A DNA stretch of 64,000 bases from a virus. Location: IMG/VR virus record IMGVR_UViG_3300045049_000234, positions 47,180-111,179 of that record, one strand, 5' to 3'. The notes below the pieces were generated by a model. It searched no databases. It worked only from the letters and a program-made list of their open reading frames with translations, and was not told where the DNA came from. The position numbers were made by a program, and so were the translations under genes. This document shows, one piece after another, positions 1 through 64,000 of this stretch. Numbering within the stretch: the first letter of the stretch is position 1; every line of letters begins with the position of its first letter.

Positions 1-1593
1 GTCGATCGACGCCTTGGAGTAGCCCGTGGTGTCGATCCCGAACAGCGGCACCGACGCCGGGACCGCGTCGGACACCGACGTGGCGCGCGGCGCGACCAGC
101 CCGGACCGGCGCACGCCGTACCCGCCGCTGTAGTACCCGCCGTACGCGAACGCCTGGCCGTCGGTGACCACGATTACCCGGTCGTGGCCCTTGAACGTGG
201 CCTCGATGGCGCCGATGGTCTGCGTGCCGTGGCCCACCTCGCCGATGCGCTTGGTGAACCGGTCGATCTCGCGCAGCATGCTGCCGCCCAGCGCGATGTC
301 GTGCTGGAACACGCCGTCCGCGTAGCCGTACAGGCTCACTTTGCCGCCGGTGCGGTACGCCAGCGCCACGCCGATCAGCGCGCCGATGTCCACGTGCCGG
401 ATCTGCGACTTGCCAGACACCGGGGACTGCATGGAGCTGGAGGTGTCCACCAGCACCAGCGTGCGCCCGTCCAGGAGCGGGATGTTCGCCGTGGCCGCTG
501 CCAGCGCCTGCTCCAGCGCGTGACCCCACCGCAGCGACGGTGCGGCCTTGTACGCCGACAGGAACCGGTACGGGAACTGCCGAGAGCGCGCCACTTCCGC
601 CGGGTCGGCGATCTTCGCCGCCACCTGCGCCGCGACCTTGTCAGAGACCTTCGCCTCGTCGAAGTTGCGCAGGTTGCGGATCAGCGCCATGTAGCCCATC
701 GACGGGATGATCGCCTCCCACGCGGCGCGGTCCATCGGACCCTGAAGCCAACCGGCCAGGATCTCCCACGTGATGCCCGCGTCGTTCAGACGCTGCGCCC
801 CGCCGTCGGCCAGCAGGACCGCACGGCGCTCCGCCACCGGCAGCGCCATCAGATCGCGGTTCGCGCGCAGGATGCGCAGCGACTCGGGAACGTCCAGCTC
901 CGGCTCGTGCGGCTTGGACACCACGTAGTCGAACAGGTCGTGCTGCCACGGCGCCTTGATGGTCTGCGCGGAGTCGTCGCGGTCGCCCGAGTGCGTCAGG
1001 TCCAGCACGCGGCGCCACGAGAAGCCGGGGTGCGCCACGTCGCCGTACTTGATGAAATTGCGCTCGTTGCCCATGCGGATCATGGCGTCGGCGATACCGC
1101 GCTTGAGCGGCTTGGGCAACGCCATCCCGTAGCGCGACGTCCAGTACGCCAAAAGCTCGCCGGGCTCGTCCGGGCGCTGGAGCGCGTCGCGCACGACGCT
1201 GCGCGCGGAGATGGTCGGCAGCGGGTACTGCGTGCCGGTGCGGCCGGTGCCCATCTCGTCGCGGCGCGCGTGGACGTACTCCGCCGCCGCGACGACCGAC
1301 GCCGAGCGCATCAGGCCCTCGCTGCGAAGCCACTTGATGAACCGCGCGGTCCAGTCGGGGTGCTGGACGGCGCACTGACGCACCAGGTTGCGGAACCGGA
1401 CGTCGCGGTCGCCCGCCTTCTCGTAGAACGTGTCCTCGCCGACCATGTTCGTCACGGCCAGCAGGAACAGATCGGACTGCGGGGTGCGGGTCCACGCGGC
1501 GCCGCCCTCGTGGGTGGTGGTGCGCTCGTCGGTGGTCCGGATGACGCCCGGCGCAGTGGTCTGCTTGCCGAGCTGCTTGGTGAACTTCGCCAC
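1..1593 (-). CDS. TROVE-domain Ro60/Rsr-like RNA-binding protein with C-terminal vWA domain (3' end outside window)
   Basis: My translation from GTG at 1593 (SD AGAGGA upstream): MAKFTKQLGKQ...THEGGAAWTRTPQSDLFLLAVTNMVGEDTFYE...LQRPDEPGELLAYW...LPKPLKRGIADA...MGYMALIRNLRNF...SRQFPYRFLSAY...TLVLVDTSSSM...VIVVTDGQ. These are typical TROVE and MIDAS motifs. Absent from the ORF track because there is no stop in the window. Confidence 0.93.
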   Translation of the reverse strand, partial: MAKFTKQLGKQTTAPGVIRTTDERTTTHEGGAAWTRTPQSDLFLLAVTNMVGEDTFYEKAGDRDVRFRNLVRQCAVQHPDWTARFIKWLRSEGLMRSASVVAAAEYVHARRDEMGTGRTGTQYPLPTISARSVVRDALQRPDEPGELLAYWTSRYGMALPKPLKRGIADAMIRMGNERNFIKYGDVAHPGFSWRRVLDLTHSGDRDDSAQTIKAPWQHDLFDYVVSKPHEPELDVPESLRILRANRDLMALPVAERRAVLLADGGAQRLNDAGITWEILAGWLQGPMDRAAWEAIIPSMGYMALIRNLRNFDEAKVSDKVAAQVAAKIADPAEVARSRQFPYRFLSAYKAAPSLRWGHALEQALAAATANIPLLDGRTLVLVDTSSSMQSPVSGKSQIRHVDIGALIGVALAYRTGGKVSLYGYADGVFQHDIALGGSMLREIDRFTKRIGEVGHGTQTIGAIEATFKGHDRVIVVTDGQAFAYGGYYSGGYGVRRSGLVAPRATSVSDAVPASVPLFGIDTTGYSKASID

Positions 1594-1642
1594 GGTCGGG
1601 TTCCTCTCTACGTGCGTGTGCTGTGCGGGAGGAACCGGCAGG

Positions 1643-1782
1643 GGTGACCCGAGATTGAAGCGACGGCGGCTGTTTTGACTGATGCTCTACCAAGTGAGCT
1701 ACCGAGGGTAAAGCCCCCCGGATTGGGATCGAACCAATAACCTTCAGTTCCGAAGTATCCGCCATCAGGGCACCGGGTCACC
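1643..1782 (-). ncRNA. Y-RNA-like unit 1 (YrlA-like, permuted tRNA domain)
   Basis: Terminal stem GGTGACCCG/CGGGTCACC; motifs CCGGTGCC, TACTTC, AATCTCGG; T-arm ATTGG-TTCGATC-CCAAT, then closed acceptor-like hairpin, then D-arm TAGCTCACTTGGTAGAGC. Confidence 0.85.
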
Positions 1783-1792
1783 GGTGCTGGAC

Positions 1793-1919
1793 CTCCCGAG
1801 GTTGGGGTGTGCGGGACTAAGTTGCCTTAGACCATCTCGGCCACACGCGGCGGACCGCGTGACAGGATTCGAACCTGCGTTCGTTTGCACGAAGTAAGTT
1901 CCGCACGGGGCACCGGGAG
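1793..1919 (-). ncRNA. Y-RNA-like unit 2
   Basis: Same three motifs; T-arm GCAGG-TTCGAAT-CCTGT, hairpin CACGCGG-TCCG-CCGCGTG, D-arm TGGCCGAGATGGTCTAAGGC; small TTCG-TGCAAA-CGAA hairpin. Confidence 0.85.
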
Positions 1920-1954
1920 ATGCCTTTACTGTCAGTGTTCAGTTGTCAATGGGG

Positions 1955-2100
1955 TCGCGCCCGAGGTTGAGTCGGTGATCGTTGTTCTCTGTTGTGCTGC
2001 CGTTACACCACACGCCCCAGGTGGGGGGCGCGCCGGATTCGAACCGGACCTCCGGTTCCCTAGACCGGTGAAGTAACGATCTCCTTGGCACCGGGCGCGA
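1955..2100 (-). ncRNA. Y-RNA-like unit 3
   Basis: Same motifs; anticodon-like arm CCGGT-CTAGGGA-ACCGG, T-arm CCGG-TTCGAAT-CCGG, closed acceptor-like hairpin, D-arm TGGTGTAACGGCAGCAC. Confidence 0.85.
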
Positions 2101-2109
2101 TGTCTGTGG

Positions 2110-2256
2110 GCCGTGTCCGAGATTGAGGTCGGACGATCGTGACGTTAGGTGCTCTGGGCCACTGAGCCACAGGGGACACAGTCCCCCGCCGGGATTCGAA
2201 CCCGGGTCACCCGCTTAAGAGGCGAAGTAACGATCATCCTGGGCACCGGACACGGC
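2110..2256 (-). ncRNA. Y-RNA-like unit 4
   Basis: Same motifs; anticodon-like arm TTCGC-CTCTTAA-GCGGG, T-arm CCGGG-TTCGAAT-CCCGG, closed acceptor hairpin, D-arm TGGCTCAGTGGCCCAGAGC. Confidence 0.85.
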
Positions 2257-2266
2257 ATCCGTTTAG

Positions 2267-2413
2267 TCCACCCCGAGGTTGAATCAGAGACCGGTATTCT
2301 TAAAGAAGGACTCGAACCTTCACCTCCGGCTTTTCAAAGCCAGCGTGCTGCCAATTACACCACTCGGCCATGAGTGGCCGAGGAAGTATCGGTATCAATG
2401 GCACCGGGATGGA
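2267..2413 (-). ncRNA. Y-RNA-like unit 5
   Basis: Same motifs; order is acceptor-like hairpin CTCGGCCA-CTCA-TGGCCGAG, D-arm, anticodon-like arm CTGGC-TTTGAAAA-GCCGG, T-arm GAAGG-TTCGAGT-CCTTC. Confidence 0.82.
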
Positions 2414-2421
2414 TGCCTGGC

Positions 2422-2533
2422 CCCTCCCGAGATTGAGGTGGCCGACGGAGAACGGGACTTGAACCCGCAGCGTTTCCTTGGAAGGGAAATTTCGAACCAT
2501 TCGAAGTAACCGTAGACCTGGGCACCGGGAGGG
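2422..2533 (-). ncRNA. Y-RNA-like unit 6
   Basis: Same motifs; D-like hairpin TTCG-AATGGTT-CGAA, anticodon arm TTTCC-CTTCCAA-GGAAA, T-arm GCGGG-TTCAAGT-CCCGT. Confidence 0.82.
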
Positions 2534-2542
2534 AATTCTATG

Positions 2543-2621
2543 GTGTCCCCGAGATTGAAAGCGGCGGCCGGTGTGTTTCCATTTGGAGTGAAGTAACCGA
2601 TTGCCTGGGCACCGGGGACAC
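2543..2621 (-). ncRNA. Y-RNA-like unit 7 (short)
   Basis: Same motifs; the only insert is a small hairpin TTCA-CTCCAAA-TGGA. Confidence 0.8.
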
Positions 2622-2627
2622 GTACGC

Positions 2628-2750
2628 GGCATTCCCGAGGTTCACGGTGGATCGACGACGGGGGTTCTCCGTCCCCACGCTCCGCGTGAGGGTTCCCCCT
2701 ATGGTGCACTGGTGGAGGAAGTATCGCCGGTCCGAGGCACCGGGAATGCC
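2628..2750 (-). ncRNA. Y-RNA-like unit 8 (non-tRNA insert)
   Basis: Terminal stem GGCATTCCCG/CGGGAATGCC and same motifs; the insert has hairpins CCCTCACGC-GGA-GCGTGGGG and GACGG-AGAACCC-CCGTC and no T-loop. Confidence 0.75.
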
Positions 2751-2774
2751 CACTGTTCAGTTATCAAGAAGCGC

Positions 2775-2854
2775 GTCCCCGAGATTAAGGGCGACGTCCG
2801 GAACGGGATTCAAATTTACAGTTTGAAGTAGCCGGTCGTCTGGGCACCGGGGAC
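2775..2854 (-). ncRNA. Y-RNA-like unit 9 (short)
   Basis: Same motifs; insert hairpin TTCAAA-CTGTAAA-TTTGAA. Confidence 0.8.
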
Positions 2855-2902
2855 AAAGTCGGTGCGTTTCGGCGGGGGTTGGGTTCCCGTTTCAACACGC
2901 AT

Positions 2903-2933
2903 AGCGTAGCACATGCGTTAGACGGTCACGCAA
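2903..2933 (-). promoter_or_regulatory. Putative promoter of the Y-RNA array/TROVE transcript
   Basis: Minus strand TTGCGT...CTAACGC..TGC-TACGCT: extended -10 plus the phage CTAAC spacer motif. Confidence 0.5.
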
Positions 2934-2939
2934 CACCAT

Positions 2940-3458
2940 TTAGCCGCGCGCCGCGATGTCGGCGAACATGCGCACGCTGTCCACGATGTCGTCCGTCAGC
3001 CCCGTCGCCGGGTCCGCCGTGATCAGCAGCGTGGGCGCGGTGTGCGCCGTGCGCCGGTTGCCGCGCGTGAGCATGCCCATGGTGAACCCGTCGTCGATCC
3101 ACGCGAACGGCCGGATGCCCGCGTACTGCAACACGTGATCCCACTTCCATTCGGCGGTCACGTCGTACTCGGAGAACCGGCGATTCATCGGCGCCACCGG
3201 CATCGGGTCCAGCCCGATCAGCGGCGCCAGGTGGGTGTTCGCGCGGTCGTTCCACGTGGTCGCCCACACGTGTTCCACGATGTCGTCCAGCGACCGCACG
3301 CGCTTGACGTCGCCGGGGTCCAGCACGAGCGGCACCGGGCGCGGCATGCCGGGCAGGTCGATCGTGTGGCGCAGCCACTCGCCGCCGGTCACGTTCTGGA
3401 GCGGGTAGCGGTTGAACACCCCGTCCACATCCCAGAACAGCAGCGGCTTGCCGGTCAC
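2940..3458 (-). CDS. HAD-superfamily phosphatase (resembles HAD domain of Swiss-Army-Knife RNA repair proteins)
   Basis: LLFWDVDGVFN motif I, VWATTW motif II, FAWIDD motif IV. Confidence 0.8.
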   Translation of the reverse strand: MTGKPLLFWDVDGVFNRYPLQNVTGGEWLRHTIDLPGMPRPVPLVLDPGDVKRVRSLDDIVEHVWATTWNDRANTHLAPLIGLDPMPVAPMNRRFSEYDVTAEWKWDHVLQYAGIRPFAWIDDGFTMGMLTRGNRRTAHTAPTLLITADPATGLTDDIVDSVRMFADIAARG

Positions 3459-4504
3459 CGCGCCTCGGCCGGGATGATCAGCAGCTTGTCGCCGTCGTAC
3501 ATCTTGCGGTTCACAGACGTGGACTGCACGAAGATCGTGTACTCCGGGTTGATGTCCGGGCTCACCCGCGTGTCGATGTCCGGCAGCCCCAGGATGTCCC
3601 GCGCGCCGTCGCCGACGTACACGACGCCGGTCTTCTTCTCGTGGACGGCGATGCGCTTGGTGCGCTGGATCGTGACACGGCGCTTGAGTTCGTAGAAGGC
3701 CGCGCCGATCCGGTAGTCCATGCGCAACTGATCCACAACCCAGTCACGGATCTCCGCGTCCTCGGTCACCGTGGTCAGCGTGTAGGCGCTGCCAGGCAGC
3801 GGGGTGAGCGTGGAACGTACGGTGTCCCGGTTGACGGCGTCGATGCCGGTGGAGAAGATCGCCCGGCTGCCGCGCACGCCCTGCGCCCGGTTCGCCATGA
3901 ACCGGTCGGTGGCGGCGCGGATCGTGTTGCCGACCTCCCGCACACCGTGCGCGGACGTGGTGTCCCACACGGCGATGTTGTCGGCGGCGAACCCGAACCG
4001 CTTGGCCTCGAACACGCCCATCTGGTTCGGCACCATCACGGCCACCGTCCAGTTGTCCGGCAGTGCGCGCAGCCGCGCGGACAGGTGCGCGGAGGTGTGG
4101 ATGCGGCTGCGGTTCTCCTCGCCGTCGGTGATCACGTAGACCAGGAACGCATGGTCGCCGTAGATCTCCGGCGTCTTGGCCAGATCATCCAGCGCCGTCA
4201 TGGTCGCGTCGATCAGCGCCGTGTTGCGCTCGGCGCGGTAGTGCTCCGCGATCGAAGGCAGGCGCAGCACGTCCCGATCGTAGAACACGCATTCGGCGGC
4301 CTGTTTGACGCCGGGCACGGCCTCGTTGAACACGTAGACCGTCGCCCGCGTCTCCTGGTCCATCACAGTGGACCGTTCGGCCAGGTGGGACACCATGCCA
4401 TCCGTGACGGCCACCACGTCGCGGGCGAACCGGGACATGGACAGCGAGCCGTCCAGCACGATGGCGATGTGGTTGATGTAGCCCTGTGTGGGGTGTTTGT
4501 TCAT
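3455..4504 (-). CDS. vWA-domain protein
   Basis: IAIVLDGSLSM MIDAS, NTALIDA, VITDGEENRS. Confidence 0.85.
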   Translation of the reverse strand: MNKHPTQGYINHIAIVLDGSLSMSRFARDVVAVTDGMVSHLAERSTVMDQETRATVYVFNEAVPGVKQAAECVFYDRDVLRLPSIAEHYRAERNTALIDATMTALDDLAKTPEIYGDHAFLVYVITDGEENRSRIHTSAHLSARLRALPDNWTVAVMVPNQMGVFEAKRFGFAADNIAVWDTTSAHGVREVGNTIRAATDRFMANRAQGVRGSRAIFSTGIDAVNRDTVRSTLTPLPGSAYTLTTVTEDAEIRDWVVDQLRMDYRIGAAFYELKRRVTIQRTKRIAVHEKKTGVVYVGDGARDILGLPDIDTRVSPDINPEYTIFVQSTSVNRKMYDGDKLLIIPAEAR

Positions 4505-4514
4505 GGGTTCCTTT

Positions 4515-4871
4515 TCAGCTCAGATCGACCACGGTAGGCAGGGGATCGGGACCGGTGTACCGCTGGCACGGGCACCGCACGTCGGGGAGCGGCACGATTT
4601 CGACCTGGTACTGCACATAGCCGTAGGAGTCTTTGACCACCCTGCCGTCGTCATTGCGGATGGCGGTCTTCTGCTTCTCATGCCGGGATGCCACGTGCTG
4701 ACACACGCCGCTGTCGGCGGCGTGGAACGCGTACAGGTGACCACACTGGCACACGGGTCCGACAGGGGCGGCCGGTGGCGGCACGGACGCCCTGCGGGGG
4801 CGGCGCAACAGCCATCCGGCGATCACGCCGCCCGCCGCGTACGACAGGTCGATGCCGTGGATGATGATCAC
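4515..4871 (-). CDS. Small protein with N-terminal hydrophobic segment and Cys/His motifs
   Basis: Overlaps neighbours by 4 nt in operon; CQCGHLYAFH...CPCQRY. Confidence 0.6.
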   Translation of the reverse strand: MIIIHGIDLSYAAGGVIAGWLLRRPRRASVPPPAAPVGPVCQCGHLYAFHAADSGVCQHVASRHEKQKTAIRNDDGRVVKDSYGYVQYQVEIVPLPDVRCPCQRYTGPDPLPTVVDLS

Positions 4872-5734
4872 GGGATATCCGCCTCATGGCCGCGCATCGC
4901 GCGCCACCGATCCCGCGATCCCGCGATACCCATGACGTCGCCACGGAGCATGTGCAGGAACTCGTATTCGGCTTCCGTGAGTGCGTCCAGGTCCCACCCG
5001 TCGTCCTTCGCTTCCTCGGACGTCTGCGGGTGCGGCGGCCTGCCGATCTTCGGAACGTGCTGCCACATGTCGGACCATCCGCTATCGACGTCGCGTGACC
5101 CTTCGCGTGCGACGTCGATAGCCTTCAGCGCGCCGTTGCGATCCCACAACGCCCACGCGTACGGGATGCGCGGCATGGGCTTCACTACGCCATCCCGCAT
5201 GGCCCGCCACGTGTCGCGGTTGACGACGTGGCTTGGCCTGATGGACAGCGCGGGCAGTGACGCCTTGTGCAGGTGGTAGCGCAGGAACTCCGCCTCGTGT
5301 GCGTTGACGGACTCCATCAGCCCCTTGTGGACCGCGTGATCGCAGTCCGGAACGCGAAGCTCGATGCGGTGTTCGGGTGCCAGCGCGTTCCACGCGTCAT
5401 CAACCTTGCGGCCGTGCGCCACCGCAAGCAGCGTCCCATCGGGGCGCCACACCGCCCACGCGGTCGTCTGGAATCCCTGGAACTTGAACTCGGGACTCTT
5501 CGTGTGGCGGTCTTCCCACTCGAACGCGACGATGACGTCCTCGCCGTCGCCGCCGATCGTGATCATGTTGTCGGGGGCGTCCTTGCCGTCCCGGATGCGT
5601 CCGAGCGCGACCAATTCCTGATGTGCGGCGCGGACCGCCTTCATCACCTCGGCCCACGGGGCACCGTCCCCGCGATCGGGGACGGTGTATTCCGCGCGAT
5701 GGGTGGTGACCTCCCGACGGGAGTAGGTGGCCAC
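4868..5734 (-). CDS. Hypothetical protein
   Basis: Protein-like composition from GTG at 5734 (VATYSRREV...), abutting the stop of the upstream gene. Confidence 0.65.
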   Translation of the reverse strand: MATYSRREVTTHRAEYTVPDRGDGAPWAEVMKAVRAAHQELVALGRIRDGKDAPDNMITIGGDGEDVIVAFEWEDRHTKSPEFKFQGFQTTAWAVWRPDGTLLAVAHGRKVDDAWNALAPEHRIELRVPDCDHAVHKGLMESVNAHEAEFLRYHLHKASLPALSIRPSHVVNRDTWRAMRDGVVKPMPRIPYAWALWDRNGALKAIDVAREGSRDVDSGWSDMWQHVPKIGRPPHPQTSEEAKDDGWDLDALTEAEYEFLHMLRGDVMGIAGSRDRWRAMRGHEADIP

Positions 5735-5946
5735 TAATCGACCACCTTGAAACCGGCGGCGACCAGGAACGTCAGGTGTGCGCCCAGCGCCTCCTCGAAG
5801 TCGCCTTCGGGCGTCTGCTCGCGGTACAGCGACACCTGGCCGTCGATGACCTTCTTCGTGACGATCGTGCCGTTCTGCGCGACGACGATCATGGCCTGCG
5901 GGTCGCCGGGACCGACGGCCGTGGGGTTCTCCAATTCGATGATCAC
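5734..5946 (-). CDS. Hypothetical protein
   Basis: GGAGGGAGGAACCC SD before GTG; directly downstream of promoter 5987-6015. Confidence 0.7.
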   Translation of the reverse strand: MIIELENPTAVGPGDPQAMIVVAQNGTIVTKKVIDGQVSLYREQTPEGDFEEALGAHLTFLVAAGFKVVD

Positions 5947-5986
5947 GGGTTCCTCCCTCCGCGCGGGTCCTCACCCGCGCGTCCCT

Positions 5987-6015
5987 AAACTACACCCGTG
6001 CGTTAGCGCCGTCAA
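5987..6015 (-). promoter_or_regulatory. Conserved phage promoter
   Basis: TTGACG-GCGCTAACGCACGGGTG(17)-TAGTTT. Confidence 0.7.
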
Positions 6016-6361
6016 TAGGGTAGATCTCCACGGACAGCCGCAACGGCTTCGCCGGAGAACCGATCACCATAGACACCTCGACCAGGTGTGACGCGTCGTC
6101 GTCAACGAGGACACCCGCCATCACGATCCCGTCGATATACGCCTTGAGCGTGGGGTAGAGGTTGTGAGGGTCGCGCCGCCGCCGGTCCGGCGGATGCACC
6201 ACGCCCACGACCCGTATACGGTCCATACGCGGCACACGGGCGGCACGCGCGACCCGGAATGCATCCGCCTTCAGATCGCGCGTCCTACGCGCCCGTACGG
6301 CCCAATGCAGCCGCTCGTTCGCGTTGATCAGATCTCCCGGCGGAATGTCCAACACCCACAT
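5990..6361 (-). CDS. rusA: RusA-like Holliday junction resolvase
   Basis: PPDRRRRDPHNLYPTLKAYIDGIVMAGVLVDDD matches the RusA DxxN...K...D...DD signature. Confidence 0.8.
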   Translation of the reverse strand: MWVLDIPPGDLINANERLHWAVRARRTRDLKADAFRVARAARVPRMDRIRVVGVVHPPDRRRRDPHNLYPTLKAYIDGIVMAGVLVDDDASHLVEVSMVIGSPAKPLRLSVEIYPIDGANARV

Positions 6362-6371
6362 GCAACGACGC

Positions 6372-6401
6372 TAACGCCCCCGGCACTCGTCCGGGGGCGT
6401 T
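6372..6401 (-). terminator. GC hairpin, putative terminator
   Basis: AACGCCCCCGG-cactcgt-CCGGGGGCGTT just after the stop at 6415. Confidence 0.55.
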
Positions 6402-6414
6402 GCGCGGTGCGGGA

Positions 6415-6834
6415 CTACCGGGCCGGAACCGTCTCGATCACGGTGTACGAGCCGTCCGGCAGCGCGGTGCCGATGTCGCCGCGCACGGAGTACGCCAACA
6501 TGTGCTCCTCCATGTACTTGTCCGCCGGAACCATGATCGCGATGGCCGTCTCGCCCTTGGTGAACCGGATGCCGCCCTTGGTGCGGATCTGGCGGCGCAC
6601 GCGGACCAGGTGGACCTCACCGGCGTGCGTGTCGGCGTACTGCGGGTACCCCATGACCACGGACCGGAAGTGGTCCACGAAGTCGGCGGCGGCGCGGGTG
6701 TTGCCCTGCTGGATGGCGGCGTAGTAGGGGAGCATCGGCGCGAACACGGCGCCCGCCTCGTTGGACAGGACGGCGGCGCGGTACGCGTCCTGCATGGCCA
6801 CCTGCGCGGGGGTGAAAGTCAGCGGAGTGTTCAT
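6415..6834 (-). CDS. Hypothetical protein (stand-alone expression cassette)
   Basis: Own promoter 6882-6910 (TTGACA-ACGCTAACC..-TACTTT), GGAAGGAACCCCG-ATG, downstream hairpin. Confidence 0.75.
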   Translation of the reverse strand: MNTPLTFTPAQVAMQDAYRAAVLSNEAGAVFAPMLPYYAAIQQGNTRAAADFVDHFRSVVMGYPQYADTHAGEVHLVRVRRQIRTKGGIRFTKGETAIAIMVPADKYMEEHMLAYSVRGDIGTALPDGSYTVIETVPAR

Positions 6835-6977
6835 CGGGGTTCCTTCCGTCCGGGGCGGTTCCTCGTCCGCCCAGCACCTTCAAAGTACCGCCATTGGTTA
6901 GCGTTGTCAAGTCGAATGAACTGGAAAGACGCACGCCCCCGGCGGGGAACCCGGGGGCGTGCGTTGCGGTGCGGCGG

Positions 6978-7301
6978 TCAGGCGTTGGCGTACGGGCTGT
7001 CGTCGTAGACCATGTAGGCGGTCAGCCCCGCCTCGTACTGCGCCTTCTCGGCGGCATCCCTGTCCGGGAACGCGACCTTGTCCAGCGGGTGACGCTCGGT
7101 CCGGTAAGGCGACTCGCTGATCACCTTGAACGCGCCGCTGACCGCGCCGGGCTCGGCGTCGTTGGTGCTGATGCTCACGTACCAGTCGCCGTTTCGGACC
7201 GTGGCGGGGCCGACGGGGTACGCCGGGAAGTGGCCGAACGGCACGTCCTCGATGGTGTAGAGGGTGTAGGGCTTCCATCCGTCGGTGATGCGGGTGGCCA
7301 T
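6978..7301 (-). CDS. Hypothetical protein (stand-alone expression cassette)
   Basis: MATRITDGWKPY start after GGAAGGAACCCCC; promoter 7353-7382 TTGACT-ACGCTAACGC..-TATTAT; hairpin plus T-tract at about 6920-6960. Confidence 0.75.
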   Translation of the reverse strand: MATRITDGWKPYTLYTIEDVPFGHFPAYPVGPATVRNGDWYVSISTNDAEPGAVSGAFKVISESPYRTERHPLDKVAFPDRDAAEKAQYEAGLTAYMVYDDSPYANA

Positions 7302-7447
7302 GGGGGTTCCTTCCGGTCGCGGTCCGGGTTCCTCTCCCGAACCGACATGTCCATAATACGTCCGACGCGTTAGCGTAGTCAAGGGAAATGTACTGCGGAA
7401 AGACGAACGCCCCGGCGCATCGGCCGGGGCGGTTCGACGGGGACGGA

Positions 7448-7816
7448 TCACCATCCCATAGCGCGCTCCTCGTCGGCGGTCGGGTAGTGGTCCGGACCCC
7501 AGCACAGATCCGCCGACAGGCCGTGGTCGCACGTGGGGAACAGCAGGTGGTACAGCGCGTCCCACTGGTCCGGGACCGGGGAGTCCTCCAGCACGGACCA
7601 GACGTACCCACCACCGAACACGCCCTCGGCGGTCAGCGCCTCGTTCACTTCCGCGTGCCGCCGGACGAACGCGACCGCGTCGCACTCGCGGTAGAACGTG
7701 ACGATGTAGCTGCGACGCTGGTCGCAGATGTGCATCTCCAGCTTGAACGGTTCGGCGACGGGTGCGCCGGTGGCAACGGTCGGGAAGATGATCACGGGGT
7801 CCTCCTGCGTCGGCAT
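7448..7816 (-). CDS. Hypothetical protein (stand-alone expression cassette)
   Basis: GAGAGGAACCCCG-ATG; promoter 7847-7876 TTGACA-ACGCTAACG..-TAGTCT. Confidence 0.7.
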   Translation of the reverse strand: MPTQEDPVIIFPTVATGAPVAEPFKLEMHICDQRRSYIVTFYRECDAVAFVRRHAEVNEALTAEGVFGGGYVWSVLEDSPVPDQWDALYHLLFPTCDHGLSADLCWGPDHYPTADEERAMGW

Positions 7817-7844
7817 CGGGGTTCCTCTCCCCGGTGCGCTACGC

Positions 7845-8531
7845 CTAGACTACGGCGTCCACGTTAGCGTTGTCAAGGGGATCGGCCTGCGAAGTCATCC
7901 GCATTCGCCTGCCCAGTTCGATCCATGCGTGCCGTGGCCACATCGTGCGGCACCCACGGCACTGGATCTTCTGCGCGTACGGGTCCGCCCACAGCGACGT
8001 CCCGCACACCATCCCGTCGTCCGCCGTCTGCGGGCACATCCCGATCATCCGTGACTCGCCGGGACCGTTGACCTGAACGCGGCACGCCGCCGCCCACTCC
8101 CGGATGTTCGCCGCGAACGCGTCCGCCTCGGCGTGCTCATCCGCCGCCCACGTCCAGTTGTTGCGCAGGAACGTCACCGCGCCGACCACCGACTGCTGCA
8201 CCGTCCCCCGGAACGGTCGCGCCGTCCATCCGAGCACCATGCGCCAGTCCGATTCCCAGTAGTGCAGGACGCTGACGATGCCGCCGTGCGCCCGCAGGCT
8301 CAGCGGCTCCAGCCGAACCGGCACCGGCGATCCCACGCGCCCCCCGCCGGACACGCGGGCGTCGGTGCGCATCCCCCACGACGGTTCCAGCATCTCCCCC
8401 AACGCCTCGTACAGCGCCGGTATCGCCGTCAGGTCGGCGTCCACGTGCGCGATGCACAGGCCGCACACGCGGCGGGTGGACGATCGGCGGCAGATCATGC
8501 ACTGGACGGACACGGGCTGGTCAGTGAGCAC
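7845..8531 (-). CDS. Phage protein with N- and C-terminal Cys (Zn-binding) motifs
   Basis: CMIC...CGLC and CPQ...CG...CRGC; protein-like composition. Confidence 0.7.
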   Translation of the reverse strand: MLTDQPVSVQCMICRRSSTRRVCGLCIAHVDADLTAIPALYEALGEMLEPSWGMRTDARVSGGGRVGSPVPVRLEPLSLRAHGGIVSVLHYWESDWRMVLGWTARPFRGTVQQSVVGAVTFLRNNWTWAADEHAEADAFAANIREWAAACRVQVNGPGESRMIGMCPQTADDGMVCGTSLWADPYAQKIQCRGCRTMWPRHAWIELGRRMRMTSQADPLDNANVDAVV

Positions 8532-8571
8532 GGCGCCCCCTCATGGTGTTTTTTATGAGGGTAGCGCCGTG

Positions 8572-9697
8572 CATCCATGCCTTGCGCAACGATGCCGAGG
8601 CCAGCGCCGCCATGCCGGGCTCGGCCGTGCCGTGCCACGTCGTGCGGGCAACCACCGACTAGCCGGTGACCACCCGCACGACACGGAACCATGCGTTGCC
8701 AAGCCGCGCGCTGCGCTGCCGAGCCGTTACCTAGCCGGGCCAAGTACCGCCATGCGAAGCCGGACCATGCCGGGCACTGCGTAGCGCCGCCTCGCGTGCG
8801 CGCCGGGGCCTCGAACCCCGGTGACATCCGGTCGCGCGCCATCCATGCCGTGCCGAGACAGGCCGCGCGTTGCACTGCCTAGCCCGGCCGTCCACCGTCC
8901 GTGCCTTGCCGTACCTCGCCATGCGCCGCCACGCCGGACTGAGCCCAGTTCTGCCGAGCATGGGAACCTTGCCGCGCCTCGCATTGCCAAGCCGAGCGAT
9001 GCCCGGTCTGGCCACGCGTCGCCCCGCCGCGACCCCACGGCGGGGTTGTCCTTGCGTTGCCGAGCCACGCCACGCCTAACCAGGCCACGCCGCGCACAGC
9101 CGCGCCCCGACCCCAGAGCGCGGGTATCCGTGCCTTGCCCCGCGTAGTCATGCGTCACCTTGCCACACGGTGCGGCGCCAAGCCATGCATTGCCCGGCCG
9201 GGTCGTGCCGTGCGCAGCTATGCCGAGCGCAGCGCAGCCCAGGGACGGCACGCGGTGGTCCCGCGTACCAACCTTGGGTTGCGCCCTCGCCGCTCGGCCA
9301 TACCCCGCCTAGCATGGCCGAGCGGCGCCGTGCGGCGTCCATGCCTTGCCTGGCGTTGCCACGCCAGTGCCGCGCTCAGCCGAGCGATGCCGGGGCCAGC
9401 CCTGCCATCGCCTCTGCCCAGCCAAGACAGCGACACACCGGTGATGTGCCACCGCCCCGGCTGGGTCCGTGCCTCGCCGCGCGGAGCCAAACCGGGCCAA
9501 ACGTTGCCGGGTCGTGCCCCACCATGCCGCGACCCCACGACATGACGTCCATGCCTAGCCACGCCAGACCTCGCACAGCATCGCCTAGCGTCGCCAGGTC
9601 CTTGCCAAGCCGGGTCGCGCCGCGCTACGTCCAGCGTTGCCGTGCGCTGCCGCGCCGGGCGTTGCGTTGCCACGCCATCGCATCGCGAAGCCAGGCC
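8572..9697 (-). repeat. Non-coding array of 5-nt periodic (G/C/T)GY-NN repeats in discrete tracts separated by linkers/hairpins (candidate guide-RNA array)
   Basis: Example 9106-9047: GGCGC GGCTG TGCGC GGCGT GGCCT GGTTA GGCGT GGCGT GGCTC GGCAA CGCAA GGACA. There are 23 in-register pentamers at 9239-9125. All six frames give only low-complexity A/R/G/W/P peptides. Confidence 0.9.
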
Positions 9698-9700
9698 ACG

Positions 9701-10267
9701 TTACGCCGCCGCATCCTCGTCCGGTGCGATGCCCATGGCGCGCATCCGGCGTTCGATGTCAGCGAGACGGCGATCCGTCGCCTCGCTGTGGTTGCGCGTC
9801 TCCGTGCGCAGGTCGTCCAGCGTCTTCTGCATCCGGGCCGTCTTGGACGCCTGCCGCCGGTTGATCTCCATCTGATAGGCGAACGCGGTGGCGACGGTTT
9901 CGAACGCGGCGCGCACCGCCGGGCTTTCGCCGGACAGATCGACGTTGACCGCCTTCGAGTAGGCGCGCTGAAGCTGCCGACCCGCCTTGCGGCCGTGGCG
10001 CCGCGCCAGCCCGAGCTGTGCGACGGCGTCCACGACGACATAGCCGACGCCGCGTACGGCGTCCACGGCGCGCTTCTCGTCCTCCTCGAACCGCCGCGCG
10101 GCGTCCCGGAACGCGACCCGCAGCGTCTGCCGGTCGCGCACAGGGTCCAGCTCCAGCGCTTCGGCCATCTCCTCGAACGTGATCAGATCGCCGATGGCCT
10201 TGGTCCGCAGGAGGCCGTACATCACCTTCCAACGGGCGGTGTCGCCGATGGGGGCGAACGGGCTCAT
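9701..10267 (-). CDS. Putative winged-HTH plus coiled-coil protein, translationally coupled to the RAMP-like gene
   Basis: ITFEEMAEALELD...AVRGVGYVVV resembles a wHTH helix and wing; helical C-terminus; ATGA overlap at 10264-10267. Confidence 0.7.
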   Translation of the reverse strand: MSPFAPIGDTARWKVMYGLLRTKAIGDLITFEEMAEALELDPVRDRQTLRVAFRDAARRFEEDEKRAVDAVRGVGYVVVDAVAQLGLARRHGRKAGRQLQRAYSKAVNVDLSGESPAVRAAFETVATAFAYQMEINRRQASKTARMQKTLDDLRTETRNHSEATDRRLADIERRMRAMGIAPDEDAAA

Positions 10268-10848
10268 GCGTTGTCCGGGATGACGGTGACGCTGCCCGCG
10301 AACCGGCCGTACCGGGGGCGCCAGTTGCCCAGGCCGATCAGGCTCCCGGCGATGTCAACGATCTGTTCGAAGTCGCCGAGGTCGATGATCTGCGTGTCCA
10401 CGTAGATGATCGCGGAGGTGGCCCAGTCATGGAAGATCGGCCGCGTGCGGATCACGCGGGCGTTGTTGACCTTCACGGACGCCTGGTGCCGGAACGACTC
10501 GTCGGCCCACAACGCCTCCGGGTCGCGCGGACCCTTGTAGACCAGCGGATTGACGTTGGACAGGACGATGACGCCCGTCTGCACCTTGGGTCCGAGCTTG
10601 CGCTTGCGCGCGGCGTCCAGCAGCGCGCGATAGATGTTGTCGCCCGGCATGTACGGACCCTGCTCCGAGTCGTGGTACAGGCCGCCCAGGAACTCGGCGT
10701 GTGCCATTTCCGCGTAGTCGTCGTCGGTCTTGGACCGCTTGGCGCTGATCTTCTTGATGGACTTCGCGATCGGGTCCAGCGGATTGGACAGCCGCGCGTT
10801 GTGTACCAGCAACGGGCACGTGCCCGTAACATCCAACTTGATATCCAT
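10264..10848 (-). CDS. Stand-alone RAMP/Cas7-like (RRM-fold) protein, 194 aa
   Basis: Start ATG at 10848 after GAGGAACCC. N-terminal strand IKLDVTGTCPLLVHN, PYMPGDNIYRALLDAA (compare Cas7/Csm3 P.IPGSS.KG.LR), RVIRTRPIFHDW, and a C-terminal Gly-rich loop AGSLIGLGNWRPRYGRF. Confidence 0.78.
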   Translation of the reverse strand: MDIKLDVTGTCPLLVHNARLSNPLDPIAKSIKKISAKRSKTDDDYAEMAHAEFLGGLYHDSEQGPYMPGDNIYRALLDAARKRKLGPKVQTGVIVLSNVNPLVYKGPRDPEALWADESFRHQASVKVNNARVIRTRPIFHDWATSAIIYVDTQIIDLGDFEQIVDIAGSLIGLGNWRPRYGRFAGSVTVIPDNA

Positions 10849-10864
10849 GGGTTCCTCTCGATGA

Positions 10865-10975
10865 TGACCGTGCCTCGCGTTGCCAAACCATGCCGGGCGG
10901 TGCCGCGCCTGGCATCGCCGTGCCTCGCGTTGCATTGCGCCGCGACGCCAAACGCAACCGTTGCCACGCCACGCG
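10865..10975 (-). repeat. Leader tract of (G/C/T)GY-NN pentamers between promoter and RBS of the RAMP-like gene
   Basis: GGCGT CGCGG CGCAA TGCAA CGCGA GGCAC GGCGA TGCCA GGCGC GGCAC CGCCC GGCAT GGTTT GGCAA CGCGA GGCAC GGTCA (17 in register), plus a few upstream. Confidence 0.88.
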
Positions 10976-10987
10976 CTGATGTTGACC

Positions 10988-11017
10988 ACACTATCACCGG
11001 TCATGCCATAAATACAA
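10988..11017 (-). promoter_or_regulatory. Putative promoter of the RAMP/repeat locus
   Basis: TTGTAT-18 nt-TAGTGT with TGn extension, in a locally AT-rich patch. Confidence 0.55.
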
Positions 11018-11097
11018 ATCCGCAACACGCTGACCTGCGGATATCCCAAGTCTTGCCGTGCGGCGCCTGACGCTGCCGCGCATAGCCAAGCGATGCG

Positions 11098-11952
11098 TTA
11101 CTCTGCGTCGGTGTCGGGTTCCTCGACGTCTTCGACCACATCGCCGTCCACGATGTCGGCGGCGTCCGTCACTTCGGTGGCGTCGGTGCGCGGGTTGACG
11201 TCCAACCGCACGCCGCCGTCCACGGCCAGTCCGCGCACGTACTGCGTGGACCGGGGCGCCGTCTTGAGTACATCGATAAGCGTTGTTTTCAACGCCATGG
11301 CATCAAAGTGATCACGCCACGGGCCGACGATCTCGCCATTCTTGCGGGCCATCGCGAACTTGTCGCGGTGTTCCTCGCAGTCCTCGCGTGTCCACGCGGA
11401 GAACAGCGGCCGGGGACCGCCCACCAGATGAACCACCGAGTAGTAATCGGTCACCGGTCCGCGAGCGGCGCGGGGCGCCCGCGACGGGATGTGCTCGATA
11501 CGGCTGTCCGTTCCGTACCTAACGTCGAAGAAATCACTTTCGTAACGCTTGTGCGCCTCGATCGACACCACGCGGTCCGACCGGTACGCCAGGTTGATCA
11601 ATCCCGGATAGCCGATGATCAAGGTGGCTTCCATGCGCCCCTTGTTGCGCATCGGCAGCAGCCACGCCTCGCCCAGCACCGCCGGGCGCAGACCGAGCTG
11701 TGCGCACGTCATCAGGCCGCCCAGCACGGACATCGGGTCGCACTCCGCCAGGCGCGGCGTCTTGCGCAGGACCGTCATGGCGTCGCGGGCAAGCTGGACG
11801 GCGTCGTGGCCGCGCGGCATGGCCCGCTCGAAATCCGGGATCATCTTCCTGATCTCGTCGGCCAGGGACCGCCGCCCCTCGTCCGGCGTGCGCGGGGTGT
11901 TCGGCGCCAGTTCGCCGCGCTGCGTGCGCATCCGGTTCGCCAGGTCGTTCAT
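11098..11952 (-). CDS. recT: RecT-family single-strand annealing protein
   Basis: LAECDPMSVLGGLMTCAQLGLRP..LGEAWLLP, LIIGYPGLINLAYRS, GPWRDHFDAMALKT. Confidence 0.93.
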   Translation of the reverse strand: MNDLANRMRTQRGELAPNTPRTPDEGRRSLADEIRKMIPDFERAMPRGHDAVQLARDAMTVLRKTPRLAECDPMSVLGGLMTCAQLGLRPAVLGEAWLLPMRNKGRMEATLIIGYPGLINLAYRSDRVVSIEAHKRYESDFFDVRYGTDSRIEHIPSRAPRAARGPVTDYYSVVHLVGGPRPLFSAWTREDCEEHRDKFAMARKNGEIVGPWRDHFDAMALKTTLIDVLKTAPRSTQYVRGLAVDGGVRLDVNPRTDATEVTDAADIVDGDVVEDVEEPDTDAE

Positions 11953-12338
11953 GCGGACTCCTCCTCATCCGGCCAGACGATGTGCGCCTGGACCTTGATC
12001 GCCTTGCCGTCGCGGATGACCACCCGCCAGATGTCTTCGTTGTCCTCGCCGAAGCAGTTGAACCGACCGGTGAACGTGTGATCGGGGAACGCGTCGATGG
12101 CGTCCTGTACGGCGCCGGTCAGGTCGATCTCCCGGTACTCGTCCTGATAGGTGACCTCCAGCCGCGTCGCGTAGCGGCGGGTCAGGATTCCCTGATCCGT
12201 TTCGGTGTCCTCTTCGCGGACCGCCAGGCTGACCTCCGAGTCCCCGTTGACGAACTCAGAGTCTTTCATTTCGCCCCATTCGATCGGCGGATCGATCTCG
12301 ATCGAGTCGGGCGGCCATACGCGGGTGTGATAGCCCAT
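11949..12338 (-). CDS. Hypothetical acidic phage protein
   Basis: GAGGAACCC-ATG; 4-nt overlap with recT. Confidence 0.75.
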   Translation of the reverse strand: MGYHTRVWPPDSIEIDPPIEWGEMKDSEFVNGDSEVSLAVREEDTETDQGILTRRYATRLEVTYQDEYREIDLTGAVQDAIDAFPDHTFTGRFNCFGEDNEDIWRVVIRDGKAIKVQAHIVWPDEEESA

Positions 12339-12345
12339 GGGTTCC

Positions 12346-13350
12346 TCACGTCATGGTTGGGTTGAACCGGCGTGACCGGTAGGCGGTGTAGATGTCGGGG
12401 TGTTCCTTGGCGAACCGGTCCTTGTCGAACTCCACGACGGTGCGCGTGTAGGCGTCGTACAGGCCCGGCTTGTCCTCGCGCAGAGCGTTGACGTTCATCG
12501 GGCCGGTGTTGCGCCATGTGACCACCGGTTTGTCGTCCACGAGCCCCGCATGCGCGGAGCCGAGCGCGGCGCACACGCGCGCCTGCGCGGCGTCCTGCGC
12601 CGCCTTCAGCGCTTTGATCTGTTCGCCCAGCGACCGGTATTCGGCCAGGTCGTACAGCGCGTCGCGGTCCAACACCACGGCCTCGTCAAGGTCCGCCATC
12701 GGATGCAGGCGCTTGATCAGCTCCGGGTCGGCGGCGTGCATCCCGAACTCCGGCGGCACCTGCGGCAGGACGTGCTGATGCCAGAACTCGTCCTCGATCG
12801 CGGTCAGGTCGCTGATCAGCGACTCGTCGCGGTCCACCCGCCGCACCACCAGTTCCACGCCGACCAGCGCGGCAATCCACACGTGGGTGCGGCCGGTGAC
12901 CTTCAGCCCGTGCTGGCCCTGTACCGCCGCGCGGTCCGTCACCGCGCCGTCGGCCCACTCCGAGGCCATGCGGAAGCTCGTGGTCTTCATCTCCAGCAGC
13001 CCGCCGTCCTCGGTCAGGCCGTCGGGCGTGTAGAGCTGCCAGGGGTTCTCACGCGACTGGAGCAGCCCGCACGTGGTCACGCGTACGCCGGTCACTTCGG
13101 TGAACCACTCGCGGATCATCGGCTCGGCGCGGTGGCCGAACGCCATCGCCGGAGTGTAAGGCATCTCCGGAAGCCGCGACGTCTTGTCCAGGTAGACCTT
13201 GAGGCGGGATGAGAACGGGTCCAGACCGGCCACACCGGGCGCGTCCGATCCGCCGATCCCCTGCTGCCGTGCGCGCAGCCACATGTCCCGTGGGGCGCCG
13301 TGGGGCAGCAGCTCCTCACACTCGTCCGTGGAGTTCACACCGGGGGTCAT
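12346..13350 (-). CDS. YqaJ-like viral recombinase exonuclease (RecE partner)
   Basis: WLRARQQGIGGSDA, FGHRAEP, TPDG...LLEMKT, Q.QH.L.VTG. Confidence 0.93.
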   Translation of the reverse strand: MTPGVNSTDECEELLPHGAPRDMWLRARQQGIGGSDAPGVAGLDPFSSRLKVYLDKTSRLPEMPYTPAMAFGHRAEPMIREWFTEVTGVRVTTCGLLQSRENPWQLYTPDGLTEDGGLLEMKTTSFRMASEWADGAVTDRAAVQGQHGLKVTGRTHVWIAALVGVELVVRRVDRDESLISDLTAIEDEFWHQHVLPQVPPEFGMHAADPELIKRLHPMADLDEAVVLDRDALYDLAEYRSLGEQIKALKAAQDAAQARVCAALGSAHAGLVDDKPVVTWRNTGPMNVNALREDKPGLYDAYTRTVVEFDKDRFAKEHPDIYTAYRSRRFNPTMT

Positions 13351-13380
13351 GGCACTATCCTCCCCGTCGGCACCGACACC

Positions 13381-13770
13381 TCACCGCCGGTTGGCGCCGT
13401 CCGCAAGGAACGAGTCGGCCAGCTTCCACACGCCGCACGGCCATGCCACCGGCGCCCCGTCCATCGAACACGCCTGGCACAGCACCGCCGACGGGTAGCC
13501 GTTGGCCATCTGCGCGGCGGACGGCATCGGCAGGTGGGTCTGGCGCTGCTTGTCCATCAGCGTCCGGATGCGCGCGATCTCGCCCAAGCACATCAGTCCC
13601 GCTTTGATGGCGTCGTCCGTCTTGCGCCCGAAGTCCGCCACGACGGAGTCCGGCACGTCGCGATCACCGGGGTAGCGGGTGCCGATGGTCAGATAGTCCA
13701 GGGTGAATCCCATCAGCGCCTTGGACGCGAACGCGAGGTCGAAGGGCGGCATCGTGGGGGTTTCGGTCAC
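13381..13770 (-). CDS. Hypothetical protein
   Basis: AGGAGG SD; promoter 13797-13825 TTGACC-ATGCTAATCC..-TACGAT; CQAC...WPC motif. Confidence 0.7.
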   Translation of the reverse strand: MTETPTMPPFDLAFASKALMGFTLDYLTIGTRYPGDRDVPDSVVADFGRKTDDAIKAGLMCLGEIARIRTLMDKQRQTHLPMPSAAQMANGYPSAVLCQACSMDGAPVAWPCGVWKLADSFLADGANRR

Positions 13771-13881
13771 GTGATCCTCCTGGGGTGAGGTTCACTATCG
13801 TACGCCACCGGATTAGCATGGTCAACACGACGGCGCCGGAAGGACGGTGTACGTCCTTCCGGCGCCGTCGTGCCCGGCTGC

Positions 13882-15366
13882 CTACCGGTTGCGCCGCCGG
13901 TTTGCCGAGCCCAACGGGTTGAACGGGACGGGGATGTCCTCGTCCTCGCGCCAGTGGAGCTGTCCGACGCTCTTCCCCGACAGGAACGCGTTCCACGCCT
14001 TGACGTAGAGGGCGTACTGCCCCAGCGTGGTCATGCCGCCTCGGGAGTTGGCCCGCTTCCCGGCGGCGGCGGCGTTGCCCAGTACCCGGATGAGCTTGAG
14101 TGCGGGGGAATTCGCCGACAGGTTCGCGCCGGTGATGAGCTGCTGATGCCAGATCCCGTGCGGGCCGCCGGGGTGCTCGCGGTGCGTCATGAACAACGCC
14201 GCGTACGCGGCCGTGCGGGTCATGTGCACGTGGTGCATCAGCTCGCTTGTCTGGGTGGTGTAGTAGCCCAGGTCGAAGTACGGCCCCTCCTCCCACGGCT
14301 CACCGTCGTCGCCGGGGATGCGCAGCGCGTCTACGATCTCTTCCTTGCTGTACGCGGTGTGCTCCACCTCGTAACGGCCCAGCGGATTTCCGTTGGCGTC
14401 CCGGCGGTCCAGGTTCAGGCACAGCGTGACGGCGGCGGCCAGCGCGGTCCGCGTCGGCTTGATCTCCTTGCGTTCGCCCTTGTCCGTGGTGACGTACCAG
14501 TGGAGGTCCGCCATCGCGATCGAGTCACCGGCGGTGCGCGTCTTGCCGTCGTCCATCGCGAAGAACGCCGCCGGGTCCATCCCGTACGTGGCGTAGATAG
14601 TCAGATTGAACCCCGCCTTGATGGCGGCGAGGAACCGCTGGCGGCCGTCCAACACGCATCCGTGCCAGTCGATCGCAACGCCCTGATGCGTAACGCGCCA
14701 CTGTCCCCGCCGCATGCGGCCTTCGTACTTCTCGACGGTGGAGCGCTGCGGCGGGCGCGTGTTGCACACGCTGACATCCAGCAGCTCCGCCATCTGGGCC
14801 GGGGTGAAGGTGACCAGGCGCGGCGGCTGGAGCACCGGGTAGCGCTTGTTGCCGACCCCCGGCTGCTGCGTCAGCGCAGCGGTGACCGCGTCGTTGACCG
14901 CCTGCTGATCGAGTTCGTCTTTGCTCATCACGGGTGCGCCGTTCATGTTTCGACGTTCGGGGGACTCCAGTGTGGCCTTGAGCGCCGCCACCGATGCCGG
15001 GATCGACACCTGCTCGGCGGCGCGCCTCTCCGCCTCGGCCAGGAGCTTGTCGTTCCTGTTGCGGTCCGCCAGCAGCGCCACCTTGCGCGGGTCGGGCTTG
15101 TCGTCCACCGGGCGCTCGTCCTTCCTCGGGGTCCTGCGCTGGACGCGGAAGTCAACGCCCGTGGTTCTGCGCAGATCCGCGATGGCGTTGTTCAAGCTGC
15201 GCGCGGACGAGGGTGTGGCGGAGAACACGCCGTACATCCGCTCGCCGCCGTCCTCTTCATCCCGTGTGACCTTCCAGTGGCCGCTGCCGTTGAGTTCACA
15301 CGTGAACCCGGCGGCGCGGATGCGGTCCACCAGGTCGAGCGTGTCCTGCGTACTGCCTTTGGTCAT
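13882..15366 (-). CDS. Protein with N-terminal HicA-like domain and central ParB/Srx-like domain
   Basis: GGAGGACCC-ATG at 15366; RAAGFTCELNGSGHWKV...SATPSSARSLNNAIADLRR; MRRGQWRVTHQGVAIDWHGCVLDGRQRFLAAIKAG. Confidence 0.65.
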   Translation of the reverse strand: MTKGSTQDTLDLVDRIRAAGFTCELNGSGHWKVTRDEEDGGERMYGVFSATPSSARSLNNAIADLRRTTGVDFRVQRRTPRKDERPVDDKPDPRKVALLADRNRNDKLLAEAERRAAEQVSIPASVAALKATLESPERRNMNGAPVMSKDELDQQAVNDAVTAALTQQPGVGNKRYPVLQPPRLVTFTPAQMAELLDVSVCNTRPPQRSTVEKYEGRMRRGQWRVTHQGVAIDWHGCVLDGRQRFLAAIKAGFNLTIYATYGMDPAAFFAMDDGKTRTAGDSIAMADLHWYVTTDKGERKEIKPTRTALAAAVTLCLNLDRRDANGNPLGRYEVEHTAYSKEEIVDALRIPGDDGEPWEEGPYFDLGYYTTQTSELMHHVHMTRTAAYAALFMTHREHPGGPHGIWHQQLITGANLSANSPALKLIRVLGNAAAAGKRANSRGGMTTLGQYALYVKAWNAFLSGKSVGQLHWREDEDIPVPFNPLGSANRRRNR

Positions 15367-15458
15367 GGGTCCTCCACGGTGTTGCCGGTTCCGGGCGCCG
15401 CCGCCGGTAGGATCGGGCGGCGTTCCCGGACGGTCGGTTCCTCGCGACCGCATCCACT

Positions 15459-15529
15459 ACCGTACGCGTATGGGTTAGCGTAGTCAAGCGTCAATGTGTG
15501 TTGACCCTACTATGTCCGGGACGTACCCT
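15459..15529. promoter_or_regulatory. Back-to-back divergent promoters
   Basis: Minus TTGACT-ACGCTAACCC..-TACGGT (15487-15459); plus TTGACC-CTACTATG..-TACCCT (15501-15529). Confidence 0.7.
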
Positions 15530-15564
15530 AGTGATGATCCCGACCACGTACGGAAAGGGGACAC

Positions 15565-16095
15565 ATGACCGCGCGTGAGAACCGCCTGCCCCACCGGGGT
15601 GTTCTCGCCGGTGGCCGCGAACTGGCCGCATACGCCGAGGTCACCCCGGAGCGGGCTCGCCAGCTCACCCTCAAGAAGTGGTGGACGCTGGAACCGCTCG
15701 ACTTCATCGGCGGCCGGTTCGTCTACAGCTACCCGGCGGCCGTCCGGCTGCTGAACGACCACGGCTACCCGCGCCGCCTGCATCCGGATTTCCCGCCGCC
15801 GGTGCGCGCCCGCCGGGGCCACGCCGCGCAGGAGAACCCGCCCAAGCGCGAACACCGGGGGGTGCTGGCCGGTATCGGCGAGATCGCCCGCACCGCGTGC
15901 GTTCCCACATCCCGCGCCACCAAGATGACGCAGGAGAAGTGGTGGACCGCGCAGCCCCTGGACCATCTGGCCGGAGGCACCGTGTATTCATATCCTGACG
16001 TTGCGAAGCTCCTGGAAGACCAGGGCTACCCGCGCCGGTACAAGACGATCGGCGCCCGGATCGAGGCGCAGAACAAGGTCACTCGCGCAGGATGA
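15565..16095 (+). CDS. DNA-binding protein with two tandem excisionase/MerR-like HTH repeats
   Basis: Internal duplication HRGVLAG..E.A.......A.....KWWT..PLD...G..VYSYP....LL.D.GYPRR; lone plus-strand gene in a minus-strand block. Confidence 0.7.
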   Translation: MTARENRLPHRGVLAGGRELAAYAEVTPERARQLTLKKWWTLEPLDFIGGRFVYSYPAAVRLLNDHGYPRRLHPDFPPPVRARRGHAAQENPPKREHRGVLAGIGEIARTACVPTSRATKMTQEKWWTAQPLDHLAGGTVYSYPDVAKLLEDQGYPRRYKTIGARIEAQNKVTRAG

Positions 16096-16408
16096 GCGAA
16101 TAGCGCCCGTCGTCGGTCAGCAGGACCGGCCCCGCCATGGCGCGAACGTACACCGGCGTGCGGGCCGGTTCCTCATGCGCGCCCAGCAGCCATCCCCGCG
16201 CGTACGCCTCGCGCCGGTTCGACTCGATCCACCCGTGACATCCGGTGGTCCCGCTGCCGCACACGTACATCAGATTGCTGGCCCGGTTGACCGCCGGATC
16301 GGTGGTCCCGCCCGCCCGGCGCGGCTTACGGTGGTGCAGCGACACCGCACCGGCGCCCAACGGCGCCCCGCACCGTTCGCACCGCCCGCCGCACCGTTCC
16401 CACACCAT
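16079..16408 (-). CDS. HNH endonuclease (start uncertain)
   Basis: CGGRCERCG...SLHHRKPRRAGG...NLMYVCGSGTTGCHGWIES. Confidence 0.8.
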   Translation of the reverse strand: MVWERCGGRCERCGAPLGAGAVSLHHRKPRRAGGTTDPAVNRASNLMYVCGSGTTGCHGWIESNRREAYARGWLLGAHEEPARTPVYVRAMAGPVLLTDDGRYSLILRE

Positions 16409-16482
16409 TTCGCGTACGTCCCGGCTCGGTCCGGTGTAGCGGCGCGGCTTGGCGCCGTCGGCGCGGTGCGCGCCCTTGGACT

Positions 16483-16746
16483 TCAGCGGGGTGCGGCGGA
16501 CAAGTCCTCTGCGTCGCGGGTCTCCGCCCGCCGTTCCCGGTTCCACATCCGACCCCCCGCCACGCCGATGAACTTGCGGTCCCGCCGCGCCCAGTCTAGA
16601 CACTGGCGCGAGACGGGACACCCGTGGCAGTAGCCCATCGCCGCGACGCGGTCCGCCTCGTTCTCCCCGTCGAACAGCCACGGGTCGGCGCCCCGGCACG
16701 CGGCGTCGGCGCGCCAGGGCTCCCGTCCCATCGCGATCGTGATCAC
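16483..16746 (-). CDS. WhiB-family Fe-S transcription factor
   Basis: WRADAACRGADPWLFD...CHGCPVSRQCLDWA...GVAGG. Confidence 0.9.
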   Translation of the reverse strand: MITIAMGREPWRADAACRGADPWLFDGENEADRVAAMGYCHGCPVSRQCLDWARRDRKFIGVAGGRMWNRERRAETRDAEDLSAAPR

Positions 16747-17027
16747 GCGTCCGCCGCCGTGCGCGCCTTGCGGATCTGCGCGCGGGCGCGGGCGATGTGC
16801 ACACGCACCTGATCCGGCCGTGCGCGCTGGTCCCACCGAGGGCGCCCCGGCACGCGGTAACCCTCCGGCAGCGGCGTGCGCCAGCCGTCGGCCTTCAGGC
16901 TGCGCACCACCGCGCGGGCGTACGGCGCGGCCTCAGCCTCGTCGCGCGTGAAGCCCCACACGGTCAAGGCGCGTGCGAACCGCGCCTCCAGGTCTCGCCA
17001 TGCGGCAGCGCTCTGCGGCGCCATCAC
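16743..17027 (-). CDS. Hypothetical protein
   Basis: 4-nt overlaps with both neighbours. Confidence 0.6.
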   Translation of the reverse strand: MMAPQSAAAWRDLEARFARALTVWGFTRDEAEAAPYARAVVRSLKADGWRTPLPEGYRVPGRPRWDQRARPDQVRVHIARARAQIRKARTAADA

Positions 17028-17482
17028 GTCACCCCTTTCCGTAAGAGTGCTTCCTGGTACATACCCTGGTATTCGTCCATATGCTCGTCGCGCAGTGTGC
17101 GCGCCGCGCGGTACAGCGCCACCGACCGCTTGCCGTCCCCGCGCGCCAGTTCTTCGTCCTTCAGCTCCTCATACCGCTGCGGGTAGCGCGCCTTGAGCCG
17201 GGACAGCGCCTCGTGGTTGGCGTTGGACCGGTCGTTGGCGCGGCGGCGGTTGGCAGGGATCTGCCGGTACGCCGCGACGCGGTCCGCCTCTCGCTGGAGG
17301 TATCCCGGATCGAACGCGATCCGGTCGCGCCGCCGCCGCGCCACGTGCTTGTTGTGGCACTCCTTGCACCGGCCGTAGACGTCGATGCGCCCGTCGGCCC
17401 GGTGGCTGGAGTAGAAACCGGTGTCGATGTCCTTGGGCAGACCGCAGCCGCTGCACACCTTCGTATCCGTCTGCGCGGCCAT
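17024..17482 (-). CDS. Zn-finger protein (CxxC...CxxC)
   Basis: KVCSGCGLPKDIDTGFY...GRCKECH; GAAGGG SD. Confidence 0.7.
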   Translation of the reverse strand: MAAQTDTKVCSGCGLPKDIDTGFYSSHRADGRIDVYGRCKECHNKHVARRRRDRIAFDPGYLQREADRVAAYRQIPANRRRANDRSNANHEALSRLKARYPQRYEELKDEELARGDGKRSVALYRAARTLRDEHMDEYQGMYQEALLRKGVT

Positions 17483-17564
17483 ATCCCGCCCTTCGTTCCT
17501 GGTCGTTGATCTGTCCCTAGCGTACTGCACGCTTTGCCAGACAGAACAGATCAACGCAGGAACA

Positions 17565-17783
17565 TCAGAACTGCGGATCGGGGTCCAGCGGACCCCACGG
17601 CGGGCGGAACGGCGCCGACTTCGCGCCCACCGCGTCCGCGCGGGACGGATGGACGAACAGCGTCACCGGCTGCTTGCCCCGGCGGCAGGTGATCACCTTC
17701 TCGCACCACTGGCCCGCCGCCGCGCCGCACCACGGGCAGCGCACGCCCAACGCGGGTGGACGTCCAACACCTGTCATCGTCAT
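17565..17783 (-). CDS. Small Zn-finger protein
   Basis: ALGVRCPWCGAAAGQWC...HPSR. Confidence 0.6.
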   Translation of the reverse strand: MTMTGVGRPPALGVRCPWCGAAAGQWCEKVITCRRGKQPVTLFVHPSRADAVGAKSAPFRPPWGPLDPDPQF

Positions 17784-18199
17784 TCGCTGCCTCCTGGCGG
17801 GAGCGGGAACATTTTCGACATCAGTGCGCGCAGCGGGCGGGGACGCGCCGTGCCGTCGTCGTACGGCCGCGTGCGCCCCTCGCGCAGCGCGGCCAGGTAC
17901 GCGGGCACGTCGTCCGGATCGGCGTCCGGGATCGCGTCCTCAATCGTTTCCATCATGGTCTTGCCGGGGTCCACCCGCGCCGCCGCGTCGGCCTGCCGGT
18001 TCTTCACGAAGATCACGATGTGGGCGGGCATGATCCGGTCCTGTGACGCCGCGTAGTGCGCGATCACCGCGTCCTTGGCGTCCGCGTAGTCGAACCTCCC
18101 GACGATCATCGACCACGCCGCGATGTCCGATTCCCCGATCTTGCGCTGATCGTACGTCGCCATCAGCGCAAGCAGCTTGCCGACTTCGGATGCGTCCAC
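17780..18199 (-). CDS. Putative replicative helicase loader/inhibitor-like protein
   Basis: EVGKLLALMATYDQR...AAWSMIVGRFDYADAKDAVIAHY...IMPAHI; follows the initiator gene. Confidence 0.65.
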   Translation of the reverse strand: MDASEVGKLLALMATYDQRKIGESDIAAWSMIVGRFDYADAKDAVIAHYAASQDRIMPAHIVIFVKNRQADAAARVDPGKTMMETIEDAIPDADPDDVPAYLAALREGRTRPYDDGTARPRPLRALMSKMFPLPPGGSE

Positions 18200-18202
18200 G
18201 GG

Positions 18203-19174
18203 TCAGAACCCTTCGATCTCACCGCGACGGCGGCGCCGATCCAGCTCGCCGAAATCCACGTTGCCGTACTTCTCGATGAACAGACGGGTGGCCTCCGCCG
18301 CCATGTCCACGCGCTCGTCCGTGGTGGACCGGGGTACCGGCACCGGGTCCGGCTCGTCGTCCCACTGCTCGGCGTTGAGCCACGTCGCGGGGTGCGGAAT
18401 CCACCGCGCCTCGGTGTGCTTGTTCCACACCGCGAACTGCCTGGCGGCGTCGATCATCACCTGTGCCGTGGTCTTGGTCAGCGCCTTCTCCCACGCCTTG
18501 CGCGCGGCGCCCTTCTTCACCCGGCGCGGATACGCCCGCCACCACTCTTCGAACCGGTCCGGGTCGTTCTGCGGCGTCAGGGGGCCGTCCACGATGTCGC
18601 GGATCACATCGACGGGGATCAGTTCGGGCTGCTCGTACACGGGTTCCTCCTGCGGCTCGATGTCGATGGGGTCAATCATGGCAGCGGACTTCCACGGCGC
18701 AACGGCGGGCGCCATGTGGTCCATCCACCCGCCTTTGCGCAGCTCGCGCAGCTCGGTGCGGATCGTGGACGGCTTGCACGGCTTGCCGTTCCAGAACCCG
18801 CACACCGCCGTCATGGCGTCCACCGTCGGGTCCGGCGCGCGGCGCATCCGCGCCTGCCCGACCATCGCCAACACGCGCAGCCCACGGGCCGTGAGCGCCA
18901 TCACGGCGTCCACCGGGACGGGGCACCAGTGTTCGAGGCCGTAGGGCGTCACGCGGCGCGGCAGGGGCTTGAACTTGCGCCTGCGCCCGACGCCGACCAA
19001 CCGGCGGTTCACCAGCCAGGTAAGGCACTGCTTGACGCGCACCGGGTTCATCCGCAACTGCGCGGCGATGGCCAGCGCACCGGAGCGGCACCATCCGTCG
19101 TGGGACGCCAGGTAGCAGTACACGCGCACGGCTTCGCTGGGCGTGGACGGGTCGTTGACCATCCACTGAGGCAC
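18203..19174 (-). CDS. Phage replication initiator-like protein
   Basis: N-terminal HTH-like region; C-terminal RFEEWWRAYPRRVKKGAARKAWEKA...WIPHPATWLNAEQWDDE. Confidence 0.8.
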   Translation of the reverse strand: MPQWMVNDPSTPSEAVRVYCYLASHDGWCRSGALAIAAQLRMNPVRVKQCLTWLVNRRLVGVGRRRKFKPLPRRVTPYGLEHWCPVPVDAVMALTARGLRVLAMVGQARMRRAPDPTVDAMTAVCGFWNGKPCKPSTIRTELRELRKGGWMDHMAPAVAPWKSAAMIDPIDIEPQEEPVYEQPELIPVDVIRDIVDGPLTPQNDPDRFEEWWRAYPRRVKKGAARKAWEKALTKTTAQVMIDAARQFAVWNKHTEARWIPHPATWLNAEQWDDEPDPVPVPRSTTDERVDMAAEATRLFIEKYGNVDFGELDRRRRRGEIEGF

Positions 19175-19696
19175 CTTGATCCACCGGTTCGAGTGCCGGT
19201 CCTCGCGGGGGCGCCGACCACGGCGCTTGCGCGTCAGGACGATAAGACAGGCTCCGAACGAGTCTCGGACTCGCGGCCCATAGCAGGGGGGACGGCACCG
19301 GCGCTTGTGGTGATCGCGTCAATCACGATACAATCCCCTTACTTTGTTGTTGCATATCACCGCCGGTCCGTGCCAACTGATCCGGCGGTGATTTGTTTAG
19401 GTTCGCGCCCACGGGTTATCCGTAGGGATTCGCCCGATGAGCTGGGCGTTCACGTTACCGCCGCCGCTGATCACAGCGCAAGCCCCCCGATCGCCGTGTC
19501 GCTGACACCTCGTCAGTGGCACACGCCGCGCACGCGCGGCAACGCCGCGTGTATTTAGGGGTGGTCTAGTAGTTGTTCTACCTACCTACGGATTAGACGG
19601 GGTACAAAAGCTAACCCCCCGTCGGTACCTAAAAACTGACGGCGTGTGACGTGCAAAAACCCCCGCCCGGCGGTGCGGGCGGGGGTCGGCGGGTGC

Positions 19697-20053
19697 CTAG
19701 CGGCGGGCCGCGTCGCGGATGATGTCGGTCAGGCGCCACGCGGCGTTGTGCGAGCGGCGACCGAGGGATTCGATCACCGCGCGGGCGACACGGCCGCGCT
19801 CTGGCAGGCGGTGGCGCACGGCTTCGACGATCGAGCACACCAGCGCGTCCAGTTCGGCGTCGCCGGTGCGGTACTGGCGGTGGTGCACTCCGTCCGGCGC
19901 GGCGCGCGCCGCACGGGCGGCCAGGACGCGCAGCACGCGCCGCTGTAGTTCGTCCGTGCGCGCGTGCCACGCGAGGCGGAATGCGTACCGGTCGTCGATG
20001 CCGGTCAACTGGTCGGCGATGGCCTGGACGGCGATGCGTTCGGCGTCGTCCAT
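19697..20053 (-). CDS. Hypothetical protein
   Basis: Protein-like ORF followed by hairpin and T-tract at about 19656-19686. Confidence 0.6.
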   Translation of the reverse strand: MDDAERIAVQAIADQLTGIDDRYAFRLAWHARTDELQRRVLRVLAARAARAAPDGVHHRQYRTGDAELDALVCSIVEAVRHRLPERGRVARAVIESLGRRSHNAAWRLTDIIRDAARR

Positions 20054-20433
20054 GCTCTATGCCGCAGTGCGCAGCGCGCCGTCCGCGTAGTTGTCCACGT
20101 CGCGGAGCACGTCGGCGACCACCCACCCCCCGGCGCACATGTTGGCGACGTCGCTCCACCGCTCGATCGCGACGTACTGGGCGCCGGGGCACTGGCGTAC
20201 GGCGTAGCGCAGTGCGCCGATCAGCGTACTTTCCGGATGGAACGTGCGTGCGTTGTCGCGGTGGACAGCGACCTGATAGACGGCCGGACGGTCGCGCATA
20301 CATCCTCCTTGATCGGTGCCGTGGTGGGACACGCGTGTGGTAACGTAGCGCGTTGCATTAGCACGCGCAATAGCTAAATGAGGATGGATCGGCTAAGCTA
20401 GGCGATCCGCCCCACGGGATACAGGAGGAACCC

Positions 20434-20703
20434 GTGATCATCCCTACGATGGAACCCGACCGTCGCGGCCCGAAACGTTCGATGGACCGCGCGCACACCG
20501 TGGACGCCGCGTGGACGGCGCTGATGCTCGACGTCGAGTTCGGCATGGCGCCGATGCGCCCCGTCGTGCGCAGCGCGGCGTACCGCGCCGGTGAGCTGCG
20601 CCTGGCCGTCCAGTGCCGCCGCCGTGTCGCGTCGGTGCGCCGGTTGTTCGACGCCACATTCCCGCCGTACCGCGCCGCCGCCGCGAAGCTGGCGCACCCG
20701 TGA
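20434..20703 (+). CDS. Hypothetical protein
   Basis: AGGAGGAACCC-GTG; first gene of the rightward block. Confidence 0.6.
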   Translation: MIIPTMEPDRRGPKRSMDRAHTVDAAWTALMLDVEFGMAPMRPVVRSAAYRAGELRLAVQCRRRVASVRRLFDATFPPYRAAAAKLAHP

Positions 20704-20920
20704 CCGCCATGCGCCAGGGGCGCAACCAGGACGGCGCGCCCGCGTGGTCGTACACGGACGTGGACGGGGACCTGATGGCCGTGTTCCCCGCGCACCTGCC
20801 CGACGGACGCAAGGGCGTCAACCTGCGCACGGCCGTGCGAGGGTGCACGGTCACCGCCGACGACGTTGAGGACTTCATCGCCTCGGTGCGCGCGGCCGTG
20901 GCGAACGCGCAGGGCGCCCG

Positions 20921-21772
20921 ATGAACCGCAGCATGTACCGCCGCGCCGTCCGACACGCGCGGCGCACATGGGACTGGGACGTCATGGACGCCGGACGCGT
21001 CACGTTCGTCGCGGTGTTCCCGAACACGAACACCGGCTATCTCGGCATCGACGGCGACGGCACTCCGTTCGGCGACTTCGCGGGCGGCCTGGACCTGGAC
21101 GGCTTCCGGCCGATCAGCGACTACTGCTGGTGGCGCCCCGACGGCCCGTCGAACGTGTGGGGTGCGGGCACCGCCGCCGTGGCGCTGCGCGGCTACGACA
21201 TCGACGGGCACGTGAAGCCGGACGAGCTGTGGTACGCGCACTTCGATCCGGACGACGACGAACACCGGTACCCCGGCATCGGGTGGTACGGCGGCATCCT
21301 GGACAAACCGCACCGCATCCGCAGCGCGACCGGCGCGCGCCTGGTCACCGATCCCACGGAGTTCGGCGCCGCCACGGCGTTGTGGGACCTGATCGAGAAA
21401 GATCACGGGTTCGCCCCGTTCATGGACGCGTGGCTGTTCGACTCCCGCGACTTCGGCGGCAAGTGGTACATGCCCCTGGAGTGGGAGGCGGACGAGCGCA
21501 GTTGCGAGCTGGCCGACGTCGTTGAGCTGATGGACGGGTGGCGCCGCCGGTACGGGGCGAAGATCCACGTCTACGGGATGCACGCGCAGAAGCCTTACGC
21601 GGTCCCCGAACCCGGCGGGGGCACCCGCAACGTCAAGCGCGTGCACCACGGCGGGCCGTCCGACGGGCACATGTACCACGCGCAGTCGGCCACCGAATTC
21701 CTGCGCTCATATAAGGCGTGGAAGTCCGGCGACCTCGACAACTGGCATCCGGACTGGCGCAGCTACTGGTAG
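20921..21772 (+). CDS. Hypothetical Trp/Asp-rich protein
   Basis: Long ORF with high GC3 codon usage, overlapping the upstream small ORF. Confidence 0.8.
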   Translation: MNRSMYRRAVRHARRTWDWDVMDAGRVTFVAVFPNTNTGYLGIDGDGTPFGDFAGGLDLDGFRPISDYCWWRPDGPSNVWGAGTAAVALRGYDIDGHVKPDELWYAHFDPDDDEHRYPGIGWYGGILDKPHRIRSATGARLVTDPTEFGAATALWDLIEKDHGFAPFMDAWLFDSRDFGGKWYMPLEWEADERSCELADVVELMDGWRRRYGAKIHVYGMHAQKPYAVPEPGGGTRNVKRVHHGGPSDGHMYHAQSATEFLRSYKAWKSGDLDNWHPDWRSYW

Positions 21773-21780
21773 GAGGAACG

Positions 21781-22110
21781 TTGTCCCGTCATTTCAAGAA
21801 GTCCGTGAAGGACCCGGCACTGACGATCGGCTACGGCTACGACCGGCCGATGGGCGGGTTCTTCGCGTGGATCGGCCCCGACGGCGGGGACTGCGAGCCG
21901 GAGGAACTGGTGCTGGACGTCGGCAACCTGCCCGGCGAGGTGCCAGACCCCGAGTATCTGTCGGCGCTGATCGATGCCGCCGGGCACGGCGCGCTGAGCG
22001 CGCAGGAGATCGCCGTACTGTACGCCGACGCGAACATGGAAGGACCGCCGCAGCGCACGCCGTCACTTCAGGCGCTGATGGACGCGATGACCGGCGTCAC
22101 GCGCCCGTGA
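21781..22110 (+). CDS. Hypothetical protein
   Basis: AGGAGG SD before TTG. Confidence 0.7.
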   Translation: MSRHFKKSVKDPALTIGYGYDRPMGGFFAWIGPDGGDCEPEELVLDVGNLPGEVPDPEYLSALIDAAGHGALSAQEIAVLYADANMEGPPQRTPSLQALMDAMTGVTRP

Positions 22111-22247
22111 GTGCGTGTACTGCGGCACTTGCGGTTGCGGTTACCCCGGTGAATATGGGTTGTGTCCGCTATCGGATTGCGCTACGCTAGTTAACACGAC
22201 GGGGGGATTGACGAACCCCCGACATCCGACGACATCGGAGGAACCCC

Positions 22248-22505
22248 TTGCACTACTGCACTTGCGGTTGCGGTACGCGGATCACCGGCTACAACTACCG
22301 CTGCCCGCGCGGCCAGGTCTGGACGCGCAGCGCGTTCCAGGACGAGTTCGGATTCCTCGCCGCCATGCAGGAGGTCGAGGTCATCGAAGACCTGGCGCGC
22401 GGCGACTTCGCCGCAGCGGCGTTCGACCAGGCGGCGGCGGACGACTTCGCCAGCGGCGACGTGTTCGGCGGCATCACCGACTCGGCGCTGGGCGACCTGC
22501 TGTAG
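22248..22505 (+). CDS. Small hypothetical protein (Cys-rich N-terminus, acidic tail)
   Basis: GGAGGAACCCC-TTG. Confidence 0.6.
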   Translation: MHYCTCGCGTRITGYNYRCPRGQVWTRSAFQDEFGFLAAMQEVEVIEDLARGDFAAAAFDQAAADDFASGDVFGGITDSALGDLL

Positions 22506-22606
22506 CACAGACGCGGGTCGCGGCGCGCGACCCGGCGGAACACCTGCGCCACCCCCCCCGGCGCGGTCCCGCGAATCCCCTGGGCACACCCCACCCCGTG
22601 CCCAGG

Positions 22607-22731
22607 GGACGCGCCATCCATGGACGTGGCTGGTTTCGGCGCGACCTCACCCGCGCCGTCACGCACAGGCGGGGTTTTCTCACCTGCACTTTCTACCCGT
22701 CGCTAAGGGGGTTCGATTCCCCCTGCGTCCG
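22607..22731 (+). ncRNA. tRNA-like structured RNA
   Basis: Acceptor-like GGACGCG/TGCGTCC plus G, perfect T-arm GGGGG-TTCGATT-CCCCC, three internal hairpins; lies in a non-coding gap. Confidence 0.5.
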
Positions 22732-22796
22732 CTGTGGCGTCCCGACCGTTCGCGCCGGGGCGCCCGTCACCCGATTGATGAGAGGAACCCGAAAGC

Positions 22797-24287
22797 GTGG
22801 CCATGCACGAAATCGCAGTCGGCAACATCCCCCCGGCGCTCGCGGCGCTCCTGGTGAGCGGCGGCGTGGTGGGGACGCCGGTGACCGGCGACGACATCAA
22901 GTTCCACAAGGGCAAGGACATCGTCCTGCCGGAGGGGTCCACCTACGAGTGGGCCATCGACACGCTGGAGCGCAAGAAGACGGAGCAGGAGACCGTCATC
23001 TCCTTCCAGCGCGTCTACCCGTTCCGCCCGGACGACGGCGCGCACGCCGTGGCGGCGGTCCTGAAATCCAAGTACGGCGTCACGATCGGCAAGCCCACGC
23101 CGGGATTCTTCTCCTCCCGCCCGCCGGAGCTGCGCGCCATCGCCGTCGGGTTCGGCAAGACCGAACAGGTCCCGTGGGGCAAGATCGAGATCCCGTCGCT
23201 CCAGAGCGCCGAGATCACGCTGCACGAGACCAGCCAGGGCAACGGCCCGGTGTTCGCCGTGTCGGTGCAGGCGGCGCGCAAGTTCAAGGAGGAGATCGAG
23301 TCACTGTTCGGCGCGATCGACGCCGAGCTGCGCGCGAACTCCATCTACCGGGGCAAGGCGCTGATCGGCGCGCACACGCTCCAGTTCTTGGACACCTCCA
23401 AGTTCGACGCCACCAAGATCGTGTTCTCGGACCTGGTGACCGACACGCTCAACGCCGCGCTGTTCGGTGCGATCAAGCACGCCGCCGCGCTCAAGCGCGA
23501 CGGCGTCCCGATCAAGCGCTCCGTCCTGCTCTACGGCCCGTACGGGACCGGCAAGTCCTCCGTCGGGATGATGACGGCGCAGGTCGCTGAGATGAACGGG
23601 TTCACCTTCCTCCAGGCGCGCACCGGCGTGGACTCGCTGGAAGACGTCCTGAAGACCGCGCAGCTCTACCAGCCCGCCGTCGTGTTCGTGGAGGACATCG
23701 ACGGTCCGGCGTCGGTGAGCGACGCGCAGGACGTGGCCAAAATGCTGGAGGCGTTCGACGGCGTGGCCGCCAAGGACTCCCAGATCATCATGGTCGTGAC
23801 CACCAACCACATCGACCGCATCCACGCGGGCATGCTGCGCCCCGGCCGCCTGGACTACATCGTGGAAATCAACAAGCTGGACCGCAGCGGAACCGAACGC
23901 CTGCTGCGCGTCCTGCTGGGCGACAAGCTGGACCGGCATGTGGACTTCGACGCGGTGTTCGCGGAGATGACGGACTTCGAGCCCGCGTTCGCCCGCGCCA
24001 CCGCCGACCGCGCCGCCACGTGGGCCATCGCCCGCACCGGCGGCAAGGGCTCGTACAAGCTCGCCACCGCCGATCTGGTCGGCGCCGCGCGCTCGCTGCA
24101 CCCGCAGCTCAAGCGCTTGCGCGAGGCGTCCGAGGGCATCCCGGCGCCGCAGATCGAGACGGCGCTGGCGGACCTGACCACCAAGGCCGCGCAGGAGGCG
24201 GTCCTGGGCCTGCGCCTGGAGGACGCGTACGGCGACGTGACCCACACGGTCGTGATGCCGGAGCTGAACGGCGCGTCCGCGTCGTAG
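22797..24287 (+). CDS. AAA+ ATPase (classical clade)
   Basis: Walker A GPYGTGKS, Walker B VVFVEDID, sensor TTN, SRH MLRPGRLD. Confidence 0.93.
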   Translation: MAMHEIAVGNIPPALAALLVSGGVVGTPVTGDDIKFHKGKDIVLPEGSTYEWAIDTLERKKTEQETVISFQRVYPFRPDDGAHAVAAVLKSKYGVTIGKPTPGFFSSRPPELRAIAVGFGKTEQVPWGKIEIPSLQSAEITLHETSQGNGPVFAVSVQAARKFKEEIESLFGAIDAELRANSIYRGKALIGAHTLQFLDTSKFDATKIVFSDLVTDTLNAALFGAIKHAAALKRDGVPIKRSVLLYGPYGTGKSSVGMMTAQVAEMNGFTFLQARTGVDSLEDVLKTAQLYQPAVVFVEDIDGPASVSDAQDVAKMLEAFDGVAAKDSQIIMVVTTNHIDRIHAGMLRPGRLDYIVEINKLDRSGTERLLRVLLGDKLDRHVDFDAVFAEMTDFEPAFARATADRAATWAIARTGGKGSYKLATADLVGAARSLHPQLKRLREASEGIPAPQIETALADLTTKAAQEAVLGLRLEDAYGDVTHTVVMPELNGASAS

Positions 24288-24356
24288 TCCAAACCAACGC
24301 CCCGCACCTTCGCCGCACCGGAGGTGCGGGGCGTTTCCGCAGCGATGGAGGAACCC

Positions 24357-24875
24357 ATGACCACCATTGACGAGCAAGTGGACTTGCTCGACGCCGCGCT
24401 GTGTCGCGGCGACAACCTGAACGACCTGAGCAACGCGAACCCCTCCGTGGCGTTCCGCGACCAGGTGCAGGCGGCTGCCGCGCACGCGGGATCGGTGGCG
24501 CAGAGCAACGCGCGTGCGCGGGGACTGCGCGTGCGCGACGGCATCCCGCACGCCGACACCCCGGCGTGGCTGCGCCGTGGGATGCTGCGCGCCATCGTGG
24601 TGTGGATGGGCCGCATCGGCGAGACGTGCCCGCACGCCGCCGACCGCAGCAACGTCCAGCCGATCTCGCTGGCCGCGTGGAACCCGATGCGCGCCACGTG
24701 CCTGGCGTGCACGGCCACGCTGGCGGTGGAACACGGATCGGTGGCGGACCGCACATGCGACGGCTGCGGCACGGTCACCGACGGCAGGGCGGGCATGTAT
24801 CCCGGCACGATGATCTTCGGCCCGTTCACCTACTTCTACGGCACCTGCGCCGACTGCCGTGTGACGGGGGGCTGA
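24357..24875 (+). CDS. Hypothetical Cys-rich protein
   Basis: GGAGGAACCC-ATG; CLAC, CDGC, CADC. Confidence 0.7.
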   Translation: MTTIDEQVDLLDAALCRGDNLNDLSNANPSVAFRDQVQAAAAHAGSVAQSNARARGLRVRDGIPHADTPAWLRRGMLRAIVVWMGRIGETCPHAADRSNVQPISLAAWNPMRATCLACTATLAVEHGSVADRTCDGCGTVTDGRAGMYPGTMIFGPFTYFYGTCADCRVTGG

Positions 24876-24880
24876 ACGCC

Positions 24881-25306
24881 GTGGGGTGGATACTCGGATT
24901 CGGCATCCCGGCGGCGTACATGGCGGGGTGGGCGGCGTTCGCCCGCGTCCTGTACCAGCGCTACCGCATTCACGAGGTCGAGAAGGCGGCATGCCCGAAC
25001 CGCCGCACCATGGGCGACCGGCATGACGTGCGCTGTGACCGATGCCTGATCACGAATAAGTTCTGGTGGCAAGAAAAGGACCGTTCTACCACCGCGCACA
25101 CGTACACCGACACCGGATGCCTGGCGCTGGCGTTCCTGCACGCGTTCCCCTGGCCGTTGACCGCTCCGGCGTACATCATGGTGCGTGTGGCCAGCGACCA
25201 TCCGGCGCTCGCGCCCAGCGAGGTCAAGGCGCGCGAAAAGGCGCAGTTGGACCGCATCAAGGAGCTGGAAGACCTCAACCGCAAGCTGTCCGACTCGATC
25301 GGATGA
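24881..25306 (+). CDS. Membrane protein
   Basis: Two hydrophobic segments, C-terminal coiled coil. Confidence 0.65.
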   Translation: MGWILGFGIPAAYMAGWAAFARVLYQRYRIHEVEKAACPNRRTMGDRHDVRCDRCLITNKFWWQEKDRSTTAHTYTDTGCLALAFLHAFPWPLTAPAYIMVRVASDHPALAPSEVKAREKAQLDRIKELEDLNRKLSDSIG

Positions 25307-25352
25307 CCACCTCCCCACGTGTTCCAGATCAACCGCAAGGAGCTTCACCGCG

Positions 25353-26024
25353 ATGACTGATCCGCATTACGCCCACGTGTTCCTCGTCGCCGACCGGTCC
25401 GGATCGATGGCCGACTGCCGCGAGGCCACGCAGGACGGCATCAACGAGTTCTTCAACGGGCAGAAGACGGTCCCCGGCAAGGTGACCGCATCCCTGTTCC
25501 AGTTCGACGACCACCACGACACCGTGTTCGAGCACCTGCCGATCGGCGACGTCCCGGCGTACGAACTGGTTCCGCGCGGCATGACGGCACTGCTGGACGC
25601 CGTCGGGTTCGCTTTCACCCGCGAGGGCGAATGGCTCGCGTCCATGCCGGAGCACGAGCGTCCTGGCATCGTCACGGCGGTGATCGCCACGGACGGCATG
25701 GAGAACCGTTCGACCGAGTGGAAGGCGGACGGCGCCGATCCCGCCTCGCGCATCCGCGCGCTGATCACCCAGCAGCGCGAGGTCTACGGATGGGAGGTGC
25801 TGTTCATCGGCGCCAACATGGACGCGATCAAGGTGGGCGGCGGGCTCGGCATCCCGGTGTCGCGCTCCATGACCTACAACACCACCGCCACGGGCACCGC
25901 ATCCACGTACGGGACGCTGTCGGCCGTCGGCGCCACCATCTCGTCCGGCGTGGCGTTCGCCGGGTTCACCGATGACCAGCGCGCCGCCGCCGTGGACCAG
26001 GCGCCCGACAAGGACGCGAAGTGA
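25353..26024 (+). CDS. vWA-domain protein
   Basis: VFLVADRSGSM, PRGMTALLDAVG, IATDGMENRS, WEVLFIGAN. Confidence 0.88.
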   Translation: MTDPHYAHVFLVADRSGSMADCREATQDGINEFFNGQKTVPGKVTASLFQFDDHHDTVFEHLPIGDVPAYELVPRGMTALLDAVGFAFTREGEWLASMPEHERPGIVTAVIATDGMENRSTEWKADGADPASRIRALITQQREVYGWEVLFIGANMDAIKVGGGLGIPVSRSMTYNTTATGTASTYGTLSAVGATISSGVAFAGFTDDQRAAAVDQAPDKDAK

Positions 26025-26512
26025 CGGCCGGTGACGACGGGGACCAAGCCCCGGCGACACTGGAGAAGGCCATTGAGGACGCCGTGCGGGCGGCGATCGA
26101 CCGCAACCCCGAAGGCGTGCGGGACGCGGTGATGCGCGCCACCGAGGAGAGTTTCCCCGCTGGTCTGGGCTACGCGTGCTTCTCGTGGGCGCGCATCGCG
26201 GCGGCGGCGATCGTCGGTTCCCCGGAACAACTGGAGGAGTACACCGCCAGGGGCATGAGCGCGGGAGTCCAGTTCGCCGACGGTGACGGCGCGATCATGA
26301 ACGCGGAGGACACCCATCCGGCGGTCCGGTTCGTCGGCCGGATGGTGGCGTGCGCGCTGAACGACGACCACCGCGCGGCCATCGACGTGTGGGCGACGCT
26401 GGACGACGACGTGCGCGCCCAGGCGTGCGTGGAGATGGTCAACTTCGCCGCGTCCATGATAGTCCGGCGCGCGCTGGTCGATATGAACGGGACGCCGGGC
26501 AGGCTAATGTAA
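26021..26512 (+). CDS. Hypothetical protein
   Basis: 4-nt overlap with the vWA gene. Confidence 0.65.
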   Translation: MTAGDDGDQAPATLEKAIEDAVRAAIDRNPEGVRDAVMRATEESFPAGLGYACFSWARIAAAAIVGSPEQLEEYTARGMSAGVQFADGDGAIMNAEDTHPAVRFVGRMVACALNDDHRAAIDVWATLDDDVRAQACVEMVNFAASMIVRRALVDMNGTPGRLM

Positions 26513-26517
26513 GGCGC

Positions 26518-27099
26518 ATGGCGACGTTCCTGGGGTATGAAACCCTGCGGCTTGACGAACTGATCCCGTTCCCCGGCAACGCCCGGCGCGGCGACGTGGA
26601 CAAGATCCGCGAGTCCATCCGTGCGCACGACCAGTACCGTTCACTGGTCGTGCGCCGGACTCCCGGCGGCGATGTGATCCTGGCGGGCAACCACACAGCC
26701 CAAGCGTTGATCGCCGAAGGGCGCGCGGACGCGCGGTGCGAGGTGTTGGAATGCTCCGAATCCGACGCCATCAAAATCAACCTCATGGACAACAAAGGTT
26801 CCGACGACGCCACGAACGATGACGACGCGCTGGGCGCGTTGCTGTCAGAACTGGACGGCGACTATTTCGGCACCGGTTTCGACGAAGACGAAGCGAACAC
26901 GATCTTGGCGGCGCTCACCGCCGAGGAGTTGGCCACTACCGGCGGTGGCGACATGAACCCGTTCATCGGGGACGCCCCCGTGGACGAAATGCGCACCTCG
27001 TGGGGCGTCGTCGTCACCTGCCGGGATGAACTTCAGCAGGTCGAACTCCTCCAGCGGTTCACGGCCGAAGGGCTGTCCGTCCGCGCACTCGTGGCTTAG
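26518..27099 (+). CDS. ParB/Srx-like N-terminal domain protein
   Basis: LDELIPFPGNARRGDVDKIRESI...LVVR...VILAGNHT...DN. Confidence 0.82.
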   Translation: MATFLGYETLRLDELIPFPGNARRGDVDKIRESIRAHDQYRSLVVRRTPGGDVILAGNHTAQALIAEGRADARCEVLECSESDAIKINLMDNKGSDDATNDDDALGALLSELDGDYFGTGFDEDEANTILAALTAEELATTGGGDMNPFIGDAPVDEMRTSWGVVVTCRDELQQVELLQRFTAEGLSVRALVA

Positions 27100-27107
27100 G
27101 AGCCGCC

Positions 27108-28202
27108 ATGGAATTCGATGTCACCGTAACCACCCCCGTGGCGTCCAGCCCTCGGTTGATGCAGGTGAGCAGCTTGTTCGACGTGCCGTTGGAAGAAAAG
27201 GCCACTAATTCGTGGCACGTGCGCATGCCGATCGGCGAACGACAGTGGGCGGTCGGTCTGATCACCGGGCCGTCCGGTTCCGGCAAAACCTCGGTGGCCC
27301 GCCACGTGTGGCCGGACGCGGTCGCCCGCGTGCCGACGTGGTCGCCCACGGACGCGTTGGTGGACGGCTTCCCGGCCGGTATGTCGATCAAGGACATCAC
27401 GGGCATGCTCACCGGCGTGGGATTGTCGTCCACCCCGGCATGGTTGCGCCCTTATCACACGCTTTCGAACGGCGAGATGTTCCGCGCCGACGTGGCGCGT
27501 ACGTTGGCTGACACGCCTTCCGGATCGTTGTGCGTGATCGACGAATTCACCAGTTTCGTGGATCGGCAGGTGGCCCGCGTAGCGTCGCACACCACGCAGA
27601 AAGTGGTGCGCCGCACTGACCGCCAGCTCGTAGCGGTCACGTGCCATTACGACGTGATCGACTGGCTACAGCCCGATTGGGTCTTGGACATGGCGGACGG
27701 CTCGTTCACCTGGAGGTCGGTTCAACCCCGCCCCAGGATCGACCTCAGCATTCACCGGGTCGGCCGCGAAACGTGGTCCGTGTTTGCACGTCATCACTAT
27801 CTGAGCAGTTTCCTGTCTCCGGCGGCGCAATGTTTCGGCGCGTTCACCGACACCGGGGCCATGGTGGCGTTCACGTCATACTTGCACTTCCCACACCCCA
27901 ACACCAAGAACCTGAAAATGGCGCATCGCATCGTGGTGTTGCCGGACTATCAAGGGCTGGGGATCTCGTTGCCGTTGTCGCAATGGGTCGGCGAATACCT
28001 ATGGTCGCAGGGGAAGCGCTACCGGATCACCACGGCGCACCCGGCGATGATCAATGCCCTCGCGAGGTCGCCCCGCTGGCGCCACGTGTCGGAGCAAAAC
28101 ACCCACCGCAGCGTCCACGTGAAGACGTCCGCCATGCCTTCGAGGCACATGAACCCCCGGCACATGGGGACGCGGTCGTTCGAGTACTGCCCCATGGCCT
28201 AG
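27108..28202 (+). CDS. ABC-type ATPase fused to GNAT acetyltransferase
   Basis: GPSGSGKT, LSNGE, CVIDEFTS, VTCH; C-terminal FARHHYL...HRIVVLPDYQGLGI. Confidence 0.88.
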   Translation: MEFDVTVTTPVASSPRLMQVSSLFDVPLEEKATNSWHVRMPIGERQWAVGLITGPSGSGKTSVARHVWPDAVARVPTWSPTDALVDGFPAGMSIKDITGMLTGVGLSSTPAWLRPYHTLSNGEMFRADVARTLADTPSGSLCVIDEFTSFVDRQVARVASHTTQKVVRRTDRQLVAVTCHYDVIDWLQPDWVLDMADGSFTWRSVQPRPRIDLSIHRVGRETWSVFARHHYLSSFLSPAAQCFGAFTDTGAMVAFTSYLHFPHPNTKNLKMAHRIVVLPDYQGLGISLPLSQWVGEYLWSQGKRYRITTAHPAMINALARSPRWRHVSEQNTHRSVHVKTSAMPSRHMNPRHMGTRSFEYCPMA

Positions 28203-28250
28203 TGAAACGCGGTCCTCGCGGTGATCCTTTAAATTCCCAGGCGGAACAGC

Positions 28251-28279
28251 TTGACGGCGCTATCCCACGCGCGTATTGT
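28251..28279 (+). promoter_or_regulatory. Conserved phage promoter
   Basis: TTGACG-GCGCTATCCCACGCGCG-TATTGT. Confidence 0.7.
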
Positions 28280-28329
28280 TTGTGGTGAGGGAACGGAGAG
28301 GACCGGACCCCAAACACTAGGAGCCCGAC

Positions 28330-29259
28330 ATGGCCACGCAGATCACCTACACCGCCACCTACGACAACAACGGCACCGAGATCACCAAGACCCGCACCTC
28401 CCACCGCGCCTACACCCACGCGGCCGTGTACGACTACGGCAAGGGGGACGGCCCGTTCATCGGTTCGTTCCACGGCGACGCCGCGAACGCCGCGAAGGGC
28501 TCCATCTCCGGTATCAAGCCGATCGCCGTCGTGGAGGCGCACCCGGTCACGGACGCCCCCGCCGCCGACGTGGCCCCGGCGGACGCCCCGGTCGAGACCA
28601 AGACCACCCCGCAGGAGCTGTCCGACCGCGTGGACGCGGCTCACGCCGCCGCCGCCGCGAAGAAGGCCGCGCCGAAGAAGACCGCGAAGGTCGCCCCCAA
28701 GGCGAAGGCCGCGAAGACCGACGCCCCGGCCACCCCGTCGAAGGCCGACATCGAGAAGGCCGCCGCCGAACTGGCCGCCGAGGACGGCGAGAAGACCGAC
28801 GCGCCGACCAACGGTCACGCGGTGGTGGAATTCTTCGACCACCTGATCAACACGGACGCGGTGCACGCGACCACCGGCCGCAACTACCGGGGGATCTTCC
28901 GGAAGGTGATGGTCGGCGGCCACGCTCGCGGCCTGAACGCCGACGTCACGAAGATCAACGTGGAGAACGTGTGGGACCGCTACGCGGCGGCCACGCCGAC
29001 GCTGCTCGACTCGACCGCGAAGGTCTACCGGCAGTATTTCCTGCGGGCCGTGAAGCTGTTCCTGGACTACACCGCGAACCCGCAGGAGTGGACTCCCACC
29101 GGCCGCTCCGAGGCCCGGCGCCCGCGCCGCGCGCACCAGGAGTTCACGCTGGCCGACGGCACCACGCTGCGCGTGACCCACACCCCCGGTACCGACCTGA
29201 AGGCGGCGCTGGAGACGGCGCTGGCTTCGCTGGCCGCCCCCGCGCCCGCCGACGCGTGA
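28330..29259 (+). CDS. Protein with Ala/Lys/Pro-rich linker and helical C-terminal domain
   Basis: AGGAGCCC SD; AAKKAAPKKTAKVAPKAKAAK linker. Confidence 0.8.
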   Translation: MATQITYTATYDNNGTEITKTRTSHRAYTHAAVYDYGKGDGPFIGSFHGDAANAAKGSISGIKPIAVVEAHPVTDAPAADVAPADAPVETKTTPQELSDRVDAAHAAAAAKKAAPKKTAKVAPKAKAAKTDAPATPSKADIEKAAAELAAEDGEKTDAPTNGHAVVEFFDHLINTDAVHATTGRNYRGIFRKVMVGGHARGLNADVTKINVENVWDRYAAATPTLLDSTAKVYRQYFLRAVKLFLDYTANPQEWTPTGRSEARRPRRAHQEFTLADGTTLRVTHTPGTDLKAALETALASLAAPAPADA

Positions 29260-29317
29260 CGGCCACACCGCGCGCCGGATGATCACCGATCCGGCGCGCG
29301 GTGTGCTACGCTAGTGA

Positions 29318-29535
29318 CATCGCCCCGGGACCGCGACACGTGGACCGGGGCGAATGCCAAGCGCAACGCACCGAGAGGAACCCACCCCACCCCCTAGACT
29401 TCACAGATTCCGCCGTCGAGCGCCACGGTTGGGTTCCTCCGCGCTCCGGCGGGACGCCGTCCCGGTTTCCTCCATTCGCGGGACGGCACCCGATCACCCC
29501 CGGTTTGCACATGGTGCACCGGGGGTGATCGCTTT
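29318..29535 (+). ncRNA. Candidate structured small RNA
   Basis: Non-coding; upstream TGC-TACGCT extended -10; stems GAGGAACCC/GGGTTCCTC and terminal ATCACCCCCGG...CCGGGGGTGAT followed by CTTT. Confidence 0.45.
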
Positions 29536-29917
29536 GTAACCCCTTGATTATGCTAACCTATACGGGAGAACATCGCGCAGCTCAGCGCATGAAACAACCG
29601 GTGAGGAACCCCATGGACTCTGTCCCTTTCGTCGTGAAGTTGGTGGCCGCTGACGCCGTCGCGATGGCCATCTTGGTGCTGGTGATGGCGGCGTACGCGA
29701 TCGGCGCCCTGTGGTACGCCGTACGCCGCGTATGGGCACGCGTCCGGCTGGCGCGCGATGTGCGCAACCTGGAGTTCGGATCGTGCGACGGGTTGCCCCG
29801 GCGCCGCATCCGCTACCTGGTGGACGAGCTGTGGTCCATCGACGATCCGGCGCGCATGGACTGACGCGCACCGGCGCGTATGGTACGCTACGGCACCCGA
29901 GCGGAGGAGGAACCGCC

Positions 29918-30274
29918 ATGCCGCTGCCCATCAAGACAGCCGTCCGCATCGGCGGCGCGCACACCGTGCGCGCCGTGCTGGCCACCATGTCGTTCGCCGC
30001 CGACGACGTGTCCAACCTCGTCGGTCAGGACGTGGACCCGCTGATCCGGATCGACACCGCCCCGTCCGACGACGCCTACCCCGCCGCGCGGGTCGTCCTG
30101 ACGTTCTACTACGTGCCGCCCGCCGGTCCGCCGGTGCAGCACCACGTGGAGGTCGGTGTTCCCGGCTACATCTTGTGGGACGGTCACCGCCTGGACGCGG
30201 TGACGCCGCGCGCCTTCGCGCAGCAGTACGAGGTGGTCTCGCGCTACACCCCGCCGCCCCGCCATTTGGGTTGA
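29918..30274 (+). CDS. Hypothetical protein
   Basis: GGAGGAGGAACC SD. Confidence 0.7.
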   Translation: MPLPIKTAVRIGGAHTVRAVLATMSFAADDVSNLVGQDVDPLIRIDTAPSDDAYPAARVVLTFYYVPPAGPPVQHHVEVGVPGYILWDGHRLDAVTPRAFAQQYEVVSRYTPPPRHLG

Positions 30275-30299
30275 CCCTGCTAACACATCGGCGTACGAT
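30271..30299 (+). promoter_or_regulatory. Conserved phage promoter
   Basis: TTGACC-CTGCTAACACATCGGCG-TACGAT. Confidence 0.72.
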
Positions 30300-30595
30300 A
30301 GTCCCGTGCCGCGCGGAGGACCGGCACAGGAGGGAACCCCCGATGAAGGTCAAGATCACGGTGGTGATCGACGTGGACGACGACGCCTGGCGCTGCGAGT
30401 ATGGCACCGACGACGCCACCCCCGCCGGTCTGCGCGCCGACATCAAGAGCTATTTCGAGGGCGAGATCATGTCGAGCTACCCGGTCATGTCCGGGATCGC
30501 CCGCCGCGCCAGCACCACCACCCGCTAGAACACACCGACCGGCCGCACCGGAGCCCCACGCCCGGTGCGGCCACGTATACGGAGGAACCCGCCCC

Positions 30596-30955
30596 GTGGA
30601 CTTCTCGGCATTGGAACTGACGAACGAGGACAAGGATGCCTTGAACGCGTTCGCCGCCGCGTGCGTGCTCAAGGGCATGACGCCGGATCAGATCATCTTC
30701 GCGTTCAAGGCGACCAGGCCGCTCACGCTCCAGTTCGCCAAGCGGTACACGGAGCTGATCCACGACGCCATCGACGGCCTGGGCGCGCGCATCCACCAGA
30801 CGGACGACGTGTGGACGGCGGGATTCCTCGGCGGACTGGCCGCCGCGATGACCATCGTGGACCACGGCCCGGACGCCGCCGACCAGTACACCCCCGGGTT
30901 CATGGCCGAGGCGCGTGCCGCCATCCTGGCCAGCATGGGGGTCACGCAGCCGTGA
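30596..30955 (+). CDS. Hypothetical protein
   Basis: GGAGGAACCC SD before GTG. Confidence 0.65.
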   Translation: MDFSALELTNEDKDALNAFAAACVLKGMTPDQIIFAFKATRPLTLQFAKRYTELIHDAIDGLGARIHQTDDVWTAGFLGGLAAAMTIVDHGPDAADQYTPGFMAEARAAILASMGVTQP

Positions 30956-31572
30956 AGAAGCCGAAGATCCTCGACAAGGCGCGCGACGCCGGGATCGGCG
31001 TGCTGCGCACCTACGGCGACATCATCATGCGGTCCGGCATGGGCGGCCGATTCCCCCGGTTCGCGCACTACGCCCGCCGGTTCACTCCGATGATCCTCGT
31101 CGGCGCCGTCGCGTGGTCGTACATCCCGGTGCACGGCAACCCGATGTGGTGGCGCGCGGCGTCCGTCGTGTTCGTGTGGGCGATGGTCTATGCGCTGTGG
31201 AGCGGCTTGGCGCACACGGCCCGCTTGTGCGAGTACTGCATCCGCGAGTTCCCCGTCAACGGTTCCGAGTTGGCGGCGGCGCGCCGTGGACGGCTGCGTA
31301 TGTACCACCGGCACGGAAACAAGTGGCTGATCATCCCCATCGTGTGCGAGCTGGCGATCAACTACACCGGCCCGCACGTGGGACTGCGCGGGATGCCGCT
31401 GGTGGCCGCGTGGACGCCGTTCGGGCTCGCCTACGCCTGGGCGCTGTACCGCTACCACCTCACCCACGACCGGCTCCAGGCGTGGTGCCCCTACTGCCGC
31501 CACAACCGCCCCCCGGAGGACGCGCCGGAGCCGACGCCGGACCCGTCGCAGAATCGGCCGGTGCCCGCATGA
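30952..31572 (+). CDS. Multi-pass membrane protein
   Basis: Four hydrophobic segments; H..LCEYC and H..LQAWCPYC motifs. Confidence 0.7.
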   Translation: MKKPKILDKARDAGIGVLRTYGDIIMRSGMGGRFPRFAHYARRFTPMILVGAVAWSYIPVHGNPMWWRAASVVFVWAMVYALWSGLAHTARLCEYCIREFPVNGSELAAARRGRLRMYHRHGNKWLIIPIVCELAINYTGPHVGLRGMPLVAAWTPFGLAYAWALYRYHLTHDRLQAWCPYCRHNRPPEDAPEPTPDPSQNRPVPA

Positions 31573-32882
31573 AATCGGCGGCGGCGTGGATGGCGGCGGC
31601 CTTCGGGTTCTTCCTCGCGGAGGTCGGTACCGTGAAGATTCCGATGCCGACAGTCGCCCACGTCGTCGTCATGTCGTGGTGTTACTTCCTCATCATGGTG
31701 TGCGTGTGCGTGTCGAATGTCATCGTCGCGCGCACCGTCCGGCAACACGCCCGTATGACCGAGAACGATCTGGATACCGATGAATACGCTCACTGACATC
31801 CCGCCGACCGACACCGCCACGCTGCCGACGGTGCCGATCGAGTACACCCCCGCCGAACGGGTGTGGCAGGCGCTGCGCCACATCGAGGCCAACCCGGCGC
31901 AGTGGGATCAGGACAGTTGGACGCGATGCCTGGCCGGATGGACGCTGCGCCTGTCCGGGCGCAACGTCTACCGCATGCACTATGACGAGGTCTACCGGGA
32001 GTTTCGCCGGTTGACCGGACTGGGGCGCTGGCGCGCGAACGCGATCACCCGCGCCCGCAATGACCTGCCGACGCTGCGCCGCCTGACGCGCCGCTACTTC
32101 GGGGACGATCCGTGGCAGACGCCCCGTGGATGACGACACGCGCGCCAGGCGCATGGTCTCGGTGGCGATGGTGGTCTCGATGATGGTCGTGATCATCGCC
32201 AGTTCGGTGTTCGTCTGGATGGTCGCGTCCATCATCGGACTCGGGTTCCCGTGGCGGGAAGTGACGGCGCTGACCTGGGCGACGTGGCACGCCTACCACG
32301 CGCAGCGCGACATGGAGGAGTCCGGGTTCATGTGGCCGTGGCACGAGCAGTACCGTCGTCGTTGAATACGCTACGTTAGCGGACTTTCGAGGAGGTCCCC
32401 GTGTTCTGGCTCACCCGCAGGCCGAAGCCCACGCCGCCGCGCCGTCCCGCGCGGATCGGCCGTACCGCCGTGGCCGTACGGCCGCCGGTGGACCCGTCGC
32501 GGCGCCCCACGGCCATTCCCGCGCCCGGCGCGCCGTCCGTGGTCGTCTACGACGCCGGGACCGCATTCGACCCGGAACTGGCCGAAGGCGACACGGCGTT
32601 CTGCTCCGTCGGGTTCCGCATGTTTCTGACCTCCGCACTGCGCGAGATGGACGGCGCGTTCCGCCAAGGCGTGCACTACCGCGCCGGACTGCGCCAGGTG
32701 GAGAACGCCCGGCGCGCCGAACAGTGGGCGCGGCGCACCGCGCGCAACCAGGACGCCGCCGCGCACGCCGCCGGGGGGCTGACGCTGTCCACTTCCCCGC
32801 GCATCGCACAGACCATCGTGGCGCGCGCACTGCATGCCAGCGACGCCACGGCGGATACCGGTCTGCTCCCGGCGGTGGCGCC

Positions 32883-33185
32883 GTGACCCCCATCGAAAAC
32901 TGCCCGCACTGCGGCGTCAGCCTGCTGGGCGACCCGATCGACCCCGCGAAGGTGTACACCGAGGAGGAGTACGCGCTGCCGTGGCACGATCGCCCCGAAG
33001 GCAAGTACTACCCGCCCGGCTCCACCCACTTCAAGCGCACCATCGGCGTGGAGATCCAGGGCGTGTACGACGGCGTCTTGTTCTACAAGTGCCCCGACTG
33101 CAACGGCCGGTGGCACCGGTGGTCCATGGAAACCTGGCCGCAGCGCTACCGCGACGCCGAGCCGTACGTGAACGGGGAGAAGTGA
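32883..33185 (+). CDS. Small Zn-ribbon protein
   Basis: CPHC...GVYDGVLFYKCPDC. Confidence 0.7.
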   Translation: MTPIENCPHCGVSLLGDPIDPAKVYTEEEYALPWHDRPEGKYYPPGSTHFKRTIGVEIQGVYDGVLFYKCPDCNGRWHRWSMETWPQRYRDAEPYVNGEK

Positions 33186-33775
33186 GCGAGGAAGACCCCC
33201 GCGACACGGTCACGCGCATGGCCGACGCGCTTGACGCGATGCTCGCCGCCGACGATGCCAACACCCAGCGCATCGCAGAGCTGGAGGAGTACGTCAAGGA
33301 GCTGGAGGCGGACAACGTGCGGATGACCACCGGCCGCACCGCCGCCGAGGAACGCGTCAAGGATCTGACCACCGAGCTGCGCGGAGTGAAAAAGGTGCTC
33401 AGCGCGGCGGACAAGCAGCTTGCCGACATCCGCAAGAAGGAGATCGATCCGCTCGCCGAACAGGTCGCGCTGCTGAAAGCCGAGTTGGCCGCGATGCGCG
33501 AGGCGGCCGACACCGCCGATGCCAACGTGATCGCCTACCGGTTCCCGGTGCCGGGCGCGCCGGACATCGTAGTGCGGTGGCGCGGCGGCGCATGGTGGTC
33601 CGTCACGGACGGCCGCAACCACGTGTGGACGGTGGCGCATGGATGGCTTCCCGACACCGTGGAACTGCGTGCGGCACACCCCGAACAGGTGCGGTTCAGC
33701 CGTGCCGACGCATTGATGCACGCGCAGAACCTGATGGAGGCTGCGCGCCGGAAGAACCCTGAGAGGAACCCGTAA
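33182..33775 (+). CDS. Coiled-coil protein
   Basis: Heptad-rich N-terminal half; overlaps both neighbours. Confidence 0.7.
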   Translation: MSEEDPRDTVTRMADALDAMLAADDANTQRIAELEEYVKELEADNVRMTTGRTAAEERVKDLTTELRGVKKVLSAADKQLADIRKKEIDPLAEQVALLKAELAAMREAADTADANVIAYRFPVPGAPDIVVRWRGGAWWSVTDGRNHVWTVAHGWLPDTVELRAAHPEQVRFSRADALMHAQNLMEAARRKNPERNP

Positions 33776-34638
33776 TGCAGGTCGATGTGACGGATGAGTG
33801 CCGCGCGGGGGAGATCATGCGCGGCAACGTGGAACAGGCGGCGAAGGAGGTGATCGACGCCGTGGAGAGCGTCAGCGAGCTGCGCCTGCCCCCGGCGGTG
33901 AACGTGCGGCTGGTCTCGCCTCGATCCCTGCGCCAGGTCAACACGGAGCTGTTCGGCGCGATCTTCGCCACGATCGACCGGCGCCACCCGGAGCTGCCCG
34001 GCGATCAGGTGCAGGTCGCGCGCATCGCGGCCGGTGTCGTGTCCCGGCTGACCATGTCTATGTTCTGGCGCGGTATCGGCGGCCAGTACATCCCGAAGAT
34101 AGGCGACGCCCCGGCGCAGGTGCTGATCATGCCGAGGGCGCTGCGCCTGTCGCGCGCCACCGACCGCGAACTGCGTGTGATCCTGGCTCACGAACTGACC
34201 CACGGCGCACAGGACCGCGCGTGCCCGATGATGACCGTGGACGGCATCGCGCAGGTGATCGCGATCCCGACTAAGGACGTGCGCGCCGCGAAGTCGAAGC
34301 TGGCGCAGATCAGCCCCGTGATCGAAGGGCACGCGCAGTGGGTCCACCTGCGCGTGTGCAACGAGCTGTTCGGGTTGGACATGCGCGGGCGCGAGCACCG
34401 GTTCGACGGCAACGGCGCATGGTCGTACCGCATGTCCAAGGCGATGGCCCGGCACAACCCGGTGATGCGCGCCAAGGCGGGCGACTACGACAAGGGCGAG
34501 TACTTCATCGACTACTTGCATTCGGTCGGCGGCATGCGCATGGTCAACCGGCTGTGGCGCGGCCTGACCTCGATGCCCGACGCCACGGAGCTGACGGTCC
34601 CGGAGATGTGGGTCGATCGGGTGGCGCCTGATGCCTGA
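33775..34638 (+). CDS. Zincin-like metallopeptidase
   Basis: LAHELTHGAQ (HExxH), downstream VIEGHAQWV third ligand, YDKGEYFI. Confidence 0.82.
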   Translation: MQVDVTDECRAGEIMRGNVEQAAKEVIDAVESVSELRLPPAVNVRLVSPRSLRQVNTELFGAIFATIDRRHPELPGDQVQVARIAAGVVSRLTMSMFWRGIGGQYIPKIGDAPAQVLIMPRALRLSRATDRELRVILAHELTHGAQDRACPMMTVDGIAQVIAIPTKDVRAAKSKLAQISPVIEGHAQWVHLRVCNELFGLDMRGREHRFDGNGAWSYRMSKAMARHNPVMRAKAGDYDKGEYFIDYLHSVGGMRMVNRLWRGLTSMPDATELTVPEMWVDRVAPDA

Positions 34639-35597
34639 CCGCTCCCGCGCGGAGCTGCTGGCGATCCTGGCCGCGCAGGAACCGCACGACTACCGCGCCC
34701 GCGACCTGCCGTTCCCCGCCGTCGTGATGAACGCCCGGTGCCCCGGCTGCGGCGTCGTGTGGGACTACGACGAGGACGGCGACGGCTACGGCGTGTGGAC
34801 CGTGGACGGCGTCCTGTGGTGTTCGGCGGAGTGCTGGGTCAACAGGTACAGGACGCTGAACCGTGCGGTGAAAGAAGCCATCAAGGCGTTCATCACGCGG
34901 TCCCCGGAAGTGCCCGCCGACGCCGCGATTGGATCGATGCGCAACGCGATCATGAACGCGGCGTTCCCGACGGGAAAGGTCACGGGTGATGGTGGACCTG
35001 CTCAGTGACGCCGGACGCGCCGGGATCATCCGGCGCAACGCGGCATCGGAACGCCTGTATACCGACGAAGAGTTCGAGGCGGCGCGCCAGGCGTACATCC
35101 GTGAGAGGGGATCGGACCCGCTCATCGACGACACGGCGGTCACCGGCTGGCACAGCGGCACGTACCACCGCACCCGGTGGTGGTGGACGCCGCCATGGCA
35201 GCTCACCCGCCCGTGGCTGCCGTACATCGGCCGTTCCCGTCACGGCGACGAGTGGTGCAACTCAACACTCTTCATCATCCTGCCGTTCATGCTGGGCTCG
35301 CTGACGATCCGCTACGGACGCAAGCTACGCACCCGCGCGGACGGTTCGTGCGACGAGATCGTGGCGGGCAACGGGTACCCCAACTGCCCGCTGTGCGGCT
35401 TCGACCACTGGCCGTCCTGTGTGCCGCAGCGCATCGTGTGCGAACGCTGCGGGCGCAAGTTTGGCGACGTGGGCGACACCGGCAAGTTCGCCCGACAGGA
35501 CGGGCCACACACCCGGGACGGCTTCCTGTACTGCTCCGATAAGTGTGCTGACCACACCACGGCCAGCCTGCTGTAACCGATTGATGGAGGAACCCCT

Positions 35598-36275
35598 TTG
35601 AAGAAGATCATCATGGCGATCGTCGCCGCGCTCATGGCCGCGTCGGCGCTGACCGCCTGCACCAGCGGCACCACCGGCGGGAATCAGGACACGAACCCGG
35701 CGCCGACCCAGAACTCCGAGTGCCGTGGCTACACCTTCGACCCGCCGGGGTGCCCCGACTCCACGGCCAAGGCCGCGCCGCCGTCGGTGTCCACCGTCAA
35801 GGCCAACCCTCCGGCGACCAACCCCGGCGTGGGCCACGTGTCGGGCATCTGCCGCTTCAGCATCCAGAGCCCGAGCGGCGACAAGGGCGTCGAAGGATCG
35901 GGGCTGCGGCCCAAGAAGATGAACGAGACTCTGATCAACATCGTCGGTTTCGTCTACGGGTACTGCACCGACATCATCCACGACTTTACTCTGGACATGC
36001 ACATCTACGGCGGCCCGCCCGGGACCGCTCAGGGCGGCACCGACTTCACCAAGAACAAGCGCGCGCACGAACTGGTCTACCGGGAAGTGAAGACGCCGAT
36101 TCCCGGACCGATTCCCGTGCCGTACGCCATCACCATGCCGTGCGTGCCCGGACTGGAGATGCAGTTGATTTACACACTGACGGCTCGCGACGACCCGGGC
36201 AACTTCATCGGCGGCGGCCCGTACGGCGGCAACATCGTGTCGTTCACCCGCGAGCAGTGCGGCGCGGCGACATGA
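35598..36275 (+). CDS. Lipoprotein (paralog A)
   Basis: MKKIIMAIVAALMAASALTAC lipobox. Confidence 0.85.
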   Translation: MKKIIMAIVAALMAASALTACTSGTTGGNQDTNPAPTQNSECRGYTFDPPGCPDSTAKAAPPSVSTVKANPPATNPGVGHVSGICRFSIQSPSGDKGVEGSGLRPKKMNETLINIVGFVYGYCTDIIHDFTLDMHIYGGPPGTAQGGTDFTKNKRAHELVYREVKTPIPGPIPVPYAITMPCVPGLEMQLIYTLTARDDPGNFIGGGPYGGNIVSFTREQCGAAT

Positions 36276-36898
36276 TCAACAAGGCCATCATCGCCATCGC
36301 CGTCGCGGCGACGCTCGCCGCCTGCACCAGCGGCACCGGCGCCACCGGCGGTCAGCAGAACCCCGTTCCGGCCAAGCAATCATGCGCGCCCGGCGATAAC
36401 AACTATTCGTGGTGCATCAACAACCCGGACAACGGTCCCACGCTCTATCCGGCCCCGCTTCCGGCCAACACCGTCAAGTCGAAGGCCACTAACCCCGGCG
36501 TCGGCCAGGTCACCGGCGTGTGCCATTTCTCCATCATCGGTCCGATGCCGGACTCGACCGGCGACAGCGGCATCCGGGTGGAGAAGCAGAGCGTGTTGGT
36601 CTACATCGCCTTCGGCACGATCTGGGGCTACTGCACCGACACGATGCACGACTTCGTCCTTGACGTGTATCTCGCGTACAACGGGAAGCAGGTGGCCCAC
36701 GTCCCGTTCAAGGGATCGCCGGGGCCGGTCAACACGTCACACATCGTGTCAACGCATTGCGTGCCGGGCACCTATCAGATCGCCGCGCAGTACGTCGGCA
36801 AAGACCCTGCGGGCAACATCATCACCGGGCAGCTCGGCGGCAAGCCGAAGTACCTCAGCGCGGCGGACTGCGGATTGAACCCCGCCGGGAGCCACTAG
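36272..36898 (+). CDS. Lipoprotein (paralog B)
   Basis: MINKAIIAIAVAATLAAC lipobox; shares ATNPGVG.V.G.C.FSI and GYCTD..HDF.LD with paralog A. Confidence 0.85.
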   Translation: MINKAIIAIAVAATLAACTSGTGATGGQQNPVPAKQSCAPGDNNYSWCINNPDNGPTLYPAPLPANTVKSKATNPGVGQVTGVCHFSIIGPMPDSTGDSGIRVEKQSVLVYIAFGTIWGYCTDTMHDFVLDVYLAYNGKQVAHVPFKGSPGPVNTSHIVSTHCVPGTYQIAAQYVGKDPAGNIITGQLGGKPKYLSAADCGLNPAGSH

Positions 36899-37141
36899 CA
36901 CATGGATTACGGATCATGGGAGGAGCTGCGCGCCGCGACCGTCGGCGCGCAGCCGCCCCGCGCGCTGGACGTGACCATTTACCCGCCGCACAAGCGCGGC
37001 GACGGGCGCGCACAAGTGCATCGCGGCGTTGCAGCGGGGGGAGGAGTGCAAGGGGACGCGGATGTGCGCGGATGTGGCGGCCAAGGCGTTCATCCCGGTG
37101 ACGTGGGTTCCCGCGCCGCCCGACTCCGCAGGTGGTATCGC

Positions 37142-37171
37142 TTGACTCCGCTATCCGTCCGGGGATAGGAT
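37142..37171 (+). promoter_or_regulatory. Conserved phage promoter
   Basis: TTGACT-CCGCTATCC..-TAGGAT. Confidence 0.7.
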
Positions 37172-37222
37172 GTCCGTAGGACGCCGGGACGAGGAACCCG
37201 GCACCGGCGGAAGGAACCCGAG

Positions 37223-37597
37223 ATGGCCACCGAGACGATGGACGCGATCGACCGGGCGCGCAGCTACGGCGTGCGGATGGACGAGGCGCTGAACAGCGCC
37301 GAGATCGACGAGCTGCGCGAGAGCGTCAACCACGGCGTGACCGTGATGTGGAACGACAAGCGGCTGGCCCGGGTGCTGCGACTGCGACTGATCGGCTGCT
37401 CGCGGGACTACCCGTTTTGGGACGTCTCGTACTGCTACGGCGAGCTGAAGGACGGCACCCGCTGCCGCGTGCAGATGCCGGGCCGCATCAACCGGAATTG
37501 GAAGGCGCACCTGGTGCAGATGGCCTGCCGCGACGGCGTGTTCGCCAAGGGGCTGGGCCTGCTGGACGAGGGCGTGGTGAGCCGCCTGTACGGCTAG
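37223..37597 (+). CDS. Hypothetical protein (stand-alone cassette)
   Basis: Double GGAACCCG leader; hairpin CCAGGAACGCCCC/GGGGCGTTCCTGG plus T-tract downstream. Confidence 0.78.
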   Translation: MATETMDAIDRARSYGVRMDEALNSAEIDELRESVNHGVTVMWNDKRLARVLRLRLIGCSRDYPFWDVSYCYGELKDGTRCRVQMPGRINRNWKAHLVQMACRDGVFAKGLGLLDEGVVSRLYG

Positions 37598-37653
37598 GCG
37601 CCCCCGACCAGGAACGCCCCAGGCAACCGCCGGGGCGTTCCTGGTCTTTCCCC

Positions 37654-37682
37654 TTGACTCTACTAACATCCTGCGGTACCGT
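37654..37682 (+). promoter_or_regulatory. Conserved phage promoter
   Basis: TTGACT-CTACTAACATCCTGCGG-TACCGT. Confidence 0.72.
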
Positions 37683-37731
37683 AGTACCAACGGACCGGGA
37701 GAGGAACCCGGACCCGACGGAAGGAACCCCG

Positions 37732-38292
37732 ATGACCGCCACCGCCACGCAGACCGCCGGAACCTACCAGGGCAAGACCGCCGACCAGTGGCGCACCGAG
37801 GCCCGCGAGATGATGGCCCGCCGCGAAGAGTCGTGGGAGCGCAGCGACACCGACGGATTCGTCAGCCAGTGGGCGCTCGGCTCGCTGTCGGAGAACTACC
37901 GCCTGTGCGCGCAGCTCGCCGAGGCCGACGGCCTGACCGAGGTGTGCGCGCTGTTCGACCTGGAGGGCAACCTGGTCCCCTCGGTCCACGGATGGGGCCA
38001 GTACGGCGAGTACTTCGCGATCCTGGACAACGACGAGCGCGGCTGCGCCCGGTTCTTCAACCCCTCCCGCGCCAGGAACGAGGCGACCGCGCGCAAGAAC
38101 AACGCGACCAAGGGCTTCTACATCGGCACCGTGCGCACCGCCGGGAAGGTCGAACTACTCGGCGGCGGCACCGGTCTGAGCGGATGCGCCAGTTCGTACA
38201 ACGCGATCGTGGCGCAGACCTACAGCAACAAGAACGGTACGACGCTGATCACCGCCGAGCAGGTCGTGGAGGTCATCGACAACGGCCGGTGA
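37732..38292 (+). CDS. Hypothetical protein (stand-alone cassette)
   Basis: Double GGAACCC leader; ESWERSDTDGFVSQWA. Confidence 0.78.
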   Translation: MTATATQTAGTYQGKTADQWRTEAREMMARREESWERSDTDGFVSQWALGSLSENYRLCAQLAEADGLTEVCALFDLEGNLVPSVHGWGQYGEYFAILDNDERGCARFFNPSRARNEATARKNNATKGFYIGTVRTAGKVELLGGGTGLSGCASSYNAIVAQTYSNKNGTTLITAEQVVEVIDNGR

Positions 38293-38489
38293 CAAGCCGG
38301 ACGGCCCGCGTTCCGAACAGGGGGGAACGCGGGCCGTCCCCACCATCGCCGCCCGCCCCGGTTCCACCACGCCGGGGCGGGCGGTTCGCCGTTTGACACG
38401 CCCTGACCTGTACCGAAGAATCAGATCCAGAGTGGCACCCCTTTGACCACGGCACCTTGAAGGGGTGCCTTTCGCATGCGTGGGGGTAT

Positions 38490-38681
38490 ATGGATCACTA
38501 CTTCACACCCGGCGAACTCGCGCAGTTCTTCCACATCCCCACCGGCACCGTCTACCGTTGGGCCAGCGAGGACGGCATCACGCGCCGCCGCATCAACCCC
38601 GGCAACCGCGTGGTCTACCGGTTCGAGGACTTCCGCACCGCCTACGAGAAGAGGCACAGAGATGAGCAACCTGCTGCATGA
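38490..38681 (+). CDS. Small MerR/excisionase-like HTH protein
   Basis: FTPGELAQFFHIPTGTVYRWASEDG. Confidence 0.8.
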   Translation: MDHYFTPGELAQFFHIPTGTVYRWASEDGITRRRINPGNRVVYRFEDFRTAYEKRHRDEQPAA

Positions 38682-38877
38682 CCTGGGCGACGTGTTCCAC
38701 AAGGTCGCCGACGAGATCAAGTCGCTGGCGGACAAGATGGAGACGGCGATCAAGGCCGACGCCAAGCCGATGGAGCGCGGCGCCGAACACGTCGCCGAAC
38801 AGGTCGCCGAACAGGTCGCCGACGCCGCGCTCAAGAGCGCCGAATCCGCCGTCGAATCGAAGGTCGAGAAGGGCTGA
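38662..38877 (+). CDS. Small amphipathic helical protein
   Basis: AGAGG SD; AEQV repeats. Confidence 0.65.
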   Translation: MSNLLHDLGDVFHKVADEIKSLADKMETAIKADAKPMERGAEHVAEQVAEQVADAALKSAESAVESKVEKG

Positions 38878-39035
38878 TGTTCGCCATAGCATCGTTCGCG
38901 CTGGCGCTGCTGGGCTACGTCCTGGACGGCGTGCACGCGCAGACTAACGCGTGGTTCTCCCCGTTGGCACTTGGCCTGCTGTCCCTGGCCGCGCTGGCGC
39001 TGCATGTGATCTCACCTCTGTGGCCGCGCCGATGA
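38877..39035 (+). CDS. Small two-TM membrane protein (52 aa, below ORF-track cutoff)
   Basis: MFAIASFALALLGYVLDGVHAQTNAWFSPLALGLLSLAALALHVISPLWPRR; coupled on both sides. Confidence 0.6.
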   Translation: MFAIASFALALLGYVLDGVHAQTNAWFSPLALGLLSLAALALHVISPLWPRR

Positions 39036-39538
39036 CCACCGGCCGCTATCCCAGTGCCGGGCTGTACGGCTGTGTGCGCACGCCGGGATTCGGCTCCTGG
39101 TTGATCCGCGTGGGTACCCGTTCGTGGGCCAATCACGTGTTCATCACGCTGGACGACCGGGGCACCATCGCCGAGGCGGAGCCGGGCGGCCTGCGCAAGG
39201 CGCACCTGGACGAGTACGAGGGCTACCGGTGCTCGCTGAACCTGCACGAGATGTACACCCCGGATCAGCGCCAGAAGGTCGTGGACGGCACCACGGCGCT
39301 GATCGGCGTGCCGTATGACGATCTGGCGATCGTCAACGACGGCTTGGAAGTGCTGCGCGTGCACTGGCGGTGGCTGATCAAGGCCGCCAACAGCGACCAC
39401 GAGCTGATGTGCTCGCAGGCGGTTGCGGTGGTCGGCGCGCAGGCGGGGTTCGACTGGCTGTGCGGCCGGTCCGCCGCCGTGGAGGTCACGCCCGCCGATC
39501 TGGCCAAGCGCGATGTGATGGTGCCGTGGCAGTGGTGA
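39032..39538 (+). CDS. Permuted papain-like NlpC/P60 (YiiX/YaeF-like) enzyme
   Basis: His precedes Cys: SWANHVFI...AEAEPGG...IGVPYD...LMCSQAVA...VTPADL. Confidence 0.8.
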   Translation: MTTGRYPSAGLYGCVRTPGFGSWLIRVGTRSWANHVFITLDDRGTIAEAEPGGLRKAHLDEYEGYRCSLNLHEMYTPDQRQKVVDGTTALIGVPYDDLAIVNDGLEVLRVHWRWLIKAANSDHELMCSQAVAVVGAQAGFDWLCGRSAAVEVTPADLAKRDVMVPWQW

Positions 39539-40974
39539 GCACGGACTGCTGCTGCCCGATGTTCCAGGCGGAGGGATCGGGTCGGCACGTGACGTTCATG
39601 GCGTGCTGCCCGACGCACGCCCCGGACGCGCCGCCTGCCGTGCGCCCGCGCCCCGGTGGTGTTCCGGTGCGTCCCCGGTCCGGATAGGCCGCCCACGGGC
39701 CGCGCAAGCCGTGTGGCGCGGCACTGGTTCGCTAAGGTAGCGTATGCGCATGGAACCCCCCGCCTGGCCGAATCGCTACGTGTCCGACTGCGATCACACG
39801 CGCTTCGACGGGAACCTGTGCCGGGACGCCGACTGCGTGTGGCCGTGCGACCTGTGCGACGCCGACGGCTACGAGAACGACCACGTCCACTGCGACGGGT
39901 GCGCCGCCACCCGGTGCCACGGATTCTGGTGGCGGCTGAAGAAACCGATGCCGCCGAAAGACCCGAACGACACGCGCAGCGGCCTGGGCAAGGTGCGTGA
40001 CGCCGTCCGCGCGTCACGCGGCGGGGACGCCCCGGTGCAGATCCGGGGCTACGCGTGATGTACGACGTCTACGCGAGTATGGCCGCGACGCTGCGCCGCC
40101 GGTGGCGCCCCCCGTACTGGCTGGTACGCGACCGCGAGAAGACCGCGCGGTGGCAGGAAACCGGCCGTGACGCGTGGACGGCGGACGTGGCGCGCAAGCT
40201 GGCCTACGCGGTGGCCGACGTGCGTCGCGGGTCGTGCTGCCCGTCGTGGGGCGACCCGCGCGTGGACGGCGACGCGCGGTTCCTGACCTCGCCGGGCCAC
40301 CCGCGCGACCCGGTCCACCAGCCGAGTTGGAAACGGCCCATGGAAGGGCTCGAATGATGCAGTACATTGCGATGCTGTGGACGGAGAAGAAGGGCAAGCT
40401 CCTTCAGACCTTCGGTCCCTACCCCACCGAGAAGGCCGCATGGGACGCCACCGAGCGGCTGAACGACTGGCCCGCGATCCGCGATGGGCAATGGGACGTG
40501 GTCGCGCTCTACTCAAACCCTAAGCAGCCGGTCCAGCAGACGTCTGCGACGCAGGTCTGGACCGGAGGATCGATCACATTGTCGGGCGCGATCGTCAGCC
40601 AGCCTGTCGGGCAGTGGACGCTGCGATCCGATCAGTACATGCCGTACGCGTCGGTATCGGTCGCGGTGCCGGTGGCCAACGCGGCGATCACCGTCAACCG
40701 GCCGATGTACTGACATGGCCACGCGCGTCGTCAGGGACGCCACGCACACGCCGTGGGGTGCACTGATATGGAACCACGCACCGTGCAACCGCTTCGGCTG
40801 GGCCGGACGGTGCGTGCACTGCGGCGGCAACGCGATGCTGCGCCACCCGCTGACGAACCAGCCCTGTCACAAAAGCTGTCAAGATCGGATCGACCGTGCT
40901 GCTGGATGACAGGTTCTGCCGATGTGGCGCGCTAGCCGCGCGCCGCCGCCGCGCCACAGACAAGGCGAACGGAC

Positions 40975-41418
40975 ATGGCAACTGACACGTGGGACCTGAC
41001 CCCCATCGGCCGGTTCATCCTCGATCGGCTGGACGAGGAGAACGCCGCCGCCACCGCCGCCACGCCCGACGGCGAGACGTGCGCCGCGTGGCCGCCCCCG
41101 GCGCTGAGGCGCTACGAGATCGCCGACGTGCCGTTCGACGACTGGCAGCGCGCCCGCGTGCCGTTCATCAAGTACTGGTCGCCGCTGCGGGTCATGGCGG
41201 AGCTGAACGTCATCCGGACGTTGGTGATCGCGCACGAGGGCGAGCACTACTGCCCCACGCCCGACCACGATCAGCCGTACTTCAACTACCTGCAAGGGTG
41301 GGAAGAAGAACGCGAGCACCCGCAGATATGCCCGGTGCACCGCCTGGTCGCCGCACTGTGGAGCGATCACCCGGACTACCACGCGAAGGAATGGGAGCCG
41401 GTGTATGACCTCGACTGA
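40975..41418 (+). CDS. Conserved actinophage hypothetical protein (DUF6221-like)
   Basis: FILDRLDEENAAA...RVMAEL...LVAALWSDHPDY. Confidence 0.7.
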   Translation: MATDTWDLTPIGRFILDRLDEENAAATAATPDGETCAAWPPPALRRYEIADVPFDDWQRARVPFIKYWSPLRVMAELNVIRTLVIAHEGEHYCPTPDHDQPYFNYLQGWEEEREHPQICPVHRLVAALWSDHPDYHAKEWEPVYDLD

Positions 41419-41912
41419 CGATGGCGTGGACGGCGAGTGGTACGAGGTTGACCGCTCCGCCCCGTGGTACGACGAAGACCGCTGCCATCAGGCCGACCAC
41501 CACGAGCGCCTGCACACGCAGGGCGCCGCCCACGCCAAGGCCATCGACCTGCTGCGCGAGATCTACGACGAGCCCGACGTGCGGCTGGGCTACCACCTGC
41601 ACAACAAGGTGCAGACGTTCCTGCGCGGCATCGACTGGCACGACGCGATGAAGGACTTCACGGAAGGCGCCGAATGAACGTGGCCGACATCCCGGTGGCG
41701 CTGGAGGCCGTGCGCATCAGCCCCCGACCGGGCGACGTGATCCTGGTCAAACCGCAGCGGGACTTCCTGACCACGTATCAGGCGCGTGCGATTCAGGAGA
41801 CGTTGGAAGCGTACCTGCCGGACCACCGCGTGTGCCTGATCCCGTTCAGCGCCGACCTCGCGGTACTGAGCGCCGAAGACCTCAAATACCTGATGGAAGA
41901 GGACGACACGCA

Positions 41913-42476
41913 GTGACCGCCATCGCGGCCATCGCCAGCCAGTCCTCCGGCCGCGTCTACATGGCCGGAGACAGCGCGATCACCTCCGGGTGGAACATCA
42001 GCTCCCGCTACGGCGGCAAGGTGTTCCGCACCGGCCCGTACGTCATGGGCGTGTCCGGCGGGCTGCGCGGCGCGCAAATCGTCCAGTACCACCTGGACGT
42101 CCCGGAACCGGCGCACCCGGACGGCCTGGGCGCGTTCATGGCCACCGTGTTCGTGGACCGGCTGCGCAAGGCGTACAAGGACGCCGGGTACGCGAAGAAG
42201 GAATCAGACCGCGAGACCAGCGAGGACAACATCCTGGTGGGCGTGCGCGGGCGGATCTTCACGATCTGGGGCCAGTACGCCGCCGAGGAGACCACGCTGC
42301 CGTACGCGACGATCGGCAGCGGCGGCGAATACGCGCTCGGCTCGCTGCACACCACCCACGACCTGCCGATGCGTCCGCGTGTCCGCCTGGAGCTGGCATT
42401 GCTGGCCGCTGAGCAGTTCAACGCCGCCGTGCGCGGCCCGTTCACGTTCGCATCGACACCACGGGACGATGACTGA
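41913..42476 (+). CDS. Ntn-hydrolase, proteasome beta/HslV-like
   Basis: Thr right after start (MTAIAAI), VYMAGDS, KVF, GVSG, TIGSGGEYALGSL. Confidence 0.82.
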   Translation: MTAIAAIASQSSGRVYMAGDSAITSGWNISSRYGGKVFRTGPYVMGVSGGLRGAQIVQYHLDVPEPAHPDGLGAFMATVFVDRLRKAYKDAGYAKKESDRETSEDNILVGVRGRIFTIWGQYAAEETTLPYATIGSGGEYALGSLHTTHDLPMRPRVRLELALLAAEQFNAAVRGPFTFASTPRDDD

Positions 42477-44131
42477 TGCCAGCCGTAGGGTTCGTCACCG
42501 ACCGGCCCGGCGGCGGCAGCCGCGAGATCCTGCTGTCCCGTCACGCGCACATCGACTTGGCGCGCGAGCTGGCTGTACGCGGCAAGGACGGCGTGGCCAA
42601 GCTGACGATCCGGTGGGGCATCAAGCCCCCTGAGATGTTCAGCTTCGAGATCCACGCTGACGGCAGCGTGCACTGCTCGGACGGGTACGAGGCGATCGTC
42701 CAGGACGGCAAGATCACCGGCTTCCGCAAGACCCTGCCATGAGGATCAAGGGCATCGCGTACCTGCCGGAGCCGGAGGAGTACCCGCAGACGTGGGAGGT
42801 CCCGGACGGACCCGTGCCGCTGCGCGTCGAGTTCAACCCGGTCCGCATCCCCATCGGCACGGCCCGGCTGACCAAGCATCCGGACGGCACCATCACCTGC
42901 ACCGCGCAGATCGCCGAAGGCGAGGAGCAGTTCCTCGGCTCGTTCCCGAAGCTCGCGGTCAGCCTGGCGTTGCGGCCCGGCGCGGTCGAGGACCGGCTGA
43001 CGGAGCACGCGCGGGTCCTCGGGGTCAGCGTGTGCCACGAGAACCAAAACCGGGACATCCCGCCGTACAAGATCCTGGAGGACGAGTGAACACGTACAGC
43101 GTGATCTGGTACCCGCCGACCGCGACCGCCGGGACGCAGGCTACGGTGCAGGCCGCGCAGTTCATTGTGAACGAGGACTACGTCCTGTTCGTGGACAGCG
43201 CCGGGGATCCGCTGCTCGCCATCCCGCGCAGCCTGAGCCCCGTGGTGACGAAGACCGCCTGATGCCGTACACGCACCGGATCAACCCGGAGCCGTATCCG
43301 GCCGGGACCGTCCTGACGTCCGGCGACCTAGAGCCGTGCGGCGGGACGATGGTGCGGGACGCCGCCGGTACCGAGTGGATCCGGGACAGCCTGTACGAGG
43401 GACCGGCGAATTGGTATCCGCTCATCCCAGCAGAGCCGGGGTGGTACCGGGATGCGGACGTGGAGACATGGACGCACGTGGCGGGTAATCACGGGCCGGT
43501 GACCGTCACCGAGGCCCCTAGCGATGACGATGTAGAGACGGCGCGCAGATGGCTGACATGAGCGAGAAGCAGATCACGTACCACGCCGCCGCGCAGTTCG
43601 ACCAGATCGAGCCCGCACCGTTCGACGAGATCACCGCGCTGGTCGTCCCGACCCGCGCGGACCGGTTCACCCCGCACGTCGGGCGCGATGTACTGGTGAG
43701 TGTGCACGACCTGACGGACCCGCGCAGCGGGCTGATCCCGGTGGCCGCACAGGTGACCGGCGTCGCGGCGGCGGCGGGCATGGGCGACGGGTACGGCACG
43801 ATGGTCACGTTCACGCACCCGATCATCGTGCCCCGCTCGCCCCGCCTGATGTACACGATCTGCGACGAGTACGGGTCGCTCATCCAGTGAACGCGCACGA
43901 GCGGCTGTACGTGATCGCGGGAACGTACCGGGAGTACTTGGACTGGTGCGCCGATCTGCCGATCGGCCGCAACGATCCGCGCGTGCGGTGCGTGCTCGAT
44001 TCCTGGGCGTTGCAAGGCGCGCCGCGCGGTCTGTGGTACATCAAGATCGGAACATGGGAACGCTGGTCCAGCCGGGCGCACATCGATGAGATGCTGTACT
44101 GCTGCGAAGCCCGCGACGCGGACGCGGCCAT

Positions 44132-44210
44132 GGGTCGGATGGGCTCGGAGCGGAGATCGGCTGTAAACCGGTTGCCATCGGCATAGCAGGTTCGACACCT
44201 GCCCGACCCA
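44132..44210 (+). tRNA. tRNA-Tyr(GUA)-like gene with degenerate D-arm
   Basis: Acceptor GGGTCGG/CCGACCC plus A, anticodon arm ATCGG-CTGTAAA-CCGGT, long variable arm, T-arm GCAGG-TTCGACA-CCTGC; D-arm non-canonical; no CCA. Confidence 0.65.
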
Positions 44211-44792
44211 CGCGGAGGAACCAGTGAGCACCGTAGATCGGATACGTCGGTATCTGGAGAACACCCGCCACTACGGCGGCAACGGCGACGAACCGCTGAT
44301 CGACGCGCTGTCCGACGTCGTGGGATTGTGGTCCCCGCCGGATGAGGACGCGGGCGATGACCTGATGGCGTGGGATGAGGGCTATCAGGAGGCGATGGAC
44401 GAGGTTGTGGACGTCATCGCCAACGCACTCGGGATCGCCCGTGAATGACGTCACCACGGCCATAGGCGAGCGTTTGGCGGCGTTGGACGGGATAGACGTC
44501 ACCGCCGAGCCGGAACGCTCCTTGCGGGCGATCCTGGCCCTACGCGAGGCCGCCCGCGCCGTGGTGGACCTGCACTGCCCGCGCGAGCCGACGCAGATCG
44601 AGGCGGCCGGACTGCCCTCGTACGAACGTGGAAAGATGGTGTGTACCGTGTGTATGCCCAGTGGTGGAGCGCTGGGTCCACGCGAGGTCTACCCATGCAG
44701 AACGGTGCGCGCCATCATGGGAATGATCGGGGTGAAAGAACCGTGATCCGTCCGCGCAGCATGAGCGTGTTCCGCCGCATCAAGGAGGACCC

Positions 44793-45108
44793 CATGGGAT
44801 TGACCACCAACCCGGACGATCCGCGCCTGACCCACGGCACCGACGAACACCCGGTGCCGCAGGCGGAGGCATACCTGGTCATGTCGCGGGCCGAACGCGC
44901 GAAGGGTTTCGTGCGGCCGGTCCGGCAAAGCTACGTCCACATGGTGTGCGGCGGCATCACCACCATGGGCAGTGCACTGGCCGAGACGTACGCCCGCGAC
45001 CCCTCGTTCTACGGCGCCACGTACTGCGCGAAGTGCCAGATGCACCGGCCGGTGGGCGCGGACGGCGAATTCGTGTGGCAGGGCACGGACCAGCGAGTCG
45101 GCACGTGA
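44793..45108 (+). CDS. Conserved phage hypothetical protein
   Basis: GGAGGACCCC-ATG; RAKGFVRPVRQSYVH..CG...TYCAKC. Confidence 0.7.
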
Positions 45109-46491
45109 CCACGATCGACTATCCGGGGTTCCTGAACCTGCTGCCGGGTGACGGCCGCCCGTGCTCGATCCACCCGGGGCACTACATCACCGGCGACGGC
45201 TGCGACCGGTGCGCGGAGATCAACTTGGTGCGCAGACTGCGCCGGGAGATCCAATCGCTCATCGAACTCGCGAGCTGCTATGAGGACATGGTCTGCGTGT
45301 GCCGGGAGTCGTGCGGCGACCACTTGGACGCGTCCGCGATGATCCACATCCAGAACCTCATCAGCGACCTGCGGTTGCGATGGGACTGCGACAACACGGA
45401 CCCGGACGAGCCAGAAGGCGGGTTCGTCCAGGACGCGCCGCTGTGACACCCGTCGCGGGCGCGCGGATCCGGTTGACCCCGGCCGAACGCGAAGCGCTGG
45501 CACGGTGGATCGTGCGCGCGGTGGTGTGGTTGTCCGAGCGGATGGGCGTCCCGCCGTGGGGCGCGGTGCTGATCGTCACGGGGCTGATAGTGGCCGCCGG
45601 TGTGGTGTACGCGTTTTGGGACGACATCATGGATTGGATCGGCCAATGGGTGTGATCATCGTCCCCGTGGTCCCGGCGTGCACCCGGTACCACACGTGCA
45701 AGCCGGTGACCGAGCATGACCTGATCGTCGCGGTTCTCACGGCGGTCGGCGGGTTGGCGGCACTCGCTGTTCTCGCGGCCGGGGTGATGTGGGCGTTCGG
45801 CCGGGATTGGAGGCGCCGCCGGTGACGTATGAACTCGACACGCGGGCCGTGTTCGTCGGCGGACCGATCGACGGGCAGGTGCAGATCCTGCAAGGCAGGC
45901 CGTACGCATGGTTCGTCGCGCAGGCGCCCGGCATCCCCTCCGCGCTGACGGCCGACGTCGGGTGGCCGAACATCGTCAATCACATGTACCGGATCAAGGT
46001 CGTGGACGGACATCCGTCCATCACCGACGACGGCCTGACCAGGTACGAGTACGTGGGGGACCGCTGATGAAAGCGCTGTTCCACAGCACAGGCGGCTGCG
46101 GGTCGATCCGGTCCCCGCGCGCCGACGGGACATGGACGTTCTGCGACTGCGGCCAGGCCGCTATGCGCTGGACCGATCCGGCACGGGGACTAGCCGAAGT
46201 GTGGGCGGCCGACCCCGGCAGTGCCCGCGTGATCGGCATGAACAACGCGATGCTGCTGGCCGACCCCCCGAACGGCAGCCGTGCGGAGCAGGGCAAATCA
46301 TGGCGCGACATGCACGAGCTGAGCATCCGCGCCGTCAGCCCGCACTACCTGTTCCACGCGGACGACCGCGCGTGCTGGGCCGTGGTCATCCGCCCCGGCG
46401 AGACCGGCGACATCAAGCGCGTGGTCGAAAAGCCCTTCGATCCATCGCGTGCCATGATCGACGAGACGGAACTGTTCACGGGAGGCGACGC

Positions 46492-46752
46492 ATGAGGTTC
46501 CACCGCAGGCCCGACGCCGTGGACGCGATCCACTACATCGGCGTCAACGAGGAGCAGGTCATGGAGTTCGTCGGGCGCGGCAAGCTGGCGCACTACGGCA
46601 ACGGCACCCAACTGATGATCCCGATCGGCGGCAACACCGGCGTGATGATCGTGTCCGTGGGGGATTGGGTGATCAAGCACCCCGACGGCACCGTGAGCAC
46701 TGCCAGCGATGCCACGTTCACCGCCACCTACGAACCCAGTGAGGCATACTGA
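46492..46752 (+). CDS. Small conserved phage protein (GDWVIK...FxATYE motif)
   Basis: MRFHRRPDAVDAI...VSVGDWVIKHPDG...FTATYE; coupled to the DUF2829 gene. Confidence 0.75.
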   Translation: MRFHRRPDAVDAIHYIGVNEEQVMEFVGRGKLAHYGNGTQLMIPIGGNTGVMIVSVGDWVIKHPDGTVSTASDATFTATYEPSEAY

Positions 46753-46970
46753 TGGACTTCTCCGCAGCGCTGCACGCGCTGAAGAACGGATCACGCGTCC
46801 ACCGTGCGGGATGGAACGGCGCCGGGCAGTGGATCGCGATGCAGACGCCTGACGAGAACTCGAAGATGAGCCTGCCGTACCTGTACATCAGCACGGTGGG
46901 TGGCGCACTGGTTCCGTGGCTGGCGTCACAGACCGATCTGCTTTCCGAAGACTGGGAGATCGCCGAATGA
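46752..46970 (+). CDS. DUF2829 / Tad2-like protein
   Basis: MDFSAALHALKNGSRVHRAGWNG...PYLYI...VPWLASQTDLLSEDW. Confidence 0.88.
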   Translation: MDFSAALHALKNGSRVHRAGWNGAGQWIAMQTPDENSKMSLPYLYISTVGGALVPWLASQTDLLSEDWEIAE

Positions 46971-47693
46971 TCCACCGCGAACCGCACACACTGTCCGGCA
47001 AGACCGTGACCGCGAACTGGCGCGGCGAGACCGAGGAATACGACGTCGAAGACTACTGGGACCGTGTCGCCGGTGCCTCGTGGATGGACATCGCGGGCAA
47101 CCCGGCGGTGATCCACTACGAGGTGCGCCACCGTACCAAGCCGTTGCCCGACGGCGACGACGTCCTGTACGGCAAGGACCGCTACGGCCTGGGCCACCTG
47201 GTGCACATCAGCGAACTGGCCGCGTGAGCGACGGCCCGCACTGCCGCCTGTGCGGCGACCCGCTCCACCTGGTCGCGATGGCCGACATGGACGAGTACGT
47301 GTGGGTGGACGATCACGGCGACACGACCGGCATCGACCGGGACCTGCGCGTGTACGGCGAGGGAACAGGCGACGCGTACACGCGGATCGGACGGCTGTTC
47401 CGCACGGTGCGCGAGCACCAGCAGTCGCGCAAAGGCACACTGACACCCGCCGAGTACAAGCGATTGATGGGGGAGTACATCGGATTGAACGTCCGGCTGG
47501 GCAACGGCACATGGCACACCCACGTGGCCACCGGCACCCCGGTCAACACGGCCCCGGTCCCGCACCACTGCGAGCGCCCGATGTGGCACCGCCCGTCCGG
47601 CTGGCACTGCCGCGCGGGATGCGGCCACGTACAGCACAGCGGCCAGTAGACTGACTACCACTACGCACCATCCACCACACACCGAGGACCACC

Positions 47694-48242
47694 ATGACCA
47701 CCGACAGCAAGATCGGCAAGCCCCACAACCCGTTCAACCCCCCGCGCCCGCCCATGCGCGTGTTCGAAGTGCGCTACAGCGTTCCGTCGCAGAACCCGAA
47801 CCACACCGTCCCGGACGTGGTGCGCACCTTCGACGCCGCATATTGGGACACCGACGGCGACGCCCGCAGCATCACCAGCGAGGGCCACGGGACGTACGAC
47901 TTCATCAGCTTCAAGGACAGCGACGGCAAGCGCGTGTTCTCCGTCCGGCGCGACCTAGTGCAGTACATCGAGATGGTGGGCGAACCGCAGGACGACCGGC
48001 CCGCATTCCAGGACATCATCGACGCCGACCCGTGGAAGACCGAGACCGGCACGGCGTGGGACGAGGGCAAGATCTTGCGCGGGGTGCTGCGCGGACGCCT
48101 GGCGATCGACAGCGCACGGGTGCTGCTCGGATACGAGCCCTTCCACCTGCCCGAAACCCTGCACCCGTTCACGTACACGCGGTGCCCCAACGGCTGCGAC
48201 GGCGTGAAGACCGGATGCTCCGACTGCCCCCCACGGAAGTAG
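47694..48242 (+). CDS. Hypothetical protein
   Basis: GAGGA SD; protein-like composition. Confidence 0.7.
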   Translation: MTTDSKIGKPHNPFNPPRPPMRVFEVRYSVPSQNPNHTVPDVVRTFDAAYWDTDGDARSITSEGHGTYDFISFKDSDGKRVFSVRRDLVQYIEMVGEPQDDRPAFQDIIDADPWKTETGTAWDEGKILRGVLRGRLAIDSARVLLGYEPFHLPETLHPFTYTRCPNGCDGVKTGCSDCPPRK

Positions 48243-49012
48243 GCTCACACCCATGCCGTAAGGACGAGTAGAACCGCCCCCGCCGGGCATCCGTGCGCAC
48301 GACCGGCTACGCGAAGGAGCATCGGTGAAGATTCAACGGCGCGACCCGATCCCGATCACCTGGGGCGGCCCCGGCGGAACGGTGGTGGGGTACGCCACCG
48401 TCGTCAACAACGAGATCATGATGAAGATCGAGGACGAGAGTGTGATCAACGTCCTGTACCCCCGGTCCCTGAACGGATTCAGCGTCAGCGCGGACGACGT
48501 CGGCGTGCACGTCCACATCCGCGACGAACGGCAGTAGCATGGCCCCGAGGCGGGATGAGCCTCCTTCCCCACCACCGAATGCAAGGAATCATCCCCGCAT
48601 GTCGAACATCACCATCGGCCGGTACGGCAAGGATGAGGCGAAGAACCTCGAAGCCGGGCGCGGCTTCAGCGCCTGGATCGAAGGCACCGACGACGACGGG
48701 GCGGGCTGGATCTTCTGGCTGGACGAGAAGGGCCGCCCGGTCGTGTACTACGGCCAGCGCGAGGAGTCCGGCGCGGTCAAGGGTCTGCCGGTGACGCTGG
48801 CCCCGTATCCGGCGTGAGTGTTCGCTGTTCGGTCATTCCCGAACACCGAACAGCAGTAGGCTGAAGGAGCCAGCGACCAACTGGTTGGCGGCTGACCCCC
48901 GCACAGCACGGCCCCGCACGGTGTGTGAGCACCGGCGGGGCCGTTGCGTTTCCATGATCATATTAACGTACACCGTCACGATAGCGAAGAACACAGTCAC
49001 AAAGGGGGGCAC

Positions 49013-49603
49013 ATGCCGTCATCCCCACACCCCGACGTCACCGAACGGCGCGCCAAGGTCATCGCCCGCATCTCGCGCGGCATCCCGCCCGGCATCGTCG
49101 CCAGGGAACTGGGCGTGTCCGCCGACGTCGTCCGCCAAGACCTCCACCGCGAACTGGCCAGGCGCAAGCAGGAACTTGACGAATACCGCGACCTGCTCAT
49201 CGCCCAGCAAGTCGAAGAACTCGACCAGGTCCGCATGATGGCGTGGAAACACGCGATGATGCGCCACTACCACGTCAGCCAGTCCGGCGCGATCACCAAG
49301 GACCCCGATACCGGGCAGCCCCTGCTGGACACCGGCCCCAACGACCGCGCGCTGGCGCTGGTGGTCAAGGCGCAGGAACGCCTGTCCAAGCTGCTGGCAC
49401 TGGACGAGGCCAAGAAGATCGAAGTAAAGGCGGAGGTGGTCAGCGTTGAAGCCTTCCGGGGAACCGTCGAACAGCTCCGAGAAGCCGTCGCGCGAGAACG
49501 AGCTGCTAGCGGAGGCGGAATCGCTGCTGGCGGAGTACCTGGCCTTACAGCAGGAACTGGCGAGCCTGCGAGCCGGACGATACCCGGAGAACTTCCGTCC
49601 TAA
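49013..49603 (+). CDS. Putative terminase small subunit
   Basis: N-terminal HTH (ERRAKVIARISRGIPPGIVARELGVS), ERLSKLLALD; directly upstream of TerL. Confidence 0.72.
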   Translation: MPSSPHPDVTERRAKVIARISRGIPPGIVARELGVSADVVRQDLHRELARRKQELDEYRDLLIAQQVEELDQVRMMAWKHAMMRHYHVSQSGAITKDPDTGQPLLDTGPNDRALALVVKAQERLSKLLALDEAKKIEVKAEVVSVEAFRGTVEQLREAVARERAASGGGIAAGGVPGLTAGTGEPASRTIPGELPS

Positions 49604-50918
49604 GCAGCTCCCCCCGGACCACCCGCAGCACCACCTGCCCGACGCCAAGGGGTTCGCCTGCGGATGCAGCGGCGGGGACGACGCGTACAACATCTGGCTG
49701 CTGCTCTCCGGCCGTGGATTCGGCAAGTCGCTGGTCGGCTCCACGTGGCTGGTGCGCCAGGCGCTGACGCATCCCGGCAGCGAGTGGGCGGTGTTCGCGC
49801 CGACGTTCCGCGACGTGCGCAAGACGTGCATCGAAGGCAGCACCGGCATCCTGGCGGCGATCGGGGAGGGGCAGCTCGGCAACTACCGGCGCAACGAGTT
49901 GCAGATCACGCTGGCCAACGGCTCGGTGATCTACGGCTACTCGGCTGACCAGCCGGACCGCGCGAGAGGCGCGAACCTGTGGGGCGCGTGGTGCGACGAG
50001 CTGTGCGCCTGGCGGTATGAGACCACCTGGCATGAGGGTCTGGTGCCCGCGCTGCGCAAGGGCGAGAAGCCGCGCATCGTGGTCACCACGACCCCCCGCC
50101 CCACGAAACTGATCAAGGACCTGCTGGGCCGCAACGACGGCAGCGTGCACGTCACGCGCGGGTCCACGTGGGAGAACGCGGCGAACCTGTCGGCCACCGC
50201 GCTGCTGGAACTCAAGCGCCGGTACGAGGGCACCCGCCTTGGGCGCCAGGAGCTTGAAGGCGAGGTGCTGGAGGACATCGAGGGCGCGCTGTGGCAGCGC
50301 AGCCTGATCGACGCCGACCGCGTCAAGCCCTCGGACGTGCCGGACCTGTCCCGGATCGTGGTGGCCATCGATCCGGCCGTCACCTCCACCGAGGACAGCG
50401 ACGAATCGGGAATCGTGGTGGTGGGCTACTCCGGTGACCACGGCTACGTGCTGGGCGACTACTCGCTGCAAGGCACGCCGAACGAGGTGATCAACAAGGC
50501 GATCCACGCCTACCACGCGCACAGCGCGGACGTGATCGTGGCGGAGGTCAACAACGGCGGCGACTGGATCGGCAGCCTGCTGCGGACGGTGAACACGAAC
50601 ATCCCGTACGACACGGTCCGCGCCAGTCGCGGCAAGGCGATCCGCGCGGAGCCGGTCAGCTCCCTGTACGAGCAGCACCGGATGCACCACGTGGGCAGCT
50701 TCCCGGAGCTGGAGGACCAGATGTGCGGGTTCGTGCCGGGCGTCAAGGACGATTCGCCGGACCGGATGGACGCGCTGGTGTGGGCGACCACGGCGCTGAC
50801 GGGCATCGTGGCGGGGGACTGGAACGACGCGTACGGCACGGTGAAGTGCTTCACATGCGGCCACACGTACGTGCTCAAGGCGCACGAGAAGTGCCCGAAG
50901 TGCGGCACGATGAATTGA
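49446..50918 (+). CDS. Terminase large subunit (start uncertain)
   Basis: Walker A SGRGFGKS, Walker B GAWCDE, VTTTP, RQELEGE, nuclease VAIDPAV...DESGIVV...SPDRMDALVWA. Confidence 0.95.
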   Translation: MKPSGEPSNSSEKPSRENELLAEAESLLAEYLALQQELASLRAGRYPENFRPKQLPPDHPQHHLPDAKGFACGCSGGDDAYNIWLLLSGRGFGKSLVGSTWLVRQALTHPGSEWAVFAPTFRDVRKTCIEGSTGILAAIGEGQLGNYRRNELQITLANGSVIYGYSADQPDRARGANLWGAWCDELCAWRYETTWHEGLVPALRKGEKPRIVVTTTPRPTKLIKDLLGRNDGSVHVTRGSTWENAANLSATALLELKRRYEGTRLGRQELEGEVLEDIEGALWQRSLIDADRVKPSDVPDLSRIVVAIDPAVTSTEDSDESGIVVVGYSGDHGYVLGDYSLQGTPNEVINKAIHAYHAHSADVIVAEVNNGGDWIGSLLRTVNTNIPYDTVRASRGKAIRAEPVSSLYEQHRMHHVGSFPELEDQMCGFVPGVKDDSPDRMDALVWATTALTGIVAGDWNDAYGTVKCFTCGHTYVLKAHEKCPKCGTMN

Positions 50919-51145
50919 ATCCCTGCTATACGGCACGTGACCGCTATGCTACACTAGGGAACATGCCACGACACAAGGAACCCACCGGCGTGTGGCCGCT
51001 GCCCCGCCGCAAGGACACACCGCACGAGGCCATCCCGCACGACGGCCCCCGCTGGATCGCCACCGGCAGCGCCAAAACCATCTCCTGCTTCCGCTGCGGC
51101 AACGCCGCCTGCACCTGCCCGCCCAAGTCCGACTGACCACGTCCA

Positions 51146-51190
51146 ACGCCCCCGCCCGTCCACGTGACGCGGCGGGGGCGTTTCGTGTTT
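51146..51190 (+). terminator. Intrinsic terminator
   Basis: AACGCCCCCGCC...GGCGGGGGCGTT followed by TTCGTGTTT. Confidence 0.65.
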
Positions 51191-51270
51191 CCCGGCAGGT
51201 CATTCCCCTTGACGATGCTAACCACGGTGCGGTACCGTGGTCACACCCAACCGCACCACGAGGAGGATCG

Positions 51271-51528
51271 ATGACCGAAGGAACCGACGAGCGCCGCGAG
51301 CGGCTGTACACGGAGCTGTGGACGCAGGAGATGTACATCCACTCCGAGCGCGCCGCCGCCGCACGCGCCACGATGCAGAACGTGCGCGACGCCGCGTCCC
51401 GCGCCGCACGCGTGGCGATGTCCCACCTGACCGCGCTGGTCGCCGCGATGGACGAGGACGAGATGGAGGGCTACCGCCAGTACCGCGAGGCGCGCCTGGC
51501 CGAGATCCGGGACATGCCCACCGAGTAG
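51271..51528 (+). CDS. Hypothetical protein (stand-alone cassette)
   Basis: Promoter 51209-51238 TTGACG-ATGCTAACC..-TACCGT; GAGGAGG SD. Confidence 0.72.
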   Translation: MTEGTDERRERLYTELWTQEMYIHSERAAAARATMQNVRDAASRAARVAMSHLTALVAAMDEDEMEGYRQYREARLAEIRDMPTE

Positions 51529-51671
51529 CACCCGCGCCGCGCCCCCGGTCCCACCACGCCGGGGGCGCGGCTTCGGCGTAATTTCCCAGGCGGAATGCCT
51601 TGACAGCGCTATCCCTGCGGGCATACTATGGACTTGTTGGGAACGAGGAACCCCGCCGGAAGGAACCCGAA

Positions 51672-51926
51672 ATGACCGCCAAGCCCACCGCCTCCCAGAC
51701 CAAGGCCCTCACCCTGATCGCCGAGAACCCCGGCCGCGTCGTGGCGTGGCAGCGGGCCAAGGTGGACAACTACCTGAAGATCAACGGCAACGTCGAATGC
51801 GCCCTCGCCCGCACCGGCTATGCCCGCACCGTCGTCGCCGGGACCCGCACCGACTCGTACGGCAACACCTACGACCTGGCCGTCTGGGAGATCACCGACG
51901 CCGGTCGCGCCGCGCTGGCCGCCTGA
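51672..51926 (+). CDS. Hypothetical small protein (stand-alone cassette)
   Basis: Promoter 51600-51629 TTGACA-GCGCTATCC..-TACTAT; double GGAACCC leader; WEITDAGRAAL. Confidence 0.72.
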   Translation: MTAKPTASQTKALTLIAENPGRVVAWQRAKVDNYLKINGNVECALARTGYARTVVAGTRTDSYGNTYDLAVWEITDAGRAALAA

Positions 51927-52120
51927 ACCACACCCCCCCCCACCGCCCCCGGCCCGCACACGCGGCCGGGGGCTTGGCTTGTCTTGCCGACAAAGCTAGG
52001 ATCATGGCGGCGGGTGGGGAGGAAGGGGCGGGCGCGGCCTGCCACTGCTCTGTACGGGGACAGCGGCGCGGGAGCACCGGTGAATCGGTGGCGGACGCCA
52101 CCGCTGTCTCTTCCATTGGC

Positions 52121-52150
52121 TTGACTCTGCTAACGCGCCGGGTCTATACT
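52121..52150 (+). promoter_or_regulatory. Conserved phage promoter
   Basis: TTGACT-CTGCTAACGCGCCGGGTC-TATACT, ahead of small ORF 52203-52379. Confidence 0.75.
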
Positions 52151-52933
52151 GGTAACACCAGCCGGGAAGAGGAACCCGGCCAGCAGCCCAGGAGGACCCC
52201 AAATGACCATCTCCCGCCGCTACTCGTACGCAGGCCAGGGCGTCGTCGTCACCACCCGCGACGGCGAAAGCTTCCAGGGCACCCTGATCGGCTGGGGCCC
52301 CCGGGTGCTGCGGATGGAGACCCTGGACGGGACCTGGAAGGAATTCGCGAGCGTCGGCCTGATGGTTACGTCGGCCTGATCCCACCCTTCGCGCGGTGCC
52401 ACAAAACCGCAGGTCGCATACAGCCGACCTGCGGTTTTGCGTTGAGGCGACGCGCCGTCCCCTCCGCCGGTACCGTGAAATGCGCACGAACCAGGACATC
52501 TATGTGCTGCGGCGCTGGTGGCACCCATCATTCGATCCGCAGGAAGCGCACGGGGTGAGCACCGTTCCACCGCCCGTGATCGGCATCCCACCGAACCCAG
52601 TAGCGCGTCTCCCCGGACGGCAGCTCCTCCAGCATGGCCACCGTGCCGTGCTCGCAGACACACCCCATCGGGTTCCTGCTCCAGACCACGCGGTCGCCGA
52701 CGCTGAACGCCGGGAACAGCTCGGCCTCACCGGTCACGGCAGCCACCACCACGGCGCCGGTAGACCAGGCGCGCCCGGCTTGACCGCCGGACAGGCGAAC
52801 GACGCGGCGTATTCGTGGAAGCACACAGGACACTTCCACACCCACGCGCATTCCCGCCCGGCGCCGGTGTGCCAGTGCCGCACATCGTCCCCCATACGTC
52901 CGTGGCCGACCGGACACGTACGCAGCCACCCCA

Positions 52934-53473
52934 TCAGGTGTACGCCTCGTTCGCTAGTTCGACCGCCTTCCGCAGAATGGCCACGCGGGTACCGGGTGAC
53001 AATCCCACCCCGAAGTGCGATGTGGCCCAGTCGAACGCCTTGCGCATGTACGGCCTTATGGCATCGAAACCGTGGTCATCGCACAGCCGCGCCAGTTCGG
53101 CAGTCTCGGGAACCTGTGCGAATGCATCCGTCCACAGTTCCATGTGGATTTCGCCGCGCGGCTTGCGTGTGGCGATCCATGCCGCCATTGCTGTCGAGTC
53201 GATCCAGTCGGGCGATTCGCGATGGCACTGCTTGCACAACAGGATGACGTTGGACGCGTCGTCACTTCCGCCTAACGCGCCGGGGACGATGTGCGCCCTT
53301 TCTAGTTCCGCGCGGTTCCACCGGTCTTGCGAAGTCTGCGGCCGGTCCCATCGCTCGTCGTACGTACCGCAGGCAAAACAGTGCGGCTCGCCTAGATCGA
53401 TATGCATGGGCGCGAACACATCGTGATCTTCATGTCCGTACCAGTACTGTGCAATCTCCCACCGGGACCTCAT
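52934..53473 (-). CDS. HNH endonuclease
   Basis: CFACG...LERAHIVPGALGGSDDASNVILLCKQCH. Confidence 0.88.
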   Translation of the reverse strand: MRSRWEIAQYWYGHEDHDVFAPMHIDLGEPHCFACGTYDERWDRPQTSQDRWNRAELERAHIVPGALGGSDDASNVILLCKQCHRESPDWIDSTAMAAWIATRKPRGEIHMELWTDAFAQVPETAELARLCDDHGFDAIRPYMRKAFDWATSHFGVGLSPGTRVAILRKAVELANEAYT

Positions 53474-55155
53474 GCGGGTGCCCCGGCGTCGGTGCATCCC
53501 GACGCGGCCCCAGGATCGCCGTCAGGCGGCCGTACGACGACGCCCCCTACCGGCATGCGCCCACACGTCAGATCGCGCGCCACGCGGTCCACCGTGGCGT
53601 TGCAGCCGTCCAGTACCTCGGACAGCGGCGTCCCGTCAAACGGCCGACCGGGGAACGGGTACTCCTCGATCGTGATCGGGTCGGACATCCCGGCGTCACG
53701 GTACGGCAACACCGCACTGTGGCCGCAGTCCTCACAGCACAGCCCGTCGTGGTTGCCGTTCGCGTCCGTGTTCCAGTGCGCCCACGGATCGGACACCGGG
53801 CAGTCGTAGTACGGCGTACCGCACGTCGTGCACGGACCGAGGTCACTCGCCACCGCGCGCCTCCGGCCGCAGCAGTTCCGGTGCCTCCGCGCGGATGCGC
53901 GCCATGATCAGGTCGTAACAGTCATCGCAGATGACTTCCATCTTGTCCCCCGCCACGTCGGCGATGTGCTCGGCGGTGAACGTGTCCAAGTACTCGTCCA
54001 TCGCGTCGTACTTCGACCACTCGGATTCGAACGTCTCCCCGCACGACGCGCACACCACCAGGCGCCCCTCACCCATCGCCGCCCACCTTCCGAATCCGGA
54101 ACGTGAACCAGTGCACCGACATGCATTGTCCGCAGGTGATCGCGATCTGCTGGCCGTCTTCCGGCATGGCGTCGAACTGGACGTTCGTGGCCATGGCGCA
54201 GTCGCAGCCGAACTCGATACCGCACGGCGCAGCGAACTTCACGTACACCAGCGACCGGCCCGGCGGGTCGTTATGATCCACGGCGCGCCGCCTTCTCGTA
54301 CAGGTGTTCCGCGATCCGTGCGGAACAGGCGTCGCACACCAACCCCACCGCCTCCTGTGCCTCAGCCAGGTCGTCCCGCAACCGCCCGCACTCCGTGGCG
54401 TAGTGACGCGCCTCAGCCTGTGCGCTGTTCGCACGCCCCGTCTGGCGCACCACCTCGCGTTTCAATTCCAGCAGCATGTGTTCGAGCACCGACACGCGCC
54501 GCGCCGCAGCCAGTTCCCGCGCGACCGCTGCGCGCCACTTGCGGTCCGTCTCATCCCACCGCGCCCGCCGCCTGTCCCGGCGACGGGTCATCTCCTCCAG
54601 CGTCACCGGCTCGCCACGATGGTCATTCACGAGGCGCATCCGCTTCGCACTCAGGATCATGCTCAGGATCATGATCCTCCGGAATCCCGACCCACCCGCA
54701 CGTGCACTCCGTCACGGCGTAGACGGGGCGGCGGAACATCACGCCGAACGTGCCGTCAGCGTGGAGCGTGACGGCTTCAATGGTGGCGTCCGTGATCACA
54801 GTCGGCTCGCCGCGATGCTCGCTCACTGTGGCCTCAACCCCGTCCGGTGGCGCAGCTCGGCCAGCCCGACCGCGTGGGTTATGCATGTCTCCCATGATCC
54901 GAACCCGATGAACACGCGGTCGTGGGGGTCATCGGTGTCCACCTCGAACAGGTTCCAGTGGAACCCGGCGTGTGTCGCCTCGTCGCGGTCGTGCTTGACG
55001 ATGTAGCGCTTCACGCGCCACCCCGTGCACGCATGCACGCCTCGCGCCACAGCACGTCGGCGGTCTTGCGGGTGAACCCGATCGGCCCGAATCCGGTGTA
55101 ACGCTGCCAGAACCGCACCCGCCTGCCGCAGTCACGGCACAGCGGGGGCGCGTGG

Positions 55156-55491
55156 TCACTCATCGGGCTGCCGCCATGCCAGCATCGTGTGAAACCCGCC
55201 CTTCTGCGCGTACTTGGCCCGCCGCGCCGCGTCCACGTCGCCGGGCGCCACGCCGTAGAAGTCGGCGATATCGAAGACCACCTGCATCACGTCGGCCAGT
55301 TCCCCGATAACGTCGCCGTCGAAGCACACTGCGTCAACGACTTCGCCGGTCTCCTCGATCAGCTTGCCGATCAGCGCGCGGATCTGTTCCGACGCGTCGG
55401 CCACCGGCCGCGTGTACGGCGTCACACGGTTGATCTTCTCCCGCATGACGTCGCGCACCAGGCGCCCCTCGCCGGTCACGTGACCCTCCAT
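55156..55491 (-). CDS. MazG-like / PRA-PH-like nucleotide pyrophosphohydrolase
   Basis: RLVRD...KLIEETGEV...ELADVMQV...RRAKYAQKGGF. Confidence 0.82.
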   Translation of the reverse strand: MEGHVTGEGRLVRDVMREKINRVTPYTRPVADASEQIRALIGKLIEETGEVVDAVCFDGDVIGELADVMQVVFDIADFYGVAPGDVDAARRAKYAQKGGFHTMLAWRQPDE

Positions 55492-56509
55492 TCAACGTGT
55501 TTATCCCCTAGTGTACCATAGCGACACTACACCCCCGGCCGCTCGACCTCTTCCAAGTCCTTGATCCGGATACGGCACCGCTGGCGCCGGGCCACGTGCA
55601 CCCGCCACAGATGCCGGGGGAACACGAGCCGCCGCGCCGGGGTAGTGGTGTGGCGCCCGCCGTGGACGGCCGTACACCCTTCCACGTCATGCAGGCACAC
55701 TACGCAGTACGACGTCCGGTGGTGCTCGCGGTGCCGGGTGACGCTGGCCCATATCTCAGGCTTTTGATCCGACAGCACCCACTTCGCAACCTGCTCCCGC
55801 TCGTACGGGCTCGGTCCCTGCCGGGTCTCAAACCACGCGTTCTCGCCGCGCCGGTCACCCCCCTGCGCGAAGTTGCTGAACGGCCGCACCATCAGCACCC
55901 ACTCACGGCGGTGCACAATGATCTCGATCGGACAGCCGTACACGTGGTGGTCCACGTCCCACCACGGCGTCCAGAACACGTGCGCATAACCGACTTTCAT
56001 TCCGGCTCACCGCACACGTCGCACTTGGTGGTGATCAGGTAGCCGTCCCAGGTCTCTTCGAAGAACTCCGCATGCACCAGCCCGGAACACCCCTCGCGCT
56101 CGCACGGATGCGGGTACGGCCCCACGCCGCGCGTGCACCACCCCACGAAACAGTCCGCGTCCCCCACGGTGTGCGGATCGTCGTACTCGCCTACCGTGAT
56201 CGTGTCGGCCATCAGTGATCACCCGCCCGCGTGGCGAGGAACGCGATCTCGTCCTCGCGGTCCGCCGCGATGTCCTGCCACCCACGGCGCACCGGATTCC
56301 AGTCCAGTCCCGGCGCACCGGCGCCCGCGCATTCCCCGTCGTCCTGCGGCGTACGGTGCCACAGCACGATCCGGTCCGTGTCCGCGCAGCGCGGCGTGCG
56401 GCACGCCATGCACAGCAGCGTCAGCGGCGCCGGACGCGCCAGCGACGCCACGAACGTGGCCGTGGGCTCGGTCCCGCGCGGACGGCGCTTGGACGGGGGG
56501 ATGACCGGC

Positions 56510-57025
56510 TTACTCTGCTTCCCGGTCGGCACCGGCGTCCCCCTCCCGCAACTGCGCCAAGTGCGCCGCCATCTGCTCGCGCAACGCCGTACGGCCCTCG
56601 TCGGTAGCCAGCAGACCGGCGCGGGACGGCGCACGGCCGTCCGGGTACGGCCCGTCCGCCTCGCAACCGGGGCAGCACCACTCCTTGCCGCCGGTGAACA
56701 TCCGGTACATCGTGGCCGTCCCACAGTGCGGGCACATGTGGGTGGACCCGGCGTTGACGAACTCGCCGTGCTCCCGGTGCGCCCGCATCAGCTCCTCGTC
56801 CATCGGCCCGTCCGCCACCGGCTGCGCCACCGGCGCCGGGGATGTCTCGTCCGGGTACATGGCGGCCAGCCACCCCGCCAGCGCCCGTGCGCGCCCTTCG
56901 TCGATGACGTTGCTCACCCGCTGCCCGCCGCCCACGGCGGTGAACGCCAGCGCGCCGTTCGACCCGTGGGTGAACGTCACGCTCTCCCCGTCGGTGTCGC
57001 TGATCTGCAAGAACGGCCGTGTCAC
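56510..57025 (-). CDS. Hypothetical protein with Zn ribbon
   Basis: CPHCG...CCPGC; operonic overlap. Confidence 0.65.
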   Translation of the reverse strand: MTRPFLQISDTDGESVTFTHGSNGALAFTAVGGGQRVSNVIDEGRARALAGWLAAMYPDETSPAPVAQPVADGPMDEELMRAHREHGEFVNAGSTHMCPHCGTATMYRMFTGGKEWCCPGCEADGPYPDGRAPSRAGLLATDEGRTALREQMAAHLAQLREGDAGADREAE

Positions 57026-57471
57026 TCGAATCCCTCCCGCTGCGACAGGTCCGCCGGACCGTCCTGGCCCATGCCGAGCGACCGGGGACGGCGGGCGCGG
57101 CGGTGCGCCTCATGGTCCGGGCAGCACTCCTGGCCGCCGTACGCGACGTCCGGCCACGTGGCGTGCACCTCGTCCAGCATGGCGCGGTCCAACGGCCCGT
57201 ACTCGCGTTCGTACTCTTCCACGAGGTCGCGCAGCGCGGTGATCCGTTGTTCATGCGTCGGCGCGTCCAGGTCCATCTTGCACAGCCAGTCGCGCAGCGC
57301 ACGGCCGCTCTCGCGGTCCATCAGCACCGCCAGCGCGCTGTTGCCGCTGCGCACCCCGATCTGCAACGCCCCGGTGGTGTGGCACACGACCTGCACGCTC
57401 TGCGGCGAGAGCCCCGGCACGGGCGCGGCGGTGCGCTCGAACATCGTCGGCGGATCGATCTCACGCGGCAT
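57022..57471 (-). CDS. Hypothetical protein
   Basis: AGGAGG SD; operonic overlaps. Confidence 0.65.
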   Translation of the reverse strand: MPREIDPPTMFERTAAPVPGLSPQSVQVVCHTTGALQIGVRSGNSALAVLMDRESGRALRDWLCKMDLDAPTHEQRITALRDLVEEYEREYGPLDRAMLDEVHATWPDVAYGGQECCPDHEAHRRARRPRSLGMGQDGPADLSQREGFE

Positions 57472-57958
57472 CGGCCGCCTCCTTCTGCTTCTTCACCTCG
57501 GCGTACACGCGCGCCTGCTCCATGGTCATCCCGGAGCACACGCACCGCTTGCCGCCGTTGTACCCGCCCAGGTAGTGCACCCGGATCAGGCCGTTCGGGG
57601 TGGTCATGTACTCGCGCTCGCACGCCGGGCACTTGATCCGCTGCGAGACCGGATGCTGCCCGTCGCCGCGCAGCGCGGCACGCGTCGAGACGGGGCCGCC
57701 GGTGTCAATCCAGTGGTTGTGCGCCGCCGCGATGTGCTGCGCCATGCGCCGCGTCAGGCCGTCCAGCACCGGCGGGTGGTCCTCGGTGGGCGACCGGTCG
57801 GCGTCCATGACGCACCAGTAGCCGTCGCTGTCGCTGCGCGCGTACCACCGCGAGACGATGGCTTCCATGTCCATCACCTCGCGGGTTTCGCGCAGCAGCA
57901 TCTCAGCCGTCTTGGTTGTCTCGTGGAACCACGAGTCAGTGGGTTCCGGCTCCATCAC
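57461..57958 (-). CDS. Hypothetical protein
   Basis: Promoter 57985-58013 TTGACC-CTGCTAACC..-TACGCT upstream. Confidence 0.68.
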   Translation of the reverse strand: MMEPEPTDSWFHETTKTAEMLLRETREVMDMEAIVSRWYARSDSDGYWCVMDADRSPTEDHPPVLDGLTRRMAQHIAAAHNHWIDTGGPVSTRAALRGDGQHPVSQRIKCPACEREYMTTPNGLIRVHYLGGYNGGKRCVCSGMTMEQARVYAEVKKQKEAADAA

Positions 57959-58009
57959 TGCCTTCCACGGTGGGTTGTTGATCTAGCGTACACCCGTTGG
58001 TTAGCAGGG

Positions 58010-59005
58010 TCAAGCGGATGGATCGTTCCGGATGGATCGTTCCCAACCGGCAGCCGCGAACCTGTCCCGCGCCTCCAATGCCGCGTACGTCGCCACCTTC
58101 ACACGGTACTTGGCCACCCGCTCCATCAGCTCAACGTCGCCCGCCACCACGTCCGCATGGCGCACGAACCCCGGCGTCCAGTCCGGCGCCAGGATACGCA
58201 CCTCCGGCGGCATCGACGACACCCGCCGCTCACCCGGCTGGCACTTGCCGCGCATCCACGCGTAGCAGGCGCGCTCGCAGATCCCCGCCGCGTCCATCGC
58301 CGTGTACCGGCCCGCCTTCGCCAGATCGTGCGTGTAGCCGATCCGGCGCGGACCCCACCACGCGCCGTGCTGGTGCGACCAGACCAGCCACTCCGGGACC
58401 TCGACCATGCGCGGACCCGAAGCGGCCTCCGCCGCGTCCAGCGCCTGCACGAACCGCCGCGTCAACTCGGACGGCTGCGGCATCCGGCCGTCCGGCGTGT
58501 ACGCGAACGCCGTCAACCCCCTGTCCGGATCGCCCCCGTAGAACGGGTCGGCCAGCACGCGGGCGGAGAACTGCTCCCAACTCTCCCCGTCGGCGTCCAC
58601 GCGCACCGCGCCGTCCGCGTTCAGCCGCGCCTCGATGTCCGGCCAGTCGCGCCGTTCGGTGGCGCGCGGCGTCATGATGTACCGGTACCCCGGCTCGGCG
58701 TGCTGCGTGTGCTTGCGCAGCCACCGGCCGTCCGGGACGTAAATCCAGTCGCGCCGCTCGAAGTCGTAATCGTTGGCGAAGCACCACTGCAAGTACTCGC
58801 GCCGGTTGAACGCGATGACGTACACCGGCTGCGGCGGTGAGTCCGCGTCCGCGTCGTCCCCGCCGTCCGCGTCCGGCACGCCTTCGGGGTTCTTGCGCTC
58901 GGCGTTGCGGTCGCGTTCCTCAGCGCCCTGCGTCTCACGTTCGGGCGTCTGTTCCCGGCGCGTGCCCGACGGGTCGATGTGGTCGGCGTCACGGTTGCTC
59001 ATGAT
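58010..59005 (-). CDS. Hypothetical multi-domain protein
   Basis: GGAGGACCC SD; WLVWSHQHGAWWGP..GYTHDLAKAGRYT motif. Confidence 0.7.
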   Translation of the reverse strand: MMSNRDADHIDPSGTRREQTPERETQGAEERDRNAERKNPEGVPDADGGDDADADSPPQPVYVIAFNRREYLQWCFANDYDFERRDWIYVPDGRWLRKHTQHAEPGYRYIMTPRATERRDWPDIEARLNADGAVRVDADGESWEQFSARVLADPFYGGDPDRGLTAFAYTPDGRMPQPSELTRRFVQALDAAEAASGPRMVEVPEWLVWSHQHGAWWGPRRIGYTHDLAKAGRYTAMDAAGICERACYAWMRGKCQPGERRVSSMPPEVRILAPDWTPGFVRHADVVAGDVELMERVAKYRVKVATYAALEARDRFAAAGWERSIRNDPSA

Positions 59006-59094
59006 GGGTCCTCCGTTCACGTGTCAGCGCCCCCGGCAAGGTCATCCGATTACCGACCGGGGGCGCCGTGATGCGCGGTTTCCGTCACGCATCG

Positions 59095-59168
59095 CACCGG
59101 CGGCAGGACTCGAACCTGCGACTCTGAGATTCGTAATCTCAAGCTCTTTCCAGCTGAGCTACGCCGGT
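59095..59168 (-). tRNA. tRNA-Arg(ACG)
   Basis: ACCGGCG/CGCCGGT acceptor, TGAGA-TTACGAA-TCTCA, T-loop TTCGAGT; no encoded CCA. Confidence 0.9.
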
Positions 59169-59286
59169 TAGCGGCGGGATGCTTCTTCCGGACGAACCGA
59201 CGCTCACGCGAGGACCCGCCTGCAACCCGCCTGCCACACGCGGCACCGGCTTCCAGGGGCAGCCGTACTGGTGCGTTGCGTGGTCG

Positions 59287-59360
59287 TCGCCCCGAGTGGA
59301 ATTGAACCACCGGCCTTTCCCTTATCAGGGGAACGCTCTGACCAACTGAGCTACGGGGCA
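59287..59360 (-). tRNA. tRNA-Ile(GAU)
   Basis: TGCCCCG/CGGGGCG acceptor, TTCCC-CTGATAA-GGGAA, T-loop TTCAATT. Confidence 0.88.
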
Positions 59361-59468
59361 TTGCGGGTGCGCTTTCGAAACAACGAGGTGCGCACCGCTG
59401 ACGCGGGAGGACTGCCATCCTGCCCCGCGCCCCGAGACGAGCGCTGGCAGGCGCCTGTCTCTACCTCG

Positions 59469-59540
59469 CTCCCGATCGAGGATTCGAACCTCGTATGCCG
59501 CGTCCAGAGCGCGGCGTGTTGCCGATTACACCAACCGGGA
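59469..59540 (-). tRNA. tRNA-Gln(CUG)
   Basis: TCCCGGT/ATCGGGA acceptor, CCGCG-CTCTGGA-CGCGG, T-loop TTCGAAT. Confidence 0.92.
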
Positions 59541-59771
59541 TCGGTTGTCCTACACGTCCTGTTTCACCCACCGGCCGTTGTGGCGGACCTCCACCACCAC
59601 GTCCGGCGAACCGCCCACGGGCCAAGAGGCGGCGGTGCCCTAGTGGAACCGGGGGGAGTCGAACCCCGTGCGCGCGCTCGTGGCTACCCGCCACGGCCGA
59701 TCCCATGGTGGTCGGTCTTTCAGCGCACACGTGCCCGGGACGCGTCCGGGTTTGGTGCCGACCAAGCGCCG

Positions 59772-59844
59772 TAGGCCCACGAGGACTCGAACCTCGAACC
59801 CGCTGCTTGTAAGGCAGCCGCTCTCCCAATTGAGCTATAGGCCC
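59772..59844 (-). tRNA. tRNA-Val(UAC)
   Basis: GGGCCTA/TGGGCCT acceptor, GCTGC-CTTACAA-GCAGC, T-loop TTCGAGT. Confidence 0.92.
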
Positions 59845-59908
59845 AGGTCACCGGACACAGCCATGGCCTAACGCCGGTGCCTTAGTCGTGAAGTTGTCAA
59901 ACAGTCAG

Positions 59909-59981
59909 TTGCGGAGACGGGAGTCGAACCCGCAAATGCAAGGGTTATGAGCCCTCCGGCTTACCGTTGGCCTACTCCGCG
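59909..59981 (-). tRNA. Initiator tRNA-fMet(CAU)
   Basis: C1:A72 mismatch, GAGGG-CTCATAA-CCCTT with three consecutive G:C pairs. Confidence 0.9.
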
Positions 59982-60346
59982 TTGATGTACTTATGGAATG
60001 CCCCGCGTTGAGCGGCCACTCGGCGGTGACAGTTGGCGCAACGCACGTCGCAGCGCAGCGTGCGCTATCGCGGTCAGACCGAGGAGTTGAACTCGCCCGC
60101 GTCGGTCTCGCGCTCCGGCTGGCGGATCTGCGCCTTACGCGCACGGATCAGCTCGCTGAGCGGTACATGCTGCAAGTTCGCGACGCCCGAGACGATCTCG
60201 GTGTCCTGCGGTACCTCGTCCATGGGGTCCTCCCGTCGTCCAACCGATGTCCCTAGCGTAGCATAGTCAACCGATCAGCGCATCCCCCATTCACGGCGCA
60301 ACGCTGTAACCTGCGAGAAGTCACCACCTGCCACCGGCGGGTAAGA

Positions 60347-60739
60347 ATGATCATGGGAGACGCCATGCAGGACACCCGCGTCATCGCCTTCGACTCCGCC
60401 GACCCCGGCGCCGTCACGTACATGGGCATGGAGACCATCAAGGACGTCACCACCACCGTGGCCACCACCACGCAGAACCCGATCACGCGGTCCGTGGTCA
60501 AACTCGACCCGCCGCTGCCCGTCGCCGACCTCGGCACGTTCCGGGCGCGGTTCGCGCAGTTCTGCGACGACGCGTGGATGCTGCCGACCCGCCGCGACCC
60601 GCAGCGGGTGAACCCGCATCGCGTCATCGACGGCACCGAACCCGTGGACGTCCTGAACGACACCGTGGCGCGCCTGGTCGCAGAGCACGGCCCGTGGGCG
60701 GTGAGCGCCGCCGTGGCGAAGCTGATGCCGGAGCACTGA
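60347..60739 (+). CDS. Hypothetical protein
   Basis: Protein-like ORF diverging from the tRNA transcript. Confidence 0.6.
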   Translation: MIMGDAMQDTRVIAFDSADPGAVTYMGMETIKDVTTTVATTTQNPITRSVVKLDPPLPVADLGTFRARFAQFCDDAWMLPTRRDPQRVNPHRVIDGTEPVDVLNDTVARLVAEHGPWAVSAAVAKLMPEH

Positions 60740-60864
60740 TCCCGCAGGCGCGTGTGGTCCCGGCGACCGAATCCGCGCCGCCTACGTGCGTGCGGGCCGT
60801 GTCCCGCACTACGGTGTGTCGTTAGGCACGGCGTGTAGCGGCCCCACGACCCGAGGCGGTCACC

Positions 60865-61161
60865 GTGGATTACAGCGAGTCCATCGCGCTCCTGGAGCGC
60901 CGTATCGCGCAGCTCGAAGAGTTCATGATCCCGGCGATACTGCCGATCAGGGTCACCGAGGAAGTGATCACGATCCCCGGCGACCCGCCCCGCTACCACA
61001 TCCGGTGGACCGACAGCCGGATGGGATTCGAGGCGGCGGTGACGACGATCGATCCGACCACAGCGCGGATCATCAACCGTCGCCTGTGGAACGAGGCGCT
61101 AGACCAGTTCCTTGACGAGAAGTTCGGCCCTCGCGAGGAGATCGCGCCCCCGCAGGAGTGA
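60865..61161 (+). CDS. Hypothetical protein
   Basis: GAGG SD before GTG. Confidence 0.62.
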   Translation: MDYSESIALLERRIAQLEEFMIPAILPIRVTEEVITIPGDPPRYHIRWTDSRMGFEAAVTTIDPTTARIINRRLWNEALDQFLDEKFGPREEIAPPQE

Positions 61162-61522
61162 ATCCCACGGGGGCACGCATCCCATTCGCAGTGCGGCCAG
61201 TCTACGGCCGCACTGCCATGCGGGCGCGCACGGGAACGCGCAGCGCCGCGACCACGCGGGCGTCGGCCCGGCGCTGCGCCCGGACCTCGCGCGCCCAGTC
61301 GATCAGGATCAACGCGCGGTCCATCACCAGGTACGCCGCCAGTCCGGTGACGAACCCCGCCGGGACGGAGTACGTCACCCACGCCATCGCGGTCACCACC
61401 AGCATCGTGACGACCGTGCGCGCCAGTACCGTCTCCGCTATCGACAGGGGCTCGCCCCGGCGCGATGTCCACACCGACCGTCTCACGGCCGTCCTCCCAT
61501 CCGTATCTGCGTCTTGATTCGT

Positions 61523-61551
61523 ACGGTACCGTAGCGCGTTAGCGCCGTCAA
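61523..61551 (-). promoter_or_regulatory. Conserved phage promoter
   Basis: TTGACG-GCGCTAACGCGCTACGG-TACCGT. Confidence 0.72.
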
Positions 61552-61552
61552 G

Positions 61553-61906
61553 TCATTCCAGGTCTTCCCGCGCCGCATCCTGAATCATCCGGATCGCGGC
61601 CAGGCAGTCCCCGTCCGAGATCGCGTCGTCGCCCTTGTTGCACCGGATGTGGTCCAGGATCGCCCGCGCGTCCATGCTGTACGGCGAGTTCGTGTTCCAT
61701 TCGTCCTCCACCAGGAACCCGATGCCGATGGTGAAGAACTTGCGGAACCCGATGATTGCCTGTACGGGGCTCAGGACCACCCGGTACGACCACTCCTCGT
61801 CGCCACCCGGACCGCCGACCATCACCGCCACGCCGCCCGGCGTCACACCGGCCACCGACGGGTCCGCCGCCTGACGGCGGCGTTCCAGAACCAGTTCAGT
61901 CGGCAC
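61553..61906 (-). CDS. Hypothetical protein
   Basis: GGAGG SD; IGIGFLVEDEWNTNSPY. Confidence 0.68.
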   Translation of the reverse strand: MPTELVLERRRQAADPSVAGVTPGGVAVMVGGPGGDEEWSYRVVLSPVQAIIGFRKFFTIGIGFLVEDEWNTNSPYSMDARAILDHIRCNKGDDAISDGDCLAAIRMIQDAAREDLE

Positions 61907-62451
61907 CGTCCACCTCCGGGTTGAACGCCTGGTACGTCACCTCGCTCGGACATGGGATCGTCATGCCGAGCACGATCGTCCCCGTCGCCGCGCACTCCGT
62001 TACGCACTGGTCGCAGATGTTGCACTCCAGGAACTGCCGCGAATGCGGCGACGGGTCGAACACCGTAGACCCGTACTGGCCGTGCGCCAGGAACACCGTC
62101 GCCGCGTACGGCTGGCGCGGCGCGTGGTCGGCCATCACCGACTCCAGCTCGCGCCCGCACCGCACGCACGGCAGCGGCGAATCGCCGGTCACGGCGTCGG
62201 CCCCAGCGGCACCGGCGACGTCGCCTTATACAGGTCGTCCAGCGTGGTCGCGCACGACTCGCACACCCACACCTCCACGCCGTCGCCGTAGAACTTGTTG
62301 TCCGGCGTGGTCAACGCCACGAACCGGCGCACCAACGTGTGATCCGGCAGCGTCATGACGTGGATCACCAGGTTCTGCGTGAACGGGTTGCGCTTGACGA
62401 ACGCGCACTGCCGCAACTCCACCACGCCGTCGTCCCGCACGATGTTGTCCG

Positions 62452-63429
62452 TCACTTGGCCTCCTTCTCCCGGCGGATCTCCGCCTTGGTCTTGGCGCGC
62501 ACGATCAGGTACCCCTCGCGCCCCGGCTGCGTGTTCCACCACACCGCCCACCCCTTGCGCGACGCGGCCTGTTGGAACACGGCTTCGCGGTACTCGTCCG
62601 GGATGAACGTGGCGTACTTGTCGTCGATCTCGCGCCAGCCGACCACCGCGTACCCGGGCTGCACGTCGAACGTGGTCGGCGACATGAACACCAGGCCGTC
62701 CCGGTTGTACCGGCACCACGGTACGCCCGTGATCGTCTTCTTGAGCTGGTCCAGCGTGACGTTCACCAGCTTGGACTCACGCACGGACCGCTCAGTGCGG
62801 ATCTTCTCGCCGTTGACCGGATCGGCGGCCATCGTGTCGTCCGACTTGCACCTGCCGCAGGCCAGCGCGCCGCCCAGGTACAGCCCACACGCGTCGTCCA
62901 TGCGGATGCCGTCGGCGTTGTTGCGGGTGACATCCTGCGCATGGCGGCACCCCTTCACGTGGATGCGCCACCGCGCGGGATCGCCCCACGCGTACCGCTT
63001 GCGCTCGTGTACGGGCCGTTCGACCTGGACGAACAGGCGCTGACCCAGTTCGGCGTCCTCGGCGGCGATGCGCTCGCAGCGCGCCTTCCACTCCGCGTCG
63101 GCCTTCGCCTTCCACTCGGCTTCCTCGCGGTCCAGTTCGGCCTGTACGCCGTCTTCCCACGCCGGTTGGAGCCATGCCGCCGTCGCCGCGCGGTAGGCCG
63201 CGCTCGCGGCGTTGATGGCGTTGATGGCGGCGTTCAGGTCGGCCATCGCACCGGCCACCTTCACGCGGTACTCGTCGAACGCCCGCGTGGCGATGGCGGC
63301 CTGTTCCTCGCTCAGGTCCACGTCCACGACGTCGCTGGTTTCCTTGGGGTCGATGCCGTCGGTGACGCCCATCAGCGCCGTCAGTTCCGGGCCGCCCTCG
63401 TCGCAGTAGATCATGCCTACCTTGGGCAC
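62452..63429 (-). CDS. Hypothetical protein with coiled coil and H..GC/CxxC motif (start approximate)
   Basis: Protein-like from VPKVGMIYCDE; RIHVKGCRH...ACGRC. Confidence 0.68.
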   Translation of the reverse strand: MPKVGMIYCDEGGPELTALMGVTDGIDPKETSDVVDVDLSEEQAAIATRAFDEYRVKVAGAMADLNAAINAINAASAAYRAATAAWLQPAWEDGVQAELDREEAEWKAKADAEWKARCERIAAEDAELGQRLFVQVERPVHERKRYAWGDPARWRIHVKGCRHAQDVTRNNADGIRMDDACGLYLGGALACGRCKSDDTMAADPVNGEKIRTERSVRESKLVNVTLDQLKKTITGVPWCRYNRDGLVFMSPTTFDVQPGYAVVGWREIDDKYATFIPDEYREAVFQQAASRKGWAVWWNTQPGREGYLIVRAKTKAEIRREKEAK

Positions 63430-64000
63430 TACTCGTCCTCCATCCAGTTCGGCGGAACCGCGTCCTGCGGCTCGCCGGGCTCGTCGGGTGCGGCCGTCAG
63501 CGCGGGCGCCGCCGGGCCGGTGGACAGGCCCTGCGACACCGCGTACGCCACGAATGCGCACACACCGGCGCCCCCGATGCCGATCCACCACTGCCACGGC
63601 AGCACGTGGATCAGGTAGGCGATCAGGCGCGCCACGGCGCGTTCCTCGGCGGGGCTCAGGTGCACCGAACCCCGCCCGGCGAATCCGGTCAGTCGTCGTC
63701 CCCCCAATACGGCTCGTCGCTGTTGTCGTTCTCCCCTTGCTCAGCCTGGTGGATCGCGCAGTACTCGCTGTCTTCCTCGGCGCCCAGGTCGCAGTACTCC
63801 GGCGCGTGGTCGTAGCTGCCCTGGTAGTACACGTACGCGCACTCGCGGGGCATATCGTCGCCCCGCGAGTGCGCGCGGTCGGTGGCCGCCTCGGTGTCCA
63901 TCACCGCATCCACTTCGGCTTGCGGTTGCGGAACCGCAGGTCGTCCCAGTCGATCAGGTCCAGCTCGTTCATCCGCTCCAGTTCGTCCACCGTCAGGCGC

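Follow-up and report, generated by a model that had tools for sequence, protein, structure and literature searches.

The window analysed here (64,000 nucleotides, positions 47,180 to 111,179 of the IMG/VR virus record IMGVR_UViG_3300045049_000234) comes from a 111-kb actinobacterial phage whose genome carries nine YrlA-type Y RNA units (U1 to U9) in an array on the minus strand (Table 1). The array lies on the same strand as a Ro60/Rsr-like gene, 49 nt upstream of its start codon. The product of this gene, whose C-terminal end was read in L049, matches the TROVE family of Pfam (E=8e-15), with a VWA_2 match under its cut-off, and is 35-43% identical to proteins annotated as 'Ro-like RNA binding protein' in Streptomyces, Gordonia, and Arthrobacter phages. 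On the other side of the array, the HAD_SAK_2 match of the adjoining gene reaches 30 bits (cut-off 27.5); this gene is genomic context and lies outside the RNA units. Searches against Pfam, PHROGs, and NCBIfam found no other RNA-repair annotation among the neighbours, which include unknown families, a RusA-like resolvase, an HNH endonuclease, and a lysin. In related loci, RNA ligase, nucleotidyltransferase, and phosphatase genes as well as tRNA clusters adjoin Ro60. A scan of positions 1400-3100 found no sigma-70 promoters or terminators.

Table 1. Genes and Y RNA units of the Ro60 locus, in window coordinates
Feature	Positions	Strand	Description
Ro60/Rsr-like gene (TROVE+vWA)	1..1593	-	GTG start 1593; extends beyond the window start by ~126 nt in the genome record
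U1	1642..1782	-	canonical YrlA-type: handle, T arm 1737-1723, capped 7-bp acceptor 1721-1702, D arm 1699-1684
U2	1789..1922	-	arm-position hairpin 1893-1880, then T arm, capped 7-bp acceptor, class-II-like D arm
U3	1954..2100	-	anticodon arm 2068-2052, variable loop AGGU, T arm 2047-2033, capped acceptor 2032-2011, D arm 2008-1994
U4	2110..2255	-	anticodon arm 2226-2210, variable loop UGAC, T arm 2205-2189, capped 7-bp acceptor 2188-2170, D arm 2167-2151
U5	2266..2413	-	capped acceptor 2382-2363, D arm 2360-2345, anticodon arm 2343-2326, T arm 2321-2305
U6	2420..2534	-	D-like arm 2505-2491, anticodon arm 2489-2473, T arm 2468-2452
U7	2542..2621	-	mini unit: handle + single hairpin 2592-2578
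U8	2628..2749	-	handle + three hairpins, none tRNA-like
U9	2772..2856	-	mini unit: handle + single hairpin 2827-2809
HAD phosphatase, 'Swiss Army Knife RNA repair' type	2940..3458	-	immediately upstream of the array; Pfam PF18143 HAD_SAK_2, E=7.8e-7

All units share one plan, in which a Ro60 "handle" is combined with UACUUC, which never varies, and with a cargo, which does. The 5' side of the handle reads CCGGUGCC, followed by 11-12 nt and UACUUC, and the 3' side reads CAAYCUCGGG; folding recovered a terminal helix with covarying flanks in 9/9 units. The likeness to YrlA (RF02553) lies in the position of the array next to Ro60/rsr, in the terminal helix, which is predicted to bind Ro60, and in the order of T arm, capped acceptor-like stem, and D arm, which is shared by U1-U4. 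There are also differences. The reference Ro60-binding motif of YrlA in the 5' strand of the terminal helix is GNCGAAN0-1G with a CGAA core, whereas the window units have GGUGCC(C/A)AG in place of GNCGAA; most relatives have GGUGCG(A/C)AG with the CGAA core. The window units score 30-46 bits against the YrlA model (U1 45.7 bits over the full length, E=1.3e-8; U4 29.8 bits as a partial match), compared with a gathering score of 69, and cellular and phage relatives score 37-52 bits. In addition, at least four topologies occur among the nine units of this one array, which also includes mini units with the arm only.

As cargo, the units carry a tRNA or part of one, spliced in with several different topologies. 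The YrlA-order module is absent from U5 and U6 (other orders), from U7 and U9 (arm only), and from U8 (none). In U5, the arms stand in native tRNA order and are entered between T arm and acceptor, and in U6 the cargo is an unpermuted tRNA-like sequence in which the second handle helix replaces the acceptor stem. These two units, and no other, reach the 29-bit gathering score of the Rfam tRNA model RF00005 (U5 36.7 bits over model positions 6-65, U6 32.2 bits over positions 1-71).

A hairpin was found at the anticodon-arm position in 7/9 units, and in five of these it is a 7-nt loop on a stem of 4-6 bp. The original prediction had listed five tRNA-like 7-nt loops, and all of them were located on the minus strand: UUCAAA-CUGUAAA-UUUGAA in U9 (loop 2821-2815), UUCA-CUCCAAA-UGGA in U7 (2588-2582), UUUCC-CUUCCAA-GGAAA in U6 (2484-2478), UUCGC-CUCUUAA-GCGGG in U4 (2221-2215), and CCGGU-CUAGGGA-ACCGG in U3 (2063-2057). 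The register of U4 was set by homology to three related units (L001_5187, L014_3639, and L023_3661). The two imperfect loops on the same list are also present: the U2 hairpin can be drawn with a 6-nt UGCAAA loop but folds better as a GNRA tetraloop (UUCGU-GCAA-ACGAA; stem pair probabilities 0.76-0.99), with UUGCAAA and UUGCAGA at the same place in relatives L028 and L031, and the U5 arm, CUGGC-UUUGAAAA-GCCGG, has an 8-nt loop on a 5-bp stem. Neither of the remaining units has an anticodon-like loop at the arm position, U8 having none at all and U1 lacking a 7-nt one, with a possible CUUC-GGAACU-GAAG hairpin (6-nt loop). The arm is retained across four different topologies inside one array.

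Hairpins were detected with an explicit geometry test accompanied by shuffles, energy-only picking having missed weak A-U-rich arms. With a per-unit rate of 0.0146 in dinucleotide shuffles, the chance that at least 4/9 units carry such a loop is P=5e-6. The arm lies in the minimum-energy fold of U9 (pair probabilities 0.8-0.99) and U6 (0.54-0.84). Relative to that fold, the arm of U7 costs +1.5 kcal/mol, that of U4 +2.9, and that of U3 +5.2. Because the arms of U7, U4, and U3 are absent from the minimum-energy fold, they rest on homology and not on energy. The textbook module (5-bp stem, 7-nt loop, 4-5-nt variable loop, T arm) occurs in U3, U4, and U6. Default ARAGORN called none of the nine units a tRNA, while permissive settings gave tRNA-Pro(agg) for U3 and tRNA-Lys(ctt) for U4. 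The possibility that the units are real tRNA genes was rejected, given that there is no default ARAGORN call and no free acceptor end. It had been claimed that no unit has a free CCA end, which is correct for the DNA sequence: the acceptors are either capped by a loop or replaced by the handle.

Homologous arrays had been named as the place where a lack of anticodon-like loops would count against this interpretation, and there the enrichment is strong. In related phages, 29/113 units carry such 7-nt loops, compared with 1.65+-1.28 in shuffles, and with stems of at least 5 bp the numbers are 23 and 0.62. Seven nucleotides is the only loop size above shuffles at both stem cut-offs, 9-nt loops being in excess at the 4-bp cut-off as well. 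When any base was allowed at position 32, the feature was found in 64/191 units from 80 actinomycete rsr loci versus 35/113 in phages. Moreover, the hairpin has the spacing of a tRNA, with a 5-bp stem, a 7-nt loop, a 4-5-nt variable loop (often AGGUC), and a T arm. AGGUC is the usual class-I variable loop. If the UUC of UACUUC is counted as nt 27-29, UACUUC and the T loop stand as far apart as in a tRNA (modal spacing 26-27 nt) in 29/71 related units having a T arm. Compensatory changes were observed at the two loop-proximal stem pairs in a set of units picked by T-arm spacing alone and arranged in two ungapped alignments (A2 and A3); the covariation score was matched by 0/500 shuffles. Judged from these sequence comparisons, the hairpins are true homologues of tRNA anticodon arms and are maintained by selection, and the anticodon arm is a lineage-wide trait of actinobacterial and actinophage YrlA whose array has expanded to nine units in this phage.

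An arm of this kind could also be an evolutionary left-over without function. YrlA would then descend from transcripts of tandem (dimeric) tRNAs, and decay would not yet have reached the anticodon arm belonging to the first tRNA, or recombination with neighbouring tRNA genes would have refreshed it. With a dimeric-tRNA origin (Sim & Wolin 2018, as cited in 10.1101/312249), the T arm should be preceded immediately on its 5' side by an anticodon arm and a variable loop, as is the case here, and the arrays lie in or near tRNA clusters. However, the arm persists across Ro60 proteins that are only 35-57% identical, in cellular as well as phage loci; its loop frame is fixed or almost fixed, in contrast to the drifting flanks and acceptor cap; and the mini units retain the arm alone. 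The stems are also specific to the Y RNAs and are not tRNA copies: they always begin with UUC, which is true of only 6/194 real tRNAs, so the loops were not merely copied together with tRNA stems. A functionless relic is very improbable.

Published descriptions of YrlA assign this region differently. A conserved YUAY (UUAC, AUAC, or CUAC in the window units) precedes the hairpin 5' of the T arm, which corresponds to the 'V' of Chen et al. 2014 (PMC4201824); as published, 'V' is a less-conserved analogue of the variable arm, whereas the window hairpins have anticodon-arm geometry and loop rules. The Rfam YrlA consensus shows no hairpin 5' of the T arm in the U1 alignment, and Salmonella YrlA is without an anticodon loop (Wang et al. 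2018, 10.1101/312249). A class-II variable arm, as the 'V' label implies, was rejected since the 4-5-nt AGGUC-type linker and the 7-nt loop with U33 and R37 are class-I features. The Mycobacterium smegmatis YrlA of Chen et al. is likewise actinobacterial and has a 7-bp acceptor stem, but is a single cellular gene; the 5' probe given there implies UUACCACUUCUAAUGGAAUGGUC, with a CCA-CUUCUAA-UGG hairpin like that of the related unit L020_3795, and the available text does not remark on its anticodon-like nature. In Deinococcus radiodurans Yrn1, a potential 'anticodon arm' with a 5-bp stem was modelled by the authors; it differs in having a 6-nt loop, located between T arm and D arm, and another orientation, and was placed by them in a separate lineage. 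No description of the actinobacterial YrlA hairpin as an anticodon arm was found in the papers compared here.

The loops follow tRNA rules. U33 is present in 38/44 (86%), R37 in 37/44 (84%), A38 in 32/44, and Y32 in 77%. Among Micromonospora orthologues, C32 and U33 are invariant, A37 and A38 are nearly so, and positions 34-36 vary. G37 accompanies G36 (22/26 vs 6/91, p=1e-14; p=4e-7 on distinct loops), and U32 is coupled to G36-G37 (p=1e-7; p=0.003 on distinct loops). Both couplings also occur in the real tRNAs of the same loci, and the coupling of G36 with G37 is the substrate rule of TrmD. CUGUAAA, CUCCAAA, CUUCCAA, and CUCUUAA are identical to loops of the real tRNA-Tyr, tRNA-Trp, tRNA-Gly, and tRNA-Lys of related phages. 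Exact-loop matches to real tRNAs are significantly frequent when repeats are counted (53 vs 32.6), and not significantly so on distinct loops (20 vs 17.6).

The TrmD rule would be expected if the units were ligands for synthetases or for loop-modifying enzymes (TrmD, TsaD, MiaA), or if they were split tRNAs that become charged. In the split-tRNA route, the capped 7-bp acceptor would be cleaved open by RNase P and given a CCA end; the handle would hold the two pieces together, and a synthetase or modifying enzyme would recognize this RNA via its anticodon. The original prediction held that the units should not be charged, which is unsafe: in M. smegmatis, RNase P cleaves YrlA and CCA is added to it in vivo (Chen et al., PMC4201824). 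The 7-bp acceptor of this YrlA resembles those of U1, U2, and U4, and Chen et al. raise the possibility of aminoacylation. Several units of this type are also annotated, or called by ARAGORN, as tRNAs. On the other hand, an acceptor stem amenable to such opening is missing from U6, U7, and U9, and the long Ro60-bound helix at the hinge probably makes ribosomal use unlikely. Charging or modification as the purpose of the arm is quite improbable on balance.

The triplets themselves behave differently from their frame. Positions 34-36 in orthologous Micromonospora units change at about the rate of flanking DNA, which is near-neutral, and such triplet swapping is as compatible with drift as with an arms race. 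A34 was found in 8/99 loops, in the triplets AGG (including U3), ACC, AUU, and ACU, which are absent or doubtful among the ARAGORN-called tRNAs of these loci. The triplets displayed in the window show no relation to the ten tRNAs encoded by the phage itself (1/6 overlap, about as expected), and duplicate triplets within a locus (0 vs 0.73 expected) are uninformative at so low an expectation.

Near-neutral triplets among orthologues and the occurrence of A34 are in line with a role in which the triplet is irrelevant. The anticodon arm would merely complete a stable L-shaped fold, and the cargo would link Ro60 to PNPase or another binder of the tRNA elbow or give nuclease resistance, as modelled on Deinococcus, Salmonella, and the Thermus phage phiLo. 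RYPER-type Ro60-Y RNA-PNPase complexes are the only function that has been demonstrated (PMC4201824; phage phiRo60-Yrl-PNPase, PMC12135203), and the effector is expected at the conserved elbow (Wang 2018, 10.1101/312249). However, U7, U9, and related mini units have the arm but no elbow, and a structural cap leaves both the G36-G37 coupling and that of U32 with G36-G37 unexplained. RNase P, the CCA-adding enzyme, and TruB, all of which act on YrlA, are not known to need an anticodon arm. Such a tethering or stabilizing role is possible, though somewhat doubtful.

A decoy role, in which the RNA is held by the handle and can be resealed, is plausible and, tentatively, the single most likely mechanism, though still less likely than not. 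To proteins that read anticodon loops, above all tRNA-cleaving nucleases, RNAs docked on Ro60 would offer loops of authentic appearance, which would act as competitive ligands or substrates. A nicked RNA would be kept together by the handle helix and Ro60, and end-healing or ligating enzymes encoded nearby could reseal it. For the window units, we infer Ro60 binding, expression, protein partners, and protection alike. The presence of the arm as the only cargo of U7, U9, and their sister mini units lends some support to decoys; three sisters of U9 (L023_3308 with CUGCUAA, L037_3526 with CUUCGGA, and L040_3413 with CUGCUAG) have a UCAAA/UUUGA stem in common with it. The same is true of the HAD_SAK_2 gene by the array and of the RNA ligase, nucleotidyltransferase, and phosphatase genes by Ro60 in relatives. 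It counts against decoys that three of the five window arms fall outside the minimum-energy fold. Furthermore, any decoy must compete against a very large tRNA pool.

The decoy concept is not new, as YrlA has already been suggested, as a speculation, to be a competitive inhibitor of an anticodon nuclease (Hughes et al. 2020, PMC7790460). In Salmonella, tRNAs with a severed anticodon loop induce rsr-yrlBA-rtcBA (PMC7790460), and for mycobacteria it has been argued that phage tRNAs counter anticodon nucleases (PMC10264068). The window units resemble such phage tRNAs (van den Berg et al. 2023, PMC10264068; Azam et al. 2024, PMC11555353) in their anticodon loops and in their occurrence in tRNA-rich actinophage genomes, and phage tRNAs too have been proposed to blunt host anticodon nucleases. 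In contrast, the latter are functional decoders that replace cleaved host tRNAs, whereas the window units have no free acceptor and sit on a Ro60 handle. The phage phiLo (PMC12135203) also encodes a Ro60, with the Y-like RNAs Yrl1 and Yrl2 upstream. It has two RNAs, and PMC12135203 mentions neither a tRNA-like nor an anticodon feature in them (0 occurrences of the word 'anticodon'). Yrl binding by the phiLo Ro60 and its complexes with host PNPase have been demonstrated (PMC12135203).

A purely phage anti-defence role is weakened by the cellular occurrence of the arm, by the near-neutral triplets, and by triplets that have no matching tRNA in the loci. Cellular rsr loci carry the feature as often as phages do, so it is no counter-defence specific to phages. 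It is conceivable, although unlikely, that the units form a repairable decoy library, in which each unit, with its own authentic loop, would capture another of the tRNA-cleaving toxins or defence nucleases, and nicked decoys, held by handle and Ro60, would be resealed by the products of neighbouring genes. If so, nine units in a phage, or two to five in a cell, would buffer the tRNA pool against many tRNases simultaneously.

The role of the tRNA-like domain in bacterial Y RNAs has been an open question since 2014, and the only solved YrlA structure, from Salmonella, has no anticodon loop. The present analysis shows that a large actinobacterial and actinophage branch of YrlA retains a real anticodon arm, with a constrained frame, diverse triplets, and arrays of up to nine units. 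As a practical consequence, some units of this kind stand annotated as tRNA genes in public phage genomes. The idea of a "tRNA mimic" thereby becomes testable, the expected partner being a protein that reads anticodon loops. This links Ro60 particles with ongoing studies of tRNA cleavage as a phage defence and of phage tRNAs as a counter-defence.

Nine units (U1-U9) were found on the minus strand of the window, upstream of the phage Ro60 gene, each composed of CCGGUGCC, a stretch of 11-12 nt, the invariant UACUUC, a variable insert (the cargo) and CAAYCUCGGG. The 5' pattern is present in exactly nine copies genome-wide, all within the array, and the reversed control pattern has 0 copies in the whole genome. 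By RNAfold, every unit is closed by a terminal helix of its own two ends (the Ro60-docking handle), in which the flanks of the constant CCGG/CUCGG vary between units yet remain complementary. U1 aligns full-length to the Rfam YrlA model (45.7 bits, E=1.3e-8; the gathering score of 69 is not reached), U4 aligns in part only, U5 and U6 exceed the threshold of the Rfam tRNA model, and cellular and phage relatives of the units score 37-52 bits against YrlA. Because of these terminal helices and Rfam alignments, the units are predicted to be Y RNAs of the YrlA kind, belonging to a divergent branch missed by the Rfam threshold. The array is the largest in the sample, the runner-up having five units.

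The virus record (111,179 bp, with direct terminal repeats and rated complete; the window is its right-hand 64 kb) encodes a Ro60-like protein that matches TROVE (E=8e-15) and, more weakly, vWA. Its identity is 35-43% to proteins annotated as "Ro-like RNA binding protein" in phages of Streptomyces, Gordonia and Arthrobacter, 39-56% to proteins on 31 IMG/VR contigs, and 46-57% to Rsr proteins of 80 actinomycete genomes. PF18143, matched by the gene next to the array, is the HAD domain found in RNA-repair proteins of the "Swiss Army Knife" type; annotation searches of the remaining genes near the array returned nothing useful. Only two inter-unit spacers exceed about 10 nt, and the motif that they share may be a promoter within the array or a signal for processing; a sigma-70 scan gave no match at these spacers. 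In related arrays, ACAACT(T/A)(C/A)A lies at a similar distance before many units. The leader is a possible promoter and operator of the array and Ro60 operon, and its element was not detected by a consensus promoter scan.

Features of the window, with the hairpin and the order of cargo elements in each Y RNA unit
Feature	Position	Strand	Hairpin (stem-loop-stem)	Loop	Cargo order or content
Ro60-like ORF	1593 to 1, continues past window edge	minus			at least 531 aa
Y RNA array	between 2856 and 1642	minus			nine units
U1		minus		no 7-nt loop at anticodon-arm position	T arm, capped acceptor, D arm (canonical YrlA)
U2		minus	UUCGU-GCAA-ACGAA	GNRA tetraloop (better reading)	anticodon arm, T arm, capped acceptor, D arm
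U3		minus	CCGGU-CUAGGGA-ACCGG	7 nt	anticodon arm, T arm, capped acceptor, D arm
U4		minus	UUCGC-CUCUUAA-GCGGG	7 nt	anticodon arm, T arm, capped acceptor, D arm
U5		minus	CUGGC-UUUGAAAA-GCCGG	8 nt, solid 5-bp stem	capped acceptor, D arm, anticodon arm, T arm
U6		minus	UUUCC-CUUCCAA-GGAAA	7 nt	D arm, anticodon arm, T arm; handle serves as acceptor
U7		minus	UUCA-CUCCAAA-UGGA	7 nt	anticodon arm as sole cargo
U8		minus		no 7-nt loop at anticodon-arm position	not tRNA-like
U9		minus	UUCAAA-CUGUAAA-UUUGAA	7 nt	anticodon arm as sole cargo
Long spacers	2750-2771; 1923-1953	minus			shared TTGA(T/C)AACTGAACA
Leader, upstream of first unit	2857-2939	minus			inverted repeat TGCGTGACCGTCTAACGCA beside TTGCGT and TACGCT hexamers
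HAD-domain gene	2940-3458	minus			directly upstream of array; matches PF18143
tRNA-Tyr(gta)	44132-44211				lone tRNA
Five-tRNA cluster	59094-59981				Arg acg, Ile gat, Gln ctg, Val tac, Met cat

A hairpin at the anticodon-arm position after UACUUC (loop positions 32-38 in tRNA numbering, triplet 34-36) is retained in 7/9 units irrespective of topology. All the loops listed in the original prediction were recovered on refolding and coordinate checking, including the two that it had called imperfect, of which that of U2 folds better as a tetraloop. The arm is part of the minimum-energy fold in U9 and U6 and costs +1.5, +2.9 and +5.2 kcal/mol relative to that fold in U7, U4 and U3, respectively; thus, three of these five arms depend on comparative evidence.

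The window and related phage loci together supplied a comparison set of 113 non-redundant units that share the handle and UACUUC. By scanning the first nucleotides past UACUUC for stems of at least 4 bp with a 7-nt loop Y-U-NNN-R-N (T loops excluded), anticodon-like loops were detected in 29/113 units compared with 1.65+-1.28 over 500 dinucleotide shuffles, none of which gave more than 8; this bears out the expectation of an enrichment in homologous arrays. When the stem had to be 5 bp or longer, 23 units were found versus 0.62 in shuffles. Only 7-nt loops were in excess at both cut-offs; 9-nt loops exceeded the shuffles at the 4-bp cut-off, which is taken to reflect these same hairpins when their closing pair is open. 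For the window alone, P(>=4/9 units) was 5e-6. When the letters of 7-nt loops were left unconstrained, U33 was found in 38/44, Y32 in 34/44, R37 in 37/44 and A38 in 32/44, positions 34-36 being mixed. The same handle and UACUUC occur in 191 units of 80 actinomycete rsr loci (mostly 2-4, up to five per locus), and anticodon-like loops (any base at 32) were present in 64/191 of these versus 35/113 phage units. The feature is not phage-specific.

The YrlA family, its tRNA mimicry, its occurrence in phages and the competitive-inhibitor idea are already published. YUAY is conserved at the start of the hairpin region that Chen et al. named "V" (PMC4201824), Salmonella "YrlA lacks the anticodon loop" according to Wang et al. 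2018 (10.1101/312249), and a published probe implies a CCA-CUUCUAA-UGG hairpin in M. smegmatis YrlA (PMC4201824). Here, a T arm was present in 71/113 units, and the UACUUC-to-T-loop distance is modal at 26-27 nt (29 units), which is the exact tRNA spacing when UUC is nt 27-29 (5-bp stem, 7-nt loop, 5-nt 3' strand and a 4-5-nt variable loop, often AGGUC). Two ungapped alignments of units picked solely by this spacing both contained compensatory changes at two loop-proximal pairs (GC/CG; CG/UA/AU). Pairing of the arm in one fixed register reached 67-73% of cells (T stem, 100%), the unpaired cells being mostly units with the arm shifted by one nucleotide; the covariation score was matched in 0/500 shuffles, and every slid control was worse. 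By homology and geometry, the hairpin is an anticodon arm followed by a class-I variable loop, rather than a variable arm. The dimeric-tRNA origin model, as cited in Wang et al. (10.1101/312249), would leave this same arrangement 5' of the T arm. In the Y RNA literature searched, the "V" hairpin of the actinobacterial/actinophage branch as a bona fide anticodon arm with tRNA loop rules, arm-only mini units, and arrays of such size and topological variety were not found.

Across the loci, 19 Y units were called as tRNAs by ARAGORN. The "tRNA-Arg(tct)" of Gordonia phage VanLee (L001:5139-5210; NC_073474.1 65454-65525) consists of a Y unit's 5' handle strand, anticodon arm and T arm (…GAUGCCCAGGACGUGCUUACUUC-GC-CUUCUAA-GCGGG…), and the "tRNA-Ser(gct)" of Alone3 (L003 3274-3347) and the 91-nt "tRNA-Pro(tgg)" of Frankenweenie (L047 3245-3335) overlap Y units likewise. 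Among the tRNAs of the window, Tyr alone overlaps the triplets displayed by the Y units. Outside the window, one of the phage's ten tRNAs (ARAGORN; G000:C1:2444-2520) has a four-base anticodon, ctgg, in an 8-nt loop, the loop length also seen in U5.

None of the demonstrated Y RNA roles is known to require an anticodon arm. Because the arm persists in four topologies and makes up the whole cargo of the mini units, its partner is argued to be a protein reading anticodon loops; the analysis shows the anatomy, homology, enrichment, constraint and tRNA-like loop rules, and everything said here of Y RNA partners is what we infer. The most likely single candidate, held tentatively, would be a tRNA-cleaving nuclease with the Y RNA as competitive ligand or substrate. 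This is suggested because the Salmonella rsr-yrlBA-rtcBA operon is induced by tRNAs with a cleaved anticodon loop, its authors having suggested YrlA as a competitive inhibitor of the nuclease responsible (PMC7790460), because VapC-/MazF-type tRNases are abundant in Actinobacteria and phage tRNAs there have been argued to counter them (PMC10264068), and because an RNA-repair-type phosphatase lies beside the array and, in relatives, tRNA clusters, an RNA ligase, a nucleotidyltransferase and a phosphatase adjoin Ro60. Only Ro60-PNPase tethering and Ro60 gating have been demonstrated as functions of Y RNAs in bacteria and phages (PMC4201824, PMC12135203), and a tether to PNPase or to an elbow-binder, with the arm incidental, is a credible if rather unlikely alternative. 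M. smegmatis YrlA, which has a 7-bp acceptor stem as in U1, U2 and U4, is opened and given CCA in vivo (PMC4201824), so the earlier view that the units could not be charged is unsafe. That they serve as ligands of synthetases or modification enzymes, or become charged split tRNAs once RNase P has cut and CCA has been added, seems improbable.

A non-functional relic is a further alternative, considered very improbable. Within the Y loops, G37 goes with G36 (22/26 vs 6/91, Fisher 1e-14; distinct loops 4e-7), and U32 goes with G36-G37 (1e-7; distinct loops 0.003), with kinship among units inflating the significance of these tests; both rules also hold in 194 ARAGORN tRNAs of the same loci. Inside their fixed frame, the Y loops are thus not random. 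Y stems always start with UUC, as do only 6/194 real tRNAs; therefore, the loops did not simply arrive together with the stems of tRNAs, an indication that authentic-looking loops are selected for. CUGUAAA, CUCCAAA, CUUCCAA and CUCUUAA are the exact loops of tRNA-Tyr, Trp, Gly and Lys in related phages. Exact 7-mer matches to real tRNAs were significant when repeats were counted (53 vs 32.6+-3.2) and not significant for distinct loops (20 vs 17.6). A34 occurs in 8/99 loops, and for its triplets AGG (including U3), ACC, AUU and ACU the tRNA calls from the same loci give either no match or a questionable one.

Across eleven orthologous units of Micromonospora, the ~150-nt RNA hardly varies outside positions 34-36, where divergence is about that of the acceptor cap and the flanking DNA. 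In the loop frame, C32 and U33 are fixed and A37 and A38 nearly so; therefore, the frame is constrained. The first unit of the Micromonospora rsr loci L115-L128 carries CAU, UCC, CUC, CAA and other triplets at 34-36. The triplet may be either free or diversifying, the Micromonospora data fitting both, and these units offer a natural experiment on a neutral versus a diversifying triplet.

What the first reader, a model, noticed from the sequence alone, without database searches (positions are those of the whole stretch)
8572..11017. Candidate non-CRISPR RNA-guided system: lone RAMP/Cas7-like gene and wHTH partner embedded in GGY-NN pentamer arrays
Seen: one minus-strand unit made of a promoter (about 11017-10988), a pentamer tract (10975-10865), a 194-aa gene, a coupled 188-aa gene and about 1.1 kb of pentamer tracts. 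Each pentamer has a near-constant trinucleotide (mostly GGC; also CGC, TGC, GGT) followed by two freely varying bases. No cas1/2/3/5/6/10 genes or CRISPR repeats are in the window. Established: the protein motifs (TG..PL.., P.MPG..I...L, C-terminal GLG.WR..YGRF Gly loop) are RAMP/Cas7-like, and Cas7 proteins polymerise along guide RNA with a fixed nucleotide step. Inference: each subunit binds one GGY and displays the NN, so the interspersed dinucleotides form a non-contiguous guide, probably for silencing rival phage or host DNA/RNA since no nuclease is adjacent. From memory this resembles a recently reported phage architecture (called VIPR); I cannot verify that here.
Basis: partly seen in the sequence, partly recalled or inferred. 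Interest (0 to 1): 0.97.

Follow-up and report, generated by a model that had tools for sequence, protein, structure and literature searches.

The report
Phage VIPR guide-RNA silencing locus
This is a real example of the VIPR system first described in 2026: a phage-encoded Cas7-like protein, a DNA-binding partner and an array of guide RNAs made of GGY-NN five-base repeats. It sits in a complete 111-kb high-GC phage genome, it belongs to a known family rather than a new kind of system, and I could not find what its guides target.

Summary
Period-5 signal occurs only at 8.5-9.7 kb and 10.8-11.0 kb of the window, and nowhere else in the 111-kb genome. I parsed 232 pentamers. Position 2 is G in 95%, position 3 is C or T in 97%, and positions 4-5 are close to uniform.

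The 194-aa protein matches the solved SUSP1 Vipr protein over its full length (PDB 36pp, E 1e-36). Its model's best PDB fold matches are Csm3/Cas7. The overlapping 188-aa gene models as a winged helix plus coiled coil and is homologous to the SUSP1-type vap1. Cas1 and CRISPR-like repeats are absent.

The locus is therefore a type II-like VIPR system (bioRxiv 10.64898/2026.04.26.720920 and .720927).

Local features:
- About 2 upstream and 12-14 downstream guide units.
- A shared 3' end motif, SGCA(A/C/T)GG(A/T).
- Some units are followed by variable hairpins; others abut the next unit with a 1-nt phase slip.
- Asn replaces the G-loop Asp that reads G1 in SUSP1.

No natural target was found. There are no self-targets, and the only external matches are at chance level. 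Expression could not be tested.

This scan's notes already hold 363 findings that mention VIPR, in at least 280 genomes. Verdict: a new member of a known kind, of moderate interest.

The parts
10988..11017 (-). Putative promoter: TTGTAT, 18-nt spacer, TAGTGT, in an AT-rich island
   Evidence: Read from the sequence. It does not reach the sigma-70 scan threshold. Inferred only.
10865..10975 (-). Upstream vrRNA tract of 3+19 pentamers. It is probably two guides, each ending in the same 15-nt string CAACGCGAGGCACGG (U1a to about 10915, U1b to 10865). The second ends 16 nt before the vipr start codon.
   Evidence: Lag-5 autocorrelation is 0.54.
10264..10848 (-). vipr: 194-aa RAMP (Cas7-like) protein
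   Evidence: Matches PDB 36pp_D 'SUSP1 Vipr protein' at E 1.1e-36, residues 4-186. Matches phrog_4652 at E 1e-57. The AF2 model has pLDDT 93. Foldseek top hits are Csm3/Cas7.
9701..10267 (-). vap (vap1-like): 188 aa, a winged helix at about residues 12-79 followed by a long coiled coil
   Evidence: ATGA overlap with vipr. Blastp to the partner genes of Gordonia phage MakoManhole ('DNA binding protein') and Mycobacterium phage LittleE gives E about 1e-14. Hhalign to the Felixounavirus gene next to a SUSP1-type vipr gives probability 86%, E 5e-6. The AF2 model has pLDDT 81. Foldseek hits are weak and are winged-helix regulators (GntR, MarR, OmpR/PhoB among others).
8572..9697 (-). Downstream vrRNA array: about 1.13 kb, roughly 180 pentamers in 12-14 guide-sized tracts of 7-16 units
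   Evidence: The 3' end motif SGCA(A/C/T)GG(A/T) occurs 12 times here, starting at 9606, 9555, 9473, 9345, 9134, 9056, 8973, 8905, 8849, 8771, 8695 and 8581. It occurs 24 times on the rest of that strand of the 111-kb genome.
9417..9465 (-). Hairpin separator after the guide that ends at 9464 (23-bp stem)
   Evidence: Fold energy -41.9 kcal/mol, z -4.7.
9022..9045 (-). Hairpin separator after the guide that ends at 9047 (10-bp stem)
   Evidence: z -2.2.
8640..8681 (-). Hairpin separator after the guide that ends at about 8686 (18-bp stem)
   Evidence: Fold energy -33.6 kcal/mol, z -3.9.
8527..8575 (-). Terminal hairpin closing the array (17-bp stem). It overlaps the GTG start (8531) of the next gene.
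   Evidence: Fold energy -32.6 kcal/mol, z -6.2. No U-tail follows it, so a terminator role is not shown.

Best explanation
This is a type II-like VIPR (Viral Interference Programmable Repeat) locus of a complete 111-kb high-GC tailed phage.

Proposed mechanism, by homology with the SUSP1 system. The minus-strand unit is transcribed from an upstream AT-rich promoter. The pentamer tracts are cut into vrRNAs of about 7-16 GGY-NN units. Vipr protomers polymerise along each vrRNA, one per repeat. They bury G1, G2 and Y3 and present the NN dinucleotides. [quoted passage not shown] Binding blocks transcription of a competing mobile element or another target gene. The winged-helix Vap enhances the effect.

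Shown here: protein homology and fold, repeat statistics, locus architecture, viral context and absence of self-targets. Inferred by homology: transcription, processing, filament assembly, DNA binding and silencing. Unknown: the targets and the host.
For: 1. Vipr identity. Phmmer matches the solved 'SUSP1 Vipr protein' (36pp_D) at E 1.1e-36 over residues 4-186. The AF2 model has pLDDT 93. Foldseek gives Csm3/Cas7 as top hits at probability 1.0.
2. RNA and DNA contact residues named in 10.64898/2026.04.26.720927 are conserved: H17->H16, K33->K32, R138->R136, W178->W176, R179->R177.
3. Repeats. There are 232 units of GGY-NN type with near-uniform NN. They occur only at this locus in the genome.
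4. NN composition. Over the 163 units of the defined guide tracts, NN is 44.5% GC in a 68% GC genome. It fits codon positions 1-2 far better than positions 2-3 or 3-1. This is what guides that skip the wobble base of high-GC genes would show, although a uniform model fits equally well.
5. Partner gene. It is homologous to the vap of SUSP1-type and actinophage loci and has a winged-helix model.
6. Relatives. There are 505 related loci in IMG/VR and 70 in prokaryote genomes. GGCNNGGC words are enriched in their flanks. The median locus has 350 nt of period-5 DNA and this one has 1,500 nt, the second largest of 155.
7. No self-targets above shuffled controls, as the published work reports for its own systems (paper section read).
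8. No Cas1 and no CRISPR array. The genome is a complete phage with portal, tape measure and tail genes.
Against: No expression, processing or binding data could be obtained.

No natural target was found for any guide.

The G-loop Asp that hydrogen-bonds G1 in SUSP1 (D177, whose alanine mutant loses silencing) is Asn175 here. One third of units do not start with G. The Asn is shared by the four closest homologues in the 39-sequence alignment, which argues for a working variant rather than decay.

The invariant pseudoknot tail of the SUSP1 clade is not present in that form.
Confidence: 0.9

Rival explanations
1. It is a decayed or inactive VIPR remnant. The genes and repeats are inherited, but the system no longer assembles because the G1-reading Asp is lost and many scaffold triplets are degenerate (CGC, TGC, GAC, GGA).
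For: D177 is replaced by N175. 33% of units lack G at position 1, and some tracts are broken by 1-nt slips.
Against: Both ORFs are intact and translationally coupled. All other contact residues are kept. The Asn is shared by a subclade of 5 of the 39 aligned proteins. G2 (95%) and Y3 (97%) are strictly kept over 232 units, and NN stays far below genomic GC content, which neutral decay in a 68% GC genome would erase. The published work also notes frequent internal degeneracy of vrRNAs.
Confidence: 0.05
2. The tracts act as DNA, not RNA. They would be iteron-like binding arrays for the winged-helix protein, for example a partition or replication site, with the RAMP protein having an unrelated role.
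For: A winged-helix and coiled-coil protein is encoded next to a repeat-rich non-coding stretch. No RNA data exist for this locus.
Against: The repeats are strand-specific: strict runs occur only on the gene strand. They have the 5-nt GGY-NN grammar that was shown to be RNA bound by the homologous protein in SUSP1 (papers). Hairpins and a shared 3' motif punctuate them into RNA-sized units.
Confidence: 0.02
3. It is a VIPR locus, but its guides are aimed at host genes (defence, CRISPR or restriction genes) rather than at rival phages or satellites.
For: Targets are unknown. Follow-up notes from this scan on other VIPR loci propose such targets. These notes are mostly unchecked, and a later check left part of one of them standing and part fallen.
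Against: Nothing here points to it. One guide searched with up to 3 mismatches in 401 Actinomycetes genomes gave no match. The only cellular hit, in a rhomboid protease gene, is at chance level.
Confidence: 0.2

Closest known systems
Type II VIPR of Escherichia phage SUSP1 and the Pseudomonas fulva prophage (bioRxiv 10.64898/2026.04.26.720920, .720927 and 10.64898/2026.10.15.759431)
   Same: Homologous Vipr: 37% identity to a SUSP1-type protein, E 1e-36 to the solved chain. Homologous DNA-binding vap directly downstream. GGY-NN vrRNA tracts both upstream and downstream of the gene pair. Phage-borne, with no cas genes. No self-targets.
   Different: About 14-16 guide units, against 4 in SUSP1. 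The third scaffold base is mostly C here; in a SUSP1-type Felixounavirus locus it is mostly T. 23% of units begin with C. Asn replaces the G1-reading Asp. There is no invariant pseudoknot tail: the guides share a repeat-derived 3' motif (GGCAA-SGCAY-GGA) and are followed either by hairpins of unrelated sequence or directly by the next guide after a 1-nt phase slip. The genome is high-GC and the host is probably an actinobacterium.
'Staggered' VIPR arrays (fig. S18 legend of 10.64898/2026.04.26.720920)
   Same: Several tracts here abut with a 1-nt shift, so the end of one guide marks the start of the next, for example at 9596, 9366 and 9335.
   Different: Only about half of the junctions are of this kind. 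The others carry hairpins of 10-23 bp. I had the figure legend only, so no closer comparison was possible.
Class 1 CRISPR-Cas backbone proteins (Cas7, Csm3, Cmr4)
   Same: RRM core, glycine-rich loop and thumb. The structural matches are Csm3 and type VII Cas7 chains. One subunit binds per fixed step of guide RNA.
   Different: There is no CRISPR array, no Cas1 and no other cas genes. The step is 5 nt, with 3 bases buried and 2 displayed, rather than 6 nt with 1 flipped. The guide is non-contiguous. Identity over the structural alignments with Csm3/Cas7 chains is 10-14%.

Membership tests
VIPR system | Vipr protein: a stand-alone RAMP with RRM core, G-loop and thumb, homologous to published Vipr | tested here: met
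   E 1.1e-36 to PDB 36pp 'SUSP1 Vipr protein'. Csm3/Cas7 are the top fold matches. The G-loop sequence GLGNWRPRYGRF is present.
VIPR system | Tandem YNNGG (GGY/NN) repeats of at least 4 units flanking vipr, with conserved GGY and hypervariable NN | tested here: met
   232 units. G2 is 95% and Y3 is 97%. All 16 dinucleotides occur at NN.
VIPR system | Minimal locus of vipr plus one vap, with no CRISPR array or cas genes | tested here: met
   Two overlapping genes. No Cas1 in the genome. No spaced repeats in the window. Other cas families were not searched one by one.
VIPR system | vrRNAs are expressed, processed to about 100 nt and co-purify with Vipr | not testable with these tools
VIPR system | Guides match natural double-stranded DNA targets by the 1-nt skip rule at 80% or more of NN positions | tested here: inconclusive
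   No target above chance in the phage's own genome, 154 related loci, IMG/VR (5 guides), JGI metagenomes (2 guides) or 401 Actinomycetes genomes (1 guide). The public-collection searches needed exact cores of 8-10 units, so their sensitivity is low.
VIPR system | No self-targeting | tested here: met
   The best self matches equal those of guides with shuffled unit order.
VIPR type II (SUSP1 / P. fulva) | vap1-type DNA-binding accessory gene | tested here: met
   Hhalign probability 86%, E 5e-6 to the gene next to a vipr that matches the solved SUSP1 Vipr chain at E 1.5e-127 over its full length. Winged-helix model. The paper's type table was not available, so the type call is by similarity only.
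VIPR type II (SUSP1 / P. fulva) | Invariant 3' tail with a conserved fold (a pseudoknot in the SUSP1 clade) | tested here: not met
   Sequences after the guide ends differ from unit to unit. Four fold into strong hairpins, two into weaker hairpins, and the others are absent. What the guides share is the terminal motif SGCA(A/C/T)GG(A/T), which is only about 2-fold enriched in related loci. The paper describes the tail for the SUSP1 clade and calls array architecture variable, so this does not exclude membership of the wider family.
CRISPR-Cas class 1 | CRISPR repeat-spacer array plus adaptation and effector cas genes | tested here: not met

The most novel reading that the evidence does not exclude
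The actinophage branch represented here may be a distinct VIPR sub-architecture. Its guides would be defined by a repeat-derived 3' motif (GGCAA-SGCAY-GGA) and a recurring 5' GACCC-GGC motif. They would be released at variable hairpins or at 1-nt staggered junctions instead of at an invariant pseudoknot tail. They would be read by a Vipr whose G-loop carries Asn in place of the G1-reading Asp and tolerates C or T at scaffold position 1. If so, guide biogenesis and scaffold recognition differ from the SUSP1 model.
Probability: 0.3. Interest if true: 0.45.

Novelty: new member of a known kind. Interest (0 to 1): 0.35.

Why it matters
VIPR is a newly described RNA-guided DNA-recognition system with a gapped code, and its authors propose it as an ancestor of the CRISPR RAMPs. 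This locus adds a large, well-punctuated array from a complete high-GC phage.

It could serve three purposes:
- Testing how guides are processed when there is no conserved tail.
- Testing whether an Asn variant of the G-loop relaxes recognition of the first scaffold base.
- Once the host is known, finding what an actinophage silences with about 15 guides.

It does not change the picture of the family, and the scan's notes already mention VIPR in several hundred findings.

Tried and rejected
1. Asp-to-Asn as the cause of relaxed G1. My parse gives about 65% G at position 1 in loci with Asp as well, so there is no correlation. That parse is noisy in high-GC flanks.

2. Guide D11 against the vap of a related locus (L027). 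The match is 16 of 18, but the skipped base falls on codon position 1 rather than the wobble, and it is expected by chance across about 17 guides.

3. Guide U1b against phrog_458 'protease'. Eighteen of 20 positions match in wobble register the conserved motif [ED]QATPIFK[ED]L in three high-GC viral contigs that are only 30-35% identical to one another. I rejected it as a probable chance match for three reasons. The hit count (14) equals that of the other guides. No other guide converges on these contigs. The family's hits among isolated phages are phages of Gram-negative hosts, mostly Proteobacteria, such as the epsilon15-like podophages, whereas this phage's nearest Vipr relatives are actinobacterial. 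I keep it as a weak lead.

4. Guide D8 against a rhomboid protease gene in a 72% GC metagenome contig. Nine of nine core units match in wobble register, but this is one of 9 hits at the chance level and the next two units do not match.

5. Guide D12 against a 100-kb high-GC viral contig (L199). The flanks do not extend and no other guide hits it.

6. Other guide searches. The guide D14 core gave only chance hits in IMG/VR and nothing in metagenomes. The guide D7b core gave chance hits only.

7. Host identification. No close phage was found by DNA or by the portal protein, and no cutinase-type LysB. The host remains unknown.

8. Rfam. No hammerhead or other family matches in the array.

9. The shared 3' motif as a clade-wide feature. 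It is only about 2-fold enriched in 44 related loci, so it is specific to this phage or its closest kin.

Full report
**What is there**

The finding lies on the minus strand. Reading 5' to 3' it contains:
- An AT-rich island with TTGTAT, an 18-nt spacer and TAGTGT (11017-10988).
- A pentamer tract (10975-10865).
- A purine-rich ribosome site and a 194-aa gene (10848-10264).
- A 188-aa gene that overlaps it by ATGA (10267-9701).
- 1.13 kb of pentamer tracts (9697-8572).
- A strong hairpin (8575-8527) that overlaps the start of the next gene.

**Is the period-5 signal real?**

Yes. Lag-5, 10, 15 and 20 autocorrelation is 0.42-0.54 in the tracts, against about 0.25 at other lags. The two genes show the usual period 3.

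Over the whole 111,179-bp genome, the signal passes threshold only at this locus. Strict runs occur only on the gene strand, apart from one 6-unit run elsewhere.

A dynamic-programming parse gives 232 units:

| Position | Composition |
|---|---|
| 1 | G 67%, C 23% |
| 2 | G 95% |
| 3 | C 81%, T 16% |
| 4 and 5 | every base at 16-31%; all 16 dinucleotides used |

Over the 163 units of the defined guide tracts, the NN positions are 44.5% GC in a 68% GC genome. Their dinucleotide usage fits codon positions 1-2 of this phage's genes about as well as a uniform model does. It fits much better than codon positions 2-3, positions 3-1 or genomic dinucleotides. This is what guides that skip the GC-rich wobble base would look like. 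It is not proof.

**The proteins**

The 194-aa protein has no Pfam family. Other evidence identifies it:
- It belongs to phrog_4652.
- It matches the solved 'SUSP1 Vipr protein' (PDB 36pp) at E 1.1e-36 over residues 4-186.
- An AlphaFold2 model built from 39 homologues has mean pLDDT 93.
- The model's best PDB matches are Csm3 and type VII Cas7 chains (probability 1.0, TM about 0.5, 10-14% identity).

The cryo-EM paper names residues that contact RNA or DNA. Here they map as follows:

| SUSP1 residue | Here | Status |
|---|---|---|
| H17 | H16 | kept |
| K33 | K32 | kept |
| R138 | R136 | kept |
| W178 | W176 | kept |
| R179 | R177 | kept |
| D177 (reads G1) | N175 | changed |
| E71 / M72 | D70 / N71 | changed |
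| C173 | I171 | changed |

The Asn is shared by the four closest homologues among the 39 aligned proteins.

The 188-aa protein also has no Pfam family. It is homologous to the gene downstream of vipr in Gordonia phage MakoManhole (annotated 'DNA binding protein') and in Mycobacterium phage LittleE (E about 1e-14).

By profile comparison it also matches the gene downstream of vipr in Escherichia phage HY02 (probability 86%, E 5e-6). The Vipr of HY02 matches the solved SUSP1 chain at E 1.5e-127 over its full length.

Its model (pLDDT 81) is a winged helix at about residues 12-79 followed by long helices. Foldseek gives only weak hits (E 4e-3 to 6e-2), and these are winged-helix regulators, among them GntR, MarR and OmpR/PhoB.

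**What it is**

Three 2026 preprints describe VIPR systems. According to them:
- A VIPR system has a stand-alone RAMP (Vipr), an accessory gene (vap) and vrRNAs of 9-16 GGY-NN repeats. In the SUSP1 system one vrRNA lies upstream of the gene pair and three downstream.
- One Vipr protomer binds each repeat. It buries GGY and displays NN.
- The filament binds double-stranded DNA that reads xNN-xNN-..., and it silences transcription.
- Natural targets are satellites, prophages and other VIPR loci.

This locus meets every sequence-level criterion, so I file it as a type II-like member. The type is judged by similarity only, because the paper's type tables are not held.

The family is large:
- 505 related loci in IMG/VR and 70 in prokaryote genomes. 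The genomes include Streptomyces, Streptosporangium, Mycobacterium, Gordonia, Methylobacterium and Bradyrhizobium.
- 130 hits in isolated phages, mostly Felixounavirus relatives of Enterobacteria, plus Gordonia, Mycobacterium and Pseudomonas phages.
- GGCNNGGC words are enriched next to vipr-vap in the high-GC relatives.

**Local anatomy of the array**

*Guide ends.* The motif SGCA(A/C/T)GG(A/T) occurs 12 times in the 1.13-kb array and twice upstream. It occurs 24 times on the rest of that strand of the genome. The last two NN before it are usually AA and AC/AT, so the guides share a repeat-derived 3' end, GGCAA-SGCAY-GGA.

*Upstream tract.* It carries the same 15-nt ending twice, so it probably encodes two guides.

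*5' motif.* A GACCC-GGC motif recurs at 9616, 9518, 9209, 9013 and 8646. It may mark 5' ends.

*Hairpins.* After six ends there is a hairpin, and the sequences are unrelated. The stems are 23, 18, 17 and three of 10 bp. The z-scores of the four best are -4.7, -3.9, -6.2 and -2.2.

*Other junctions.* At several of the others the next tract starts after a 1-nt phase slip. This resembles the 'staggered' arrays mentioned in the first paper.

*Comparison with other loci.* Rfam finds no ribozyme. The invariant pseudoknot tail of the SUSP1 clade is not present in that form. The shared end motif is only about 2-fold enriched in 44 related loci, so it is local to this phage or its near kin.

*Array size.* The locus has 1,500 nt of period-5 DNA. 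That is second of 155 loci, whose median is 350 nt. The array is large but not unique.

**Context**

The genome is a complete virus record with direct terminal repeats. It encodes portal, tape measure and tail proteins.

A RecT gene lies just upstream of the locus.

No close relative was found among isolated phages, and there is no cutinase-type LysB. The host is unknown. The nearest Vipr homologues come from Actinomycetes and their phages.

**Targets**

I applied the published 1-nt skip scoring with shuffled-order controls. The phage's own genome and 154 related loci were scored with mismatches allowed, and one guide was searched with up to 3 mismatches in 401 Actinomycetes genomes. The IMG/VR and metagenome searches needed exact cores of 8-10 units.

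| Searched | Result |
|---|---|
| Own genome, including vipr-vap | no guide beats chance |
| 154 related VIPR loci | nothing above chance |
| IMG/VR, 5 guides | chance-level hit counts; flanks do not extend |
| JGI metagenomes, 2 guides | chance-level hit counts; flanks do not extend |
| 401 Actinomycetes genomes, 1 guide | no match |

Two matches lie in perfect wobble register.
- Guide U1b matches the conserved [ED]QATPIFK[ED]L motif of phrog_458 proteases in three divergent high-GC viral contigs. I treat it as probable chance: the hit number is ordinary, no other guide converges on these contigs, and the family's hits among isolated phages are phages of Gram-negative hosts, mostly Proteobacteria.
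- Guide D8 matches a rhomboid protease gene in a 72% GC contig. I also treat this as chance.

The targets remain unknown. Because the public-collection searches required exact cores, their sensitivity was low.

**Verdict**

The system is already in print, and this scan's notes already hold 363 findings that mention VIPR, in at least 280 genomes.

It is a new member of a known kind, with some local variations: the end motif, the mixed hairpin and staggered junctions, the Asn G-loop variant and the large array. These would be worth a small-RNA experiment.

Noticed in passing
window 1-2933 (minus strand): A Ro60/TROVE-like gene. An 85-nt stretch at 657-741 is 89.5% identical to the 'Ro-like RNA binding protein' gene of Gordonia phage VanLee. 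Earlier first-reader notes on this genome describe nine Y-RNA-like units upstream of it, with tRNA-like anticodon loops. I did not examine them.
   Followed up: no
window 11098-11952 (minus) and 12346-13350 (minus): A RecT-family annealing protein (Pfam RecT, E 3.4e-38) lies directly upstream of the VIPR locus on the same strand. A 334-aa ORF lies further upstream and I did not examine it. The VIPR locus therefore sits inside the early recombination region.
   Followed up: partly
window 7845-8531 (minus): The gene after the array encodes a Cys-rich 228-aa protein (phrog_1467, E 2e-21, with a weak 'DNA binding protein' phrog match). Its GTG start lies inside the terminal hairpin of the array, so its translation could be coupled to the fate of the array transcript.
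   Followed up: no
L155:13418-17836 (genome 13418-17836, outside the window): A 1472-aa ORF combines a portal domain (phrog_2662, E 3e-54) with a C-terminal ParB-like match (phrog_1033, E 4.5e-7), which is an unusually long portal fusion.
   Followed up: no
L179:444-473, L167:6425-6454, L168 (minus strand) 4301-4330: The NN string of upstream guide U1b spells, in wobble register, the motif [ED]QATPIFK[ED] of phrog_458 'protease' genes in three viral contigs that are only 30-35% identical to each other. I judged it a probable chance match, but it is the one lead worth re-testing once the host is known.
   Followed up: yes
L085 (MAG contig labelled uncultured Streptantibioticus, 4,073 bp) and L007: These related loci carry period-5 arrays as long as or nearly as long as this one (1,550 and 1,375 nt), so large arrays recur in the high-GC branch.
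   Followed up: partly

What the first reader, a model, noticed from the sequence alone, without database searches (positions are those of the whole stretch)
8572..9697. The pentamer array is punctuated into about 10-13 guide-sized units with a shared 3' end motif and hairpin separators
Seen: tracts of roughly 9-23 pentamers repeatedly end in GGCAY-GGAY, CGCAA-GGACA or NGCAW-GGTTC (about ten such ends by my count). The register then breaks for a short linker or a strong hairpin: 8639-8682 GTCGTGCGGG...CCCGCACGAC, about 8783-8822 CCGGGG-TTCGAGG-CCCCGG, about 9245-9268, and about 9426-9456. The NN strings differ between tracts, e.g. 9106-9052 reads GC TG GC GT CT TA GT GT TC AA AA. Inference: this is a multi-guide precursor processed or bounded at the hairpins, analogous to a CRISPR array. 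Simple slippage would be expected to homogenise NN, and it has not.
Basis: partly seen in the sequence, partly recalled or inferred. Interest (0 to 1): 0.88.

Follow-up and report, generated by a model that had tools for sequence, protein, structure and literature searches.

The report
VIPR guide-RNA array in actinophage
The five-base-periodic tract is real and is the multi-guide RNA array of a VIPR system, a CRISPR-related phage gene silencer first described in 2026 preprints, so it is a large new example of a known kind.

Summary
On the minus strand, 8577-9697 consists of about 162 pentamers of the form (G/C)-G-Y-N-N in 11-15 register-coherent tracts of 5-22 units. Eleven tracts end in GCA(A/C/T) followed by GGAY or GGTTC. 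Three long hairpins, a tRNA-like minihelix and a terminal hairpin lie between some tracts.

The gene just upstream (10264-10848, minus) is 36% identical (E 6e-46) to the Vipr protein of Escherichia phage SUSP1, which has a solved structure (PDB 36pp). The next gene is a vap1-like accessory gene. The order leader guide, vipr, vap, array matches the published VIPR locus (bioRxiv 10.64898/2026.04.26.720920).

This is a new member of a known kind, and this scan has already reported VIPR loci in at least 16 other genomes. Three features stand out:
- The array is large.
- It lacks a uniform 40-nt tail.
- Its punctuation is mixed. Only 4-5 of about 13 boundaries carry a hairpin.

I found no targets, but my searches could only find exact matches. 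Expression and processing remain untested.

The parts
11053..11097 (-). Short tract of 9 pentamers directly after the RecT stop codon, ending CGCAC-GGCAA. Possibly an extra or decayed vrRNA.
   Evidence: The status is uncertain because no GGR stop follows.
10988..11017 (-). Candidate promoter TTGTAT-18 nt-TAGTGT upstream of the leader vrRNA.
   Evidence: Read by eye against the Streptomyces consensus TTGACN/TAGNNT. The E. coli-type scan did not report it. This is inference only.
10849..10949 (-). Leader vrRNA. It has 16 pentamers (10870-10949) ending CGCGA-GGCAC, then the tail GGTCATCATCGAGAGGAACCC, which contains the vipr ribosome-binding site.
   Evidence: It sits in the same position as SUSP1 vrRNA1 and as the arrays upstream of vipr homologues in L012, L019 and L022.
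10264..10848 (-). vipr gene (194 aa), a RAMP-family vrRNA-binding protein.
   Evidence: 36% identity and E 6e-46 to SUSP1 Vipr. PDB 36pp 'SUSP1 Vipr protein', E 1.1e-36. phrog_4652, E 1.4e-57. GC3 is 0.91.
9701..10267 (-). vap1-like accessory gene (188 aa). Its start overlaps the vipr stop (ATGA).
   Evidence: E 2e-6 to SUSP1 vap1. E 3e-15 to Gordonia phage MakoManhole gp77, annotated 'DNA binding protein', and E 2e-15 to Mycobacterium phage LittleE gp33.
9596..9697 (-). Units A0 (4 pentamers), a 1-nt slip, then A1 (15 pentamers) ending GGCTT-GGCAA, followed by GGACCT.
9529..9595 (-). Unit A2 (9 pentamers) ending GGCTA-GGCAT, with a 22-nt tail GGACGTCATGTCGTGGGGTCGC.
   Evidence: The tail shares GGAY...YGGGGTCG with the tails of A7 and A8.
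9469..9528 (-). Unit A3 (12 pentamers) ending GGCGA-GGCAC, followed by GGAC.
9417..9465 (-). Hairpin H1, a 23-bp stem containing G-U pairs.
   Evidence: The 68-nt stretch 9405-9472 folds at -44.4 kcal/mol, z -5.6, on the minus strand. The plus strand gives -20.6, z +0.4, so the structure is specific to minus-strand RNA.
9335..9406 (-). Units A4 (8 pentamers), a 1-nt slip, then A5 (5 pentamers) ending GGCAA-GGCAT, followed by GGACGC.
9290..9334 (-). Unit A6 (9 pentamers), without the canonical end motif.
9238..9278 (-). Hairpin H2.
   Evidence: The 55-nt stretch 9238-9292 folds at -31.4 kcal/mol, z -3.1, on the minus strand. The plus strand gives -27.3, z -1.5.
9107..9239 (-). Unit A7 (22 pentamers, possibly two guides of 11) ending GGCAA-GGCAC, with tail GGATACCCGCGCTCTGGGGTCGG.
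9029..9106 (-). Unit A8 (11 pentamers) ending GGCAA-CGCAA, with tail GGACAACCCCGCCGTGGGGTCGC.
8961..9028 (-). Unit A9 (12 pentamers) ending GGCGC-GGCAA, followed by GGTTCCCA.
8890..8960 (-). Unit A10 (12 pentamers, the 5' ones degenerate) ending GGCAA-GGCAC, followed by GGACGGTGGAC.
8841..8889 (-). Unit A11 (9 pentamers) ending GGCAC-GGCAT, followed by GGAT.
8796..8837 (-). tRNA-like minihelix: a 5-bp closing stem, an 11-nt internal loop, a 6-bp stem with T-loop UUCGAGG, then AC.
   Evidence: Similar elements occur in 138 actinophage records. The alignment of 6 copies shows compensatory changes in 4 of 11 pairs. There is no Rfam family match.
8691..8796 (-). Units A12 (13 pentamers), GGTAAC, then A13 (7 pentamers) ending GGCAA-CGCAT, followed by GGTTC.
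8635..8686 (-). Hairpin H3, a stem of about 23 bp. Its 3' arm overlaps the first two apparent pentamers of A14.
   Evidence: The 64-nt stretch 8632-8695 folds at -38.5 kcal/mol, z -5.3, on the minus strand. The plus strand gives -30.6.
8577..8636 (-). Unit A14 (12 pentamers after the hairpin) ending CGCAA-GGCAT, followed by GGAT.
8538..8561 (-). Terminal hairpin CCCTCAT-N10-ATGAGGG, just before the next gene (start at 8531).
   Evidence: z -1.5, weak.

Best explanation
The tract 8577-9697 (minus strand) is the downstream vrRNA array of a VIPR system resembling the published type II. The locus reads: leader vrRNA, vipr, vap1-like gene, then about 11-15 further vrRNA units.

The mechanism below is taken from the published SUSP1 system and is inferred for this locus. 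The array is transcribed in the same direction as vipr and vap. Vipr protomers polymerise along each RNA, one per pentamer, and bury the G-G-Y bases. The two variable bases of each unit are left free to pair with double-stranded DNA, skipping one target base per unit. The bound target is transcriptionally silenced. Published targets are rival phages, satellites and prophages, so each unit here would be one guide against some competitor.

My own inference concerns how tracts end. Each tract ends where the pyrimidine slot is filled by a purine (GGA or GGG). This should stop filament growth, because the published Y pocket excludes purines.

The long hairpins, which depend on G-U pairs, and the tRNA-like minihelix are probably transcript-level punctuation. 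They could be terminators, RNA-stabilising structures or host RNase sites. They mark a minority of the boundaries.
For: Protein homology:
- The Vipr homologue is full length and matches the solved SUSP1 Vipr.
- The contact residues H17, R138, W178 and R179 named in bioRxiv 10.64898/2026.04.26.720927 align to H16, R136, W176 and R177 here.
- The neighbouring gene is vap1-like.
- The order of genes and arrays is the same as in SUSP1.

The RNA array:
- Pentamer statistics fit GGY/NN. Position 3 is always a pyrimidine and the NN positions are near random.
- Unit sizes of 7-22, mostly 9-15, fit the published 9-16.
- The tract is non-coding. GC by codon phase is flat at 0.70-0.75, whereas the flanking genes have GC3 of 0.86-0.91.
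- The hairpins are far more stable as minus-strand RNA, which supports minus-strand transcription.

The family:
- A scan for the pentamer-plus-end motif found 31 viral contigs of 43-69% GC. Almost all have arrays at the hit, and several lie directly upstream of a vipr homologue.
- Actinophages MakoManhole, Trine and LittleE carry the same vipr gene with flanking arrays.
- Across 37 loci, 62 of 75 tracts are followed by GG-purine.
- There is no self-target in the phage's own 111-kb genome, as published for other VIPRs.
Against: No expression data exist for this phage. I found no target for any guide, so the guide function at this locus rests on homology.

Position 1 of the pentamer is looser here (G 67%, C 22%) than the published GGY. 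The G-loop aspartate that reads G1 in SUSP1 (D177) is asparagine here (N175).

The roughly 40-nt conserved pseudoknot tail of the SUSP1 clade is absent. Tails here range from 1 to about 60 nt and share only GGAY. Unit boundaries are therefore partly a matter of judgement, which is why the count is 11-15. Some tracts (A0, A6, A13, and the tract after RecT) may be decayed.
Confidence: 0.88

Rival explanations
1. The array is made of vrRNA-like sequences that act mainly as decoys or competitors. They would soak up the Vipr of rival phages, or redirect it, rather than guide this phage's own Vipr to targets. Some units may simply be decayed relics.
For: Decoy and solo vrRNAs are documented in the E. 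coli system (bioRxiv 10.64898/2026.10.15.759431). Several units here have degenerate pentamers or lack the end motif. No target was found.
Against: The array sits beside an intact vipr-vap pair with conserved RNA-contact residues. The missing targets are just as well explained by the exact-match limit of my scans and by poor sampling of soil actinophages.
Confidence: 0.06
2. The pentamer tracts are protein-binding regulatory RNA, not guides. Vipr or another protein would coat its own transcript to control translation or stability, as TRAP does on (G/U)AG-NN repeats, or as T4 gp32 does on its own leader.
For: The leader tract ends 21 nt before the vipr start codon and its tail contains the ribosome-binding site. 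Autoregulation of vipr by filament assembly is therefore plausible in addition to guide function.
Against: This does not explain a 1.1-kb array downstream of the operon with about 13 units and near-random NN. The homologous SUSP1 RNAs are shown to be programmable guides.
Confidence: 0.04
3. The tract is a DNA-level or coding feature: a slippage microsatellite, a replication origin or iteron field, or a repeat-protein gene.
For: The period of 5 bp is half a helical turn. ORFs of 126-174 aa can be drawn through the tract.
Against: Codon-phase GC is flat, unlike in every flanking gene. The variable positions are not homogenised and Tandem Repeats Finder finds no period-5 array. The motif is strand-specific and co-oriented with vipr. 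The hairpins depend on G-U pairs, which form only in minus-strand RNA. The same arrays accompany vipr homologues in phages from 43 to 69% GC.
Confidence: 0.02

Closest known systems
Type II VIPR system of Escherichia phage SUSP1 (Vipr, vap1, four vrRNAs). Sources: bioRxiv 10.64898/2026.04.26.720920 and 10.64898/2026.04.26.720927; PDB 36pp.
   Same: The Vipr protein is homologous (36% identity over 183 aa) and the vap gene is homologous. One vrRNA lies upstream of vipr and an array lies downstream of vap. The RNAs are GGY-NN pentamers with hypervariable NN and unit sizes near 9-16. The phage does not target itself.
   Different: There are about 13-15 downstream units here instead of three. The scaffold is mostly GGC, with C tolerated at position 1, instead of GGT. 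There is no conserved 40-nt pseudoknot tail, only a short GCA(N)-GGAY junction with heterogeneous linkers. The G-loop Asp177 is Asn. The host is a high-GC actinomycete, inferred from 68% GC and from Streptomyces-phage matches.
VIPR 'staggered' and 'hammerhead-interspersed' vrRNA arrays (same preprint, figs S18 and S19, known to me from their legends only).
   Same: Many vrRNAs are packed head to tail with very short or 1-nt junctions. Here these are A0/A1, A4/A5 and A12/A13, and the compact 14-unit array in L023 is similar. In some published arrays, structured RNA elements sit between guides.
   Different: No hammerhead or other Rfam ribozyme is present. The structured separators here are long plain hairpins and one tRNA-like minihelix. 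I could not see the figures, so the match to 'staggered' rests on the legend text.
Class 1 CRISPR arrays with Cas7-family RAMP backbones.
   Same: An RRM, G-loop and thumb protein polymerises on a guide RNA with periodic base flipping. Many guides are encoded in one array next to the protein gene.
   Different: There are no identical direct repeats separating spacers. I did not look for cas1, cas2 or other cas genes in the genome; the three nearest flanking genes are RecT, a DUF6205 protein and a phrog_1467 protein. The guide information is non-contiguous, at two of every five bases. The period is 5 nt rather than 6 nt. The published action is silencing by binding, not cleavage.
tRNA-punctuated RNA processing (mitochondrial transcripts, mascRNA-type tRNA-like elements).
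   Same: An acceptor-stem plus T-arm minihelix lies between two units of a polycistronic RNA. Minihelices of this shape are known substrates of RNase P and RNase Z (general knowledge).
   Different: There is only one such element in the array, and cleavage is untested. The same element occurs in many actinophage intergenic gaps that have no VIPR, so it is not specific to VIPR.

Membership tests
VIPR system | A Vipr protein (RAMP homologue of about 20 kDa) is encoded at the locus. | tested here: met
   10264-10848(-): E 6e-46 and 36% identity to SUSP1 Vipr. PDB 36pp_D 'SUSP1 Vipr protein', E 1.1e-36 over residues 4-186.
VIPR system | Residues that read the GGY motif are present (SUSP1 H17, R138, D177, W178, R179). 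| tested here: inconclusive
   From the alignment and the residue list: H16, R136, W176 and R177 are conserved, and D177 is replaced by N175. The looser position 1 of the pentamer may go with this change, but I have no evidence for that.
VIPR system | An accessory vap gene lies next to vipr. | tested here: met
   9701-10267(-) overlaps the vipr stop. E 2e-6 to SUSP1 vap1. E about 1e-15 to the corresponding genes of MakoManhole and LittleE.
VIPR system | vrRNAs consist of tandem GGY-NN pentamers, at least 4 and typically 9-16 units, co-oriented with vipr. | tested here: met
   162 pentamers in 15 tracts. Position 2 is G in 93% and position 3 is a pyrimidine in 100%. All are on the vipr strand.
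VIPR system | The NN positions are hypervariable. | tested here: met
   Composition is near uniform, all 16 dinucleotides occur, and the units are not duplicates. The test cannot be made between close relatives, because none exists in the collections searched.
VIPR system | A conserved structured 3' tail follows each repeat tract (about 40 nt with a pseudoknot in the SUSP1 clade). | tested here: inconclusive
   Only a short junction is shared: GCA(N) then GGAY in 9 units and GGTTC in 2. Three tails share GGAY...YGGGGTCG. The rest are 1-60 nt and unlike each other. The preprint says tail and array architecture differ between types. Family-wide, 62 of 75 tracts are followed by GG-purine.
VIPR system | vrRNAs are expressed as discrete small RNAs that co-purify with Vipr. 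| not testable with these tools
No RNA data are available for this uncultured phage.
VIPR system | The guides match natural targets by the 1-nt-skip rule and do not match the phage's own genome. | tested here: inconclusive
   The own genome gives no match above shuffled guides at skip 0-3. Exact-pattern scans of five guides in IMG/VR and two in JGI metagenomes gave 0 hits. 296 kb of fetched loci gave only background. The public scans could not allow mismatches.
CRISPR array | Near-identical direct repeats of 23-50 nt alternate with unique spacers. | tested here: not met
   No repeats of that kind were found. Tandem Repeats Finder gives only short chance rows. The units share only the pentamer scaffold and a 9-nt end motif.

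The most novel reading that the evidence does not exclude
This array may represent a VIPR array architecture not yet described. In it, guide ends would be set by two things rather than by a conserved pseudoknot tail or a ribozyme. The first is a GG-purine 'stop' unit that the purine-excluding pocket of Vipr cannot accept. The second is host RNases acting on generic structures: RNase III on the 23-bp hairpins that contain G-U pairs, and RNase P or Z on a tRNA-like minihelix. That minihelix is itself an undescribed RNA motif, found in at least 138 actinophage genome records.
Probability: 0.2. Interest if true: 0.55.

Novelty: new member of a known kind. Interest (0 to 1): 0.4.

Why it matters
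VIPR is a very recent discovery and its characterised examples are from Escherichia and Pseudomonas. This locus shows the same system in a 111-kb high-GC actinophage. With about 13-15 guides, it holds roughly four times as many as SUSP1.

The array gives a panel of natural guides whose targets could reveal which mobile elements this phage competes with. It also shows how guide ends can be defined without the conserved tail.

The family-wide GG-purine ending fits the published purine-excluding pocket and suggests a simple rule for where Vipr filaments stop. That rule could help automatic vrRNA callers.

None of this changes the picture of what VIPR is.

Tried and rejected
Readings rejected:
- Coding: codon-phase GC in the array ORFs is flat.
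- Slippage microsatellite: there is no period-5 TRF array and the NN positions are near random.
- CRISPR: no repeats of that kind are present.
- Ribozyme separators: Rfam at E up to 1 over 8000-11500 gives only a chance miRNA row.

Target searches that found nothing:
- The phage's own 111-kb genome at skip 0-3, against 30 shuffles per guide.
- 296 kb of fetched VIPR and actinophage loci.
- Exact 1-nt-skip patterns for units A10, A9, A14, A8 and A3 in IMG/VR.
- Exact patterns for A14 and the core of the leader vrRNA in JGI metagenomes.

Caveats on these scans:
- They accept no mismatch.
- I dropped the last two, conserved, units from each pattern.
- The A14 pattern wrongly included two 5' 'units' that I later saw belong to the arm of hairpin H3, so searches are weak tests.
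- Decoding guides into codon-class peptides gave nothing I could recognise.

Other dead ends:
- Close relatives for an NN-variability test: there are none for vap. For Vipr there are only two in IMG/VR, at 56% and 44% identity, and none in 185,579 species genomes.
- I could not obtain a cellular genome handle, so I ran no mismatch-tolerant pattern search over Streptomyces genomes.
- Host-tRNA origin of the minihelix: there is no exact copy in the species genomes.
- The E. coli-type promoter and terminator scan found nothing useful on the minus strand.

Full report
What is there

The window is the right-hand 64 kb of a complete 111-kb IMG/VR virus with direct terminal repeats and 68% GC. Between two minus-strand genes lies a 1.13-kb gap, 8577-9697. 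Read on the minus strand, it is built almost wholly of five-base units.

- Spacings between GC dinucleotides peak at 5, 10, 15 and 20 nt: 104, 97, 87 and 79 pairs, against 8-29 at neighbouring lags.
- A register-aware caller splits the gap into 15 tracts of 5-22 units.
- Over 162 units, position 1 is G 67% / C 22%, position 2 is G 93%, and position 3 is C 93% / T 7%, never a purine. Positions 4-5 are close to random and all 16 dinucleotides occur.
- Outside this locus the genome has 14 such tracts, against about 17 expected by chance. The locus has 15, all on one strand.
- Two smaller tracts lie upstream: 10870-10949, which ends 21 nt before the next gene's start codon, and 11053-11097, just after RecT.

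- Eleven tracts end in GCA(A/C/T) followed by GGAY (nine) or GGTTC (two). The 9-mer SGCAHGGAY occurs nine times in the array, where about 0.3 are expected.
- Three long hairpins are strong: 9417-9465, 9238-9278 and 8635-8686. The stretches folded around them give -44, -31 and -38 kcal/mol, with z of -5.6, -3.1 and -5.3.
- They contain G-U pairs, so they are much weaker on the plus strand. For H1 the plus strand gives -20.6 kcal/mol, z +0.4. This points to a function in minus-strand RNA.
- The fourth 'hairpin' (8803-8821) is the T-arm of a tRNA-like minihelix.
- Only 4-5 of about 13 boundaries carry a structure. The others are linkers of 1-26 nt, and three of them are single-base register slips.
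- Long hairpins are also common at other gene ends in this genome, so they need not be specific to the array.
- The tract is non-coding. GC is flat across codon phases (0.70-0.75), while the flanking genes show GC3 of 0.86-0.91.

What it is

I scanned IMG/VR for three pentamers plus the end motif. This returned 31 contigs of 43-69% GC. Nearly all have pentamer tracts at the hit. In several the tract sits just upstream of a gene homologous to the window's 194-aa gene at 10264-10848, which belongs to phrog_4652.

A literature search then found the explanation. [quoted passage not shown] It describes VIPR systems as follows:
- a roughly 20-kDa RAMP-family Vipr protein;
- an accessory vap gene;
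- vrRNAs of 9-16 GGY/NN pentamers with a 3' tail;
- one vrRNA upstream of vipr and an array downstream of vap.

A companion cryo-EM paper shows one Vipr protomer per pentamer. The GGY bases are buried, with a pocket that excludes purines at Y, and the NN bases are presented for pairing.

The window's gene is 36% identical to SUSP1 Vipr over its full length (E 6e-46). It also hits the PDB chain 36pp 'SUSP1 Vipr protein' (E 1e-36). Four of the five named RNA-contact residues are conserved, and D177 is N here. The overlapping downstream gene (9701-10267) is related to SUSP1 vap1 (E 2e-6). It is related more closely to the corresponding genes of Gordonia phage MakoManhole and Mycobacterium phage LittleE. 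Those phages, and Gordonia phage Trine, carry the same vipr gene with flanking arrays. The SUSP1 locus has the same layout.

How it most likely works

- Shown here: homology of both proteins, the RNA grammar, the orientation, the non-coding nature, and structures specific to RNA of the minus strand.
- Inferred from the published system: transcription with the operon, Vipr filament assembly, DNA recognition with one base skipped per unit, and silencing of competitors.
- My own inference: tracts end where a purine occupies the Y slot. Across 37 loci, 62 of 75 tracts of at least 8 units are followed by GGA or GGG, and the last unit is GGCA-N in most. Up to 31 of those ends were selected by my search pattern, which leaves at least 31 of 44 unselected tracts that still end this way. 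This fits the purine-excluding pocket and would stop the filament.
- Processing at the hairpins or the minihelix is possible but untested.

Targets

I applied the published rule to the guides.
- There is no match above shuffled guides in the phage's own genome at any skip length, as published for other VIPRs.
- There is no match in 296 kb of fetched loci.
- Exact-pattern scans of five guides in IMG/VR and two in JGI metagenomes returned nothing.

These scans tolerate no mismatch. Two of them used a guide whose 5' end I had drawn too long. The result is therefore uninformative rather than negative. No close relative of the phage exists in the collections, so I could not test NN variability between sister phages.

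How it differs from the characterised examples

- There are about 13-15 downstream units, against three in SUSP1. Compact arrays of 10-14 units do occur in other contigs, such as L023 and L031.
- The scaffold is GGC-rich and position 1 is relaxed.
- There is no uniform 40-nt tail.
- The punctuation is mixed.

Verdict

The kind was published in 2026, and this scan has already filed VIPR loci in at least 16 other genomes. This is a new member of a known kind, of moderate interest.

Noticed in passing
window 8796-8837 (minus); also L001:3985-4050, L042-L045 around position 1500: A 42-nt tRNA-like minihelix: GCGCG, an 11-nt loop ACYGGCAGACA, a 6-bp stem with T-loop UUCGAGU, CGCGC, then AC. It occurs in 138 actinophage records (107 Streptomyces, 25 Mycobacterium, 4 Gordonia) at 215 places. 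Nearly all copies listed are unannotated. In the five records I opened it lies, in sense orientation, in a gap of about 90-105 bp between co-directional genes. Four of 11 pairs show compensatory changes. There is no Rfam family, no exact copy in 185,579 species genomes, and one literature search found no paper on it. It is a candidate undescribed RNA motif.
   Followed up: partly
L040 3134-3302 (Gordonia phage Trine): Two vrRNA-like tracts, each followed by the same tail GGAAGATAGACCGCTCCGATGGTC, lie inside the annotated CDS gp40 (3091-3894). The 5' part of that gene call is probably wrong.
   Followed up: no
window 9341-9406 and 9130-9184 (minus): Units A4/A5 and the second half of A7 share a five-unit NN block (GC AC GT AA xA). 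This is slightly above the shuffled expectation and hints that the array grows by partial duplication.
   Followed up: partly
window 59653-59667 (minus) and 22708-22722 (plus): Two further T-arm-like sequences (GGGGTTCGAnTCCCC). The first lies between the tRNA-Gln and tRNA-Val genes of the tRNA cluster and may belong to a tRNA or tRNA-like gene that ARAGORN did not call.
   Followed up: no
window 10264-10848 (minus), residue 175: The G-loop aspartate that hydrogen-bonds G1 in SUSP1 Vipr (D177) is asparagine here, and the pentamers tolerate C at position 1 in 22% of units. L012 keeps the Asp (GLGDFRP) and also has TGC and CGC units, so the link is doubtful.
   Followed up: partly
window 13826-13872, 29264-29305, 38299-38339, 52402-52439: Perfect hairpins of 15-21 bp with short loops are scattered through the genome. 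They are probably the U-tail-less terminators common in actinomycete phages, and they serve as a comparison class for the array hairpins.
   Followed up: no
window 1884-2821: An earlier first-reader note on this genome reports Y-RNA-like cassettes displaying different anticodon loops. I did not examine them.
   Followed up: no

What the first reader, a model, noticed from the sequence alone, without database searches (positions are those of the whole stretch)
10849..10975. Pentamer tract in the 5' leader directly abutting the RAMP gene's ribosome-binding site
Seen: 17 in-register pentamers end a few nt before GAGAGGAACCC-ATG. Inference: filament assembly on its own mRNA leader would occlude the SD and give translational autoregulation; alternatively this is the first guide.
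Basis: partly seen in the sequence, partly recalled or inferred. Interest (0 to 1): 0.7.

Follow-up and report, generated by a model that had tools for sequence, protein, structure and literature searches.

The report
Upstream guide RNA of phage VIPR
The five-base rhythm in front of this phage gene is real and is almost certainly the upstream guide RNA of a VIPR system, a CRISPR-like DNA silencer described in 2026; it is a new example of a known thing, and the idea that it also throttles translation of its own protein is plausible but untested.

Summary
Observation confirmed. On the minus strand, 17 in-register pentamers (10949-10865; 19 with two weaker units from 10959) stop 5 nt before the ribosome-binding site GAGAGGA (10859-10853) and ATG (10848). 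This is the best-scoring tract in the 111-kb phage genome: 30, against 8.5-15 in 30 random genomes.

The "RAMP gene" (10264-10848, minus) is a Vipr protein: it matches the solved SUSP1 Vipr (PDB 36pp) at E 1e-36, and 2.6e-52 with a profile. A vap1-like gene and about 14 more pentamer units (9676-8572) follow it. This matches the VIPR type II layout published in 2026, where SUSP1 has one guide upstream of vipr and an array downstream.

The autoregulation idea is neither shown nor excluded.
- For it: the tract has no 3' tail and lies 16 nt from the ATG, so vipr must be co-transcribed with it. Three relatives have gaps of 17-30 nt.
- Against it: other relatives have gaps of 45-157 nt, and many have no upstream guide at all.

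I found no target, in the phage's own genome or elsewhere, and no RNA data exist. This scan has noted VIPR on other DNA many times (648 notes in at least 420 genomes).

The parts
11053..11107 (-). Possible degenerate upstream vrRNA unit (11 pentamers, only 4 canonical GGC). It overlaps the RecT stop codon and is followed by GACTT GGGAT.
   Evidence: Chain score 15, at the upper edge of random genomes (8.5-15). Borderline; its position inside the VIPR locus raises the prior.
11008..11042 (-). Terminator-like hairpin (ATCCGCA, 11-nt loop, TGCGGAT; 11042-11018) followed by a T-rich run (11017-11008).
   Evidence: Read directly from the sequence. The strict terminator scan did not report it. Inference.
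10988..11017 (-). Candidate promoter for the leader. The -35-like hexamer is TTGTAT (11017-11012). The extended -10 is TGATAGTGT (10996-10988). The predicted start is near 10981.
   Evidence: Read by eye, in the only AT-richer stretch of the intergenic region. The sigma-70 consensus scan found nothing on this strand. Weak inference; no RNA data.
10959..10971 (-). 13-mer TGGCGTGGCAACG at the 5' edge of the leader unit. It also occurs exactly at the starts of two downstream units (9677-9665 and 9366-9354).
   Evidence: Three exact copies in the window, all at tract starts.
10865..10959 (-). The leader pentamer tract: 19 units, of which the core 17 (10949-10865) are in one register. Read as the upstream vrRNA (guide) of the VIPR locus. 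It contains a 16-nt internal direct repeat (10933-10918 and 10883-10868).
   Evidence: Its 3' end, GGCAC-GGTCA, fits the 'GGCA(N) then GG(A/T)' end signature of the downstream units.
10849..10864 (-). 16-nt spacer between the tract and the start codon. It carries the Shine-Dalgarno GAGAGGA (10859-10853). There is no structured tail.
   Evidence: The leader RNA fold is no more stable than shuffles (z = -0.35).
10264..10848 (-). vipr gene (194 aa), the Cas7-like RAMP protein of VIPR systems.
   Evidence: PDB 36pp_D 'SUSP1 Vipr protein': E 1.1e-36 with the single sequence, 2.6e-52 with the profile. 36% identity to SUSP1 by tblastn. phrog_4652, no Pfam family. Model pLDDT 91 with Csm3/Cas7 fold hits.
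9701..10267 (-). vap1-like accessory gene (188 aa). Its start overlaps the vipr stop by 4 nt.
   Evidence: BLASTP to the SUSP1 gene after vipr gives E 2e-6; to LittleE gp33, E 2e-15. ORF coordinates.
8572..9676 (-). Downstream vrRNA array of about 14 pentamer tracts (6-23 units each). Many are separated by only 1-6 nt with a phase shift; others by short hairpins.
8793..8839 (-). The one unit tail in this locus with a tRNA-like minihelix: an outer stem plus a GGTTCGAGG T-arm-like hairpin.
   Evidence: Aligns with 15 tails from related actinobacterial and actinophage loci.

Best explanation
The tract is the upstream guide-RNA gene (vrRNA) of a type II-like VIPR system carried by a 111-kb soil actinophage.

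By homology with the characterised SUSP1 system, the mechanism is as follows. The region is transcribed from a promoter just upstream. Vipr protomers coat the RNA, one per pentamer, holding the fixed GGY bases and exposing the two variable bases of each unit. Those dinucleotides read a DNA target with one base skipped between them, and binding silences a competing mobile element.

What is particular here is that this unit has no structured 3' tail and ends 16 nt before the vipr ATG. The guide and the vipr-vap mRNA must therefore start as one transcript.

Shown: the repeat, its statistics, the Vipr and vap homology, and the locus layout. Inferred: transcription start, RNA ends, protein binding, target.
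For: - Vipr identity.
- RNA-contact residues of SUSP1 Vipr are kept: H17, K33, R138, W178 and R179 correspond to H16, K32, R136, W176 and R177 here.
- A vap1 homologue follows vipr, overlapping it by 4 nt.
- The published layout has one vrRNA upstream of vipr and an array downstream of vap, with vrRNAs of 9-16 YNNGG repeats. The minimal active construct is vrRNA1 plus the vipr coding sequence (paper 10.64898/2026.04.26.720920).
- The leader tract shares its 5' 13-mer and its 3' end signature with downstream units of the same locus.
- Upstream tracts occur in 10 of the 12 actinobacterial relatives retrieved, and in phages LittleE and SUSP1.
- The tract scores highest in the genome.
- The RNA has no special fold of its own, as expected for a protein-coated single strand.
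Against: - I found no target for the decoded guide under the 1-nt-skip rule. Searches covered the phage's own genome, IMG/VR with exact windows of 8-10 units, five relatives' genomes, and 401 sampled Actinomycetes genomes.
- Seven of the 17 units are CGC or TGC rather than GGY. The paper lists GGY>AGY among the SUSP1 motif changes tested and says that perturbing the GGY motifs abolished silencing.
- The published invariable 3' tail is absent.
- Seventeen to 19 units is slightly above the 9-16 reported for the SUSP1 and P. fulva clades.
- No RNA-seq run holds this DNA, so expression and RNA ends are unknown.
Confidence: 0.87

Rival explanations
1. Dual role. Besides being a guide, the Vipr filament on the tail-less leader blocks the 30S subunit at the adjacent SD. 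Alternatively, trimming of the guide's 3' end severs or destabilises the vipr mRNA. Either way, Vipr limits its own synthesis once guides are coated.
For: - The tract ends 5 nt from the SD and 16 nt from the ATG, inside the usual 30S footprint (general knowledge).
- There is no room for a promoter between the tract and the SD, so every vipr mRNA begins with the tract.
- One protomer binds per repeat, and pairs of adjacent protomers grip each GGY.
- Three relatives repeat the tail-less, SD-proximal layout: gaps of 17 nt (L010), 23 nt (L015) and 30 nt (L022).
- A precedent from my own knowledge: Bacillus TRAP bound to triplet repeats overlapping the SD of trpG and trpP blocks ribosome binding.
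Against: - There is no experimental or comparative signal of regulation.
- The gap is not conserved: 45-157 nt in other actinobacterial relatives, 105 nt in SUSP1, and no upstream guide in most alphaproteobacterial loci.
- SUSP1 vrRNA1+vipr expressed from one promoter yields enough complex for cryo-EM.
- About 18 protomers are needed per leader and well over 150 for the whole array. Early self-repression would therefore be costly, and the leader is among the best-matching tracts, not a low-affinity 'last filled' site.
- The papers are silent on any feedback.
Confidence: 0.3
2. The tract is a Vipr-binding regulatory or titration site only and is not used as a DNA-targeting guide.
For: No target was found. 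The unit has no tail. It contains an internal 16-nt duplication and 41% non-GGY units.
Against: Downstream units of the same locus have the same share of non-GGY units (G at position 1 in 64% overall), and many are also tail-less. The discovery paper describes tail-less 'staggered' arrays (fig. S18 legend). The upstream position is a guide position in SUSP1. Failure to find targets is expected when the host and its rivals are unsampled.
Confidence: 0.08
3. The periodic sequence works as double-stranded DNA, as an operator or iteron array for the wHTH-like Vap or another DNA-binding protein, giving transcriptional control.
For: There is a 10-bp sub-period (TRF), two 16-bp direct repeats 50 bp apart, and a central imperfect palindrome. 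Vap is a predicted DNA binder (paper).
Against: The same strand-specific GGY/NN rhythm fills 1.1 kb downstream and is the defining feature of vrRNAs. The strand polarity relative to vipr is kept in relatives with very different sequences. No such operator is described.
Confidence: 0.04

Closest known systems
vrRNA1 of the Escherichia phage SUSP1 VIPR locus (type II VIPR; bioRxiv 10.64898/2026.04.26.720920 and .720927; PDB 36pp)
   Same: A GGY/NN pentamer tract on the coding strand directly upstream of vipr, followed by vipr, a vap1-like gene and a downstream vrRNA array. The Vipr proteins are homologous (36% identity), with the RNA-contact residues kept.
   Different: SUSP1 has 14 units (GGT-rich), then a conserved pseudoknot tail, and 105 nt between the tract and the ATG. 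Here there are 17-19 GGC-rich units, no tail and a 16-nt gap. Position 1 of the motif is relaxed (G/C/T). The G1-contacting Asp of the G-loop is Asn (N175).
Staggered (tail-less) vrRNA arrays of VIPR systems (fig. S18 legend of 10.64898/2026.04.26.720920)
   Same: Units follow each other with a 1-nt offset and no tail, as between several downstream units here. The leader unit is likewise tail-less, and its end is marked only by loss of the motif.
   Different: In the leader, the thing that follows the unit boundary is not another guide but the ribosome-binding site of vipr itself.
Upstream vrRNAs of actinobacterial VIPR loci (Mycobacterium phage LittleE gp34 locus; prophages in Planomonospora, Mycobacterium, Dermatophilaceae)
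   Same: GGC-rich tracts upstream of vipr. In L010, L015 and L022 the vipr-proximal unit is tail-less and ends 17-30 nt from the start codon.
   Different: LittleE, L016, L018 and L012 keep a tRNA-like minihelix tail and 83-157 nt before the start. Their tracts are more than 90% canonical GGY.
Cas7 backbone on crRNA in class 1 CRISPR effectors (e.g. Csm3, PDB 6ifk, 6xn3)
   Same: The fold is the same (Foldseek E about 1e-5, TM about 0.5). Protomers polymerise on a guide RNA with a thumb that breaks pairing periodically.
   Different: The period is 5 nt with three bases sequestered, rather than 6 nt with one flipped. There is no CRISPR repeat-spacer array, no Cas6 or Cas5, and the system is phage-borne.
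TRAP-mediated translational control of trpG/trpP/ycbK in Bacillus subtilis (my own knowledge, not checked here)
   Same: A protein oligomer binds short repeats with a period of about 5 nt in an mRNA leader. Where the repeats overlap the SD, it blocks ribosome binding.
   Different: The protein fold is unrelated (an 11-mer ring). The repeats are (G/U)AG triplets. Control responds to tryptophan, not to the protein's own level. There is no guide function.

Membership tests
VIPR system (Vipr + vrRNA) | A Vipr protein: a small single-RRM RAMP homologous to SUSP1 Vipr | tested here: met
   PDB 36pp_D E 1.1e-36 (single sequence) and 2.6e-52 (profile) over residues 4-188. AlphaFold pLDDT 91. Foldseek best hits are Csm3/Cas7.
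VIPR system (Vipr + vrRNA) | Residues that grip GGY and the skipped base (SUSP1 H17, K33, R138, D177, W178, R179) | tested here: inconclusive
   H16, K32, R136, W176 and R177 are conserved. D177 is replaced by N175 here and in the two closest homologues (P0004, P0005). The other 42 loci examined have D.
VIPR system (Vipr + vrRNA) | Tandem pentamers with a fixed GGY and a variable NN, 9-16 units, on the vipr strand | tested here: met
   There are 17-19 units. Position 2 is G and position 3 is C or T throughout. Position 1 is G in 10 of 17 units, which is a relaxed motif. A fourth paper reports VIPR clusters degenerate at one motif position.
VIPR system (Vipr + vrRNA) | A conserved structured 3' tail after the repeat tract (pseudoknot in the SUSP1 clade) | tested here: not met
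   Only 16 nt separate the tract from the ATG, and they carry the SD. No fold beyond chance. Tail-less units are, however, described for staggered arrays, so this does not exclude membership.
VIPR system (Vipr + vrRNA) | An accessory vap gene next to vipr (type II: the DNA-binding vap1) | tested here: met
   The 188-aa gene overlaps the vipr stop. BLASTP to the SUSP1 vap1 position gene gives E 2e-6; to LittleE gp33, E 2e-15.
VIPR system (Vipr + vrRNA) | The RNA is expressed at about 100 nt and co-purifies with Vipr | not testable with these tools
   No RNA run holds this DNA. The 14 holders are soil or rhizosphere DNA assemblies.
VIPR system (Vipr + vrRNA) | The decoded NN dinucleotides match a DNA target with a 1-nt skip, and there is no self-target | tested here: inconclusive
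   No self-match above shuffled guides, for the full guide or for sub-windows, as published for other loci. No external target in IMG/VR or in 406 actinobacterial genomes.
Translational autoregulatory leader (operator overlapping or abutting the SD) | The binding site of the encoded protein lies within the ribosome footprint of its own mRNA | tested here: met
   The tract ends at -17 relative to the A of the ATG and 5 nt from the SD. That Vipr binds it is inferred from homology only.
Translational autoregulatory leader (operator overlapping or abutting the SD) | The arrangement is conserved among relatives, or protein-dependent repression has been shown | tested here: not met
   Gaps are 17, 23, 30, 45, 51, 53, 62, 83, 86, 88, 105, 131 and 157 nt in 13 loci with upstream tracts. 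Most other loci have none. No repression data exist.

The most novel reading that the evidence does not exclude
In a subset of actinophage VIPR loci, the vipr-proximal guide has lost its tail and fused to the vipr ribosome-binding site. Coating or 3' trimming of the guide by Vipr would then feed back on vipr translation or mRNA stability. That would be a built-in dosage control linking effector supply to guide load, and it has not been described for VIPR.
Probability: 0.3. Interest if true: 0.5.

Novelty: new member of a known kind. Interest (0 to 1): 0.3.

Why it matters
It shows that the finding is already explained by a system published in 2026, and it adds an actinophage example with about 15 guides.

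Three details may interest people working on VIPR:
- A tail-less upstream guide sits directly against the vipr ribosome-binding site. This forces co-transcription and makes feedback testable with a simple reporter.
- The first motif base is relaxed (G/C/T), together with an Asp-to-Asn change at the residue that contacts that base.
- Related actinobacterial vrRNAs carry tRNA-like minihelix tails, which hints at processing by tRNA-maturation enzymes.

None of these changes the basic picture.

Tried and rejected
- **Chance or low complexity:** rejected.
- **Coding pentapeptide-type repeat or known RNA family:** no Rfam family and no tRNA in the region.
- **Leader riboswitch or structured attenuator:** the fold is no better than shuffles (z = -0.35).
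- **DNA-level self-targeting of the locus or its promoter:** neither the full guide nor any window of 7-12 units matches the phage's own genome better than shuffled guides.
- **External targets:** exact 10-unit windows in IMG/VR gave nothing. Three 8-unit seeds gave 56 loci, with a best full match of 28/38 in contigs of about 40% GC. I take that as chance. Five relatives' genomes and 401 sampled Actinomycetes genomes gave nothing at up to 3 mismatches. 'Not found in those searched' is all this says.
- **Close relatives for an NN-hypervariability test:** The metagenome scan gave only distant loci.
- **Expression:** no RNA holder is listed. Contigs from four soil or rhizosphere DNA runs were identical fragments with no variants in the tract.
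- **Promoter:** the strict sigma-70 scan found no promoter on the minus strand. My promoter call is by eye only.
- **The genome search 'relatives':** not available for a virus record.

Full report
**1. What is in the sequence**

The gene named in the finding is on the minus strand. Its ATG is at 10848-10846 and its stop at 10264 (194 aa). The exact string GAGAGGAACCC sits in front of the ATG.

Read on that strand, 17 pentamers run from 10949 to 10865 in a single register. Each has G at position 2 and C or T at position 3, and two free bases follow. Position 1 is G in 10 of the 17 units and C or T in the other seven. Two weaker units extend the register to 10959. Two more GGC units (10970-10961) lie one base out of phase.

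After the last unit (GGTCA) come TCATC, the Shine-Dalgarno GAGAGGA (10859-10853), ACCC and the ATG. The tract therefore ends 5 nt from the SD and 16 nt from the start codon.

A chain score for such tracts gives 30 here. That is the highest value in the whole 111,179-base genome on either strand, against maxima of 8.5-15 in 30 first-order Markov genomes. All other high-scoring tracts fall inside window 8572-11107.

**2. Surroundings**

Upstream on the same strand lie a RecE/YqaJ-type exonuclease, a DUF6205 protein and RecT. The record is a 111-kb virus genome from soil and rhizosphere metagenomes.

Directly downstream of the 194-aa gene is a 188-aa gene that overlaps its stop by 4 nt. After that comes about 1.1 kb (9676-8572) with no convincing gene but about 14 further pentamer tracts of 6-23 units. 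Many are separated by only 1-6 nt and a phase shift; others by short hairpins.

Between the RecT stop and the leader tract there are three features:
- A weak 11-unit tract (11107-11053), which is borderline by score.
- A hairpin followed by a T-rich run (11042-11008).
- An AT-richer stretch with an extended -10-like TGATAGTGT (10996-10988).

I read the last as a promoter by eye only. The consensus scan found nothing on this strand.

**3. Identity**

The 194-aa protein has no Pfam family and belongs to phrog_4652, of unknown function. It matches PDB 36pp chain D, 'SUSP1 Vipr protein', at E 1.1e-36, or 2.6e-52 with a profile of 53 homologues. The AlphaFold model (pLDDT 91.4) finds Csm3/Cas7 chains of type III and VII CRISPR effectors (E about 1e-5, TM about 0.5).

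[quoted passage not shown] According to the discovery paper (10.64898/2026.04.26.720920):
- VIPR loci carry vipr, an accessory vap gene, and vrRNAs of 9-16 YNNGG repeats followed by a 3' tail.
- In phage SUSP1, one vrRNA lies upstream of vipr and three lie downstream of the protein genes.
- The vrRNAs co-purify with Vipr.
- The NN dinucleotides read double-stranded DNA with one base skipped between them.
- The construct used as 'VIPR' throughout was vrRNA1 plus the vipr coding sequence under one inducible promoter.

The structure paper (10.64898/2026.04.26.720927) shows one protomer per repeat and names the contacts H17, K33, R138, D177, W178 and R179. Here the corresponding residues are H16, K32, R136, N175, W176 and R177.

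The 188-aa neighbour is homologous to the gene after vipr in SUSP1 (E 2e-6) and in Mycobacterium phage LittleE (E 2e-15). The window therefore holds a type II-like VIPR locus, and the tract in the finding occupies the position of SUSP1 vrRNA1.

**4. Is the leader tract a unit like the others?**

Yes, on three counts.
- Its 5' edge carries the 13-mer TGGCGTGGCAACG (10971-10959). This recurs exactly at the starts of two downstream units and nowhere else in the window.
- Its 3' end, GGCAC-GGTCA, follows the pattern seen at the ends of the downstream units: a GGCA(N) pentamer, then GG followed by A or T.
- Its share of non-canonical units (7/17) matches the locus-wide value. G at position 1 is 0.64 over 173 units.

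The free RNA has no fold beyond what its composition gives (z = -0.35). That fits a strand meant to be coated by protein.

**5. What differs from the published type**

In SUSP1 the upstream tract is followed by a pseudoknot tail, and 105 nt separate the tract from the ATG. Here no tail fits into 16 nt.

I compared 80 prophage loci from bacterial genomes and several phage loci. Upstream tracts are the rule in the actinobacterial relatives (10 of 12) and also occur in LittleE and SUSP1. Most alphaproteobacterial loci have a single vrRNA just after the vipr stop and none upstream.

Gap from the last upstream tract to the start codon:

| Locus | Gap (nt) | What fills the gap |
|---|---|---|
| this window | 16 | SD only |
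| L010 (Planomonospora) | 17 | SD only |
| L015 (Mycobacterium) | 23 | SD only |
| L022 (Dermatophilaceae MAG) | 30 | SD only |
| L009 | 45 | – |
| L014, L017, L008 | 51, 53, 62 | plain hairpin |
| L018, L016 | 83, 88 | tRNA-like tail |
| L067 | 86 | – |
| SUSP1 | 105 | pseudoknot tail |
| LittleE | 131 | tRNA-like tail |
| L012 | 157 | tRNA-like tail |

A tail-less, SD-proximal guide therefore recurs in a few relatives but is not a conserved feature. The discovery paper describes tail-less units as such, as 'staggered arrays' (fig. S18 legend).

**6. The autoregulation idea**

Three things can be said.
- With 16 nt between the tract and the ATG, no promoter can sit between them. Nothing like a -10 lies in the last units. 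Every vipr mRNA must therefore begin with the tract or with a processed end just after it.
- If Vipr binds this tract as it binds the others, the end of the filament lies within the usual ribosome footprint. Steric interference is physically reasonable. So is the variant in which 3' trimming of the guide cuts the mRNA just before the SD.
- Nothing tests this. The four papers do not mention autoregulation, feedback or a leader function. The spacing is variable among relatives. SUSP1 makes ample complex from a vrRNA1-vipr transcript. The leader is one of the best tracts in the locus rather than a weak site filled last.

I also tested DNA-level self-regulation. Neither the full guide nor any window of 7-12 units matches the phage's own genome above shuffled guides.

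I put about 0.3 on a measurable feedback effect, as an addition to the guide role and not a replacement for it.

**7. Target search**

- No exact 10-unit match in IMG/VR.
- Only chance-level extensions from three 8-unit seeds, the best being 28/38 in low-GC contigs.
- No hit at up to 3 mismatches in five relatives' genomes or in 401 sampled Actinomycetes genomes.

The host and its rival elements are probably not in these collections, so this is uninformative rather than negative. No RNA run holds the DNA.

**8. Verdict**

This scan has noted VIPR on other DNA many times (648 notes in at least 420 genomes). The preferred inference, SD occlusion, remains a reasonable and cheaply testable hypothesis without support.

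This is a new member of a known kind, with three small variations worth recording: a tail-less guide fused to the vipr ribosome-binding site, a relaxed first motif base together with D-to-N in the G-loop, and tRNA-like tails in relatives.

Noticed in passing
L006:2226-2290, 2361-2425, 3692-3745, 3821-3890; L008, L009, L012, L016, L017, L018, L005 tails; window 8793-8839 (-): The 3' tails of vrRNAs in actinobacterial and actinophage VIPR loci share a tRNA-like minihelix. It has a 5-bp outer stem whose sequence differs between units but stays paired, an ~11-nt linker containing GG, and a hairpin with the invariant T-loop-like GGTTCGAnTCC; ACGC often follows. The T-arm stem shows compensatory changes in 5 of 6 pairs. 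Thirteen of 16 single-sequence folds give the same two-stem shape. There is no Rfam hit. The VIPR papers' text does not contain 'tRNA'. This may be a processing signal for RNase P or RNase Z.
   Followed up: partly
window 10324-10326 (-), residue N175 of Vipr; tracts 8572-10959: The G-loop residue that contacts the first G of GGY in SUSP1 (D177) is Asn here and in the two closest homologues, but Asp in the other 42 loci examined. This locus also has the lowest share of G at motif position 1 (0.64, against a typical value of about 0.9). It may be a case of relaxed motif recognition. It rests on one clade only.
   Followed up: partly
window 10868-10883 and 10918-10933: The leader guide contains an exact 16-nt internal direct repeat 50 nt apart, flanking an imperfect palindrome. 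Decoded, the target would carry the same 8-nt gapped motif twice, 30 bp apart. Alternatively, the guide arose by internal duplication.
   Followed up: no
window 10959-10971, 9665-9677, 9354-9366 (-): The 13-mer TGGCGTGGCAACG occurs exactly three times, each at the start of a pentamer unit. It may be a shared 5' end or processing mark, or a trace of unit duplication.
   Followed up: partly
window 9535-9545, 9030-9040, 9108-9118 (-): The short motif (G/C)TGGGGTCG(C/G) recurs just before three downstream units (d3, d9, d8). It is part of small hairpins between units. Its function is unknown.
   Followed up: no
L005:3091-3894 (Gordonia phage Trine gp40): The annotated 'hypothetical protein' gene covers a 13-unit vrRNA tract plus a tRNA-like tail (L005:3134-3255). 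The CDS call there is probably at least partly spurious.
   Followed up: no
window 10812-10827: A perfect 16-nt palindrome (ACGGGCAC/GTGCCCGT) lies inside the first 12 codons of vipr, over the conserved G-T-x-P-L motif. Whether it is more than a by-product of the coding sequence is unknown.
   Followed up: no
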